A stretch of 62,807 nt of DNA, filler included, from Dimargaris cristalligena (taxonomy: Eukaryota): assembly GCA_003614675.1 (NCBI GenBank). It is 18 parts of 18 records of this genome, joined end to end, with 100 filler letters (N's around TTAATTAATTAA, not from the genome) between each part and the next. Parts side by side here need not be neighbours in the genome. Positions count along the whole stretch, not along the records: positions 3,530 to 6,955 come from ML003948.1; 17 more parts are not named here. One strand, written 5' to 3'. The notes under the pieces are model-generated. The model was given only the letters and a program-made list of their open reading frames with translations. It made no database searches and was not told the DNA's origin. This document shows, in pieces, positions 1 through 62,807 of the stretch (positions are counted from its first letter, which is position 1; every line of letters begins with the position of its first letter). The translations under genes and the position numbers were made by a program.

Positions 1-939
1 GAACTGAGGAACAACACAGCATCACCAACAATTCGTACACAAACCATCTAAAGTTCGAGTCTCGCATAGTTGTTTATTTCTATACCCCAAGTCCGTTATA
101 TAGTTCGTAGTTTTCAGTTAAGGCAAAGTTCGAAATAGCCTACTGATATCTTGAAATCCCATCATTTATTATTGTCAAGTTCATTATTATTAAATATTAT
201 AACCAGTCTATTCCATCTTCAAATAAATATATCTACAATCTATACCGTGGTGACCCTTACATCCCCCAGTGGGTTTCCAATCAATCCGAGCCTCCTGCCG
301 AATGGCCCAGCTATAACCCCTTATGACGTAATCCCCGACCCAACCGGTCCACCGGGTCTCGGCACGGCATAATTACTTATTAGATCGGCTGTACTAAGTT
401 TGATGGGTAATAGAATGTAGTGAAGTTTGAGGACTGCAACCTGTATACAGTGTACTAGTTGCCGGAGTATTACAACTGATAATAGATCGTAAAAAGTAGC
501 ACATTATATTGTGGATAGCCTTTAAAGCGTCGACAAGTAGGTACTTATTATGAACCAGAAATACCAGACTAGTGAACGTCCGATGATGCTGTCGAGAGTG
601 CTAAACGGGTTTCGCAGTTTCCTTGGTGCCAACCATTGGTTTTAAGAGGATCCACATGGCACTATTGATCCAAATTGGCATTAGATTGGACATATTCTGA
701 AGGAACCTATTCCGGGGTTAGCCTGATTACCGAATAGCACATGGGAGGATAGTTGCATTTTATAACACAAACAATACCAAAGTTGGGAGGGGGTGGACTA
801 GCTGTTGGAACTGCCGACTAATAATAGTTTGGGTCAGGGACAAGCCAGTGAATTGAGTTGAAGGTCGCATATTATGGCTAACGTAAATATAGCATTGTAG
901 CATTATGGCAGAACCCAGTGTCATATTTTTAGTGCCGTC

Positions 940-1600
940 CGGCATGAGATGATTGATTGCTAGCGGCTGATATTGGACTCTACACATGGCTTATTCACCA
1001 GAAATATATTTAGCTTGTTTTTATCATACCAACGTCTATAACGATGGATATCATTTGTCATCACTGCGAATAATAGCTTTGTAACTACCTTTACCGCCGA
1101 TGTATTGCCAACGAAATCAACCATCATAGCCTCCTACCAAATCGCTGTATCCACTTTGTCAACGTAGCTAGCATTTTTTACAGTATTCGAATTTGCATGT
1201 AATACCGACGGAATCCTGCAAAGGAAACAAAATAAATCATCTACCAACTGAAGCTCACATTCTCTATTTGAAGCTATTATTCATTTTTAATAAAGCCCTG
1301 TTATTTTCCCTAGTAATATCCTAAGCACTTCGGCAATTCTATTTCCTTGTTTCCTACGTTTATATTCAACGCATACTATAAGTTTCAGCGCCCCAGAGAC
1401 CGCCCAATCCGCGTCCCTGAATATCCCAAAACCTTTCAAGTTGGGACCTTCCATCACGGCGTCGAAACAGCCCGAGATGGTCATCAACTCGGCCTCATAC
1501 ATCTTACAGCCTAGTACGTCGAAAGTGGGGCTACCTAGTACTTCATATATATCTATTAGGTGTTCGCAACTAGACCCACTCAAGAGTCCCAGAGATGCCA
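940..1600 (-). repeat. Unclassified dispersed repeat with a decayed reading frame
   Basis: Aligns by eye with ~21170-21790 and ~49350-49870, and partly with ~38205-38383 (e.g. GGAATCCTGCAAAGGAAACA vs GGAATCCTGCGAAGGAAACA; AGCACTTCGGCAAT; ATGATTGATTG). The minus-strand peptide GALKL...KQGxxIAEVL is shared by the contig 1 and contig 7 copies. Confidence 0.7.
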
Positions 1601-1895
1601 ATTGAGGAATATTAGTGACAGGCGAAAGATGGAGAATGGTCACTCGCTAGGTCATCGATTTAGCCTGTTTAGTTCCTAATCGAGAGTGGGTGAGGTTTGC
1701 CTAAGCCCCATTTTGCCTGGGCTCCTTAAACCTCCACCCCTGAACCCTCGGATTATCTTAACGGTACCCGGTAATGGCATCTATTTTATGACGACTGAAG
1801 TGCGAATGGGCTTACAAAGTATTACAATATGTCTTTAGCAAAACTAAAACAAAAAAATAATCTTCAGTTGGCTAAGTAGGCCTGGCAACAGAGGC

Positions 1896-2488
1896 TGTGG
1901 TACTATGGCAGCAATCTGCCAAGCTGTTTGGAAGCACTATGATTCATCTTTGCCATGGCCGAGCCCAAGCTACGATACTGGGAGCAGGGAATAGGTTCAG
2001 GGATCGTGGCCCTGAGGACTGCAGTTCCCATAGGGCCAAGTATATAAGGAACAAGCCCAAGCTGCCTTTATGTTTGGCTTTTTTGCCTTTCTATCCCCTT
2101 CTCCCCTATTGTGCTTTTTACCCAATCCACTTTCTCGCCCACCAATCTCGACTGCCGTGATAATACTTAACGCACCCACACCCACACCGGCACATCTATA
2201 TCCCCAGACAATCATTGTCGGTTATTGACTCCCTCACCGACTGCTCACCTATTTACTCACCACTCGCCTACTTTTAATGTATAATAGTATAGTTTGTTTC
2301 TGCCATTATTTATACAGCCTCCTGGTATTAAACTCCAGCTCTTCCCTCCTGGTCTTCTGTCTCCCATCAATAATCCCACAACTATGCCATTTCTACCCCA
2401 CCACAGTCTTATAATGTCCCCGAATAACGTATTGCACCCCCGTCCTTTGTTCCCGCTGGCGTACTCAGTGCAGTCCTCCGGCACCACA
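1896..2488 (+). mobile_element. Probable solo LTR (~590 bp)
   Basis: Inverted termini TGTGGTAC...GCACCACA with TG..CA ends and an internal TATATAA near 2041. The start resembles the TGTGGTA start of LTR family A. No clean target-site duplication. Confidence 0.5.
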
Positions 2489-3429
2489 CAAGTATAGTCT
2501 AAACTGGCAAATGTTTGTCTATTGGCTGCATGTATGTTTGTTATCAGCTGCTTACAAACAGCGTGGTTGCAAATAAATCTGGTACCCGCTTAATAACTTG
2601 CTCGCATTAGCATCCGATAAAAACCCAACGAGTGCATTAAAACCAGATTTGTGAATTTTACCACTCAGACCCACCCCGCTTTCCTAATCCCGCTAGTTGC
2701 TCCTATCAATCTTGACCAGACCATGGCTACCTAGTCCCTCATTCCTAAACTTAGCCCTTGTGCCACCACTGTACCTGCATCCACTCTCATTGGTATTGTG
2801 GTTACTTAGTCCAAATGAGCAAAATCCACCATAAAGACACACCCTGCCACCCAGTCCCAAGCAGTCACTTTGGTATGTACCGGTCACCCAGTGACCATAT
2901 AATCCCTTACCCAGAACCACCCCCTTTGTAGTATTGATGCACCCCATACCACTATCGCCCTTATCATGGCAGCTAGATTCGTCAGTCCCGTGGATCACCT
3001 CTAGCCTCCAGCTAAATCCCGAGTACTGCGCCTGAAAGTAGCTGACAGCTCATAGTTATAAATACGAAATACCCATATTGCTAAGGTATCTTGCTAGAGA
3101 ACAAGCGAAGTTTACACATGGTCACCGCACAATCACCTACGATATTTGCATAAAGCCTTACAAAGTCGGCCGATACGCAGTTATCGCAATCTTTCCTTCT
3201 CTTCTCGCCTTTATTCATGAATACACGCTAGGTAAGCGGGCATATCTACGCAGAAGGTCATCACGTTCCAGAATAACCCACTTTTTACTTGGGTTTGCTT
3301 GCCAGACCTGGTATGCCGATTCATGTCCACTCATTCTCTATTACTAGCTACTGGCATCTGAAAGGCGTTATCTAGCCCCTTTCTTGGTAACTACGTATAG
3401 TATTCACCAGTTGCAGTATTTTTTTAGTA

Positions 3430-3529
3430 NNNNNNNNNNNNNNNNNNNNNNNNNNNNNNNNNNNNNNNNNNNNTTAATTAATTAANNNNNNNNNNNNNNN
3501 NNNNNNNNNNNNNNNNNNNNNNNNNNNNN
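3430..3529. other. Artificial contig linker (44 N + TTAATTAATTAA + 44 N), first of 17
   Basis: The same 100-bp spacer, with stops in all six frames, also starts at 6956, 10480, 13992, 17498, 21002, 24505, 28004, 31393, 34889, 38384, 41879, 45372, 48862, 52351, 55840 and 59326. Contig lengths fall from 3429 to 3382 bp, with one outlier of 3289 bp at 28104-31392. Confidence 0.99.
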
Positions 3530-4376
3530 ATTTGCACGCAACCCTCTTGAACATAAGCTACACACTGCCCCTCGACCATCAAAACTGAGGTGAGCAACTC
3601 TTGCTTAAGACAACTGTGTGATATTCAACTCAGCTGTACACGGTATCCAATGTTATATATTATATGGCATATAGTAAAATAGTCAAGATATTGAGTTCTA
3701 GTCTAAAATGTCTGCTGTCGCAAATGTGTGTTTCACCATATGGCCAGCCTGAGCCTACCACATGCCATCACAAACAGTCTAATACTATGTTTGCGGCCCT
3801 TTTCAGTGTCTAAGCTGTACAATCTCGCTTCAATTGCCCTTGTTTTATTATTTAGTCGTCGAGGGGACTTGCGGATAATTGCAAACAATCGGTCAGGGTC
3901 CATGCTTATAGTCGAAAATAATCGGTCACTCAGATCCCTATTAATTTAATTTCCGTACAATAAATGATCTAATTTTAGTGACCCTAGGGAAGCAGTCGGT
4001 TTTAACAGGAATGCGACGTGTTCGCATAGACAGATTCACGACTAGATCACTTCAACCATATTCCCATTTTCACGTGTAATCGTAAGCCAAACCTATCAAG
4101 CATAGCCAGTGAAGGATGGACCAGAATATTGAATAATCACCAACCTGGATGTTTAAAAGAAGAAGATGGCAGCAGGAAGGGGGGGTAGTAAGAAAAAACT
4201 TTTATATAAACCAACTGTGGTTGGGCTACCCCATCACACACAGGGCCTACTAACTAAAGGGTGAATAAATAGGGCAAGAAGGCCCTGTGAAAATAAAGCC
4301 ATAAGGGAAATACCACAGGCGGTTGAGGCTCGGAGCCATTACTCCAGACCGGAAACACGCGAAAAAGATATATGTA

Positions 4377-5876
4377 TTACTGGTATTGAATCAAGTATAG
4401 CTGGTCATCGAGAACGTTGGGATCCAGCCAGAGTGATTCTTCCCCCTTGAGTCCTTGGTCTTGGAGTAATTTCTCGGCCGTCGAGCGGTGGACTCGGATG
4501 GCCAAGTTGGGCCGGTCACTATCATCACGGTACGGGTACACGAACCCACGGGCTGTCCACAGGTCCATCGAATCACTCATCACACGAGAGCCTGTACTAT
4601 ACTGTAGGCACTTTTGCTTCGCATTTTCGAATCCCAGCTGTTCGGCATAGCCACAATCGTATACAAAATCTTCTGCCATACCATCATTTTTACCGGTATA
4701 GGATTCGTCAAACTCCCAACGCAACAGCGTTGTGTACGAATGTATACCCATGTAATAAGCCTCTGTGGGGGTTTTCATACGTGATCCCAGTTCTCCCAAC
4801 TTGCCAAATTGGCCTGTGGTGGCAAAGACCGCACTAATGCTGACCAACATTTGACGCTCAATACTGTATATGGCTCTTTGCTCCCAAGCCTTGGGGAAGT
4901 CATCTCCGAGGATTTCGAGTATCTTTGCTAGACCATCCTGCCTCGCAGTGGCATAAACCGCCAAATCGCTGGAGGCTGAGTCACTCACTCTCTGGCATAA
5001 CTTAATTAGTTCGACCACTGGCAATTCCGATAAAGCAAATAGCACAGGGAAAAGGACTCGCCTTTGGTCGCTGTCCAACCCAGTAAAGTCCAAATAGGCC
5101 CATTCCTTCTTGATGCTGGCTAGGCTTGGACGGTCAATTCTTTCATTCGGGGGTGGTTGTTGATTGTCGGCTTGGGCATGCGATTCATGTTCTTCCTCAT
5201 AAAGGCCACCACGAAGACCCCAAGCGAGGGCCATGAGTGCATCTATTGGCTGTATTGGAAATAGGGCTTGGAAATCATCCAAATTCATTGGTGCATCATT
5301 ATGACTTGATATTACAGCGTCGACTCGCATCTTAATATTTTTAATCTTTGAAAAAAGACAATGGATACGCACGTCAATAAAACACCTTGAGTAAAAATGG
5401 GGATTAGCCACTGGGCATGGTGATATAGTTGCAGCACTAACTCTCTGGATACGTGTATATAATTATATGATAAATCACCAAAAAATCGAGGAGTCCGCTC
5501 TGATAATGGCTAGTTGAGCGACAGAGGGGCCAGATAACTATTTTTGGGATGAAATAAGTAGACTCACCTGAAGAAGTTCCTGAGTGTCTCTGTCTTGATT
5601 TGTCATTACGTGATAGCGACTGTTAACCATGGAGACATAAAAGCGGTCATCTGCGGGCAAATGTCCCAAGACGGTATAGAAAAGCTCCGCGGGAAGAGAG
5701 GCCAACGATCCGGCGGTGTTGGCTTGAGGGCCCTTAATTTGGGAAGAAGTGTCGACTGCATTATGCCGGATTTGGCCATCAATTTCTTTACTCGAATCCA
5801 CGGGCTGGGGGCGACTGGTGACACTGCAGACCAAGACTAGGCTTAGCAGAGTGACAGGAACAAGATAGGACTTCAT
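4377..5876 (-). CDS. Secreted orphan protein with signal peptide + F-box-like motif (family A), 2 exons, ~425 aa
   Basis: Exon 1 (5876-5568) encodes the signal peptide MKSYLVPVTLLSLVLVCSVTS and the F-box-like SLASLPAELFYTVLGHLPADDRFYVSMVNSRY. Phase-0 intron 5567-5346 (GTGAGT...TTGAC...AAG); exon 2 (5345-4377) is in frame. TATAAA near 6083-6078. The paralog at 59677-61088 has the same intron position. Confidence 0.85.
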
Positions 5877-7055
5877 TATTCACACCCGGAAGGTGGTGTG
5901 GGTGGGAGATGAGTAAAAAAAAAAGAGCGTGAATAGTGTTGAATTATTCGTGGCAGTCAAATAAAGCTATGGGCAGTAGACTAACAAAATGTGAAGCTGG
6001 GTACTGACTAGAGTAGAGTAGGGTAGGGTAGGTAGGGAGTGGGTGGGTTGGTATGAAGACGAGAGGGGAGTAGTCTGTTTATAAATTAGGAGCAGGAGAC
6101 TAGAGAGGAGAACCAGGTGCCAAAGAGGAAGGGCCCTTGAGCAGGCCGTCCATGTTGGTAATACAAGACAGAGGCCAGTGGCATTGCACACCACGGCAAA
6201 ACGATTAATGTGTAATATAACCGCAGGCGTATCACTTAACTTATGTATGCCTTATCAAAAGATCACCGAGGCCTGTTCCACAAAAATAGGGCTGGGGAAG
6301 CTGGTTTCGATCTGTCATTAAATTAGATTGCCTACTCCCTTGTGTTTAATCTATATAATATATCAATCCTGACACAGATCTGGCGAAGGTGTGCAACCGC
6401 AGCTCTGTATATCTAAATGGCATGGCCCTGCGTGGTAAATTGTCCCCTTGGCGCCTTCGTTTCCTGACTGACTGTGGAACTCCTCTTCTAGGAATAGCCG
6501 CCACGCAAGGGCGCCAGTCTCTTTACATATTGAGCCCGAGTCACACACAAAGGCGAAAAAGGCAACGAAGGGATAGACGGATAGTGATTAGCCAATCTAC
6601 CGATTGGACGCAGTACTCAGTAGGTGGTGGCCATCGACCCCCCCCCTGGCTATTATGAAACGGCCAAAAGCAATGAATTTCCAACTAAAAGAATCTATGA
6701 CTGGGATTTTGGAGTAACTGTCCGGCAGTGTCTCTATTGTCTCATTTATATTATTTTCCTGGTGGGGAGGAAGGAGGGTTTCCACCCACCCACCACTCAG
6801 CCTTTCTCATCCCCCCCCCCACCACCAGAGATTGTTCATGGCTACCACCCTTCAAAAAGTGTAGAATACAGGAACACCCCAAGTTAAACTGTAACCCTCT
6901 CGCTCTTTCTCTAGACCAATAGTTAGAAATAAGTGGGGGCCATGAGCCAAGCACANNNNNNNNNNNNNNNNNNNNNNNNNNNNNNNNNNNNNNNNNNNNT
7001 TAATTAATTAANNNNNNNNNNNNNNNNNNNNNNNNNNNNNNNNNNNNNNNNNNNN

Positions 7056-8014
7056 AAGGTCCCAGAAGATTGGATGACTAAGCAAAGGGAAAGGGAAGGG
7101 AGTTCCCAGACAATCATATTAGTCATCACAAAGGATAGGTAATACTCGGGTAACCAATAAATTCAATGTGAAACAATAGAAGGGAAAAAAGAAAGGGAGA
7201 AAACTATTATTAGCCATTCTTTGAACAGGAGTGTAGTTAGGCCAGGGGTAGTGTGAATTCAGGGGTATCATCTGGTCAGGGGCAGGGGTGAATCACAGTT
7301 AAGGGTTGAAGTGCCAATAGGGCCAAATTGTTAGAGAGTTAACTTGTCACCTGAAGCCAAGGTGCTAATAACAATTAACAAGATGGGCAAAGAAAGGGAA
7401 AGCAAACTGGGAAGTAACTAATAATTGCCTGAAGCCAAGGTGATATTAGAATACTCCAAAGAAAGGGGTTGCAGGGGTCAAGGGGATCAAGAAATAGTTA
7501 AGGGAGCCAAGGTTGTCTGTCCTTCCAAGAGGGCAGACAAGAGTTTATTTATAATTGATGGTTTATATGGAAAATAAGAGGAAACAGAAGGGAAAATGGT
7601 CCATTAGTCATCAGCAAGATGACTCGGGCAGAGGACAGAAATATGGGCCAATTGGGCATAGCCAAGTCATGGGAAAAGGCTTAGCAAAGAGAAGGGAGAA
7701 GGAGAATAATGGATCATGGGAATCATTAATGACCCCATGATGAACACAGAAGAAAATAGAGGGAAAATTGGAAAGGGGGAATCCAGCCAGTGTGATGGGA
7801 ATGGGAAAGGGGAACAGTGTAATGTGGTGGGGCACCACAGGGTATAAAATATAATAATAAGAAAACAATATAATAATGAAAATGGAGGAAAAATGACTAT
7901 ACTTGTCAGGGGTAGGGGCAGGGGCTCATTCACTTGTCAGGGGTGTACTTCCGATAAGTGCAAAAAAATAGATTAAAAATAAAAGCAAGTAAAAAATGTG
8001 TTAAGTTCACCACA
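7056..8014 (-). mobile_element. LTR family A sequence, degenerate
   Basis: 7900-8014 is the reverse complement of the LTR start at 17421 and 20896 (TGTGGT(A/G)AACTTA..ACATTTTTTAC...CACTTATCGGAAGTAC..CCCTGA). The region has almost no CpG. The left extent is assumed to run to the contig edge. Confidence 0.7.
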
Positions 8015-8024
8015 ATAATAGATT

Positions 8025-8230
8025 AAACAAGAAGAAAGTTGTAAGTTGAAGAATAAGCTATTGGGGAAGGGTAGGGTTATATTCAAACATAAGGGGCAGG
8101 GGAAAGAATGGTAATAACCAGTTAAAATATTTCATTAACTAGAAAAGAGGGAGAGTATAGTAATAATAATAAAATTACAGTAGAATAATGGGGATATATT
8201 TTCCTATTATGAGTTACTAAATTAACCATC
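8025..8230 (-). mobile_element. LTR family B fragment
   Basis: Matches ~16270-16500, including AAGGGGCAGGGGAA(A)GAATG, GGGTTATAT and GTTG(T/C)AAG(T/C)TGAAGA. Confidence 0.65.
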
Positions 8231-8689
8231 TGTTGGTATAGATTTTGCCTATATAATTAGTCAATCTTATAGTATAAATAAATTAGTCACAATGCTAATT
8301 CAGAATAATATCTACTTCCAGCTCTAATTACCCAGTGGTAACTTCAGTTGCTGGCCCCTTAATACCAAAATCCAGTGCACCTACCTTTCCAAACAAGGGT
8401 AAGGGTGCCAGTTCAGGCCCTAGTGATGGTCCTGAGACCCCTCAAAACACCAGCATAACAACTAATATATATTATTTTATGTGGCAGTGAAGGAGATTCC
8501 CATAAAGTATACTTTATATTCAGTTACCTATTTTTCAATTACTATATCAATACAGCCTAATCCTAGAAAAAGGTGATGCCACCCACCCCCACTGGTAATT
8601 TAAATACATATCACATTTGGGATCATTATATTCTCTCTGAGTCTTTATTACATGCAATTAGCTCTTAGAAATGTTATCAATCTACCACT

Positions 8690-8780
8690 TACTAGCATAT
8701 TCATTCCTAAACAATTTACATAGATGGATATTTATTCTAATAATGGACAATGTATCAACCCATTATAATATCTAAGCATT
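8690..8780 (+). mobile_element. Possible DDE (Tc1/IS630/pogo-like) transposase remnant
   Basis: Translates as FLNNLHRWIFILIMDNVSTH, resembling the hhhhDNxxxH motif around the second catalytic Asp. The match is short and surrounded by stops. Confidence 0.3.
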
Positions 8781-10069
8781 TATAGTAAGACCAGATACCA
8801 AAGGTCTATAATATTAATGTAGGTCTGGGCTGGCTATACTTGATTTTCAAAATTAAAACTAAATCGATTCTGGGAAGGCCATTGGCTATCACAAATTGCT
8901 GTACATGTCATGTTATCAAGATTTGTAGAGTAATGCTCATAGAAAATCACTGTTTACCAATCCACTGTTATTATTATTGTCGGTTTTGTGGGTACTTCAT
9001 ATTGTGCATAGCTATCCCAGATAATTTACTGTGTGTTAATTTGGGCATAGTAATGAAACATCCCAATTACCTCTTTAATATAGAGCCTTTGATAGTCAAT
9101 TTACCAACCATTTTACGAAAACACCCATAGTTGGGCATCTGTGTTACTTAGTTATTTACTACACATGGTTTGAATCAGGGGTTTTAATTGGAAAGGGTGT
9201 ATTTGCACTTTTCGATATTCCATAGTGGATATCTTATTCATGATCAATATTCGATACATCTAGTAGTGCCTTGCACAAGTGGATCCAAATATAATCTTAT
9301 ACACCAAAACCCAACGTTTTAAAAAACGAGGGTGGTTCTTCAACTAATCTTGCTCACTTTTACTTCTGAAGCGATCACTTATGATTTATTTTTGATACTA
9401 GCCTGCTAGTAAGTAGCTACATTATAGTACACCTGTTTCTCAACTCTGGGGTAAACAGTCTTAGTGAGTCTACCATTACATACAGTTCATTGGCTGTAAA
9501 CTGTAAGAATAAACTACTTGATGCAACGGGACCCTATACCTGCATGTAATCCGTGTTTAGTTCAAAAGAAGTGCCCCGGTTTCCCAGTTGTTAACGTTTT
9601 GGATATAGTCTTGATTTATAATGATTAATGCAATATCCACCCAAGCAGAAATGTCACCCTCAAAAAAAAAAATCACACCTACACGAGTGACCATTTCATT
9701 GTTAGGACATATGCAGCTTGCTGATTGGTTTCTTCATAAAGTATATTGGATTGGCAATGGCTGTTCATCTGTCCCAAATGGTCCAAGTGTGAGTTATTAT
9801 GATGAACCGGGAGGCCAATAGACAGGACGAAACCACTATGTTCAGTAAATCCTTAGACTGTGAAGCTATTGGTGATACTGTAGTGCTCGTTGCCAATATA
9901 TGAAGTTAGACCAAAGCCAGCATATCCGCATTATTCTCCGATATTATATTTATACATGCCCCCTCCCAACTTCATTGATTGCGCACTTATCCATTATCAT
10001 CACTCTTAGCGTTTATCACTGCCCTACACACAACCCCGCATTCTCTTGATATCTACATAACTACCTAAT

Positions 10070-10479
10070 ATGAAGGTTTCTTCTACTGTCGTTGTTGCTG
10101 CCGCGTTTGTTCTGGCCTCCGCCATTCCCTCCCTGGCCGCTTACACGCAAGAACAACTCCAGTGCATTACAGGGAACGACTGCCTCGACACGGAGGATTT
10201 CTGCATGGAGAAGTGCCTTAATTTGAGCTTGGCTCAATATAATGAGTTGACCGTTTGCTTCGATAAGTGTACCGACGACGGCACGGGTTCCTGCACCCAA
10301 GCCTGCGGCGCTCAATTCGAGAAAATCACCGGTTTATCCATGGACGATATGGCTCAATTATCCCAGGACGCCATGGCATTCTATGCTGCGAGCGAGGAGT
10401 CATCCTCCGCCCTTGCTCCTCTGGCTACCGCCAGTACCAACGCTCCTTCGACATCGGCCCATCCCAGTAGCTCCAGCAC
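10070..10479 (+). CDS. Secreted 8-cysteine protein with Ser/Thr/Ala-rich tail, 3' truncated by the gap
   Basis: Signal peptide MKVSSTVVVAAAFVLASAIPSLA; eight Cys including three CxxxC pairs; low-complexity S/T/A/P tail; coding-like codon usage. Confidence 0.85.
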
Positions 10480-10579
10480 NNNNNNNNNNNNNNNNNNNNN
10501 NNNNNNNNNNNNNNNNNNNNNNNTTAATTAATTAANNNNNNNNNNNNNNNNNNNNNNNNNNNNNNNNNNNNNNNNNNNN

Positions 10580-10945
10580 TTTAGGCTTCCTCTTTCGAGT
10601 ATAAATACTCCCCCTTGCTGCCACCTCTTGGAACAGTAAGTCTATCATCACCTTTCCCTTTTATTATCTATCTTTTCAAATAAATTTCTTTACAAGAGTC
10701 TTCCCAATGTGAAGTCATCCAGTCAGATTCTTTACTTCTATACCTTAGTCTTAGTAGTATTTCCTTTGGGACCTCCCTCCAGAGCCATCCCCATATATAT
10801 AACCAGGCCCCACTGGGACTGGTTCAACTCCTTAGCTTATTCACATTCCCCAGTTTACTACAATAAACTCTATATATACTCACCCCCCCTGATACTGACT
10901 AGTAAGTGTGCCTGCTGCATGTCCCTGACATTTACCTGCATCATC
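10580..10945. repeat. Dispersed repeat(s) shared with 59015-59325
   Basis: ~10611-10685 matches ~59250-59324 as reverse complement; ~10745-10940 matches ~59015-59210 in direct orientation. CpG-poor. Confidence 0.75.
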
Positions 10946-11171
10946 CTTCATTAGTTAATACTATACCCCTATCCTAATGCTAGTAGCCCACTTGGCCGAG
11001 CCTAAGCCCTGCCTACCATTAGAAGCCTATCCTCAGGACTCTTAACAGACTAAGAATGGTGAACCTGGGCAACAGGCATGAGCTGTCTTTCTAATAAAAA
11101 GACTGTGAATATTGGTGCAGATGGAGTTGGGAATGGAGACCACTAGGATCAGTAGCCTATTTGAGTTATGT

Positions 11172-11809
11172 TCACATAGCCACACTACCTTCAAGATTTC
11201 TTAAAATTGCTGTCTTAAACAGCTGGCTTATTATTGCCAGTGGGCTTGTTCTGTTGGTAGGGTAGTACTTGAGGAGTGGTGTGGGAGCGGGAAGCCTGGG
11301 GAGTGATATTGGAGTGGGCAGTGTGGCTGTTTCAACCAGTGCCTTGAACACCAGTCTTATTGCTGGCAAGCTTGTTCTCCTGGATGGAAGGCACCTGTGT
11401 GTTGGTGTTGGAGCAGGTGGGGCTATTATTGGAACAGTTACCTTAAGCAGTGGGCTTGTTCTGCTGGCTGGACTGGGCCTGAGGAGTGGGGTTAGAGCGG
11501 GTTGCATTGTTGTTGGAACCATTACTTTGAACACTAGCACTGCTACCAACAGGCTTGTTCTGCTGACCAGATTGCACTTGGGGTGGTTTTGGAATGGGTG
11601 GGAGTGTTGTTAGAACTGACACTCTGGACACCAGTCTTGTTGGTGGGCATATTCTACTTACTGGGAATCACCTGAGGAATGGTGCTGATGTGGATGAACC
11701 ATTTGGGTATTTGAAGGGTGGTCTGTAAAGAGCTACCCGGGGTGATAGTCATGGCAGTAATAGCACAGAAAGCATACAGAATCAAAACCTTAATGGAGAT
11801 GAAAGTCAT
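11172..11809 (-). pseudogene. Decayed secreted protein with internal Q/N/S/T-rich tandem repeats
   Basis: Signal-like MTFISIKVLILYAFCAITA from 11809, then 4-5 repeats of about QQNKPxG...VQxNGSNNxxTxSNxTPQ spaced ~84-127 nt. Interrupted by stops and a frameshift; CpG-depleted. Confidence 0.6.
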
Positions 11810-13150
11810 AGTGGGATGGATGGGATGGAATGTATTAAAATATTGCAATATGTTAATAGCCTGGCTCTTTAGTAGAGATACTAATGGTGTATGGGTTGAA
11901 AGTGGGAAGTGAGGAATGTAATAGTATTGTTAATAATATTTTTAGAGAGGACAGACCTCACTCTTTTAATATCTAAATCAGCCAACCCCTTGATATGGTG
12001 CTCTGCCTATGCTGGGCTATGGTTTTAAGCTACCTGGGGCATTTTCTTGGCTATGCCCAATTAATTAATACATCCCCAAGGGAAGGCTCATACCCCCATA
12101 TCCATATAACTGGTCGATCTTAATAGTCTGATTACCAACAGGTTCACTCTCGATGCCTAATCCCTCCACTTTTTACACCCCCCTCGTCCAACTTTACACA
12201 AACATATTTTTAATTTCGATGAATGAGTAATACCATCAGTGATAGACCTGCTGTTGGAAATAAATTGCTAGAAAATGGACAGGGGCTATTCTCACCCAAA
12301 CCACCACCACCTCCAACCTACTCATTTTTAATATCTGTGGATAGGATATTGGGCCATGCAATCCCTTTGTTGATACTTAAATTGTCCCAGTCCAGTGTAT
12401 AAGCCTAGCGCAGATTACCCCAAGTACAAAGAATATATACAAAATGTCAAATCAACTGTATAGTGGTGCCGGTGGTAGATAATGCCATAAGGAAATCGTA
12501 CATTAATCTACTGTCTTTACCTGCACGTGGGCCGTTGGGCAGACTAATGAAAGGGGCTCTGTGTGAGGCGATGTCTGCCTTGACATGGTGGACTTTAGCT
12601 GTCTAGGCAATGTCGGCCACCCTCTAGTGACTTACGGTCTATCACAGACACTTCCTACCTATACCCCAACCAATGTGTGTCTAATAATAGGCCCATTTGG
12701 TTTACTATATACTAACTAATAATAGTAAAAAAGGGCTGTCAAACACATGGGAGAGTTTTACTCCACTATCCAGGGCTTTAAGTTATGTGTAGAGGCAAAT
12801 ATAAGGGACCCTCAAATAAACCATTGATTTTTGACTCATACAATAAATTTCTGGTAATATAGCCGCGTTGAACCCCTATCATATGGATATTAAGGCACAT
12901 CCGGGATATTCCGAGGATTCAGTCACATTAGACCATTTGATGGATATCTATTAGTGAAAACGACATATGAAAGAGTATTTCACCACAGCTAAAGAGCACT
13001 TTAGGTCTCCGCCGGATTGTTAGCTTAGGGGGAAATTGAACAATATCCAACAAAACCAGCCCCACCAAGCAAGTCTTCCAATTTACAGTCGGGACAAGCC
13101 TATTTTTAGGTAATACCAACTACTATTTTTGCCATGCGACCCATGAATTG

Positions 13151-13300
13151 ATATGGGCGAAATTGAACACAGCTGTATAAGATTTGCGTTGAATTATAGA
13201 TGGTAGATTGAGCAGTTTCTATTTTCAACCAGTATAATTATTACACAAGACGGATTCATTGTTATATAATAGAACCAAATCGGAGACTTACTTCGAAATA
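13151..13300 (-). mobile_element. MITE copy, diverged, reverse orientation
   Basis: ATATGGGCGAAATTGAACACAGCTGTATAAG matches the reverse complement of the 3' end of the 56359-56502 copy; internal TTTTCAACCAGTA also matches. Confidence 0.55.
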
Positions 13301-14091
13301 TAGGAAGACACCATTAAGTATTTTTTTATAAACACAGGCCGGTCACACAAATCATAAGAGTAGCTGCTAGTTGGAGTATAGCTAAAATCAGCATAACATT
13401 GGTATAAAAGTATCAAATGTACACCCATTGTACAGTTGTATTAGAAAGTGGGGAATACGATACATACTGGTTGATACTGAAGACCATTTCAATAGGACTA
13501 ATACAAAGCGTAAATGGTCTAGAAAATACCGGAATTGCCACCAAATGGACTGCACTACCCAGCCCAGTATTACTAGTGGTAATATGGCTTTTTCAACTAG
13601 CTAGTTCAATAATTTCTACTGAAACTAACAAAGGGCCTCATCCAAAGACCACATATCCTTCACGCAGCCACTATGGCATTATCATTACTATAGAACAGTC
13701 TAGATTTATTGCCTTGGCATTTCTCTTTATTACATTCTACATCCAAAACATATATATATTCAACTCCTTATTAATTCATCAAACACAACAGCCAATATAA
13801 ATAGGGTAGATTCCCACATTGAAAAGCAACTTTATATACAAAATTATAAGGTAAACTAAACTAAATGTACCGATTTAACCTACTCATTGGCAGGCACCAC
13901 CTTGGTTTGGATTATTCAGTGGCTGGTACAATCGGCAAGCCCCTATCTGCATCAGACAGGGGCTTGTCCCGTTCTGTTGTCGGGTAATTTCNNNNNNNNN
14001 NNNNNNNNNNNNNNNNNNNNNNNNNNNNNNNNNNNTTAATTAATTAANNNNNNNNNNNNNNNNNNNNNNNNNNNNNNNNNNNNNNNNNNNN

Positions 14092-15204
14092 GGACAGGGA
14101 GTATATTGGGCCAAAGGAAGGTTGGGTGTCAGGGAGAAGTGGGATATGGTGGTAATAAGCACAGTGGGCAGGGAGTTGTTCTGATTTTTCTTTACTAAAA
14201 ATGTCATTGAAGTTGGCGTACTCGGGTGGGATAGTAATTTTGGCTGTGGATGAGATATTGAGGGTATTAAGGTGACCAGCGTAGATAGCTTTGCCAGAAT
14301 CAATATAATCAGCTAGTTCATATTGGTCTACAAATTCTATAGTACCAGGCTTATTATTGAGGCAGTTGTTTAAACAGTATGAGGACCAAAATACTAAGGA
14401 ATCATATTCCCAATTAACTTTAGGATTGTGTTTTTGAAGCCAGGAAAGGCCAATTACAATATCATAGTGACCCAAATTGGTAACAAATAGGGAGAGGGTT
14501 TCATGGTGATCAAGAATAGTTAAGGAGAGGGGGCTAGTACGGTGAGTAACAGCACCTGAGGAGATTGAGCGGCCATCAATAACTGTAAGGGTAATTGGGG
14601 AGGCAAGTTCTTCAAGGGGGATTTGATGGGTAGAGATAAATTGTGAATCAATAAATGAATCACTGGCACCAGAGTCCAGCATGGCATCAGCATAAATAGG
14701 TGTATTACCCAGGGTTATACAAACAGAGATAACAATATGCTGTTTTGTTCCTACAGCAGATAAAATTAGGTCAGGTAAATTAGAACTAGAATCCATAACT
14801 GGGGAAGTACTGGGGTTTGTAAGGGGGGGAGAAGGTAGGATCGAACAAGAGTAAGGGCTAGGGACCAGGGCAGGGTAACAGGCGGGGCTAGGGACTAGGA
14901 CTGGGTATGGGTTAAAACTTTGAACTTGGATAGGGCTAAGGTCGGGCTTTTGGACTATAGTGGGATAGGTGGCAGACTATTGGGAGGGGATGGGGGATTG
15001 TTGACGTGAGGACAATGGGGATAACTTGTAAATTTCTTCAGTTTCTTGTGATGTTGGATATTTATTGGAAGGGCTACTTTTATCAAGAATTGAAAAGAAA
15101 CTGGGGCGGCCAAAAGGAATGGCATTAGTATTACCCAGTGATGGAGTATCCTGACGGCTACCCAGACAGCTGTCCTCTATTGGCGCTGGGTATTGATGTT
15201 TTTT
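14092..15204 (-). pseudogene. pol: pol N-terminus (linker + aspartic protease), reached by -1 frameshift; one in-frame stop
   Basis: Protease motif AMLDSGASDSFID and YDIVIGLSWL. The -1 frame is open from the slippery site A-AAA-AAC (15204-15198) to the protease, except for TAG at 14979-14977. Confidence 0.85.
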
Positions 15205-16142
15205 GCTTCATCCTCAGCAGGGATAATTATAGAGATATTAGCAGGACGTTGGGTGGGGCGAGCAGGACAGTTAGCCACAATATGGCCTGAATTTCCACAA
15301 TACAGGCAGAGGTTTAAATTTCTGCATCTAAGTTTTTCTTCAGAGGAAAGGGGACCACGGGGGGCTATGGAGAGAGCATCAACCTCCATGGCTTGGGGAG
15401 GGGGCGGTCTGGGAGGAGCGGGGGCTTGAGGTAGGTAGTTTGTACGGACAGTTGAATTTCGTTTTTCCAAAAGACGGTCATAAAGACGTTCATCAATCTT
15501 GGTAGCTAGACAAATCATATCAGATAGAGAGGATTGACGTGTGGTTCTTGAGAGTTCATCCTTGACATCATTCTTAAGTCCTTTATAGAACTGGAAGGGA
15601 AGTGCATCATCATTCCAGTTGATAAGACTAGTAAGGCGTCGGAATTCAGAGGCATAGGCAGATACAGAATGGGTTTGACGTAGTTTATCAAGGAGCCGTT
15701 CTGCACTAGCTACTTGGTCGGGCTCACCAAATATAATTGATAACTCACAGACAAAAGACTCATAGTTTAAGAGAACTTCGGGGGTTTCAACCATTGATAA
15801 GTAAGGCTGGATCCAGGAAAAAGCAGAGCCACGAAGGAAGGAGGCAGCATATGAGGTTTTGGATGTTTCTGAGACAAATCTGCTTGGTTGAATACGAAAA
15901 ATGAGATTGACCTGAGCTATAAATGTCAGTAGTTTTGAGCGATTACCATCAAAGAATTCGGGGTTGGCAATACTAGGTTCACAGGGGTAAGCTGGGAGGA
16001 TGGCCTGGAGGTTGGGTTGAGAGAGGGTACGGACCTTTTCCTCAAGGGCTTGGACAACTGTTGCCATCTTGCAGAGTTCTTGGTATTCCCTCTTGGTGAG
16101 AGTAACAATTTCTTCAGTGGGAGGAGGGTCAGGAGGGGACAT
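15177..16142 (-). CDS. gag: Gag polyprotein (retrotransposon capsid + CCHC zinc knuckle)
   Basis: PEFFDGNRSKL..., LRQTHSVSAYASEF, FYKGLKNDVKDEL, and CLYCGNSGHIVANC. The first ATG after the PBS is at 16142. Confidence 0.93.
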   Translation of the reverse strand: MSPPDPPPTEEIVTLTKREYQELCKMATVVQALEEKVRTLSQPNLQAILPAYPCEPSIANPEFFDGNRSKLLTFIAQVNLIFRIQPSRFVSETSKTSYAASFLRGSAFSWIQPYLSMVETPEVLLNYESFVCELSIIFGEPDQVASAERLLDKLRQTHSVSAYASEFRRLTSLINWNDDALPFQFYKGLKNDVKDELSRTTRQSSLSDMICLATKIDERLYDRLLEKRNSTVRTNYLPQAPAPPRPPPPQAMEVDALSIAPRGPLSSEEKLRCRNLNLCLYCGNSGHIVANCPARPTQRPANISIIIPAEDEAKNINTQRQ

Positions 16143-16177
16143 ATTGGTAGGTGGCCTATAGGAATCAGCTTGCAAAC

Positions 16178-16545
16178 TGTTATGATGAGCTAAAGATGAG
16201 GCCAGGTACCATAAGACAGGCGGGACTTTGAAGGATGGAATTAGGATTTATTAAACTAGATATCAGAAAAGGAAAACAAAGAGGAGTTGCAAGCTGAAGA
16301 GCAAGCTAAGGGAAAATGGTTGGGGTTATATCCCAACCCAAGGGGCAGGGGAAGAATGATAATAACTAATAGATACAAATCAGTAACTAGATAATATGAG
16401 GAATAAACACTGGGAAATAAAACATAGTAGGGTGATGGGTATATATCTTGGTAATGTTGGATATTAATTTTACCCATTTGTTAATATGGGTTTTTTTACT
16501 TATATGGTGGGTTATTTATATAGTTCAAATTTACCGGTCATGACA
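16178..16545 (-). repeat. 5' LTR of family B element (368 bp)
   Basis: TG..CA termini with a 7/8 inverted match, TATAA at 16330-16326, directly upstream of gag; second copy near 8025-8230. Confidence 0.88.
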
Positions 16546-17497
16546 GCTTGACACCACCACACTGTGACACCGAGTTTGTCAATAAGCTTATCACTGAGTT
16601 CACCAAGTCTGCTACCATTGACCACCAATTAATCACCCCTTACCATCCCCAAGCTAATGGTGCTACTGAAAGAACTGTCCAGACTGCCAAGAGTATTATG
16701 GTCAAACTCATTTATGGAACCAAGCACCGATGGGACCTTATTCTGCCTTTTGTCCAGTACTGTATCAACACTAAGGTTACCAATAGGCACAAGATGACAC
16801 CTTTCCTGGTCTTCTTTGGATGTCAGCCTAACCAGCTTCGAGAATACCAAGCAGCCACCAATGTACCCAAGAGACTTACCACCAAAGACCTGTGAGAACT
16901 TGACCAGCGCATCCAGTTTATAATGAACACCCTGTTCCTTGCAGTCACTGATATCACCACCATCACCAACACTAAGGCCAAGAGTAAGGATACTCTACCT
17001 GTTTCTGTCGAGCTCAAGAATGGCACATATGTCATGTTCCGAGACCCCCTGCACAAGACCTCCACTGAAGCTCAATTCTAAGGACCTTTCAAAGTAATCA
17101 ATCAGACCAAGGCCAGTACCTATGTTCTCCAAGATATTGATGGTAAACTCCTCCCTCACAACTACCATTCCAGTTCCCTCCATGCCATTTCCGACCAGCC
17201 CCTTTTCTATGACCTATCTCATATGGTTGAAGTTATCTTATAACATAAGAAGGCCAAGGGTAAGTTACTCTATCATGTTAGATGGAACAACCATGATGCT
17301 ACTGAGGACTCCTAGGAACCCACCAAGAACTTTGATAATACAACCACTATTACCAACTACGGGAAGTGAGCCCAGTCCACTAAGTAGTCTTCTCCCTTAT
17401 TTTATTCTGGGAGGGAATGATGTGGTAAACTTACCACATTTTTTACCTACTTTTATTTTTTATCTATTTTTCGCACTTATCGGAAGTACGCCCCTGA
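16546..17497 (+). mobile_element. Chromoviral Ty3/gypsy element (family A), 3' end: integrase, chromodomain, PPT, 3' LTR start; degenerate
   Basis: Integrase core TEF...TPYHPQANGATER, GPF motif near 17082, chromodomain VEVIL*HKKAKGKLLYHVRWNNHDATEDS*EP (~17220-17370), PPT GGGAGGGAATGA at 17409-17420, LTR starting TGTGG at 17421. Confidence 0.92.
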
Positions 17498-17597
17498 NNN
17501 NNNNNNNNNNNNNNNNNNNNNNNNNNNNNNNNNNNNNNNNNTTAATTAATTAANNNNNNNNNNNNNNNNNNNNNNNNNNNNNNNNNNNNNNNNNNNN

Positions 17598-18135
17598 GTT
17601 TGGGGGTACTCGGGTACTCGGCGGTCAGGGCGGCCCGTAGCTCCTGGAGGAAAATTAACAGGTTGGGCGAGTCATTGGCCTTGTCTACCACGTTACACAA
17701 CGATCCCATGCGGCCGGGATACTCCCAGTCGATATCAATACCGTCCAGCTGGTGGATTTTGATGTGTTGCAGGATGGCCGCAATAGTGTAGGTACGCTTC
17801 TCGAGAGTCGACACCATGGGGGAGAATTGGGCCGATGCGGTCCAACCGCCCACGGACAGCAGCACCTGCACTTGATTCTGGTGGGCCAAACCGACCACCT
17901 CGTCGAGCAAAGTCCCCGTTTCCAGAGTCACGTTTCCCTGAGCGTCCAGAATACCAAAGGCGTAGTTGATGTGGGTCAGTTTGGTGTAGGGGATATCCTT
18001 GGCCGCGAGAATTCCGCTGGTCCAATCGGCGTAGTAGCCGACCACTCGAGTCGAACTAACTGGGGCCACAAGGCTGCTGAGAAGAGGGGCGGCAAGGGAC
18101 AGAAACCCCGCCACAGATTTCATGGAGATCCTCAT
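17598..18135 (-). CDS. Secreted GH18 chitinase, 3' truncated by the gap
   Basis: Signal peptide, VVGYYADW, LTHINYAF, LLSVGGW, and the catalytic LDGIDIDWEYPG (DxxDxDxE). Confidence 0.96.
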
Positions 18136-20895
18136 CGTCGAAGAGGGTTAGTAATTAAAGGTGTTAAAAATAAGACTGCTTTAGGAGGCGAATGGAAAAG
18201 GTCCACTATTCGACCGGGAATAGAGATGGGGCGTGTGAAGGGGAATTAGAGGAGAATTATAGGGATAGTGCCGAAAAACCCAGAGAGGAGTGAACCAATC
18301 CAAATGCAACCTATTGGAAATCGAAAGTCGTACAAATTGCACGACAACCGAGAAATAAAGCGAAGAGAAAGTGTTAAGTATAAGTTAATTAGGTGGCACG
18401 GTCTGGCCTATATATATATACCATTTTTAAGGAGTAGATACCGGAGTGTAGCCCATGGCTTCTGCGGAGCAGATTAGGCTACCAATTAAGACCACCCGAT
18501 CCCTCCATAATCTTCACTCGCCTATGGTGTTTGGGCGAGTTAGGTCAGGCGATATTCTCCCGACAAATCAAACGGCCATCGGTACTAACTCTTCCACTGA
18601 GACCGAGATGCCAGAATACAGGGGAGGGGTGAGGATTTCCCTACATGGCTACACCCTCACCTGTATTCTCTAATCCCCCGGAAGATAATCTGCTGAAATC
18701 CATTATAGATGAACAGGGCTAGTCAATACCATTGCCCATTTGGGAATGTCGATACACCATTTGCTTTTGTAAAACATCAATCATCGCCGACCTCATCATG
18801 ATAATCCAATCTATACGGCAAGGCATTGCTTCTGCCAGTGCCGCCGCTTTCCCAATCGTGCCTACAGTATAGCAGGGCCTTACTACAGCCATACACTTTG
18901 AATTCTCTTGACCATCGTTTGTCCCTAATGGAACTCAAAGCGCAGCACTTCCCTCGTCAGAGTGCCAACTGCGTCCATGGGTATGACAGTGTCTTACTAC
19001 TGCTGTACCCCCCTTCCAAGTCATTTATTAAACCGAGTCACCATAGCATGAAGCGTCAGCCTTTCCCATGACAGTGAAGTAGTTTATAAGCACTATTCGC
19101 AAATGACAAGGCGCTTCGCAGTGTATATTCATTTTTTTTTTGCATAACCGTGTGGAGGCATAGAGCAATATCGTTAGGATGACATTTGTCGGCAAATGGC
19201 CCCCACCCAGCCATTATGTGCCAATATAGGGACGACCAGACGGTTCAAAAATGGCAAGATTTACTGGAGTGTTCACGAATTAATTGCCGTTTCTAGCTAA
19301 AGTTCATGAGGGTTAGTTCCAATCAACCAGTTAAACAAAAAGGCCAGCCACATTCTCCTTCTGTGGGCATCGAGGTCTATCATCTACTAACTAATAGTGG
19401 AGGATATACATTTCAAGATGAGAATGCGAACCCACGAGGAAAACCAAGATGCCTGAGAATCGATGGGTTAGCACTGGTGCGGAATTATATATTACCAGGA
19501 TCTACAGGTCAATTCGCTTGATTGGTCAGAGGTTAGATCGTCAGTGATCTACCCTAGCGAGCAGGAGGCTATTCCCTTAAAAAGGATGTCACTTGGTGAC
19601 AATTGGTGTATAGGTAGAGATGCGAAAGGCAATCTATGCCATAGTAAGTTAGGCAGCGGTGGTTTTGGGGGCGTGTGTTCCCCACTGTACCTTACAAAAC
19701 CGTTTCCCTTGAGCCATTAGTATATTGTTTACACCTTAGTCGGCGGATTCCTGGCCTTGGTGATGAATAAGCACGTTGGTCTGGCGGGTAATTGCACAAT
19801 AATGTTTGCTTCGTGTCGTGGCAAGGTCACATGCATTGTTGCTTCTGATAGATGGAGGCAACATGGCATGACCTAGTCAATCAACTGCTATACCAAACAG
19901 GGCACACAATATCGGCCTCTTCCAGTATAGTTGGATTAGTATTAGTTCAAGGACAGAGGGAGGTGTGGTCCCTATTTCTCAACGGTGAGGGGGCCACCCC
20001 AAATAGCGCTTTTAAACGGTCATTCAGTGATCCTGACATCATTCTAGATTGGCTTAAACGTATCCAATTAAATATTGTACGCTGTCTTTAGTGCCCAATA
20101 TATACAATTTATCTGGCCCACTGTCAACTCCCGGGCGAGTAAAAGCCTATAGTGTTTCGGTAAGTGACCTTGTATTGTATTTTCGCCATAATCATCCCCG
20201 GATTGCCCTGAGATCAAGGGGGTCATATATGCCCTTTAGCTCTGCCAATAGCCGCTCACATAGCCCTATTTAAACCATCAATCACCAGCCGTCTATAGCC
20301 ATACCAATCGAATGCTAGGGAAATCCAATTAAGGTGATATCCCTTCATCCGCCTTCACTACCTGGACCGGCAACCCTCTAGGGTTATTTTTCATTAATAA
20401 CCCACAGCTGAGATTTCAATGGAATACTCACAATCCCAAAATCCCAGTGACATTTACCTTTGGCAGCAGCTGAATACTTGAGTCTTGATTATAAGACTCG
20501 TATGGTCATTGCACTTAGCTATAAATATATATATAGTGGTATACATTGTAAAATGGTTGTGGGTGTTGTATTGGGTAATCTGTGCACCATGAGTTTAACT
20601 AGAAGGCTACAGTCAGTAAATTTGAGGAGGATACATGCAACACAGTTGATGATCCTATTTGAAAGGTCCAGGGGTGGTCCTATAACTACCCATTTCTGAT
20701 GAAATGGCCCTTACCTTTCAAAAGGCAATCAACATAATATTGTAGTATGTAATCCTTATAAATGACAGAATGTCTAGATCCAGAAAGAGTGTACTTCAAG
20801 GACACAGAAGACAATGGTACAAAGTGTCATGACTGGTTAATTCAAACTACAAGAATAACCAGCTATACAAGTAAAAAACCCATACCAATGGATGG

Positions 20896-21001
20896 TGTGG
20901 TAAACTTACCACATTTTTTACCTACTTTTATTTTTTATCTATTTTTCGCACTTATTGGAAGTATGCCCCTGATGAGTGAATGAGCCCCTGCCCCTGCCCC
21001 T
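20896..21001 (+). mobile_element. LTR family A start, cut by the gap
   Basis: Near-identical to 17421-17497, with no PPT upstream, so a 5' LTR or solo LTR. Confidence 0.9.
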
Positions 21002-21169
21002 NNNNNNNNNNNNNNNNNNNNNNNNNNNNNNNNNNNNNNNNNNNNTTAATTAATTAANNNNNNNNNNNNNNNNNNNNNNNNNNNNNNNNNNNNNNNNNNN
21101 NTGGAGTCCGGAGCCCCATTAAAGTGCAGAGGGGGGGTGCTATTAGGTTATTTAGTAGTATCACTCAGC

Positions 21170-21790
21170 ATGCCATGATTGATTGTCAGTTGTAGATACT
21201 AAGCCCTGCTTATGATTCAACCAACCAACCGATGCATAGCTGGCATTTATCCCATTGCCGTCTATTCCGATAGTTTCCATTTAACCAATGCTGCGATTAA
21301 TACCTCGTAATTACTTAGCTGCTGATATAATTCCAACGATTACATTTCATCGTTGTTCTTACTTGCAATCCATGTTTGTATCCTTTTTGTAAAGTAACTA
21401 ACGCTCTTGTAGTTGTCGATTTTGCGTATAAAAGACGCTGGAATCCTGCGAAGGAAACACAGCAACCCGTCAATCCATTTCAGATCATATTGCGAGACTA
21501 TTGTTTTAAAATAAACTGTTACTACCTTCGCTATTAGTTCCAGAGCACTTCGGCAATCGGGATCCCTTGTTTGCTACAATCTTACCCACCGCCTATCACG
21601 AGTTTAAGCGCCCCCAAATCTAGCCTGTCTGCGTCGTCGAGCAATACCGTGTTTGTTGGTCGGAGACCCTACAGTTAGGCGTCTAAGTATGCTGAAAAGG
21701 AAGTCGAGCCCATACCTCGCATTCCTAAGCCCAGTGCACCGAAGTTGGAGCAGCCCAGCACTATATAGTGAGCCCCCCCTTCCAATACCA
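21170..21790 (-). repeat. Unclassified dispersed repeat (same family as 940-1600)
   Basis: Shares blocks with 940-1600 and 49350-49870. Confidence 0.7.
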
Positions 21791-22286
21791 AATGCCTGTG
21801 CCAGGGTAGCCTATTAACCTTTGCCGGGTTTGAATTGAGAGCTTCATAAGCATATAAAATGAACCCACTACATTGATGCGCACTAAACGGGGCAATTGGT
21901 TAGTCCCTAGAATGGGCCGATATAGTTAAAGCTACACTTTAACAGGAGGGCATGGATATATATGTAAAAAGGGTTATATTTGGGGTGGGTGGTCATGATG
22001 GCCATACATGATATACCAAAGCTGCGATGGTCCCAAGGAATAAACCCCATCGTGGACATACTGTTTCCTGTTTCTCTCCAATTACATTAGTTTAATGATA
22101 GTCGCTATACTTCTTCATTTTAACCACTGTAAATGTACCCTGTCGATCTCTAGCCGCTTCCATTTTATACGATTTTATTGATATGAGATAGGTTCGGGCG
22201 TACTATATAGCAAATCACATGGTCGATAAAATGGGTTTTACTGCTTAGAAACGAATTCCCCACCTGTTTCAGCATTCATTAACAAA

Positions 22287-23665
22287 TTACATGTACATCA
22301 ACAATGGCGACCCAAATGCATTAAAAACCTTTGGAATATCCACAAGGGGAAGATGGAACGTCCGCTGGTTTTCCATCGCAACCAGAATCGCTTCCCGGCT
22401 ATCCTCAATAGGGTCGTTTAAGAAACGACTGGCTTGGGGAAACTCATTGAAAAAATCTCCCGAGGTAAAGCTCGACATCTTTTGGTCCATGATGGTGTTG
22501 CGAAGATTATCCTTGGTACTCCCGGCTGGGATACTATACCAGTGCAGCACGGAGTAATAGAGGTCATACAGGGCTCGGGTTAGCTGACTCGGTTCAAACC
22601 TCAGACTCATTAAAAACCGGGCAGCTTCGGATTGGTTGAACCAAAAGGCCCACATGACCGAGGTGAAAATCTCCATGGGCGTCAGTAAACTCATCAATTG
22701 CATTCCGGCTAATCGACGTAGGGAATCAACGTCCCCCTTTACCGCCATCACCTTGATGGAGCCATTCAACTGGGCTTGCCAGGCCGTTAAGGTCCAGGCG
22801 ACCCTACTGGAGATGGAAATGTCCCCTACAGTTCGATGATTTATACAGCTCTCTTGGACTGTTTTTTCAACAAGAGCCAATAATTGCATAGCCAAATCGA
22901 CATACCCCAAGCGGAAGAGTCTGGGGATAATGCTGTGCTGCAGGGTAGTCGTCGCTATATCATTGCCACCGACTTTTCGCAGATCAAACGATTCTCGATT
23001 TCCGAGAATGTAGTCGTTGATTAATTGACTGGATGTCAATGGTGGCATCAGAAGTTAATCCAGGCTGGCGAACGTAGTCCCAGAAACGAGTCTGCATCTA
23101 TCGGATAACAATATAGAAAGTTAAGCGTGTACATACATTAGAGAGTCAGGGGTTAGGCCGGCGGGATAGCACTTTTTTTAAAAAACAAACAAACAAACAT
23201 AAACTGATATTCAACACCGACTCTATTGTTTATATCGGGAGCTAGATAACTACGGGGGGCATTACTTACAGCAGCAGTGATTTCATTAGCCTCTCGAATT
23301 TCACCTAATACATCACTCGTCGGGACTTCGGGCTCAGCGGGTGGGTCATTTTGGCCATTCTGGATTTCCTGCAGGATTTGGATAATGACGCCGGTCTGCT
23401 GAGGCGTGAATTGCATGGTTGGTGGATTGCCGTTGTTGTCAGTTGGGGGAATGGTGATTCCGGCTTCTTCCAGTCGTCGTTCGAATTCAGCGGCTGCCGG
23501 TCCAGTTAGTTGAATATTCCCGATAGTGTTGAGTGCTTCGGGTTGGGACCGTCCAATCGAATTATGAGGAAGATTTCCTTGGTCCGGAACCGGGGAGCCC
23601 AACAAGGTCGGGGTTAGCAAGCTGATAGCCGGTAGCGCAAGCAGGAAGTAGGTCAACTTAAACAT
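22287..23665 (-). pseudogene. Secreted orphan protein, family B copy 1; frameshift early in exon 2
   Basis: Signal peptide MFKLTYFLLALPAISLLTPTLLG-SP. Exon 1 is 23665-23270; intron 23269-23098 (GTAAGT..TAG). Exon 2 starts MQTRFWDYVRQPGL, but the long downstream ORF (23048-22287) is in another frame. Paralog at 50222-51618. Confidence 0.75.
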
Positions 23666-24604
23666 GGCTTAGCAACTTTAGTTGGGAATGACTAGGCTAT
23701 ACTTAAGGGAGGGGGTAAACTAAAGTATAAAATCCGGAGAGAATGAGGCATATGGTTGGAGATGATACGGGTGGGTCACAGCTACGCTTTTATACTGACA
23801 GGGGATCCCGGCTTTTTGAGACTGCCGAGATTTAGTGCTCGTCGAGAAGTGATCTTGAGTGCTCTTTGCCAAAAGGCCAATACCCCCCCCCCCTCCCACC
23901 CTTGTCCACTGGTATTTCTCAAACATGCCCCAGCCCCGCTAATAGTATGTGGTTACACCTACCTGGCACAAGTGTAATTCCCTTTGGATGTTGTCTATAT
24001 TAGATCATAGCATTGTAGTCGACGGCTAAAGGCCTTATTGTATTTACGTTGGTACCAACACCACATATGAAGGGCCTTTACACCACTTCCACATCACTCA
24101 TCAAGGATATACATCACTCAACGGGATATATAGCTGCGTTGCACCGGACCTTCAAAGAGACTCCCATTGGGTTTAGGAATTTAAGGTCTCATTTCGTACT
24201 ACGACATTGCTCCCTTTTAACCTTAGAGGATATCCCCCTCTATGGCAAGGCTATTTTCCCTATATCCCTGAGCCGATTTTGATTGAACAAGGGTGAATTG
24301 AGCCCATTTTTTAGCCCAAAATGTAGGGGAGGAGGGGTGGTGCACAGGAGGGGGTTTTCCACCTTGCTCTGCTATAGGACCCACTGGTCTCCCGTGTCCT
24401 ACCCTGGCCACGGCCATCTGTACATCCATTGGCAGTGCTATTATTCATTGAATTACAGGTCTGCCAAGCCTGCCGTTTCATACAGCGGGTTCCATGGACT
24501 ACACNNNNNNNNNNNNNNNNNNNNNNNNNNNNNNNNNNNNNNNNNNNNTTAATTAATTAANNNNNNNNNNNNNNNNNNNNNNNNNNNNNNNNNNNNNNNN
24601 NNNN

Positions 24605-24826
24605 AAGCCCATTCATTGTGCCTTATCTGCCATACATTAGGAGGATCCCTGTGTGATCCCCGGTTGCCCTAGTTGTCCCTATCTGAAGATCAGATAAGAA
24701 TTATCCCCGCCGAGTGCGTGTTTCCCTTAGTTAGTTAGTTTTTCCCACTAGACCGAGACTGCTCCAGTTGGCTCTGATAAGGTTATCAGGCTATATTACC
24801 TTGTGGTATTAATTGTGACCACAACA
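24605..24826 (+). mobile_element. Probable LTR 3' end (family C)
   Basis: About 220 bp nearly identical to 49067-49287; similarity ends just after ...GACCACAACA. Confidence 0.7.
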
Positions 24827-25270
24827 GTATTAATTAGAGAATATTACCCGACGGACTTTGGGAAATATGGCCGACAGGTCATCTTTAATTTCCGTGATGG
24901 GAATTTAATATTTTTATGCAGTACTCACCTACCGTATACTACGCCTCGCCTGCACTAGACGTCATGTTACAACCTAAAATTAAATAATACTGTTTTCGAA
25001 TCCAGTTTAAGTATTAAAATCATAATTGATTCTTATTTTCTAGTCGGGGAGCTCGTCCAGGGCATTAACCGTAAGTCAGGCCATTTCATTAAAGCCAAAA
25101 TGGATAATTGCATGCCTTTTCGGTGATTTCATACCGTTTCTATTAATGGGCACTATGCCTTCCAGTACACCATGTTTCTCCCACATGCCCTTCATCTTAG
25201 CCCGCGACCCTAAGCCAAGAGCTCAAGGGCAGCTATTGGACTTCGGAAGTTAATCGATGCATTCGTATGG

Positions 25271-25414
25271 ATGTGGGAGAGGTTCAACCAAGCTGTATAG
25301 CGAAAAATCCGTTTGATGAAGTGAATATTACTGGTTGAAAATAAATCTCCCATATACTATCTCATACACGTATCATTTAAAACCTTATACAGCCGGGCCG
25401 CATTTCACCCATGT
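25271..25414 (+). mobile_element. MITE copy
   Basis: Collinear with 56359-56502 (GCTGTATA..GAAAAATCC, AATATTACTGGTT, AAAACCTTATACAGC). Confidence 0.7.
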
Positions 25415-28400
25415 TGATATCCAGCCCATCAAACAGCAGCCAGCTTTTCTGGGGTTTCCAGCTCTGTACTTCATTTCAATCTTCGCATCCACGGAATCTA
25501 CCCCCTGGTTGAAGGATGATGGAGGACCAGCTGTTATTAATATTACATACATTACCCCAGTTGGGGATTTCACCAATGGTACCGGTGATCTCCCTTAGGG
25601 TGAAGAATCATGAATGGGCGAATCGCCGAAACAGGTAGCCTACTAGGTACTTCGCTTCAGAATCTGCTGTTGTGAACCGTCCATTTTCCCCCAGGACTCC
25701 AAATCAATATGGACTGAGGCCAGGCAGATAGAAATCAGCGACACAACCACTGGGGCCCTGCTCATTGAGTATTTGGAGCAACGGTGTTGGGTTGAGTAGC
25801 GTATTATGGCTGGCTAAACCATGACTATTATTCCAGCTACATTAGCGGCAATAGCCTCCCTCCCTCACTCTTATCCTCTGATCCCAAAATCTGGATGTAA
25901 TGTTTCGGTCCTTAGGTGACTAATGTAAGCCAACTCTAGAGTACTTTGGAGTCAGTCAAGGTCATCACATAGTTGAGGCCCCCAGCCGACCCAGGGACAA
26001 ACAGTCGCAATGGGTATTATTATACATTCGATTAACATGCTTACCCGACCTCAAGGTGAACTCGGCCGAACTATTATCTAACCCTCATTTTAAATGATCC
26101 TACATTTACGCTAAAACCCATTTTTATTATATTATGTAAGTAGCTTTCTGGGTCTACAGAAACGCTGAAACCCATTGGATCGCCGGTAGGGATTGGCCAT
26201 TTACTTTAAAAACGCCCTTATTTGGAATCAGAATGTGCACTTGAATGGTCTGGGCGAGGTACCGCCGGCTTTGTTGATTCCATTGCTTGAAAGTACAGGC
26301 CAGTATACGTACATGAAGCTGAGCCATCTTTAGGTTTAAGTTTCCACCATTGCCTAGCTTCATCATTGAGGCACGGGAATTCTACCACCGTAGGAAGGTG
26401 TTCCTTCCAGCTATTCCCATTTCCTGATTCACCTATTCAATAGTACTTATTCCTTCTTCCACCTTTATCATTATTACACTTACTATACTATCATTTATAA
26501 GCGTCTTCCGGTATACCTTTCGCTTGCTCAACCTCTTTAGATATAGTTTGCTCGGCTATATATAATCTGAACCAATTCCCATGGTTATCCTGCAGCTAAT
26601 TAGCAATTATGTGATACCCCCATTCACCATCTAACTCGTCATCTCGATGTATACCTTTATTGTTAACTATAGAGGGCTTTTCACAACATCACCCTGGGAG
26701 TTACTTTCTGAGGCCTGTCCTAGGTGTAGGTATGCCGGTGGTCACTGTTATTATTTACCGGTACTATTTCTATTCATGAGGTGCTGCCCGCCGTTTTTTT
26801 GGGGGCTTCGTTTGAAAACACTCTTCCTAAATACAGGAATTCTAGCAGTTACAGGCCTTCTATTGTATGACAGTATCCCTGGCGACCAGTTATTAGCCGG
26901 ATAATTATACCATATTATTCTCACATGTAATTGGATGCCTCTCCCTCCCCTATAAACTCATAAGATGGGCGTGGAAGCTCGGAAAAATATTAACCAAATA
27001 TTTAGTTCTGTGAACACCAAACCGGTGTCTCTGGGCAAAATGCCCCAGTTCCTAACCTAACTCCCTATCCTGCGTCACTCAAATAGGGACTGCCGGGATT
27101 TGGTTCCAAGTCTAAATTATTATTATAACCCGATGCAGTAGTACTTTTCCGCCAGATGGCAACACTGTGAGCTCGTGGAGTGAGATTTACAATCAAATAG
27201 TAATACAACTGATGCTCAACTCGCTGAGATTTAGTGCAATGTCGTCCTACACATTTTCTTTTTCGTGAAGGGTGCAGGGCTCGGCATTAGAAAACCGATC
27301 GAGGCACCACCAACGCCGTGAAAGGTGAAATGCCTTAAGGGTGAATATCTAGGACGCGCGGGGTTTCAAAAATTGTCTTGGCAACTCGGGCATGAGCAAT
27401 TGGCCAACCTTGTTGAATTGCCACGTGCTGGTGTGGTTTCGTTTGCCACAGTGTTTTCAGAGTCTTCCATTGGAAGGAAGCGGAATACCTCCGAATTTGA
27501 AGGTTTTTTTGATTGTTGGCACTTTTTTAGCCACAGCATTCTAAATCCTAGGCCCATGTTGCGTTATGCTGACAGGGCTTCTAAGGGTTGTGAGTTGGGG
27601 AAGGGGTTGTAGAGGGCGTGGTGAGGTGAAGAGATTGTGACTCAGGGTGTGGTGGGTAAGGTAAGGTTGGCCTATGGAGATGGCGCTGGTTGAAATATAG
27701 GCCTGTGTATGTATGTGGCTGGTATCAAAGCTAGGACCTAGTGGTATTTACTGAGAATGGTACAAAGAGCTGACTAGATTCCACTTTTTTTTTGCATAGA
27801 CAATAATAAGTGTGCTGCTGTGGGCAAACGGCCAGAGGCCGTGTAAGCTCCAGCACATATTGCTAATCCAAAAAGTAGTCATACTTTGGATGAATTCAAG
27901 GCCACCGGACGATTGACGAGTTATTTCCATGGGAACGGTCCGGGGTCGTTAATATTATTTTATTTCTTTATGCTAGCTGATTCTCTTTTCCTTCAGCTTT
28001 CCANNNNNNNNNNNNNNNNNNNNNNNNNNNNNNNNNNNNNNNNNNNNTTAATTAATTAANNNNNNNNNNNNNNNNNNNNNNNNNNNNNNNNNNNNNNNNN
28101 NNNTCCGAGGGTAACTTCCACGTGGTATTACTTCTGGTTATCACCCTGGCCCTTTACGGTTCGATATTAATGTAAGTAACGCCTGTTTCTACACAGGACA
28201 AATTCCCCCCAAGTCTGGTGGTGGTGGTGGCCCAGCCGGTCTCCTGTGGCTGTATTACCATTTCCCAGTTTGACCATTAAATGTCACTGGGCCCTATATA
28301 CTCACCGTAAGTCCGACTATACGCCCTCTATTGGTATTCCTGGCTTCAATTCTACCGTCTCGCGTATGGTTCCTCCACCAATCTTATAGGCTCGTTCATT

Positions 28401-29383
28401 CGCTTCCCCCGGTTGAGAAAAACGTACCTCGAAAAGACGATTCCGTAACTAACGCCTCCGATAAAAAGACGCATTGAGAGAGGCGTGGCCTAAATGTTGG
28501 GCGCATAAAAGTTTTAATGATGATTTATATTATCACATTCATTAGTCAGACCACCCTTCAATGCCCGAATCTTTCTGGTATTAGTGTACACTTTTTTTGT
28601 TCCAAAATAAATAAGTACCCGGCAATTTAAATAACGCATCTATTCACTTTAAATTCAAAGGGGGCCTATAGGCTACGGGAAGGAAATGTACTCCTCAAGA
28701 CTCGAACAGCTCAATGGCTGATCAGTAAATTACAACCTACTGGTCATAGTTCCAGTTGCATTACCCAACTCAACCTTCTCCAACCCCCCCCCCCACCACG
28801 TCTCTGCTACTGTGAGGTCTCTAATGTGAATTTAAATAATAGTGGGAAAGTCTGTGTTGTATAGATTGACAGCAACGATAATAATTACCGACAAAAATAC
28901 TGGTAATAAAATGTCATGAAAGAAATAATATCATACTATATATGCAAGCGCGTCTAGGACTCCATCACTGCAGGTATAGGCCGAAGGAGGGTGGGGAAGA
29001 AAAGGAACGATAATAGACAGTGTGGGTGTGTGTATGTGGATATAAGCAGAGATGGATAATGAAATAAAATAATATTCAACTAGAAGGGAAGATACTCCCC
29101 CAATGGCTGTCAAATGGGGAAGATGAGGCCATTTGAGGTGAACATCATAAGTTTATATCACACAGGATCCTAAACCAACCACTGAACCACTCGGCAGCCA
29201 AGGGGGATTGAGTGGGGGAGTATAATGAATAATATAATAGTGATACCGATAGTGAGGTAATGATATAGAAATAGGGACGATAGAAATACGCTGAGCAAAA
29301 GAAGAGTAATGATAATAATTATAATAAGAATAGTGTAAGGTAAAATAATAATTAAACCCCACCCCCAAGTCGGCCTCGTGAGA

Positions 29384-31392
29384 TTAGTAAGTGTGGCGGT
29401 GGGCCGATTTGCTGGTAGGTAATAGTTTGTAGACTCGCTGCGGGTCGGTCAAAGTGGGTGTTGCCACGCAATGGATCGAATTGGGGTCCGTGCACAGACT
29501 GGATGAGTTACCCGTGATAATAACCTGCTCAAGCTGACCCGATTCCACATGCCGGATCTCAATGAAGAAGGGGTTGAAAGCCAAAATGTACGGATAGCAC
29601 AGGGAGAACGAGTTGGGCTCGCCCTCCCAGTGGATAATCCAATGCGGCCGGGCTCGCTGCCCGTTCTTGTTGACATAGAAGGCCAGCTCGTCATAGCACA
29701 GGAGGAAGTCCCCGCCTTGAACCTTGAAAATTGCAATCGGTCGAATATTCTCGCGCTTGCGCACAAAGTTTAGCGAATCGTCCTTGGGGTCAAGCAGCTC
29801 CTGCGTTTTGGAGGTAAGTGGATTGACAATCTCGAACCCCTTGAGACAGCCCACAATGATCAAGGCCTTGAATAGGTGGAGCGACGACGTTTCGGACGGA
29901 ATGTAAAACTCCTTGTACGGGCGCAGGATTTCCTGGTTACCGCGCGGTAGGAAACGCCCGAAGGATTTGTTCCGCCGGATTTGGCTGGGCGAAATGGGTT
30001 CGTCCGATTTGATAATGGTGGTAATATTGCTGGACCGCACCGAGCAGACCAAAATCCGGTCTAGGCACATGCCGGCCTTGAAGAATGTAATGTGGGAATG
30101 TACCTTCTTGGGTTTGGCATTGACAGCCAGGGTCGGGTTGAGTGCCTCTAGCGGGTATGACCACAGATTGCGGTCCTTGTCGGACAGGACGAAGAAAATG
30201 TTGTACTCCTCTAGGACATCGATTTGCAGTACCTTTTCCTGGGGGAGGGGCAGTTTCTCGAAGGATTCGGGATCGTTATTGAGGCCCACGTAGATACCCT
30301 GATCGGTTCCGATGGCTACCCGGCGGTTATGGTCAAAGGTCACGGACGTGTTGACTCGGTTGAAAATGGGGAAGGTGATACTAGTCAGCGGAATCAGTTC
30401 AAACTTCATATTCTGCTTGGTCTTGATATCCCGCTGCTTGGTGAGGTTTTCGACCCATTCCCGTCGTTCGGCAAACGAAGAGGCGTAGAAGGTGTGGGTA
30501 CCCCCGCGCCGACCCAGATGGGTCAGGATAATGGGGAATCCGCCTTTCCCCGCAGCCAGGTTGTCGCCTCCGGCCCGCTGCATGGGGGAGTTTGGCAAAT
30601 TAGTCGTGGAACTGAAGACGGCAGCCGAACGACCCAGGGGCTTGGCCAGTCCAGCCACACTGGAGGTGATCATACCAGCCGCCCCGCTGCTGGCAGTCGG
30701 AGTGGCGGGTGAAGCCCCTGCGCCGACCGTTCCATTCACCTCGGATTGCTCGTCAGGACAGTTGACCGTCAGTAATTCCAGGGGGATGGGCCGCTTAAAA
30801 ATCTTATATTCGATGGATCCGTTCTCCTTGCCTTTCTTGCGCTTAGCCATGAAAAACATGTGATCCAAAAGGAAACAGTTGATCTCGGTGGTTTCGACGC
30901 TGGAGCGTTTCTTCAAGGGGCCCTGTTGGATAATCTGCCGGCCCTCATGCATCAGATTGAGATCATTGGTATCGGCCGGTTTACACTGGAGCTGGTCCTT
31001 GAGCTTGCTCAAATTGACCCGGTTCTGGGCCTTGCCGGTCTCCGCATTGATCTGGGTCAGGAAGTCCTTGATGGTGGCCACTGCCTTGGTCAAACTGGCC
31101 ACGTCGGGGTGGTTCTCCGGGGAGGCCTTCAGGATACCTTCCAAGAGCAGGGGATACCGGCCCAATCGAGAGGTCGGGCGGTTCAGAAAACTATGGATGG
31201 AAAGCTTACGGGCCTCCGGGTGACGTTCCTGGTCTTCCAAGAACTTGTCAAAACGCTTGTTACGGTTGCGTTCCAAATCCAGAAAGTGCCGCGCAAGAAC
31301 CTGGTGGGCACCGTAGCGCACATACGGGTTAAACTGACTGACATGGGTCAGTACGATATCCCCAATCTGGTCTACGATATAACCCTCGGACT
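29384..31392 (-). CDS. ROM2: Rho1 guanine-nucleotide exchange factor (DH-PH-CNH), Rom2/Rgf-like, 5' truncated
   Basis: DH C-terminus (PEARKLSIHSFLNRPTSRLGRYPLLL), PH (YKIFKRPIPLELL), CNH (YKEFYIPSE, FLLCYDELAFYVNKNG, IHWEGEP, YPYILAF). The frame is open to the contig edge; stop TAA. Confidence 0.93.
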
Positions 31393-31492
31393 NNNNNNNN
31401 NNNNNNNNNNNNNNNNNNNNNNNNNNNNNNNNNNNNTTAATTAATTAANNNNNNNNNNNNNNNNNNNNNNNNNNNNNNNNNNNNNNNNNNNN

Positions 31493-33976
31493 AGCGCTCG
31501 ACCGAAGCAAAGCTCAGATAAAAGTCTTCGGGTTCTAGGAACCTATTAACGTTGTAAATTGAGCGGTCAGCCAGGCGGTGGATATTGGCCCACAGTGGGT
31601 TATTATGGGCCGCCTTCGTAGTAGGCGTTACTGCGACACTAAATCGAATGCGGAGGATCAAATCAAAGGTCAGGCTGGGAAATAAGATGTGTCCAGTGGC
31701 TGTATCGTAAATGCGGTGTACGGATTCAGCCGTCAGGGGGCGCTGTATACCCGAACTAGTCTTAAAAGTAGTCTCAATTAGAGCCAATTCGTTTGAACCC
31801 TCAGTACCAAAGGCGGCATCACAAGAATAAGGTGGTAGAGGGCGCCACTGGGCAACTACTTGCGACACTTGGTTAGATAAATGGGTGTATCGCAATCGCA
31901 GGCGGGCAGGATAGTTGCGAACATTGGAAAAATAAATCTCTCTGTGGGTCTACTGAGCTGCCTGGTCCAGAGCCTGGGCAAGAGACCAAGTTGCTTGGCG
32001 AGGGAGAGCAGCCAAGTCGGAGAAGGTTGTCAAGGAAGGCGACTGTTTCAGCACCTGCGGCTGCTGTGGTGGTAAAGGAAACACCTTGGATGTTGTCACT
32101 TGATCGGAGGGTAGTTCCGGGCTGGTACTTGCTGGCGGGATATCCATACATATTTGGCCAATATCTGCTGAGATATCGAGTCGAACCTCGGGATGGACCC
32201 GTTGTTGCAAGTCGGCGAGCTGGGTCGACCATTTTTTGAAAAAGTGGTGTACGGAACGGGAATCAGGCTCCGATTCGCTGCCGTTGGAGATCGGGGATGA
32301 TGTTTCGAGCGACCGGATGAGTTGGTCCTCCAGCGAAAACGCCGATTGGGACTGGTGCTTGGAGGTAAGGCCTTGTAATTCGCGTACGGTTTGAAGGCGA
32401 GTAAGGGCAAGCTGGCGGGAAACACTCGCATCGCTAAAGGGATTCGCCACGGGTATGAGTGTGTATTCAGCAGGAGAGGACAGCGTGTCTACGGTAGTGG
32501 GGTTGGTTTCCCTCAAATAAAGGTCACATCCAGCACTCTGTATAATATCAACAGTAAGGGAAATAGGGAAGTCGAATGTCGGTTAATAAATGGCTTGGCA
32601 TATTATCGGAAGGTTCAAAGATAGTGTTGGAAGGGGACCATCACAGTCCACTTCGACTCAAATTTTTAGAATATCACTCACTGTCCAGCCGCTGGTAGCA
32701 AGCATAAGACTAAGAGGGAAAGCTACCACAAGTACATCTACAATATATATGGCGTAGGGTTCCCTTTGCTAGATAATTAATGAACAGACGCTGGGCCGCA
32801 ATAGCATCCCGTGTACCTAATGATAAATTTTGCTTCGATTCCTCTTGATGCTTAATGGCCGTCTGTGTAATCTGGGCCATCTAGCTGATTAGCCGAACCA
32901 GATGCCGCCCATCGTGCCGCAGTGGGTGGGACTCGATAAGCGACAACTATAAATCCGTGGTGTGAAGATGGCGGCCCAGCAAGGTAATTGCACCGCAGAC
33001 CGTTGCCACCCTCGAATTGTTTTCTCTCCTCCGCAGGATTCACGGACTTTAGCTGGGTCAGGGTTCACAGGGCTATTTGGGGCGCAATTTCCTTGCGAAC
33101 CACAATATTGGCCTAAGCGGGGGGCACCTGGAGATCTCGACTGTGACTAGTCTGGTGTTCTTTAAGGACCCGGTCGATTTCGTCGTGGGATCTACGGAGC
33201 TGGCATATATGGTCTACAATTAATTCAACTAATTTGGTCCTCCACGCATTAGAAATTCAGCCGAGCGCCTTCTGGCTGTTGGAAGGAGGTATCGACAAGC
33301 CCCCCTCATTGGAAATGCGGTCTTTCTTGGATTCAATGTAGTCCCGGAGTTAAGTCACTTAAAAGCTAGCGGCCAGGTAATTGGTGGTTTGCTTCATTTC
33401 ACTGTCGGCAAATGGGCCATCGTGGGTGGGCTTGCCTTGTTCGATGTTGGTTTCGTTGGTACGGACGAGTATCTCGAATTCGAGGCTGGGTAGCTCAGCC
33501 ATGCGGTTGTAACGGGTAATATCAGGCTGGAATTAGCCGGCTTTCAGCGCTTTGGTTGGTTTCATGGTCTTCTTTCGGGTGGTGGCGGCGGCAGTCGTGG
33601 CCGGCAATGGGAGTTATTCTTCTTCATCCCGGCCGACTTCGTTGGTAGTATCACCCCTAGACTTTTTAGCCCTGGTCTTACGGTTAGCACCCGGAGGAGA
33701 GGCTACAGTCTCGGTGGACTAGGAGTCTATGTGGGGGTGCAGAGTGATTTCGTCTAAACGAGCACTATCAAAGGCGACGGAAGCGACAGTAGAATAGTCG
33801 GGAGTTGTCGATTCAGGGCCGGGATCAGAGTGGGTGGCTGCTCCAGCCACGCCAGTGCTTTTCTTGGGACTGGGTCGGACATAGGATTGGGTAGGGGTAG
33901 CTGATATTAAGGGATATGCTCGAGTGTAGCATATGAGCCGGCCACCTTGTAATGGGGCACAAAATCGATGGACCAT
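31493..33976 (-). pseudogene. Large decayed gene, tentatively SLS1-like (mitochondrial inner-membrane regulator)
   Basis: Long coding-like frame broken by in-frame stops (33721-33719, 31952-31950 and others) and frameshifts. YLAASF*VT*LRDYI...TKLVELIVDHI recalls the SLS1 N-terminal F-x-V-x-QL-x-x-Y pattern. The family call is tentative. Confidence 0.45.
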
Positions 33977-34834
33977 GCTAAGTCAAGGCAAGATATATGA
34001 CTTTGTTTTATAAGCCTAATATATTAATTGAGGGGATATTTAGTTTTTTGTAAAAATAGTACCTTCTCCAAAGTAGATAGGAAAATAAATATTGCGAAAA
34101 TAGGCTACCTATGTTTCTTTCATTGTGTTTTCCTATTGGTTGGTCTTATTTCGTTTATATATTAGACCGTGGACATGGCCACTGAGCATCATAAACCATT
34201 CCAATAAATAGCAAAAAGTTGACAGCATCTATTAACAACTATGGTATGTGTGGGAAATTAGGTGGGGTATATGTATTTAACCAGAAGTGTTTGCCTCATT
34301 CAGCGGATTTTTCATTTAACGGCCTGGATGAACCTTGTCCATACTCACTATATCTGTGTTGACCAAACAGAGGACTTTAACATATGTGTAATTAAAATAA
34401 TTACGCGGTTGAGGTGTAGTGGTTCTTCAACAGTTACCATAAAACAATTACAGTAATGAACTACCAGTCAGTTGGTCTGTCAGAAACGCTCTTGAAGATT
34501 TAAAGGGTGTATTGCATTTTATAGAACTATTCGAGTTATATAAATGTTTCCAAAAAAAAAAAAATAGATACAGGCCGGCCCAAACATGATAGACAAAGAA
34601 GATATAGTTTGGGCTTTTGGAAACAGTTGATGGGCCACTGGTGCTAGGCTAATATTACACTTCAATTTTGAAGCCAGAATTAGCTAGACTGGAATGCCAG
34701 CTAGATAACAGCTCAAGACAAGTGTTGGCCTTTTAGGGATCATTCGGAGGCATTGCATCAACAATCGGAATTAGCTCGTGCCAATTCGCCGGCAGAGGAG
34801 GCATCATTACATGCTAAATAGCTGGAGGAAGTCC

Positions 34835-34888
34835 ATGTGGGAGTAGTTCAGCAAGGCTGTATAACGAAAAATCCATTTGATGAGGCAA
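34835..34888 (+). mobile_element. MITE copy, 5' end, cut by the gap
   Basis: ATGTGGGAGTAGTTCAGCAAGGCTGTATAACGAAAAATCCATTTGATGAGG matches the 5' end of the other copies. Confidence 0.7.
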
Positions 34889-34988
34889 NNNNNNNNNNNN
34901 NNNNNNNNNNNNNNNNNNNNNNNNNNNNNNNNTTAATTAATTAANNNNNNNNNNNNNNNNNNNNNNNNNNNNNNNNNNNNNNNNNNNN

Positions 34989-35551
34989 TGTGGCCTTTTA
35001 CATACAATTTACTAGACCACTATTTTTATTTGAGCATGGGCATCGGCTGGTGTACCCTGGCACCTATTGAACTAGCACAAATTCTTCAGATATCACCATT
35101 AGCCGAGCCCATTAACCACTTGATGATCCCCTTTATCGACTTCCACGACTCGGGCTACGCAATTCTGTCACATTTATACCTTATTGTGGGTTGTGCGATC
35201 CCGATTTGACCTCGAACCTCCCGCCCCATAGCCAATCTAGCCGGTATTCTCACCCTAGGGCTCGGTGACGCGGCCGCCTCGATAGTCGGGCAGTCCGGCT
35301 GGGGGTGACACCATTGGCCAGGGAGTATGAAGACAGTGGAGGGGGTCATGGCATCCACATTGAGTGTCCTTATCGTGGCTGGTTTTCTTTCACTTAGCTC
35401 GGCATTCCAAGCAAGCACCGGTCCGAGTGGAGCAAGCTGGTTTATCATAAGTGCAACCATCACGGCAATTGGGGAAGCTCTAACGGACCAAAACGATAAC
35501 CTGTACATTCCACTAATATTGGCCATGCTGTTGAATTTGCGAACATTATAA
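34989..35551 (+). pseudogene. SEC59: Dolichol kinase C-terminal part with two in-frame TGA stops
   Basis: FIDFHDSGYAILSHLYLIVGCAIPI*, GILTLGLGDAAASIVG, G*HHWPGSMKTVEG and EALTDQNDNLYIP are dolichol kinase motifs. TGA at 35207-35209 falls at a Trp position and TGA at 35306-35308 at an Arg/Lys position. Confidence 0.88.
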
Positions 35552-37086
35552 TTGTGGGCGTGGTAAATTGTTACGAAGTACGGTTTATATATAGAATAAT
35601 GGTATTTATTCAACCTTTTTCTAGCTGGGAATTCCGCCAACCATTAGTGGATGAACGACACCACAAGACTAGTCGTGTTGTCTATTTTTGTTAGACCATA
35701 CCCTTCTATTGGGGCTACTCGGCTTCTCTGGGACTAATACTGTTCTTAGTGGTGCTAAAAATGGCCGTCCGTCGCCATGGATGTTGGCTGCTTAGCTAGA
35801 TCCAGGTTTAAGTGGGGGTGTAAAATAGCAAATCCGTACCAATTGTGGCGTTCAGGAAATTGGCGTGCCTCGAATATATGGTTTAAGCTGACCATAACCT
35901 CTTAATATTATGAATTAGAGCAAGAGCTGCCCCCTTGTGGATTCCAGCGACAATTGAATTGACTTTATGCTGGCCATTTTTTACCAGTACCTTAGCACCA
36001 AGGTTATGTACGGCCAAGTACCTGCACTACTCTCAGTAAGGTTGGTATACACTATGTAAACTATTATATACAGCGCGGGTCACCGGCATTTCAAGGAATG
36101 CAGCAACATAATATTCATCAGGGTAAATGGTCCACGACTTGTCCATCGATGTAAAAGAGCACCGGATTTAAGGAAGCCACTGTGACCCAACAAGGAATAA
36201 ATGGCTCTGCAAAAAGATGGGAATCTCTGGATATTGGCAGTGGGTTGGCTAGAACTGTCAGTATGCCTTACTCTACACTATAGCTGCATTGACCATCAAG
36301 TAAGGAGGGGGGCCCATCAGACGGCTAATTATTTAACAGGGCCCGATACTGCCGATGCTTCTTCCTCACCAATCTCGTCGGATCTTTAATTCAATGAGCA
36401 TCTCAGTTGTTACGGCATTAGTATGGATAAATATAGCCGGCGATGATCCTACTGCCACCAATAGTTTTGCTTAGACTGTGCTACTGGGCTTTGTATGTGA
36501 GGGCATCTTGGCATCGAGCTACTTTATTGCATCCACGATTAGATGATCTCGCCAATCAACATGGACCTGCGGGTGAATGATCAAGCGATGCCATGTATTG
36601 AGAGGTTAGGGGAATGGTTAAGTCCAGCTAAAAATACAGTCAGCGGGTAGTAAAGATGAGAAGAGAGAGATGGTGGGATATGAAAAGGGCGGGGAGTCGG
36701 CTAATCTCCAGGGGTGATAATAATGAGTACAGGTAATTTAAGAATTGGAGATCCTAGTAATTATGAATTTATTGCCGATGTGGTGGGACGAGGTGGGCTC
36801 GCCAGCCACAAGGAATGACTTAGAATTTCCAAGGCTAAGATTCCAATACGCAGTCCCGAAACAAAGCCGATGTGGTAGTAGATCAATGTTCTGGACAATG
36901 CCTTGGGTATCCATGAGATGCTGGCGTTAGTATAGAGGGTAGCCATAGGGCTAAGTCACTCTCTGACTAGGGGAGACTAGATTTTGAGCGGGATAATTTT
37001 ATCGAGCCTTGATTGGAGACGATTGATAGTCCATCACAGCCTAGTCAATTACAATGCAACCAGCCGAATTAGTCTTGAGTGTCCAA

Positions 37087-37093
37087 TATAAAA
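37087..37093 (+). promoter_or_regulatory. TATA box of the repeat-peptide precursor gene
   Basis: TATAAAA about 160 bp upstream of the ATG, followed by a pyrimidine-rich leader. Similar boxes precede other secreted genes (44567, 59591, ~23790 minus, ~51765 minus). Confidence 0.55.
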
Positions 37094-37250
37094 GCCCAGC
37101 CTCTGCCTGCCTTGTCAGTTTCAATATCATCTCAACACCATCATTTCATCCACTTGCTCTACTTCCTATTTTATTACTCAACCATTACCCCATACTTCTC
37201 CTCAACACGTTTCACCGCCTACCCCCAACCACCCCTACACCCGTCTCATC

Positions 37251-37565
37251 ATGCATTCCGCTTCATTCATCAAGGCTTTCATTGTGGCCGCCATGGCTCT
37301 TAGTGCTGTTGCCCAGGCCAATCAGTCCAACACTTCTGTATTGCCCGAGGGATCATCGCTGATGCGTCGCGATGTTGGCGAGGACCAGTACCTTGTTCGC
37401 CGTTCAAAGAAAAACAAGGGCAGCAAGTCCAAGAATGCGGAAACGGCCGCCCCTCTGAACCGCCGTGACATTGGTGAGGACCAGTACCTTGTTCGCCGTT
37501 CAAAGAAAAACAAGAGCAATCAGAAGGGCAAGTTGGCCGATGTGCCCCAGGCTCCCACCGTTTAG
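37251..37565 (+). CDS. Kex2-processed repeat protein (KEP): secreted peptide precursor, 104 aa
   Basis: Signal peptide, then four LxRR sites delimiting D(V/I)GEDQYLV twice and two Lys-rich SKKNK peptides. A 39-nt exact DNA repeat occurs at 37380 and 37476. Confidence 0.88.
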   Translation: MHSASFIKAFIVAAMALSAVAQANQSNTSVLPEGSSLMRRDVGEDQYLVRRSKKNKGSKSKNAETAAPLNRRDIGEDQYLVRRSKKNKSNQKGKLADVPQAPTV

Positions 37566-38954
37566 TCCCTCTCACCAACTAGTCCTCCATCATGCATCGT
37601 ATTTATTTAACAGGATTAGTCACCCCATTTGCTATTGACCATTGTCAATGGTGCCATTTCTTTGGACCATCCATCGGACATACTTAAATATCCATAAAGC
37701 CACCTCCTTGTGATGTTAATGTAGCCCAATAAATGCCGTATATACACACATATGCTAAGCAAAAGGCTTCTTAGTCCCTATTTACGATTGCTTGAAATGT
37801 GATTGTCAATTTGTATACAGTTATTAGTTCATTCTGTAAGAATTGTAGGGCTTTTCTCCAGAAGAATTCCACTTAGGCCGATGATAAATCAGATGGATTG
37901 TTTATATATACGATGCTGGCCTATTTCTGAAGAATAGCATTGTCTACCTAACCCAATAACCATAACACACGTGTTTTTGTTAGCCATGGGCCGCTATGGG
38001 GGTATTGTGATTGGGATATAAGACACTGTTGCGGATACGCGGGCTTGCAGGGCCACGGGTATTGCCAAATAGGTTTTAGGCTGCGTTAGTGAACTCTTGA
38101 CTATATTGTAGGTAGAGTTTATATCTATGCATAGCTATAATCCACCACTAATTTCTAAAATGTGTGCAATATACCCACACTAATGTGTAGTACCGTTTGA
38201 TATGGCATGATTGATTGCTAGCAGTTGATATCACATCCAGTCCAAAGTTTATCGAACAATCCTACGGTTAGCTTGAGCATATCCTGTCGGCATCCGGTGT
38301 GACAATTTTCATATTTATTATTACTGTGATTATTAACTTACCATTATCTTTTCATCGATGTATTCCTAGAACACTCAAACTCGNNNNNNNNNNNNNNNNN
38401 NNNNNNNNNNNNNNNNNNNNNNNNNNNTTAATTAATTAANNNNNNNNNNNNNNNNNNNNNNNNNNNNNNNNNNNNNNNNNNNNCGCTTCATACCTTATAT
38501 ATAAATATAATAATCAAATAGTAATACTTTATACCTGTAGTAATCAAGGGGACACTCCACCTTGCCACAACGGCCGCAATGGTGAAGAGCTTCACAGGGC
38601 GGGTATCCATCCCCCCACTGGATATCAGATGGGATTCAGTACCCAGCAACCTCCCACAGAAAAAACTGCACCTTCCCAAGAAGAGGATGCCATAGAGCAT
38701 ACCATTACATAACTCCCTAGTGAACCAGAGGAGCTTCTTACCAGCCACTTTCCAGCCAAAAAGGCCTCTGATATCAGCACTATGGGCTTATCCAGAACTA
38801 ATTTATCACTGACCAGCCCATTATATGAAGTAAGTATTGGTCTCTGCAATTTCCCTATAAGTGCATTTTAGCCTGCCAAACTCACTGATGGTCCAATACC
38901 TAATTAGCCTTAGCAGAAGTGGATATTACAGTACTGCTCCACAACCCTATTTCT

Positions 38955-40217
38955 ATGCAATTCGGCAGACTCCTGACTACTCATGCCCCTGTTCTTTCCC
39001 TCTATATCTGTAGCTTTTGAGGGTTTTTGACCAAATTACCCATTATCATGTTCCCTGTGGATAGCAATTATGACCAAAAGGTTGCCTGCCTTAGATTCAC
39101 TTTAAATAAAACTCTACTTCATCTGACTACTCATGCCATGTAAGCACACAGTCTAAACTGCCAATGGATACAATTTTATACTCATAGGTTGCTCCGCCAC
39201 TGATGACAGAAAATACTAGAAGTGCAGCAATCACTACAGTATACCAAACTCCAGGAAATGGTCATGAACAACACCAAGGTAATGAAAGAAAATGTAAATA
39301 GTGTAGCCAAATCCTTGATTTCAATTGAGTTTGATTTGGCTATGACACTGATATTTTATGAATCCCTATATAGTAAATCCCAGTTTCCCCCAGTTATATG
39401 GGAGGAACAAAAGTGACCATATACTTGATGGATACCTTTCTTAAACAAGATTCAAAGAGATTGGGTGTCTGTCAATTACAACACATTGAGTTTGGAACAG
39501 CAACTGGCCACATTCCCGCTTCTCTTCGTCTCCTTCCACGAAAAGGCACTCCCAAATGCAAAACACTGGAAAAATTCTATGAAAATGGTGCATCCAATTA
39601 ACATAGATACTACCGATTTAGGACCTGACCATCAGTTGATTAAAGAGCCGGCTATCCAACAAGGTATGGGTTGGCCCAAAAGGGAATACACTACTCCAAG
39701 GGCCTTCTACTCCCAATTGGTACCCCTCCTGTTTGTCTTGTTGGCCCGCCGTGGCCACGTAGCTAAGCCGCGGGACCTTATCCAACAATGGTCGGGCCGG
39801 GGTATCGACAAGGATACTGTTCTACTTATCCAGTTTTTCGTCATTATGGTCCTAGAATTCGGCACTGTGGACTTGCGCGACTGGGCAATTGAAAGAATAC
39901 AATCCCAATTGGAGGCCTGCTTAATGAATTCCCAAAAATGCGCAGAAATGCTCGGGTATACTCATGTCGCGCGTGAACTCGAGCACGTATGGGACAGCTT
40001 GGCCTACCGGCCCACCTGGTCAGAATGTTTTAGGGGACTTGGGATGGATCGTACCATAGTGGTAAACAAACCCAAGAATGGCAGTACAGCGCGGGTGACT
40101 ATGCTGGTATGCAAATCGACCTTTGTGAACCTGGACCAGGACGGCAAAAACGCCTTATTACCAACGAAATACACTAAGGAACAATGGACAGATCCACGGA
40201 CGAAAAATACCGACTGA
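38955..40217 (+). pseudogene. Decayed distant member of secreted family A
   Basis: Degenerate signal MQFGRLLTTHAPVLSLYICS, a weak F-box-like FLTKLP...N, and a GTAAGC donor near 39140. WVSVNYNTLSLEQQLATFPLL resembles family A WAYLDFTGLDSDQRRVLFPVL. TGA stops lie in the 5' half; the 3' ORF 39465-40217 is open. Confidence 0.55.
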
Positions 40218-41821
40218 GATAACTGTGGCCAATTAATTATTTTTTAACTGGTGTTGGCTGGGTCTGATATGAATCCGGTTGTCAATTTGGGGAGGTGGAT
40301 TAGTATTATAGGGGAGCATGAATTATCAATTAGTTATTTATATTTCAGTTCAATTAAATTACGAAGTACAATGGATATATGGCCAAGTTTTTTTAATGGT
40401 ACCTGCGATCTTTTGCTAATTAAGGTATAATATGCTGAACTGCATCTCCCCCCAGGTGACATTAACTGCTCGTTCAGTATCAGGTATTTGGAGCAATCCT
40501 ATCAGTCGAAAACATCTAACAAACACTGTTATGGAGGACTTACTCACCTCCTTGCGATTATTTCGGCCTGTTTATCTGGGCTAGTAAATTTGGTTTATCT
40601 GTCTCAGCATAACATATTTCGAGAGAATCTGCGGCTATCCCAACAAAATATACACGCACTTAAGGCTTGTTTCATAGCAGATTGCACGTATGAAACGGTC
40701 GATGTGATTTGGTGGTGCCACTACAATGCAATGTCGCTTACGATTACTTCCTGGAGCCATCATCGCGGCGCTGTCGCGTCTATTCAATTATCCCGCCACA
40801 CCTACCGCAAATGTTGGTCTCCACTATACAAGGCAACTTGGGGTGTATAGTCACCCATATACCATTAGAGGTGATTTGGTTTCTGCGGCCTGGCCTACTT
40901 TGTTCCAAGGTAATTTAAATTCGGAGGATCATTTGAATACCGTTATCGCACCTCTGTTACCATCGATCCATTGTCGATACATGCTCAGTGGGGGCACTAC
41001 GGATATGCCTTTGGCGTTTTCTTACCGCACATATTAATAGGCTGGACTAGCAGGGCGGCACTAGAATTGTAGCTCATTCTGACATTTAGCTAGATATTAG
41101 AATTTCTCGGGTGAAAATTGCCCAGGCTATTGAATAGACCGGGAAGGTACTTCGTCAAGTTGTTTATGATAGTTCCGACTATACTACGGTTCCAGGGGAT
41201 AAATATCAATGTGTGGACGAGGCTACTAAAAAAAAAGTCGAATCAATAGATTGTTTAAAGAGTGGCCACGGAAGACATTGGACACTTAATTCGGTGAAAT
41301 GTGCTGATACCAGAGTTTTACACGGTTGCACGTGAAAGTACGATCCAGAGGTTCCACAATCCCAGATGCCCAAAACTTAATGTAACTGGAAAGGGTTTGG
41401 TGATTAAGTGGGTGATTTTACGCGTTGGTCCGACTAGCAACTTGGAAAGAAATCCTTGTTATCTTTTCTGGAGTAATCCTCTATAGAGTAGTCAATTCCC
41501 TCGATGAATTTCTCTGAAATATATAAATTATACTTTCCTTCCCCCATCGCACTGGTTAATGATAGCTCCGTCATTTCGTATTACTGTGATCATTACGTAT
41601 TGATTGAACAGCTTTATGGAGGTAAATCCCTTGCTAGCCCATTCCCCTTTATTGTCTTGGAAACCCGCGATCATACCCAGTGAGTACTATGTAATAAACA
41701 AATACTCGTTATAAAGGGGGTGGGGGGGGTAAAGGAAGAGGGGTACAATGCTGGCGGAGTCAAAAAGAAAAGTGGGGTATATTGGCCAATGGGCACATTG
41801 CTGGTGACTGTGGTGACCACA

Positions 41822-41823
<2 letters not shown>

Positions 41824-41878
<55 letters not shown>
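41824..41878 (+). repeat. (TC)n microsatellite at contig end
   Basis: Perfect dinucleotide run up to the gap. Confidence 0.97.
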
Positions 41879-44768
41879 NNNNNNNNNNNNNNNNNNNNNN
41901 NNNNNNNNNNNNNNNNNNNNNNTTAATTAATTAANNNNNNNNNNNNNNNNNNNNNNNNNNNNNNNNNNNNNNNNNNNNCCTACCGGGTTTACAACTAGTT
42001 AGTTTCATATCTTGTACTTCCCCCTTATTTATCTAATAAGCCCACTTATGCTTACCCAATAGTTAATAAGTATGTACTTGGTACTGTTTATTTAAATCCC
42101 TTACCTATTGAACCCAGCCAAGCAAGTACTGTTGGAAATTCATTTCTCCCGCCCCTCCAAATCCTTTACTCTCATTGGTCCATCCTAATACCCGGGACTA
42201 TTCTCTATCTATGATCATATCATCCTATTCTCGGAACAACATTTTTATCATTATTACTGCTATTTCCAATACAATAAAACCAACCACGGGCATCTAGCTA
42301 TGCCCCTTGTGGTTCTTTCTCTCTTCTTTGAATCTTTTCAGTTGTATCTGAAGGTACTTGCGTTTACCATTCAATCTATATTTCCAACAAGTACTGGTTG
42401 AGATGCCTCCTGGAACTATACTATTAGCCAGCCCACCGGTACTTACCATAGTTCAGCATTGGAGTGGTTAGCTATTGTAGCAGTAGGAAAATGATCCTTT
42501 GGGGGTTTTATGAATACATCGGGTGTGGTCGTAGAACTAGTTCAGTTGAGAGGACTTGGGGTTTTGCACAACTTAGCAGCGGTCAATTTGGCCAGTTTCT
42601 TCACCAAAATGTTAATTTAATAGAGTTCCACCGTAGTCGTCACCCCAGATTGCCCCAGAGTTCTTTATACTGGTAGTCGTGTTACAGAAAAGGGTTGGCG
42701 GGTGCCGGTTTTATAAGTTGGGAGGGAGGGTGGCTGGGTTGGCTCGTTAAATGAAGAGCATCTAGTAATACCGGCTGGTAAAAGCAATAGAGGGAGCTGT
42801 CGAATAGAATCTATGAATTTGCAAAATAATAGGAAAAGTGGAATGTAATGATGGGTGAGAGAGTAAGGGATGGTGGGGTAGGACTGCTAGTGGCTAAACT
42901 GGTAAGCCGTCTGGTAATTTTTAACCGTCAGAGAAGCAACCGTCGAGGATGAGCAAACCCCCGTACAGCAAGCCAGTTTAGGCTGGCAAGTGTACAGGCT
43001 GCCCGACATTCATATCCCAAATACAAAGAAGCTGGTTTTGACTGTAGGTCTTTATATTAGAAGGCGGTCATCTAATAATTTAACAGCGGGTTCGCTATAT
43101 TGTATAATATAGACCCGGCCGATTATCGAACAATTGGGAGTGGCGATTTGGTTGCTCTGGTTATACCTATTCGATAGCGGCCCCTCTTCAATATACCTTG
43201 TAGATTGCCGGCTACTTCCCCCCTCCTCCCTTCCATCGGATGACTCAACCGAATTTAAAATTCAAAGAGCCCAAATGATCAACGGCCCATTGTCAATTAA
43301 CCATACGAATACAAGGTTAGTGTTAAATGGGCTGCTACACCCTTCAGAGCGAACCGCCTCTCCCTTATTTCTGATATCCGCCCTGTTGCTTGTCCATCAA
43401 CGGAGTAAACAAGTATGTATAAGCCCGAGAAGGTTATCACGGAACCCGCCTGTTGTGAAAATCTGGACTGTCCATTCTTTCGGCCAATTTAAACAATACG
43501 CCAAATGGAATGGTGTAGTCTCTGTGTATACTATTTTATTTTATTTTGAGAAGGACCATTCTAACCCAGGACCACATTTAGGCCATTCCAATGACTTGAT
43601 AAGCTAGCACACATTGTCTAACCGGCTTGCTTCCCGCAGGCCAGTATCCCCATAATCCAAGCCTGCATGCCAGCAGGCTTCGTCAAAAGAGGTGGTGGTA
43701 TATTCCTCTTGCCTCCATCAACCGCTGATATTATAGGTATTTGGGTCGCCGGAATTCTAATTAACTCGGGACGGCTCTTGGTAGCAGGATTGCCCTCGAG
43801 CCAAATCATATCATAGTTCACTCGGCGGGTACGCTGGGTTGGTGGTTTCTTCAGAATCAGCTCATTAAACAGCCGATTATTAGACCTGAGATATCGTTAA
43901 TATGCTGTGTATTTTTAATAGTAGATTTTACAAGGATAGGTGGGTGAGTATACTGCTCGTCCTCTCCAGAATAGAGATGTGGTGGTATTTTAATGAGGGT
44001 GGCGGATAACCAAATGGTATGGCTGACTGACATGAGACTAGTATGGGTGGGCCATTGAATATTCATCTAGGCATGTCCCTCTACTTCCCTTCATTCTTCC
44101 AGTTAATCCACCCCCCTATCTCCTCAACAGTGGTGTCTCCTCTAATCCTAACCCTTCATGCCAGAGAGCCACACAAAGAGGAATATATTAATACAAAGAC
44201 TTGGTAGAAATTGCGCAGCTATCTGGCAGTACTAGTGATCACAGGTAGGTATAGGAAGTAGAGCTAGTTAGGATTCTTATAGCCGTGGCTGGGATGTATA
44301 GCGAGCGCTGGTAATATTGAATTAAAGACAAAGGCTGCCCGACCATCGACTGGGCAGATCAATGCCGCCCCACATCTTTTCCGACCACTATAGCTGTGCG
44401 AAAGGCTCAATTTCTCGTTAGAAATTATGTAAACATAGTACACACTGTCGAGCCTTATGCACAATGCCGGACTAGTTTGAACGAAGGGAGGGAGTAAGAG
44501 AGAGAGAGAGAGAGAGAAGCCCATGGCTACTAGTTTCCTGCTAGATTTCCATTAACTCATTAATAGTATAAATATCGGCAGTGGTCGCCTTCATTTTATC
44601 GGTATCAACTTCAACTTTAATCACATTCTCACTCTCATACTCATCTGAATCCCCATTTTTCTATTCCAAGCACTGCAGTTTACCCTATTACAATTCTGGC
44701 GCTTTCCACCACTGGTCTCACTGATCATTAACATATTCTCACCCTAAACTGCCTCACTGTCTTTCACT

Positions 44769-45113
44769 ATGCGCTCCGTAATCCCTACCACGCTCGCCCT
44801 CTTAGCGTCCGCTACCCTGATTCTGGTTCTCGCCAATCCATTGCCCAGTGCCCCGGACTACTATTACTCCCAAGTATCTGCCGTTCATTTGGTGCGCCGG
44901 GCCTCTAAGAAAGAAGACACCACTAAGGCCAGCCCACCAGCCCAAAAAACGATTGGGGTCGAAAAAGGTAACACAAATAAACTAGTCCAAAGATTTAGCG
45001 AAAATAACAAGAAGCAGGCGCCCGTTAAACAAGAGGGTAGGGTCAAAACTGAGGCCAGGCGCATTGACGCAAAGGTCAACGCTGGTGGCGCGGCCACCGT
45101 TAAACCGAAATAG
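44769..45113 (+). CDS. Small secreted Lys-rich protein with pro-peptide and LVRR site, 114 aa
   Basis: Signal peptide MRSVIPTTLALLASATLILVLA-NPLP, then HLVRR/ASKK and a cationic C-terminal region. TATAAATA at 44567. Confidence 0.82.
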   Translation: MRSVIPTTLALLASATLILVLANPLPSAPDYYYSQVSAVHLVRRASKKEDTTKASPPAQKTIGVEKGNTNKLVQRFSENNKKQAPVKQEGRVKTEARRIDAKVNAGGAATVKPK

Positions 45114-45978
45114 TCCATTTAGCCATACTATTAGCCAATTGGGGGGGAACTAGAGAACTCCATCAACTTCTTCAATAAACAATGATCTATTCACGGTGGC
45201 CCCCAAGAGCCATCCTGACGGAATCTCTCTCACTCACTGTTGCGTTCAGTTATTGACAGCTTTGTATGATGCAGCCGCTGATGCTATCGATGCAATAGCC
45301 AATATAGCTCGATTGACCTGATGTTGTGTACAATTAGCACACATCTTTAACTGGGATGCTTTGCCTTTACTNNNNNNNNNNNNNNNNNNNNNNNNNNNNN
45401 NNNNNNNNNNNNNNNTTAATTAATTAANNNNNNNNNNNNNNNNNNNNNNNNNNNNNNNNNNNNNNNNNNNNCCAGCCCCAAAATTTATTTTTAAAAATAA
45501 ATAAATATACCCCGAATTACACCTGCTGGCCTGGAGTTTGAAAGGTGTACAAAAAGTCACTGATGATTGATTGCTACGGCACGGCGATTATAATAATACA
45601 AAGAATGGCGAGGCGTTGGTGGGTAAGCCGCGGCTAGCGGAATGATATCGACTTATGAGCCAAACCAAATAGCCCCACTCGCCCGGTGGCGTATTTTCCA
45701 ATTGACGCCGATAGGGTGGCTTATTATAGCATCTATCGCGCTGCATTGTACTGCCAATGGCACCCAGTAGCCATTCTCATTGTTGAATAGCCTTTTATGT
45801 TTGTTCAAACTGTGTCACTAAAAGCGACAGTTGCTTCCAAAATACTACCAAACACATCGCCATCTCACACTTGTTCATTTTTCAACCCCGGGTATAAATA
45901 CTTACTCCTACTCCAATCTTTACAAGTCAAACTAAAATAAGTGTTTATTAACAATATAATTTATTAAAAAGTAGCCAA

Positions 45979-47223
45979 CTACCTGTTAGCTACCCGTTCA
46001 ACATACTCTCGATTTACGAGGTTGTTGAACTCTTTGGTGGTGATGTAATGTATCACCAGCCGAGGAAGCACTCTGCGGATCCCCGGGAGCTGGGGCCGCG
46101 AGCGCTTGTAAATGCTAAGCTGCCTTAGCCTCTGCAGCTTGCACAGTGCCGATTGGAACCATGCAAAGGCTACAAAGTTAATGGCCAGCCGCATGAATAG
46201 AATATTTTTTGAAGCAAATTCACCAGGGAAAAGAGCCCTAGTGAACACTTCATCCCGATGACACAAATCAAAGTGAGTCAACCGGGGACACCGGCCCAGG
46301 GCATACTGGATCTCCTTCTCATCACAGATGCAATTAATCAGTTGCAACTTACGAAGAGAGAGCCCTAGGAGATCCACGATACTCTTCAGTAAACCACTAC
46401 CAAGACCCACTTCATTAAAAATGAGGCTAGTGAGAAAGCTTGGAATTTCTGTGGTTAAGTAGCTGAAGCCGGTGTGGGAGCTGGCGGCTGATACCACTGA
46501 GTGGTATGCAAACACACCCTTCATAACCACCTTCCTCAAACCACCACGGCAAATGGTGTGCAAGAGGCCAAAGGGATTATGGATTACCATGTCCTGAAAA
46601 GTGAAGCACTGGAGCTGAGGGAATACATGTAAAAATGTAGCCCAATTTATGGCATCACAGTCGACTCCGCCCCCCAGGACGATCTTCTGGATCCTATTAA
46701 CGCCAGCTGTTCTGGGCATATTATAGGGGACCAGGCAAGGTGGCAAAAGTAGCCGAAATGGGATGTGGGCCGGGCAAATAATGTGCAACTCTCTGATAAA
46801 TCGGACAGTGCTTTGCAATAGCCGCCCCACCCAATTGAACAATTCGAGATGATGAACCTCAATAGTCAGGCATTGTAGACTGCCCAAGCAACCCATCATC
46901 ATCCCGAATAACCCACTAAAAAGTACGTCTTGGATGCCCCAACTTTCCAAAACCAGTGTCAGATTCTCAATCGAGGCCCGGTGGTTGACTAGGGCCCGGT
47001 AAGTGTCTTGAGCCGAGTGGGTTGCGGTGGATACGCGCACCTTTTTGAAGCAGTGGGGGCGTAGGGCCTCAGCATGGGCCCGGTTGGTGGACGCCAATGC
47101 CAGGATGTCCTCGTTCCGGGCATATCGGTTTAGGCGGACCCAGAATGTACGGCGAAGTTGGCGGGTTTCGGTCTCATTGGCGTTGGGGACGGTGAGGAAT
47201 GGGGTGCTCGAGGTTGAAGACAT
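45979..47223 (-). CDS. Probable F-box-like / RNI-type leucine-rich-repeat protein, 414 aa, intronless
   Basis: N-terminal FWVRLNRYARNEDILALASTNR...PHCFKKVRV is degenerate F-box-like. Repeated LxxLxL units follow (LQCLTI, IRELHI, FPQLQCF, LRKLQL, CPRLTHFDL, LRQLSI). No signal peptide. Confidence 0.7.
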   Translation of the reverse strand: MSSTSSTPFLTVPNANETETRQLRRTFWVRLNRYARNEDILALASTNRAHAEALRPHCFKKVRVSTATHSAQDTYRALVNHRASIENLTLVLESWGIQDVLFSGLFGMMMGCLGSLQCLTIEVHHLELFNWVGRLLQSTVRFIRELHIICPAHIPFRLLLPPCLVPYNMPRTAGVNRIQKIVLGGGVDCDAINWATFLHVFPQLQCFTFQDMVIHNPFGLLHTICRGGLRKVVMKGVFAYHSVVSAASSHTGFSYLTTEIPSFLTSLIFNEVGLGSGLLKSIVDLLGLSLRKLQLINCICDEKEIQYALGRCPRLTHFDLCHRDEVFTRALFPGEFASKNILFMRLAINFVAFAWFQSALCKLQRLRQLSIYKRSRPQLPGIRRVLPRLVIHYITTKEFNNLVNREYVERVANR

Positions 47224-49066
47224 GGTTGGTCGGTAAAAGCGGGCAGGGTTCTTGAAAACGAGCGGGCGTTTGCTGAAAGATATGAATATTGGAAACTTTG
47301 AAAATGATGGAGTTGAAATACAAAATCCACTGGCGGATGTTGCTTAGAGCGGTTGATAGAGCGAGAGACTCGGTGATATAAGTAGTCAGATAACGGTGGT
47401 TGAAATGAGCTGATAATGGGTGTAAACGGTGGGCATATCCTCGTCTCTTTATATTCTAACCTTTGACTAGTGACATAGCAAGTGGATAAATCCAGCTGGA
47501 CTTCGCTCATTCCACGGAGGTAGTACGCCTTGTCGTCAATTCGAGAAGGGTGAATAGTCAGCCACTCGAACATCCTGGCCTCGGACTACCCATTTCCGCC
47601 TGTGTCTAGGAATGTCCGTCGAACCCATCGAACCCCATCGGTATTTTCCCACCCAAGTGAAAATAAGTCCATGCAGCGGAGATATCCATGTATCCCGCCC
47701 GAAAAATGGATAAGGCATTCACTATTCAAAAGGTGGCTTAGGATTGCTGCTGATCATGTTTGTATCTTCTTGGACCTCACTTATCGGGATTGCTAACCTT
47801 TGCTAGTTCCTGCTTTTTAAGACCAGTGGATATGGACAGACTACTCTCTTCACATTCCCAGGTTCGGCTACATAAGAATATAATATTTTAGTTCGGCCAG
47901 TAGGTATGCTAGTCAATGTCAAAATATAGTAACTTAATCGACTTGCTCGATACCTAGTCGGAAAAACAGATGCTATATTCATGGTTGGCTACGTAGCCTC
48001 CCCTATTTACCAGTCCATCACCGTATGAGAAAAACAATGGACACTGCCTCATCTGTGTTTAGAATTCAATAGATATGTTTAGAGTACTGTAATATTTTCG
48101 AGTAACTAACCACATTGTCTAGCACTGGCGATTAAGTCGCGCTGCCATCACAACTGGTATATGGCCCAAGTCTACTCCGAACCGATTAAACGGCCATGGA
48201 AAACTTAACAAACACTATAACTACCGGTCAAATACGACAACAGTTTTATCAGACGCGTGATTATCGGCTTGGGCTTCATTACCACTGCGGCTAATTTTAT
48301 CGGGATTACCATACTTTGGCCCGCCATCTTATCCCACTATACCACCACCGAGTAAGGTAGGTCCAGTTATCTCATACTCCAGATGTGGGTATAACCGGAC
48401 TCTTCTGGACTCATCTTTCTCACACCTATACAAATGCCCTTTAGTAGCAATTTTCAATGTGGATAGCCAACCTACGCTGGGCTAAACTATATCTACCCAG
48501 CAGCGGGTATATTCCGCCGACGTGAGTCCCATCCACTGCCATAGCCATCGTATATTAGTGGGTAGGGTGATTCAAGGCCAGACGTAGAACAGCGATTGCC
48601 GCATTGACCCACTGCTGGTTGAGGGAGTCGACCATTCTTTAGCATTCTGAACTCGTGTTTACATATGTTTAACCGTGCACTGTTGGGGTAAAACTGTAGT
48701 CAATATAGGTTCAGTGATGGCATTGGTGAGAGCCAGGTTAGACTGCTGTGCAAAAGATATTTAAGGAATTCTTCACACACTATCAGGAGCAAGGCCTATA
48801 CAACCAATCCGCTCATACATTTTTTTATGGGTCAACCCACCATTCCAGTCACCATCTTCACNNNNNNNNNNNNNNNNNNNNNNNNNNNNNNNNNNNNNNN
48901 NNNNNTTAATTAATTAANNNNNNNNNNNNNNNNNNNNNNNNNNNNNNNNNNNNNNNNNNNNGGGTATTCTCCTAATTAAAATGCAGTTTTGACACCAAGT
49001 ATAAGTTTACCAGTTAGTTATTTCGATCCACCGGCCTTGTTCTATTCCTATCGTCTATTTGGCCCT

Positions 49067-49287
49067 AGCCTATTCATTGTGCCTTATCTACCATACATTA
49101 GAAGGATCCCTGTGTGATCCCCGGTTGCCCTAGTTGTCCCTATCTGAAGATCAGATAAGAATTGTCCCCGCCAAGTGCGTGTTTCCCTTAGTTAGTTAGT
49201 TTTTCCCACTAGACCGAGACTGCTCCAGTTGGCCCTGATAAGGTTATCAGGCTATATTACCTTGTGGTATTAATTGCGACCACAACA
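49067..49287 (+). mobile_element. Probable LTR 3' end (family C)
   Basis: Nearly identical to 24605-24826; may extend further left. Confidence 0.7.
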
Positions 49288-50221
49288 GTGGTGTTACTTT
49301 AGCATACCATAATTTATGGTCAGCGGTAGATAGCATATCCCACTTTAATTCAACCAACCAACCGATGTTACGCCCTGGCATTGACCCCGCCACTGTCAAT
49401 TCTGATATTCTCCATCTAAGCAATGCTGCAATCAATACCTAGTAAATTTATTTTGTTGTTGATGTATTTCCAACGAATTCATTACATTATCAATTTTACT
49501 TGCAATCCTTTTTGTAATGTAGTTAGCCCCTTTAGAGTATTCGATTTTTGCTTGTATAAGATGTGGGAATCCCGTGAAGAAAAACCCAGCACCCGGCAAT
49601 ACATTTCAGTTCAAAAGATTGCGAGACTATTCTATTTTTAAACAAATCGGTATTATTATTTTTTCTAATATTTTCCGAGCACTTTAGCAAGTATTATCAC
49701 TTGTTACCTACGATTTTACCCGCCGTCTATCGTGAGTGTCAGCGCTGCGGAATCCAGCTGGTCTGTGTTGGTGGGAAACCCCAAGCCCATATACCTCACA
49801 TTCCAAAGACCTGCACGCCAAAGGTGGAGCAGCCCAGTACTGCATATTGCCCCTCCCTTCCAACACTAAATATCCATGCTAAGATAGCCCATTCGCCCTC
49901 GCCGTGTTTGAATTAAAAGCCCCGTAAATACATAAAATGAAACCACTAAATTGATGTATACTAATTAATATGGGTAATGGGTTGGTCCCTAGAATGGGTC
50001 GGTGTAGTCAAAACTGCATTTTAATTTAAGAACTAGACGGTAAATATAAAAAGGGTTATATAGAGCGAGTAACCGTGGCGATCATACATAATAAACCTCA
50101 GCTCTGATGGACCCGAAGAATAAGTAAGACCAAAACGTAGTAATAGTTTTTTGCATTCCCCATTGTGCTAGAGGGGCGTGTCCTCTGGGTGCTACATCTC
50201 TTGTTTTGAAAGACCACCCTC

Positions 50222-51618
50222 TCATTCTTCATAAATAGGGAGTGTGAAAGTCAATTGGGTTTCGATGGCATCCAAAATTGCTTCCTGGCTCTCCTCAATC
50301 GTGAGGTTTAAGAAACGGCTGGCTTGGGGGTATTCATTGAAAAAATAGCCCGAGTTAAAGCTTGACGCCATTTCTTCCAAGATTTGGATTCGGCTTGCTT
50401 CGCTGGCTGCCCCAGCTTCGAGCTGACACCACGTATACAGACGGGGATGGAGGCTTCGTAAACTTGGGGTTAAATGGCTTGGGTCAGCTACCCTATCCAT
50501 GAAAGTCCGGGCGGAGGCGGGTAGGTTGAACCAAAAAGCCCACATGGCCGTAGCGAAAGTCTCCAAAGGCGTTAAATGATTCAACCAACCTACATCAGCC
50601 AGGCGCCCCAGGGAAGCATTGTCCCCCCTAATCGCCAGCACTTTAACCGACCCATTCAACTGGGCTTGCCAGGCCAGTGCGAACCAACGACGTTGCTGGG
50701 AGGCGGAAGGCACGTCGGCTGCGGCTGCGGCTGGACTAATAGGTAGATCCGCTACTTGGTTGATATAATCGGAGAAAAGCGATAGGTACGATGCCATATT
50801 GGGGCGACCCAAGCGTAAGAGTCCAGGCAAAACGCTGTGCTTAAGGGTAGTCGTGGCTACGGCTTTCCCCCCCTCCAACGTTCCCGGATTATACGATATT
50901 TCATTTCCGAAAAGGTAGTCGTAGATTAATAGTTTGGTCTTCAACGGGGGAGATTGATAGTGAAACTAAAAAAGTCCCCCGAATACTCGCTGATTAGCCC
51001 GGGCTGACGAACGCTATCCCAGAAATGAGTTTGCATCTATTGGGATCATGGATGTAAAAGTTAAGAAGACGCGTACATTGGAGACCTGGGGAAGGTTAGA
51101 ATGGCTGGATAACACTAGTGAAAGCTATATATGTAATTGTGTCCGACACCAACTGTACTTTAGATTTATATATATATATGTATATCGGGAGCTAGGCAAC
51201 TACAGGGGGGGAGGGGGGCTTTACTTACCGTTTCGGTGATGACATCGGCATCTCGAATTTCATCTAATACATCACCTATCGGACCTTCGGGCGGTTCCCC
51301 CCGGGCCTCTCAGATTGCCTGTTGGATATAGAGGGCGAAGATAGCCTGATCTTGTAAGAACTGAAAGGCCGGCGTATTACCATTGCCGTCGGCTGGGTGA
51401 ATGTTAGGTCCGGCCCCCCCAGGTTGCCGTCTATATTCAGCGTCGGCTTCCCCAGTTAGTTGGATATTCCCGAAATTATCAATGTTGTAGGGTTGGGGCT
51501 TATCAATGGGGAGAAGAAGAGGCATATTCGTTTGGTCCGGCACCGGGGAGCCCAGTAGGGTCGGGGCCAGCGAGCCGATGGCCGGGAGCGCAAGCAGAAA
51601 GTAGGTCAACTTAAACAT
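50222..51618 (-). pseudogene. Secreted orphan protein, family B copy 2; nonsense codon in exon 1 and frameshift in exon 2
   Basis: Same signal peptide as copy 1. Exon 1 (51618-51229) has an in-frame TGA at 51312-51310; intron 51228-51037. Exon 2 starts MQTHFWDSVRQPGL, then shifts frame before 50944. Shared motifs AWQAQLNGSxKV, MWAFWFN, FFNExPQASRFLN. Confidence 0.8.
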
Positions 51619-52450
51619 GGCTTAGTAATTTTACCTTGGAATGGCTGGATTAGATTTAATGAGGAGGGGGGGGGAAGAGTGAGGGGGGTAGAATAAAGAG
51701 CAAAATCCGGAGAGAATGAGGGATATGAATGGAGATGATATGGGTGGGTCACAGCTACGCTTTTATACTAACAGGGGATGTCCAGTTTATTTGAGGTTGC
51801 TTGGATTTTTAGTGCTCGTCGAGAAGAGTGACCTAGGATGCTCTTCACCAAATTGACCAATACTCTCCATTCACGCACTATATTGTCCACTGCTATTTCG
51901 CAAGTATGCCCCGACCCGGTTAGTAGTATGTGGCTACACAAGCAGAATATTCTTTGGATGTTGTCCATATTAGCGTATAGCACTGTATCCGCCGGATAAA
52001 GACACATTATTTAATTTAAATTGGTACCACCACCACCACCACATCGTAAGGGCCTTCAGGCGGCGGCCACATCACCTGCCAACGCTATTCAACCCCCGTC
52101 GGGATATCTACGTTCCGCCGGACCTTCGAAAGAGACCCCCGTTAGGTTTTTTTCTGGAATTCAAGTCCTCGCAGCATATTCCTATTATACAGTATTCCTT
52201 TTTAACCTTGGAGGATATCCCCGTCCATGGGTCAAGGGTACTTTCTCCTATAGCTATGGGCCAATTTTGGTTAAACAAGGGTGACCCGGATCCGACTTTA
52301 TACAGCCTACCATAGAGATGAGGGAGGGGTGTCCCGTATACGTGAGTGGGNNNNNNNNNNNNNNNNNNNNNNNNNNNNNNNNNNNNNNNNNNNNTTAATT
52401 AATTAANNNNNNNNNNNNNNNNNNNNNNNNNNNNNNNNNNNNNNNNNNNN

Positions 52451-52794
52451 CGGGTCATATCCTCAGGGTAAAAGTTGGCCCCGGCGGGGTTATGTTCGGG
52501 TACGCCGGCAATGAAGGGCTCATGGTCACTAGTACGGTCCCACGGGCCCCGGTTCAGGTCGAAGCAGAGGTAGCGGCCGGCGTCCTCGTCGGATTGGCCG
52601 GCCTTGGCCTGCAGTTCCGTGCGGAGGGCCTCGTTACCACTCCAGGCCTGGCGGAAGTACAGGGTGTCGATCAGCCGACTGGCCTGGATGAGGTGGTCCA
52701 GGGCCTGGTGATCGTCCTGGTGGAGCTGGTCTAGGTTCTCGCCGAGCTCGGCGGGTTCGAAACGGTCATTGCGCTCCTTGATGGTCAGCGGCAT
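52451..52794 (-). CDS. Peptidase M49 / dipeptidyl-peptidase III-like protein (type of the plant Nudix hydrolase 3 DPP III domain and bacterial homologues), 3' truncated
   Basis: ALDHLIQASRLIDTLYFRQAWSGNEALR and FDLNRGPWDRTSDHEPF...PAGANFYPEDMT. The frame is open upstream to an ATG at 53064. Confidence 0.8.
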
Positions 52795-53734
52795 GGTAGG
52801 GCGGTGAGAGAGGTGGAGGTGCTGGTGCTGGTGACAGCGGTTAGCAGGCGGTGGTAAATGTAATAAGATAGTTGAGGGGGTAATGGAATAGGTGCGGCGG
52901 GTAATAGGAATGGAAGGGGTAGTAGTCTGGGCAGAATAGGGAAGGGGGTGGTGAGCAACATATATAAGGGCCTGAGTGCTTAACGAAGAAGCCCAGTCAC
53001 GGCAACCGCTCGGTGGGAAAGACCCACGGGACCAGGGGAGCCGTAACGCAGACCGTGTGAGCATTTTGCGGGGTTACTAGGGGTTTATAATGGCGTCAGT
53101 GACGACTATCGAGGGTAGGTTTGATTACGAGCAAGTAGCAGGGGAAAAGCCCTATTGATTTTAAGCAGGCTTATCACAGTATGGTATAGTAATGCTAATA
53201 GGAATAGTAATCATATACAAACAAACAAGCCTCGCTGGAGGATTGGTCGGATAGTTCGCCCTGGGCGTACGTTGGCCGAATCCATCCCGAGGATATCCTG
53301 TCCACGCAACTGGACATGGTAAAATCGGCCCAGGCTATTCGTTCCCTAGCCAAGTGGCCGGGCCAACCACAGCTAAAATAAATAGTAGTGACCCTGGCCA
53401 AGCCGCCCTATTGTCCGCTGCCATGGCCAGACAAACCAAACGAGGGAAAGAGTGAGATAATGAGTGAGAGTAATGGAGGGAGGGAGCCACTACAATAGCC
53501 ATCGAGCTCCCTCTTCTCCTCCCCCTGCACCCTCTCGAATTCTATACTTTAGCTGGTCTCAGCGGCTGCTTTAGCCTAAGCTCTCTCCACCTTCCTCTAA
53601 TATTATTGCACTTGAACTCTACTTTCCTTTATTCCCCATCTTCCTGCCATTGCGCTTTTTTATTTGCAACCCATTCCTAAGTTCCTGCCACATTTCTTTT
53701 TATTGTTTAGCTTCCTAACCACGCCATTCAACCC

Positions 53735-54781
53735 ATGGACGATTTCCGTCGCTACCGTAATCAGTCCTCCCAGGCCCAGCCTACTGGGTCCAACCCCTGG
53801 GCCCCTCGCCCGGGCGCCCCGTCCCCTAACCAGTATGGTGGCAACCACTCCCAGAATGCCGCCGTCCCCTACAACAGCATCAGTAGCAGCGGCCCAGCCT
53901 CATCCTACGACTCCCCTCACTCGGAGTCGTCGTCCATGTACGGCGGGTCCACCCTGAATGATGACGAGCGGGAATACAACTACGCCCGCTCCCAAGTTCG
54001 CGACCTGCGACAGGATACCCTGGCCTCGTCCCAGAATGCCCTTAAAACCCTCCGCCAGACCGAAGAAGTGGGGGCTGCCGCCCTCAACACCATCGGCAAC
54101 CAGACCATGCAGCTGAGTGCGACCGACCGCCAGCTCAACATCGCCGGCCTCCAGACCGACGTTTCTCTGGATAAGACCGCCAAGCTCAAGCAGCTCAACC
54201 GGCCCTTCTGGGCCCCGGCGTTTTCGAATCCCTTCGGGCGCACCAAGAAGCGGGAGGCGGAATTGGAGCGGGCCAAGGCGAAGCACCAGGATATTGTGGA
54301 CGGCAACGCCGAACTGGCCCGCCGGGACGTGCACGACCGACAGCGCCTCCTGAATATCGGCTGGACCGCCGAGCCCGAGGTGGACGACAAGAAAAACAAG
54401 AAGGGCAAGAAGGGCAAGGACAAGAACGGCGGGCCCTCCCCCCATCCCAGCGCCACCTCCGCCTCGGGGTCGGCCTGGGAATCGCCCAACCCCAATAGTC
54501 GTTTCAGCCGCCCCCCGCCGGGCATGAGCGCCGCCGAGCGCCAGCGGTACATGCTCAAGGGCGATAATGGCGAATACGACGAGGAGGAGTCTCGGATGGA
54601 GGACGAGATCCACAACAACACCAACGAAATGCTCAGTGCGGTCAGCAACCTAAAGAACATGGGCCTGAACATGCGCTCCGAATTGACGCTGCAGAACCAG
54701 CGACTGGGAAGTATGGCCGAGCAGAGCGACAAGGTTTCGGGCAAGATTTTCACCAGCCAGTACCGTGTGGACAAGATGTAG
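53735..54781 (+). CDS. SEC9: Sec9 / SNAP-25 family Qbc t-SNARE, 348 aa
   Basis: Two SNARE helices (QDTLASSQNALKTLRQTEEVG...LKQLNRPFWAPAFSNPF and MEDEIHNNTNEM...LKNMGLNMRSELTLQNQRL); strong GC3 codon bias. Confidence 0.93.
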   Translation: MDDFRRYRNQSSQAQPTGSNPWAPRPGAPSPNQYGGNHSQNAAVPYNSISSSGPASSYDSPHSESSSMYGGSTLNDDEREYNYARSQVRDLRQDTLASSQNALKTLRQTEEVGAAALNTIGNQTMQLSATDRQLNIAGLQTDVSLDKTAKLKQLNRPFWAPAFSNPFGRTKKREAELERAKAKHQDIVDGNAELARRDVHDRQRLLNIGWTAEPEVDDKKNKKGKKGKDKNGGPSPHPSATSASGSAWESPNPNSRFSRPPPGMSAAERQRYMLKGDNGEYDEEESRMEDEIHNNTNEMLSAVSNLKNMGLNMRSELTLQNQRLGSMAEQSDKVSGKIFTSQYRVDKM

Positions 54782-55971
54782 ACCTTCTGCCCCCAGAATC
54801 TCAGCTGTAGTATCGTATGGTGCGGTTGCTTTCTTCTCTCTTTTTTACCTCTTCATCAATGCCCCCGAATATCCCAAACTTACCCTTCGTTTTTTTGGAA
54901 TCTCTCTGCTCAGATATCGCTCCGGATCTTGTACCATCCACACCCCCTCACTAGTTTAGGTAATGCCAGCGAATATTCTCTTCGAGTTTGGCATCAGTGG
55001 CTTAGTTTGTTTCTCCCCATTTACTTTTCGGTTGATTTGTTGCACCGAGACTTTGTATTTCTTTAATTTAGCTTGGTCTGTACTTTTTTTTAAAAAAAGA
55101 ACTCTAGCCAGCCGTTTAGGTCCGTACGAAATAAATGGGACCTACCGTGCCATTTGTCCATTGGCAATGTTATTTTACAATAAACCCGATCTGTGTTACA
55201 TTTGCTTTCGATTTCCGACGGCCTTGGCTATAGGTCAGTGGGTGGATGCTGTGCGAGGTAGGCGTGCCTCTCAATTCAGGTTGTTCGTTTTATAGAGAAT
55301 AGCCCCCCCTAGTAACACCTCTCTCCGCATCTAATAAATAATGCCACCTCTGTCAGGCCAACGGGCATTCTGCCTACTACCACAGCATATAGTGTGGCTT
55401 CCGTTGTCCAGCTGCATATAGGCTGTATGCGAGGGAAACCATTGGCGGAAAACCACATGCCTATTATTATCATTGTTACTATTAACACCAAGAAAACTCG
55501 CCAACTAAATTTTCTGCCAACAGTCCACCGAAGAGACTGTCTGATTCCCTCTCCCTGTTTACTAATTGTCCGTATTACTGTTTACGCTTCTTTGTAGTTT
55601 CTGAATCGCCTATTCCTCACCAGACGGCCCCCTCCCCGACTTTATACTGCTAGAACCTCGGACCACATACCCCTCCCTAAACTATATGCCCATTCCCCGC
55701 CCACCTGTTTGGCTGCGGCAACTCTTTTAACCTCCTAAGCTCTGCCTACTTTACTTTAGCACCCTGCCGCTCCCATTTACTTTTCAACAGGTCAACCTCT
55801 AATTACCCTTGCTTTACCACTCCTACCGCAGAGGGGGCTNNNNNNNNNNNNNNNNNNNNNNNNNNNNNNNNNNNNNNNNNNNNTTAATTAATTAANNNNN
55901 NNNNNNNNNNNNNNNNNNNNNNNNNNNNNNNNNNNNNNNGCCCCCCCCCCCCCCCCCCCCCAAAAAAAAAG

Positions 55972-57580
55972 GAATACAACACCACCGGGAGACGTCCCAG
56001 TCCCAAACCGATTTTATTCCAGTCATTGCGGAAGAACTGGCTAACGAGGCCTGGGTTCTGTGCTTCGACGAATTTCAGGTAGGTTATGGAGAAATCGGCT
56101 GTAATGGACTAGGTTCCAACCTACCGAGACTATTGGTCACTATATACACCACATTTAATAATATTGCCATTACTTGATTCATTGTACCCTTTGGAATGTA
56201 TTGGACTTTACCATTTCGTCGGTCCACTAGGTGACTGATATCGCCGATGCCATGATCTTGCGCCGTCTGATCACTGGTCTAGTTGACCGCGGAGTCGTCA
56301 TCATTACTACGTCCAACCGGCATCCCGATGGTAAGTTAGAGGTCTACCATTATTCATTATATGGGAGAAGTTCATTCAGGCTGTATAATGAAAAATCCAC
56401 TGGATGCGGCCAATATTACTGGTTAAAAGCTATTCTCACATATATTCGCCCATACACGTATATTGTAAAACCTTATACAGCTGGTTTGAATTTTACCCAT
56501 ATCCTTATGGCAATTGTACTAAAGTTAGCAGACTATTTTTAGTAAATATCCAAGATACATCTACATCTAGGCTTAACCATTCGCACCGCGTTATATCTAC
56601 TAATATATCATCTACAAAATGTCTATTCCCCCCCCCAGATCTCTATAAGAATGGCCTCCAACGCCAGAGCTTTCTACCGTGTATCGAGTTGATCAAATCC
56701 CATTGCCGCGTCGTATCCCTCAACTCAGGTACCGACTACCGCAAACTCGAGCGGGAGCGTGGGGAGCTCTACCTCAGCCCCTTGAGTGAAGCTACCCAAG
56801 GTCGCCTGGAGGCCCTATGGATCCTAGTTCGGGCGGGCCAACCCAACCAAGTTCAGACCCTCCATTTTCTGGGTCGGGATCTAGTCATTCCCCAAGTAGC
56901 CAATGGTGCGGCCCAGTTCTCTTTCTACGACTTATGCGCCCAGGCCCACAGTGCCGTGGACTATTTGCAAATCGCGCGGCGCTTCCACACCGTTTTCCTC
57001 ACGGATGTTCCCCGCATGAATTTCACCCATAAAAACGAGGTGCGGCGACTGATTACCCTGATCGATACCCTCTACGAAAACCATGTGGTCTTGGTCATGT
57101 CGGCCGAAGCCCCGGCTGCTCAACTGTTTCACACGGCCGATGAAGTGGAAAACACCAATACAGCAGCTACGGGGTCGGCTGTTAATGCTGAGCAGCGTCA
57201 ATTAATGGATGACCTTGGACTCAGTTCAACCCAGGTACGTATTTTTTTAGTTTATTATATTTTAAATAATTCCTTTCTGATGTACCTTGTTCTGTATGGA
57301 TTCCCTGTTAATACGACTCCTTTCTGATTGGGGTCATAATATTCAATGTATCTCAACGAAGTAACTAACTATTATATTGCTATCCCCTTCTTCAAACCGG
57401 TGTTTATATGTTACCTGTCAACCGCAGTTGGACAGCCCCATTTTCTCGGGTGAAGAAGAAATTTTCGCATTCCAGCGTGCCGTCAGCCGTCTGGTTGAAA
57501 TGCAGAGTAAACTTTGGGTCTATGGAGCTCGTCAGCGGTTACCCGCTGCCTTTGTCGATCACCAACTCAATTTCTCCTAG
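55972..57580 (+). CDS. AFG1: AFG1/ZapE (LACE1) family ATPase, 5' truncated, 4 exons visible
   Basis: Exons ~55972-56078, 56231-56330, 56639-57234 and 57428-57580, with phase-compatible GT-AG introns. Motifs [18 protein letters not shown] (Walker B), [44 protein letters not shown]. Confidence 0.95.
56359..56502 (+). mobile_element. ~145-bp MITE inside an AFG1 intron
   Basis: Imperfect ~30-bp terminal inverted repeats (ATATGGGAGAAGTTCATTCAGGCTGTATAA / TTATACAGCTGGTTTGAATTTTACCCATAT); five copies in the window. Confidence 0.8.
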
Positions 57581-57899
57581 TCTGTATAGAAAGGGGGAAC
57601 TCCGTTAATTTGATGGTAATGAAAGGGCCTATCCCCAGTATCAGTCTAGTACTCCTTCCCCCGTTTGCTGTAATCGGGGATGCCGGATAAACTGATCAGT
57701 GGTTATTTTTATGTTTTATAGCACTTTATGTCTAAATTTGTTGTTTTTTTTATCAGGGCCCACTGTCCTTCGTGTCTTTTAGTTACCGTGTTTATATTTA
57801 GCAAGTGTCTAAAGCTACCCCACCGGGGTATATGTGCACTCATGTTGCTCAATAATGATCGCCACTACCACACACTGCCAGGAAATGTGATTCTATATC

Positions 57900-59325
57900 T
57901 GCTGGTGGATTCAGGTGGACACATTGAGTAATGGTATTTGCCTCCAACTCAGAAATGGCATATTAAAGGTCAACCCTCAATTATTAAATAATTAATTAAA
58001 TCTCATGCCAGCATTTCCCATTTTATTTATAAATGAGATGCCCTTACATGGCTGTGCCATGGCTTAGTTCATCCTGTCATTTTGGAGGCTTGGTGATTCA
58101 TTGTCTAAGAACCAATTAAATTAAGTTATGTGATGCCCCTCTTTGCAGTACTGAGCATCACAAGGTCCACCTGTAAGGAATCTGCAGTGGATTTGAGGGC
58201 CTTGCTCCTCCCCTTACCTGATCTTATTCTCTATAATGGAGCCATATTTTGGATCCATTACACTGTTGGGACATGCTATATTCCATTATTCCATTAGTCA
58301 CTGTCATTCCCAAAGTGGGCTTCTGGACAAAAATAAGAACTGAGTTCTATCTTGAGTTTTTGTATAGAGCTATCACTGGTGGTATATTTTACATTAGTAA
58401 TACACTAATTCTGCACCTAGTGTTGTGCCAGCAGTTTGAGGGGCTCCACTTTCTTGTCACTTGGTGTGTCAGTGGGTAGAAGGGTCTCCATTTTGCTATC
58501 ATTAGATGGGTTATCATATTCAGTAGTGTAGTGCATAGTGCTGGGCTTTGTCAGGTTTGAGGGGCTGGAGGCATAAGTTCCTTTAGGGAAGTTACCAATG
58601 GGTGTGTCTGCCATTGTATCATATATTATTATTTTGCATATTATCATGTCATCAGATAGGTATTAAAAAGATATAAAGAATTCAGTACTGGAGATACCAA
58701 AATCAAACTGAAAAATAGAAAATAAAAGAAATAGAAAGAAAGTAATAAAATCAAATAAAACTAGGTATTGAGCTATTTGATCCTTCTTAATCTAGATACC
58801 TTAGTGTCTATCCCTATTAGGCTTTATAACACCATATTAACCTTCCCATGGTTACCCCCAATAATATGGAATCACCCTCTATTATATAACTATTCCCCTT
58901 CCAGACTCCTTAGTTTGTACTAATCACTCCAGTGCTGATCCAAAGACTCTTCTGGCTACCAGCAGAGTCTTCCAAGTCCTCATAGCCATCTGGATGGCCT
59001 ATTTATTTTACCATAGTCTTAGTAGTATCCTTCTCTGGGGACCTCCCCCCAGAGTTGCCCCTACATATATAACTGGGCCCCATTAGGACTAGTTCAATTC
59101 CTTAGCTTATTCTAACCCCCTAGTTTATCTTAATAAACCATATATATACTCACCCCCCTTGTATTGACTAGTAAGTATGCTCACTACATGTCCCTTACTT
59201 ATACCTATATCTAGTATAAAGAACTGAACTCAAATCCTTGAAAACTGAACTTTATTTAAAAAGATAGATAATAAAAGGGAAAGGTGATGATAGACTTGCT
59301 GTTCCAAGAGGTGGCAGCAAGGGGT
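57900..59325. mobile_element. Degenerate repeat/transposon remnant region
   Basis: Essentially CpG-free, with a stop-riddled minus-strand frame (58647 downward); 59015-59325 is shared with 10580-10945. Confidence 0.55.
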
Positions 59326-59676
59326 NNNNNNNNNNNNNNNNNNNNNNNNNNNNNNNNNNNNNNNNNNNNTTAATTAATTAANNNNNNNNNNNNNNNNNNN
59401 NNNNNNNNNNNNNNNNNNNNNNNNNCCCCCCTTTATCTTTATTATAAGGCATATGTAAGGGATAAATTATATCAGTGTCCCCAATTCTTATTCAATGGTG
59501 GGCCGTGGTTAAACACGGCCTCGACTTATACCGGCTGGGCTAGATGGGGTTTCCTCCCCAGCCATGTCTCTCCAGCGGCTGTTACCCATCTATATATAAA
59601 CTGCCCATTCCTCCCCTTGTATTCATTCCACCACACCTCACCTTCCTACTCCTCCATTGAATTTCAGCAGTTAAGA

Positions 59677-61088
59677 ATGAAGCAGTACTGTGTTTCTGTT
59701 ACTTTTCTGGGACTCGCCCTGGCCCACAGTGCCACTGGCCGCCCCCAGTATGGGAGTTATGGTTATTCCACTACCCAAGCTACTTTTCTTTACCCTCCCG
59801 CTATCCCTCCCCGGTCTTCGGGTTATAGATATTCCGTTGACCAAACTACCTACTTCCAAAAAACTGCTGAAAGCCGCCAACCCAGCCAGGGGGATTATGC
59901 CAGCCAATCAAATAATGCTGGCACAAAAACTCTTCCCAGTGAGAAAGACAAACAAGTCAGTTTAATCAGTTTCACCCCAAATAATACTCCACTCACCCTG
60001 TTATTTGGCTGGCCATCACCTATGCTGGTTCCTTTAGTTTGCTAATACGCGTTTGAACTATCCGCGCGTAGTTAGAACACTGGTGTATTCGCTCCATATC
60101 CATAGTCATCCACTAGCTCCCATTTTGTAATCACGGTGTTTCGTTGACGTATATCTATTCCCGCATTTCCTACTATTGAAAGGATTTGGCAATGGTGAAG
60201 GGTGTAATATCTAGTGATCTAGCGCCCCATATATATAGCCTGCAAGTCCTCTTTCCGATGCAGCCGATGGATGCACTCATGGCCTCCGCCTGGCATTTAA
60301 GTCCAAGTTATAATAACATTGCGCCAGAATGGGAGTTGCTGAACTATACCCAGATGGACGACAATCAGAAGCGTACCCTCTTCCCATTGCTGTACTACTT
60401 ACCGAAGCTACCCGCGGCCGAGATTGACCAACTATTTCAGAGAGTGACGAGCGAGTCTTTAAAGAAAATATCAGGTGAAAAAATTGAGCAGTACCAAGCT
60501 GAGAAGTACCCAGACGAAAAGGGGATCAAAGTCTTTGGTGGTTTTCTCGAACATGCATAGGATCTCGACTCCAGAAATAATGTCGTGGAACAAATGTTGG
60601 TCAGTGTCAGTGCGGTCCTTGCCACTACCGATCAATGCCAAACACTGAAAGATGTAATTATACGGTATAATAAACACAGAGGGTCGTATCGAAAGACATT
60701 AAGTGCATACGCGACTTTATTGCTTTGGGAATATGACAGATCCTGGACCGGTCGAGACGATGGTTTTGCCCATTGGTTTGACTACGATGGTCGTTATGCC
60801 GGTGCACTGGGATTCAGCACTGCCCAGCGAAAGTGCGTAGAGTTTACAAAGGGCAAAGAGAGTGTAACGAGCGACAATGACCTCTATAAATTGACAGCCC
60901 GTGGAACTATGTACCCGCACCGCGACAACATCGGCAAGCCCACCTTGGCCATCCGAGTCCACCGTTCGACTGCCGAGAAATTACTCGTAGCCAAGGGACA
61001 AAATCCGGTCAAGCCTTATTTCTTACGTCGCGATATTCTCATGAAGCAGCTCAATGTGGTGCAATGTCGGGAGGATATCCTGCAGTAG
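59677..61088 (+). pseudogene. Secreted family A paralog without F-box; single in-frame TAG
   Basis: Exon 1 (59677-59955) starts MKQYCVSVTFLGLALAHSATG-RPQ; intron 59956-60182; exon 2 is 60183-61088. TAG at 60558-60560 aligns with Trp in the paralog (PKAW vs EHA*). Shared LFPxQPxDALMA, QMLVSxSAVxATT, LAIRVHRSTAEKLL. Confidence 0.85.
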
Positions 61089-62686
61089 TGAGTAATTCGT
61101 CAGTAATAATTGTTCCGGCTCTCAACTGCCTTTGGAATACGATTTTTTGGGATACTTTCACAGTACCTGGTTCATATTATTATTTGCTTTCGCCCCTAGT
61201 TTGGTCCTATGGGCAACACTATGACCCGCCCATTCCTCGTTTCTATACGAAGATACTTTCTTTGTTTTTTTTTGTGTATATTTTACTTTCATTACTGTCT
61301 TTTTTATATAAATACCCGAATTAGGGTTTGTCAGGTTTTTGAGGGGGCCATTCACAGACCATGTTAAATGGGTGACTTATCAGTTACGGGGTCAGGGTCA
61401 ATATTATGTGGGGATGCTGCATTTCCTGCGTATTTATCATGCTGTTCCGAATAATCGGGCACAGCTCTAGTTGTTATAGATTGACTTATTTATTCAGTTG
61501 ATGCGCACATGGGGCTACAGGGATTTCTCCGATTATATTATTTTGGAGTTTTCAACGATGAGCGCGATAGTCGGTTTAAAACATTGGCCACATACATAGT
61601 TTATTGCAGCCTTATATAAGAAGCCTATGCGCCCATTCTCTTTGTAAAATATAATCTTTGTTTTTTTGCAGTACACGCGGTTGACTGGCCAACTAATAAA
61701 CCATTCTCGTCACCAGTCCAGTCTGTAACAACAATTGGCCGACCTAGGCTCCGTTAGCATGGAAATGCAGTTTAGGCAAACAACCAGTGGATATGGTCAG
61801 GCCAGGTCAGTATATCATGCTCTGCAATGCCCGACCGATTCTCAGGCTAGTCCAAAGGTGTTTCCAATTAGTATGTATCTCATTAAGCCGGTCTTCTCAA
61901 GTAAATATTATAGGATCCAACCTCCATGGTTCAAATTTCACTTCTGTTTCATACCATATCCACCTCCCAGTATCGCTTCTCAATCCACATCAGTGCCCCT
62001 TGATGAACCAGTAATCCTCCCAAATGCCCGGATGGAGGTTCGTGACTACTTGGCTATGTCGAGTGTTTACTAACTACGCTAGACTATCAAGATCCGCTCA
62101 AGTATTTAACCTGTTTGAATCAAAATTAACTCCAGGCGAATATAACCGTTCGACCACTACTGGGTATTCAGTTACAACTGAACATATCAAATTATAAAAA
62201 GAGACCCTCGGTTGATTGAAAGGCGGGGCCTGAAAGCTACGGATATACCATCTAGATATTTCTATGTAGAGGGCTGACTTAATGTGGGTAGTTTGTTGCC
62301 CTATTTACCCTCCCCATTGACTACACTGGCTCTAACACCACATCTCCAAACCAATGCGCGACTGCCTCCAATAGCCACCCCAATGGAATTCACCAATTAA
62401 GACCAAGCAAACCATGTCATATGTGGCCGATTGGAAGATTTGTTGTGTTTCATCAACCGATTTAAATGGCTACTGAAGTACGTACGGTGATGCCTGGATG
62501 CATAGGAAATGGGAAATACATATAGGTTTCGGATCCCGCCCTTCTACTAGCAATCGCTCGGTTATCTCGAATGCCCTCTCATGGGTTGCGATCCTGGTTA
62601 TCTTTTCAATACATTCCTGTTGTTTGTTAGATTTCCCAATCCATGGCTAATTAGTCGGATTTCTGACTAACGTAATCTATTTTTTA

Positions 62687-62807
62687 ATATGGGAGAAGTT
62701 CATTCAGGCTGTATAATGAAAAATCCATTGGGTGAGGTCAATATTACTAGTTAAAAGCTATTCCCATATACATTTGCCAATGCATGTATTATGTAAAACC
62801 TTATACA
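62687..62807 (+). mobile_element. MITE copy, cut by window end
   Basis: The first ~40 nt are identical to the 56359 copy, and the rest is collinear. Confidence 0.85.

Follow-up and report, generated by a model that had tools for sequence, protein, structure and literature searches.

The window analysed here is a stretch of 62,807 nucleotides of Dimargaris cristalligena DNA, filler included, which a map of the N runs divides into 18 contigs, each about 3.4 kb long, with N44-TTAATTAATTAA-N44 as the linker between one and the next. On the minus strand of one of these contigs (3530..6955; 3426 bp, bounded by the same N-run map) lies a gene with two predicted exons. Exon 1 (5568..5876, minus strand) is open from the ATG at 5876 and runs for 103 codons, ending in phase 0. 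An in-frame TGA (5880..5882), which delimits the stop-to-stop ORF 5541-5879, is found two codons upstream of this ATG, so that any N-terminal extension of the protein would need a further upstream exon. The proposed intron (5346..5567, minus strand; 222 nt) begins with GTGAGT and ends with TTGTCTTTTTTCAAAG, with its GT at 5567-5566 and its AG at 5347-5346. Exon 2 (4377..5345, minus strand) continues the frame of exon 1 in phase 0 for 322 codons up to the stop at 4379-4377, and the predicted spliced product has 425 aa.

Three acceptors yield a long open frame when combined with the donor at 5567 (5445/5444, 5346/5345 and 5331/5330). The acceptor at 5346/5345 has the best pyrimidine tract of the three and yields a protein collinear with full-length paralogs, P0007 and P0004 among them. 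Paralog 2, a second member of the family in the window, carries a GT..AG interval of 227 nt where the proposed 222-nt intron would lie. We infer from these features a two-exon gene in which exon 1 is joined to exon 2 at 5568|5345. Both public annotations split the locus into two gene models. One of them, P0046, shares its donor with the proposed intron but splices to a closer acceptor (5538/5537), after which a stop soon follows; the other, of 285 aa, takes as its start an internal Met that lies within a helix conserved in the paralogs, and the two public copies of this 285-aa part are alike except for 1 residue. Several paralogs are likewise fragmented in public annotations.

Exon 1 alone, as one uninterrupted ORF, encodes both a signal-peptide-like N-terminus and an F-box-like motif, and the linkage of the two is therefore independent of the splice. 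The first-pass annotation of this DNA had placed a signal peptide, a linker and an F-box-like motif in this exon, and all three are present as described, with LASLPAELFYTVLGHLPADDRFYVSMVNSRY at residues 57-87.

The predicted signal peptide

The signal-peptide-like N-terminus MKSYLVPVTLLSLVLVCSVTS is encoded by codons 1-21 (5814..5876, minus strand). It was assessed with simple rules (n/h/c pattern, residues at -3/-1) and not with a trained predictor, together with its conservation in the family. In the window protein, the n-region has a charge of +2 and is followed by an uncharged h/c stretch of 19 residues, with a hydrophobic core of about 16 residues that is broken by P and T; V-T-S occupies positions -3 to -1, directly followed by a conserved RPQP. 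The n/h/c pattern and the -3/-1 rule hold in all 18 models that bear an N-terminus (17 genes), with n-region charges of +2 or +3, uncharged h/c stretches of 10-25 residues and, in 18/18 models, small residues at -3/-1 directly ahead of a conserved [RHL]P. The charge of the C-terminal flank, ranging from -4 to +2 over 15 residues in the family models, is lower than that of the n-region in 17/18 models and equal to it in P0027. The mean pairwise identity is highest in the signal peptide (46%), as compared with 16% in the linker, 23% in the F-box and 28% in the C-terminal domain. No later 19-residue window with a hydropathy of 1.6 or more occurs in the window protein or in 13/18 paralog models; in 4/18 (P0030, P0032, P0022 and P0027) a later window of 1.66-1.94 is found, within the C-terminal domain. 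The classical signal peptide claimed earlier passes the rule-based check in every paralog that could be assessed.

We infer from the sequence that residues 1-21 form a cleavable signal peptide, which would route the protein to secretion. After its removal, the window protein would be acidic, with 3 cysteines and no N-glycosylation sequon; in ten paralog models the counts range over 0-4 for cysteines and 0-5 for sequons. A low cysteine count is unusual among extracellular fungal proteins, and in this respect and in its acidity the predicted mature protein is unlike disulfide-rich apoplastic proteins.

The F-box-like region and the C-terminal domain

A variable polar linker (codons 22-56; 5709..5813, minus strand), disordered in the paralog model described below, separates the signal peptide from the F-box-like region, which in full starts near codon 57 and reaches the last codon of the exon, 103 (5568). 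Within this region, codons 58-95 (5592..5705, minus strand) match the Pfam F-box-like profile over positions 1-38 of 47. In scans of the whole Pfam library, the window protein scores 23.2 bits with F-box-like (PF12937; E=6e-5; curated cut-off 24.3) and 17.7 bits with F-box (PF00646; E=3.3e-3; cut-off 20.5). When 40 family sequences were scanned, F-box models matched at the homologous place in 9 of them, from 7 genes. The gene represented by P0007/P0031 reaches 24.9-25.0 bits with PF00646, above the cut-off of 20.5, and is the sole gene above a curated cut-off; the matches of six further genes at the homologous position are sub-threshold. A Pfam F-box match is absent, despite the motif, from P0004, P0005, P0018/P0032, P0021/P0033, P0024/P0035, P0010, P0040 and P0043. 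HMM support for the F-box proposed in the first-pass annotation is solid at the level of the family, in the score of P0007/P0031 and in the UniProt names given below, and is marginal for the window protein on its own (23.2 against 24.3 bits).

Members of 10/27 clusters of the family, including P0046, the public model of the exon-1 ORF, carry the automatic UniProt name 'F-box domain-containing protein', and in the ESM Atlas the ten best named matches to residues 50-103 all belong to the F-box family or clan of the best match (score 0.93). An alignment of 12 genes, made up of 11 paralogs and the window gene, has an invariant P and E in the LPxE core. The canonical F-box consensus has a tryptophan in the third helix, and at this position the family has Y, L or another residue. 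In 12 genes whose identity in this region is otherwise only about 23%, the LPxE core and the hydrophobic pattern are retained, which points to selection on an F-box-type interface. Comparison with characterised proteins gave fainter signals: the family F-box profile matches solved F-box proteins weakly (E 0.1-0.8), and a phmmer search of the PDB with the window exon-1 protein retrieved no F-box. The Pfam scores and the recurrence of the motif at the homologous position in 11 paralogs make it more than a chance resemblance. The top PDB profile match was a spurious one, to a leucine-rich repeat (LRR) protein that has LxxLPxEI in common with the family; reading this motif as such a repeat was rejected, as it occurs once per protein and lies in a helical region of the model. 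A scan of 30 ORFs of the window gave no match to any Skp1 family.

The structure was predicted with AlphaFold2 for the paralog P0007, not for the window protein, from a 24-row family alignment. An earlier model of P0004, built on a 4-row alignment, was discarded for its mean pLDDT of 34.4, and alignments A1-A3, which were distorted by fragment rows, were left out of the searches. The P0007 model has a mean pLDDT of 76.9 and a pTM of 0.73, and its F-box helices (75-84, 87-94 and 98-104) are predicted at a pLDDT of 72-80. In a structural search of this model against 48,161 chains, F-box chains make up 8 of the best 50 rows. All eight come from SCF or Skp1 complex entries and align to model residues 64-124, with Z of 4.2-5.7 and rmsd of 1.9-3.2 Å; Skp2, for example, aligns over 40/41 residues at 1.9 Å. 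When the PDB was searched by Foldseek with the whole P0007 model, no match passed E<=0.001; a generic helical protein came closest (E 0.26). The proposed F-box thus gains structural support, in that residues 64-124 of a predicted paralog model superpose on eight Skp1-bound F-box chains. This fold match is not independent of the sequence signal, because AlphaFold may fold any F-box-like sequence in this way. A genuine F-box at about residues 57-103 is the best explanation of the sequence and model evidence.

Next to the F-box on its C-terminal side, as in full-length paralogs, a conserved helical segment, FQALFPIQPIDALMALAW (5220..5273, minus strand; alignment A6), corresponds to helices 135-158 of the P0007 model. 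The C-terminal domain itself (4380..5120, minus strand) is modelled in the paralog at a pLDDT of 82-97, mostly as helices with one beta-hairpin, and carries the motifs EWAYLDFTGL, RRVLFP, LVSISAVFATTGQFGKL, YDCGYAEQLGF..A..KC and PNLAIRVHRST. The whole Pfam library yielded no family for it, and the ESM Atlas gave no usable feature match and structural rows at TM<=0.37. The rows other than F-boxes among the best 50 structural matches are designed or natural helical repeats, with Z<=5.8 and rmsd of 4-10 Å. The term orphan, which had been applied to this domain, remains apt, as it has no Pfam family, no Atlas look-alike and no convincing PDB fold match. On the basis of the model, we read it as a domain that corresponds to no identified fold, which is not proof of a new fold.

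The family and known F-box systems

An exhaustive profile search of 1.84 billion proteins (E<=1e-3) recovered 27 representatives of the family, corresponding to about 25 genes. Word-index homolog searches returned 2 proteins each, and the family is seen only by the exhaustive search. All 27 clusters bear D. cristalligena names only, and no Mucorales protein is found among the family matches in the 1.84 billion representatives. The large family that had been surmised is supported, with about 25 genes that are all labelled as one species. On the grounds of these names and of the lack of Mucorales matches, contamination from a co-cultured host was rejected as the origin of the contig.

Two further copies of the C-terminal domain occur in the window. 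Exon 1 of paralog 2 (59677..59955, plus strand) encodes the signal peptide MKQYCVSVTFLGLALAHSATG, followed by RPQ and a Y/S/P-rich linker without an F-box motif, and its C-terminal domain (60183..61088, plus strand) is 37% identical to exon 2 (tblastn E=2e-56). This copy contains an in-frame TAG at 60558-60560, and the public model P0044 skips the stop-bearing part. A third, divergent copy of the domain lies on a separate contig (39429..40214, plus strand). The family HMM matches it at E=2.1e-7 (profile positions 135-352) and tblastn at only E=0.021, and the 945 bp that precede it on the contig showed neither a signal-peptide exon nor an F-box exon. A signal-peptide-like remnant is also present at 58236-58343. 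Where the first-pass annotation counted two relatives in 63 kb, the kinship stands, since both 60183-61088 and 39429-40214 match, but the linkage does not: the copies are on separate contigs, and an argument from physical linkage over 63 kb is void because the window chains unlinked contigs. A signal peptide without an F-box is found in at least three members of the family (paralog 2 of the window, P0022/P0034 and P0027), and the function shared by the family may therefore not need the F-box.

The joint action of F-box proteins and Skp1 takes place in the cytosol or the nucleus. Bacteria, some viruses and one insect are established cases in which a pathogen hijacks the SCF ligase of its host with F-box proteins of its own. 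We know of no characterised fungal F-box effector. SSGP-71 is said to form a large family with a signal peptide and a conserved 5' end, and Agrobacterium VirF is reportedly an F-box effector that plugs into the host Skp1-Cul1 ligase. Both SSGP-71 and the Dimargaris family are expansions of genes that belong to a eukaryotic parasite itself; in both, the F-box is N-terminal, the C-terminal domain binds targets (putatively so in Dimargaris), and some members lack the F-box. However, the C-terminal domain of SSGP-71 is a leucine-rich repeat, whereas that of Dimargaris is helical and of no known family, and the host of SSGP-71 is a plant in which Skp binding has been demonstrated, while that of Dimargaris would be another fungus, whose Skp1 the family may bind. 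Beyond the F-box, no sequence relationship between SSGP-71 and the Dimargaris family was found. In the Hessian fly, Mayetiola destructor, SSGP-71 is described as having an F-box, interacting with host Skp proteins and including members without an F-box, and Ralstonia RipG7 (GALA) is presented in the same account as a pathogen F-box protein for the host Skp1-Cul1 ligase (PMC4617103).

The Dimargaris proteins share with RipG/GALA, AnkB and VirF the combination of an F-box, proposed or shown to engage the host Skp1-Cul1 ligase, with a second domain for the choice of target. Among the matches listed for the P0007 model, the F-box is best matched by 5k35_A, Legionella AnkB bound to human Skp1 (Z 5.7, rmsd 2.7 Å, 50 residues, 24% identity). 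The bacterial effectors are delivered by type III or type IV injection and carry LRR or ankyrin domains, whereas the Dimargaris proteins carry an orphan domain and are predicted to be exported by the secretory pathway. Moreover, bacterial F-boxes are thought to have been acquired from eukaryotes, whereas the F-box of Dimargaris is presumably a duplicate of its own fungal F-box genes. With canonical F-box proteins such as Skp2, Fbxw7, FBXL2/5/17 and FBH1, the family has in common the order of an LPxE-type motif in a three-helix F-box, a helical connector and a C-terminal domain, and the F-box of the predicted P0007 structure fits on canonical F-box chains at an rmsd of 1.9-3.2 Å over 40-52 residues. 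Canonical F-box proteins, in contrast, have no signal peptide and end in a known module such as LRR or WD40, and the profile similarity of the Dimargaris family to them is weak (E 0.15-0.8). A secreted fungal F-box protein is already in print as a prediction: NLS_30765 of Rhizophagus clarus, listed in the predicted secretome with a PF12937 F-box-like domain, was put forward as a candidate for interference with SCF signalling in the host (PMC4746824). It differs from the Dimargaris family in being a single uncharacterised candidate from a plant symbiont, with 542 aa and a predicted NLS, and not a multigene family.

Possible roles of the family

Dimargaritales are described as parasites of Mucoromycota and Ascomycota that use an appressorium and a haustorium (PMC9866270). 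All named relatives of the gene come from D. cristalligena, a member of this order, whose haustoria bring it into intimate contact with the cytoplasm of fungal hosts. The main text of the single-cell genome paper contains no mention of F-box, secreted, secretome or effector (PMC6784888). We found no literature that joins Dimargaris with F-box, and the titles and opening lines of abstracts on mycoparasites, F-box, effectors and ubiquitin include no secreted F-box protein of a mycoparasite. To our knowledge, effectors of fungus-fungus biotrophy have not been described, and no route of translocation into host cells is established for the Dimargaritales.

The features of the gene allow a mechanism to be proposed. 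The 425-aa product would consist of a signal peptide, a variable disordered linker, an F-box, a short helical connector and a helical orphan domain of about 250 residues. Its signal peptide would direct it into the secretory pathway, from which it would exit at the interface between parasite and host, and the exported protein would then enter the host hypha. There, the F-box would dock on the Skp1-Cul1 core of the host, and the C-terminal domain would recruit host proteins for ubiquitination. The conservation of Skp1 among fungi is very high, and an F-box copied from the repertoire of the parasite would therefore need little adaptation to the host ligase. The combination of an export signal with an F-box suggests, without proving it, delivery into the host for the destruction of host proteins. 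A host-delivered F-box effector, with the splice, secretion, uptake, Skp1 binding and substrate recruitment all as predicted steps, is in our opinion the best explanation, to which we would give somewhat less than an even chance.

The evidence for the F-box would fit equally well a family of endogenous, membrane-tethered proteins, in which the N-terminal segment is an uncleaved anchor in the ER or another organelle, and the F-box faces the cytosol of the parasite itself as part of an expanded set of SCF receptors for its own proteins. Skp1, the partner of the F-box, resides in the cytosol and nucleus, and lineage-specific expansions of endogenous F-box proteins are established as common in eukaryotes; in addition, the uncharged N-terminal stretch reaches 21-25 residues in some paralogs, and the secretion of the window protein is itself predicted. 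We consider such tethering unlikely, however. An n-region charge of +2/+3 against a C-terminal flank of -4 to +2 is that of a cleaved signal peptide or of an N-in orientation, and this charge balance would place the F-box outside the cytosol. The small residues found at -3/-1 before [RHL]P in 18/18 models are unexpected for a plain anchor, and a core of about 16 residues interrupted by P and T, as in the window protein, is short for a membrane span. A similarly low probability is assigned to secretion without action in the host cytosol: the proteins would work at the cell wall or the haustorial interface, where the F-box-like three-helix unit would serve as a reused binding module that never meets Skp1. 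The signal-peptide features, by rules and by conservation, agree with this, as does the persistence in three members of the signal peptide and C-terminal domain without an F-box, which would make these two parts the conserved core of the family. The sub-threshold F-box scores of the window protein and the replacement of the canonical third-helix tryptophan by Y, L or another residue point in the same direction. Yet the LPxE core and the hydrophobic pattern are retained in 12 genes at about 23% identity, and the scarcity of cysteines (3, with no sequon, in the mature window protein; 0-4 in ten paralog models) also speaks against an extracellular site of action.

It is very improbable that the locus is decaying or mis-assembled, such that its parts are separate or dead genes and the piece with signal peptide and F-box is an orphan product of 112-123 aa or a pseudogene. 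Decay does occur in the family, as seen from the stop in paralog 2 and the remnant at 58236-58343; in addition, the locus is split in the public models, the contigs are very small, and the exon join is a prediction from sequence. At this gene, however, both exons are intact, and their predicted join is in phase, with a consensus donor and a strong acceptor, and gives a protein collinear with P0007 and P0004. The near-identity of the 285-aa part in the two public copies (1 residue apart) and the start of its model at an internal Met, within a helix that the paralogs conserve, likewise speak against this reading.

Returning to the host-delivered effector, one may speculate on a role for the family as a whole. 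According to this extension, which we put forward tentatively and hold as rather doubtful, the roughly 25 proteins are substrate receptors delivered through the haustorium, each with a new, fast-diverging helical domain that hands a different host protein to the host Skp1-Cul1, and the conserved signal peptide and RPQP are part of a dedicated signal for export or uptake. If this were true, D. cristalligena would be the first fungus to be recognised as reprogramming the ubiquitin system of another fungus, and its proteins the first fungal F-box effector family. The pairing of a signal peptide with an F-box is not the property of a lone odd gene: it is how a family of about 25 genes, restricted to one species that is a biotrophic parasite of fungi, is commonly built. 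Should the proteins enter the host, they would offer a concrete molecular handle on fungus-fungus biotrophy, a new substrate-receptor fold, and a test of how housekeeping modules are turned into effectors where the core machineries of host and parasite are nearly identical. If the N-terminal segment is a membrane anchor instead, the family would constitute an unusual set of membrane-tethered SCF receptors.

Gene anatomy and public models

The gene under study opens, on the minus strand, with an ATG at 5876, two codons downstream of an in-frame TGA (5882-5880). Its first exon (5876-5568) is a single frame of 103 codons that ends immediately 5' of GTGAGT and encodes a signal-peptide-like N-terminus, MKSYLVPVTLLSLVLVCSVTS, followed beyond the proposed cleavage point by RPQP, a polar linker of 35 residues and, at residues 57-87, an F-box-like string (LASLPAELFYTVLGHLPADDRFYVSMVNSRY). 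With the donor fixed at 5567, a long open frame can be entered from three acceptors (5445/5444, 5346/5345 and 5331/5330). The first adds 33 residues that are absent from every paralog; the second, whose AG (5347-5346) is preceded by TTGTCTTTTTTCAA, has the best pyrimidine tract of the three and gives a product collinear with the full-length paralogs. Exon 2 then runs in phase 0 on the minus strand from 5345 to the stop at 4379-4377 (322 codons), for a predicted spliced protein of 425 aa. The second acceptor is also the choice of the first-pass annotation, whose description of the gene (signal peptide, linker, F-box-like motif, intron 5567-5346 and a second part of ~320 aa) agrees with the sequence as written.

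In public annotations the two exons are two separate gene models, the signal peptide and F-box part being a 112- or 123-aa protein (P0028, P0046) and the exon 2 part a 285-aa protein beginning at an internal Met (P0003, P0045). P0046 has the same donor with an acceptor at 5538/5537, and runs into a stop. The full-length paralogs P0004, P0007, P0030, P0032, P0033 and P0024 carry all parts on one chain, in the order signal peptide, linker, F-box, a conserved LFP.QP.DA.M...W helix and C-terminal domain, and this is our main argument that the predicted splice (5568/5345) is right. Public annotations break up or mis-model many members of the family. P0029 and P0019, from a paralog outside the window, seem to be models of one gene with different exons kept in each; their linker between signal peptide and F-box is an extreme acidic repeat rich in D, F and N (DDDDFDNFDDDFDNF...).

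The F-box and the C-terminal domain

Judged alone, the putative F-box of the window protein is borderline, falling short of the 24.3-bit cut-off for Pfam F-box-like at 23.2 bits (E=6e-5) and reaching E=3.3e-3 for Pfam F-box; phmmer against PDB sequences gave no F-box match for it. The case is good at the family level, and it is there that the F-box proposed at first pass holds. F-box models match 9 of the 40 family sequences scanned (seven genes), at the homologous position, and one gene among them (P0007/P0031) lies above the curated F-box cut-off. UniProt's automatic name "F-box domain-containing protein" is found on a member of 10 of the family's 27 clusters, including P0046, the window gene's own ORF, and four genes missed by Pfam. 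Across aligned segments of 12 genes, the P and E of the LPxE core are invariant and the hydrophobic spacing is the usual one. A profile of 12 family segments reached solved F-boxes weakly (E 0.1-0.8), its top match being an LRR protein with LxxLPxEI in common. The ten best named protein-language-model neighbours of residues 50-103 share the F-box family or clan of the best match (score 0.93), an agreement of a kind that also arises for a third of shuffled proteins.

An initial AlphaFold2 model built from four sequences was of no use (pLDDT 34). With a 24-row family alignment, paralog P0007, a stand-in for the window protein, was modelled at a mean pLDDT of 76.9 and a pTM of 0.73; three short helices fall within 75-104 of this model. 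When this model was compared with 48,161 PDB representatives, the best 50 rows held 8 F-box chains from SCF/Skp1 complex entries, all aligned within model residues 64-124. This support for the fold is drawn from the predicted structure of a paralog, and is tied to the sequence pattern. Z was 5.7 for the AnkB F-box chain and 4.5-4.7 for FBH1, FBXL2, FBXL5, FBXW7 and FBXL17, and the Skp2 chain aligned over 40 of 41 residues at an rmsd of 1.9 Å. Foldseek with the whole P0007 model found nothing. We consider it highly probable that the family carries an F-box, and are slightly less confident for the window gene itself.

The C-terminal domain encoded in exon 2 has no Pfam family match, no look-alike in Atlas and, in a profile search of 1.84 billion representatives (27 clusters), no relatives named to other organisms, in keeping with the first-pass view of it as an orphan. 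In the confident part of the P0007 model (pLDDT 82-97) it is helical, with one beta-hairpin under an LAIRV.R motif, and its matches in structural searches were generic helical-repeat or designed-protein rows with high rmsd. As its fold was compared as part of the whole P0007 model, we regard the domain as unassigned and do not call it new.

A candidate secreted F-box family

Word-index homolog searches returned 2 proteins each. The exhaustive HMMER profile search of the 1.84 billion representatives recovered 27 proteins at E<=1e-3 (22 at E<=1e-10), or about 25 genes once alternative models of one gene are merged, which bears out the large family suspected earlier; all 27 clusters are named Dimargaris cristalligena, and no other organism. 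The signal peptide was judged by simple rules: in the window protein the n-region is charged +2, 19 uncharged residues in a row include a hydrophobic core of ~16, V-T-S stands at -3 to -1, and the flank past the site is net negative. The same pattern recurs in all 18 family models with an N-terminus (17 genes), the remaining eight genes or so being represented by N-terminally truncated models; the signal peptide of the first-pass annotation passes these rules wherever it could be assessed. In these 18 models the proposed cleavage site is invariably followed by a conserved [RHL]P, RPQP being commonest. Mean pairwise identity is highest in the signal peptide (46%), with 16% in the linker, 23% in the F-box and 28% in the C-terminal domain; a best-conserved signal peptide is typical of expanded effector families. 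Codons 22-25 (5802-5813), just past the predicted site, come close to the signal peptide at 41%, and read mostly RPQP, with variants RPKP, HPHP, RPYP and LPG. The RPQP-type junction reads as two X-Pro dipeptides, which could serve dipeptidyl peptidase processing or act as a signal for sorting or uptake. Once processed, the window protein would contain three cysteines, lack N-glycosylation sequons and have an acidic pI.

An F-box can do its work only beside Skp1, and a cleaved signal peptide takes the protein from the producer's cytosol; in a parasite that forms haustoria, delivery into a host is therefore the simplest reconciliation. By this route, which we infer from secretion onwards, the signal peptide would export the protein, the host hypha would take it in, the F-box would dock on host Skp1-Cul1, and the C-terminal domain would bind host proteins and present them for ubiquitination. 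Skp1 is highly conserved and host and parasite are both fungi, so a copy of one of the parasite's own F-box genes would be pre-adapted once it had acquired a signal peptide. Dimargaritales are described as haustorium-feeding mycoparasites of Mucoromycota and Ascomycota (PMC9866270). The effector interpretation of the first-pass annotation thus finds partial support, in the family-level F-box, the signal-peptide pattern, the family size and the orphan domain, and we advance a host-delivered F-box effector tentatively.

If the N-terminus were instead an uncleaved anchor, the proteins would be endogenous SCF receptors held on the parasite's own membranes. This we find unlikely, as the -3/-1 residues and the charge balance speak against it; the latter argues for a cleaved signal or N-in orientation, and against an anchor with the F-box left in the cytosol. 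In three members the signal peptide and C-terminal domain are retained without an F-box, which favours secreted proteins that act outside cells and whose F-box is a module put to another use, a reading we hold to be doubtful. That the locus is decaying or split is very improbable, its exons being intact, in phase and collinear with paralogs.

For a host-delivered effector, precedents exist. VirF is reportedly an injected bacterial F-box effector, and the Hessian fly SSGP-71 family is said to carry a signal peptide. SSGP-71 proteins join an F-box, absent from some members, to a target-binding domain and have been shown to interact with Skp proteins, and RipG7 is a bacterial F-box effector of the same logic (PMC4617103). 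SSGP-71 is the closest analogue, with an F-box, a second domain and members without F-box in both families, but it differs in its LRR C-terminal domain, its host and its shown Skp interaction; the bacterial RipG/GALA, AnkB and VirF have the logic in common but use injection systems. A secreted F-box-like candidate is predicted for Rhizophagus clarus (PMC4746824), so the idea of a secreted fungal F-box is already in print, as an uncharacterised prediction. No paper joining Dimargaris and F-box was found in the literature, the main text of the genome paper nowhere uses the words F-box, secreted, secretome or effector, and among the matches listed no title or abstract opening pointed to a secreted F-box protein from a mycoparasite. 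Pathogen F-box effectors are already known; what is new here is a putative fungal F-box family borne on signal peptides, with an orphan target domain.

Relatives within the window

The window comprises 18 contigs of ~3.4 kb each, joined by N44-TTAATTAATTAA-N44 linkers (for example 3430-3529, 6956-7055, 38384-38483 and 59326-59425), and is no 63-kb chromosome piece, so distance and order between contigs are meaningless. The gene under study is alone on its contig (3530-6955); the "two relatives in 63 kb" of the first-pass annotation are thus real but say nothing on clustering. One, at 59677-61088 (+), combines a signal peptide with a linker of another sequence and a C-terminal domain 37% identical to exon 2, and has no F-box motif. 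An in-frame TAG (60558-60560) lies within its C-terminal domain, and its public model, P0044, splices 59955 to 60561, omitting the first 125 codons of that domain; the gene is perhaps a pseudogene, or else a shortened member. The domain occurs a third time, in divergent form, at 39429-40214 (+; family HMM E=2.1e-7), with no recognisable signal-peptide or F-box exon in the 945 bp upstream on its contig. At 58236-58343 (+; family HMM E=0.034, marginal) a short ORF of 35 codons starts MEPYFGSITLLGHAIF, like the family signal peptide, and may be the decayed 5' end of another member. Elsewhere, an ORF at 15180-16247 (-) matches gag and capsid domains of Ty3-type retrotransposons (Pfam E about 1e-9), so some small contigs carry repeat elements, and an AFG1-like ATPase domain ORF at 56392-57324 (+; Pfam E=7e-49) is an ordinary housekeeping gene.
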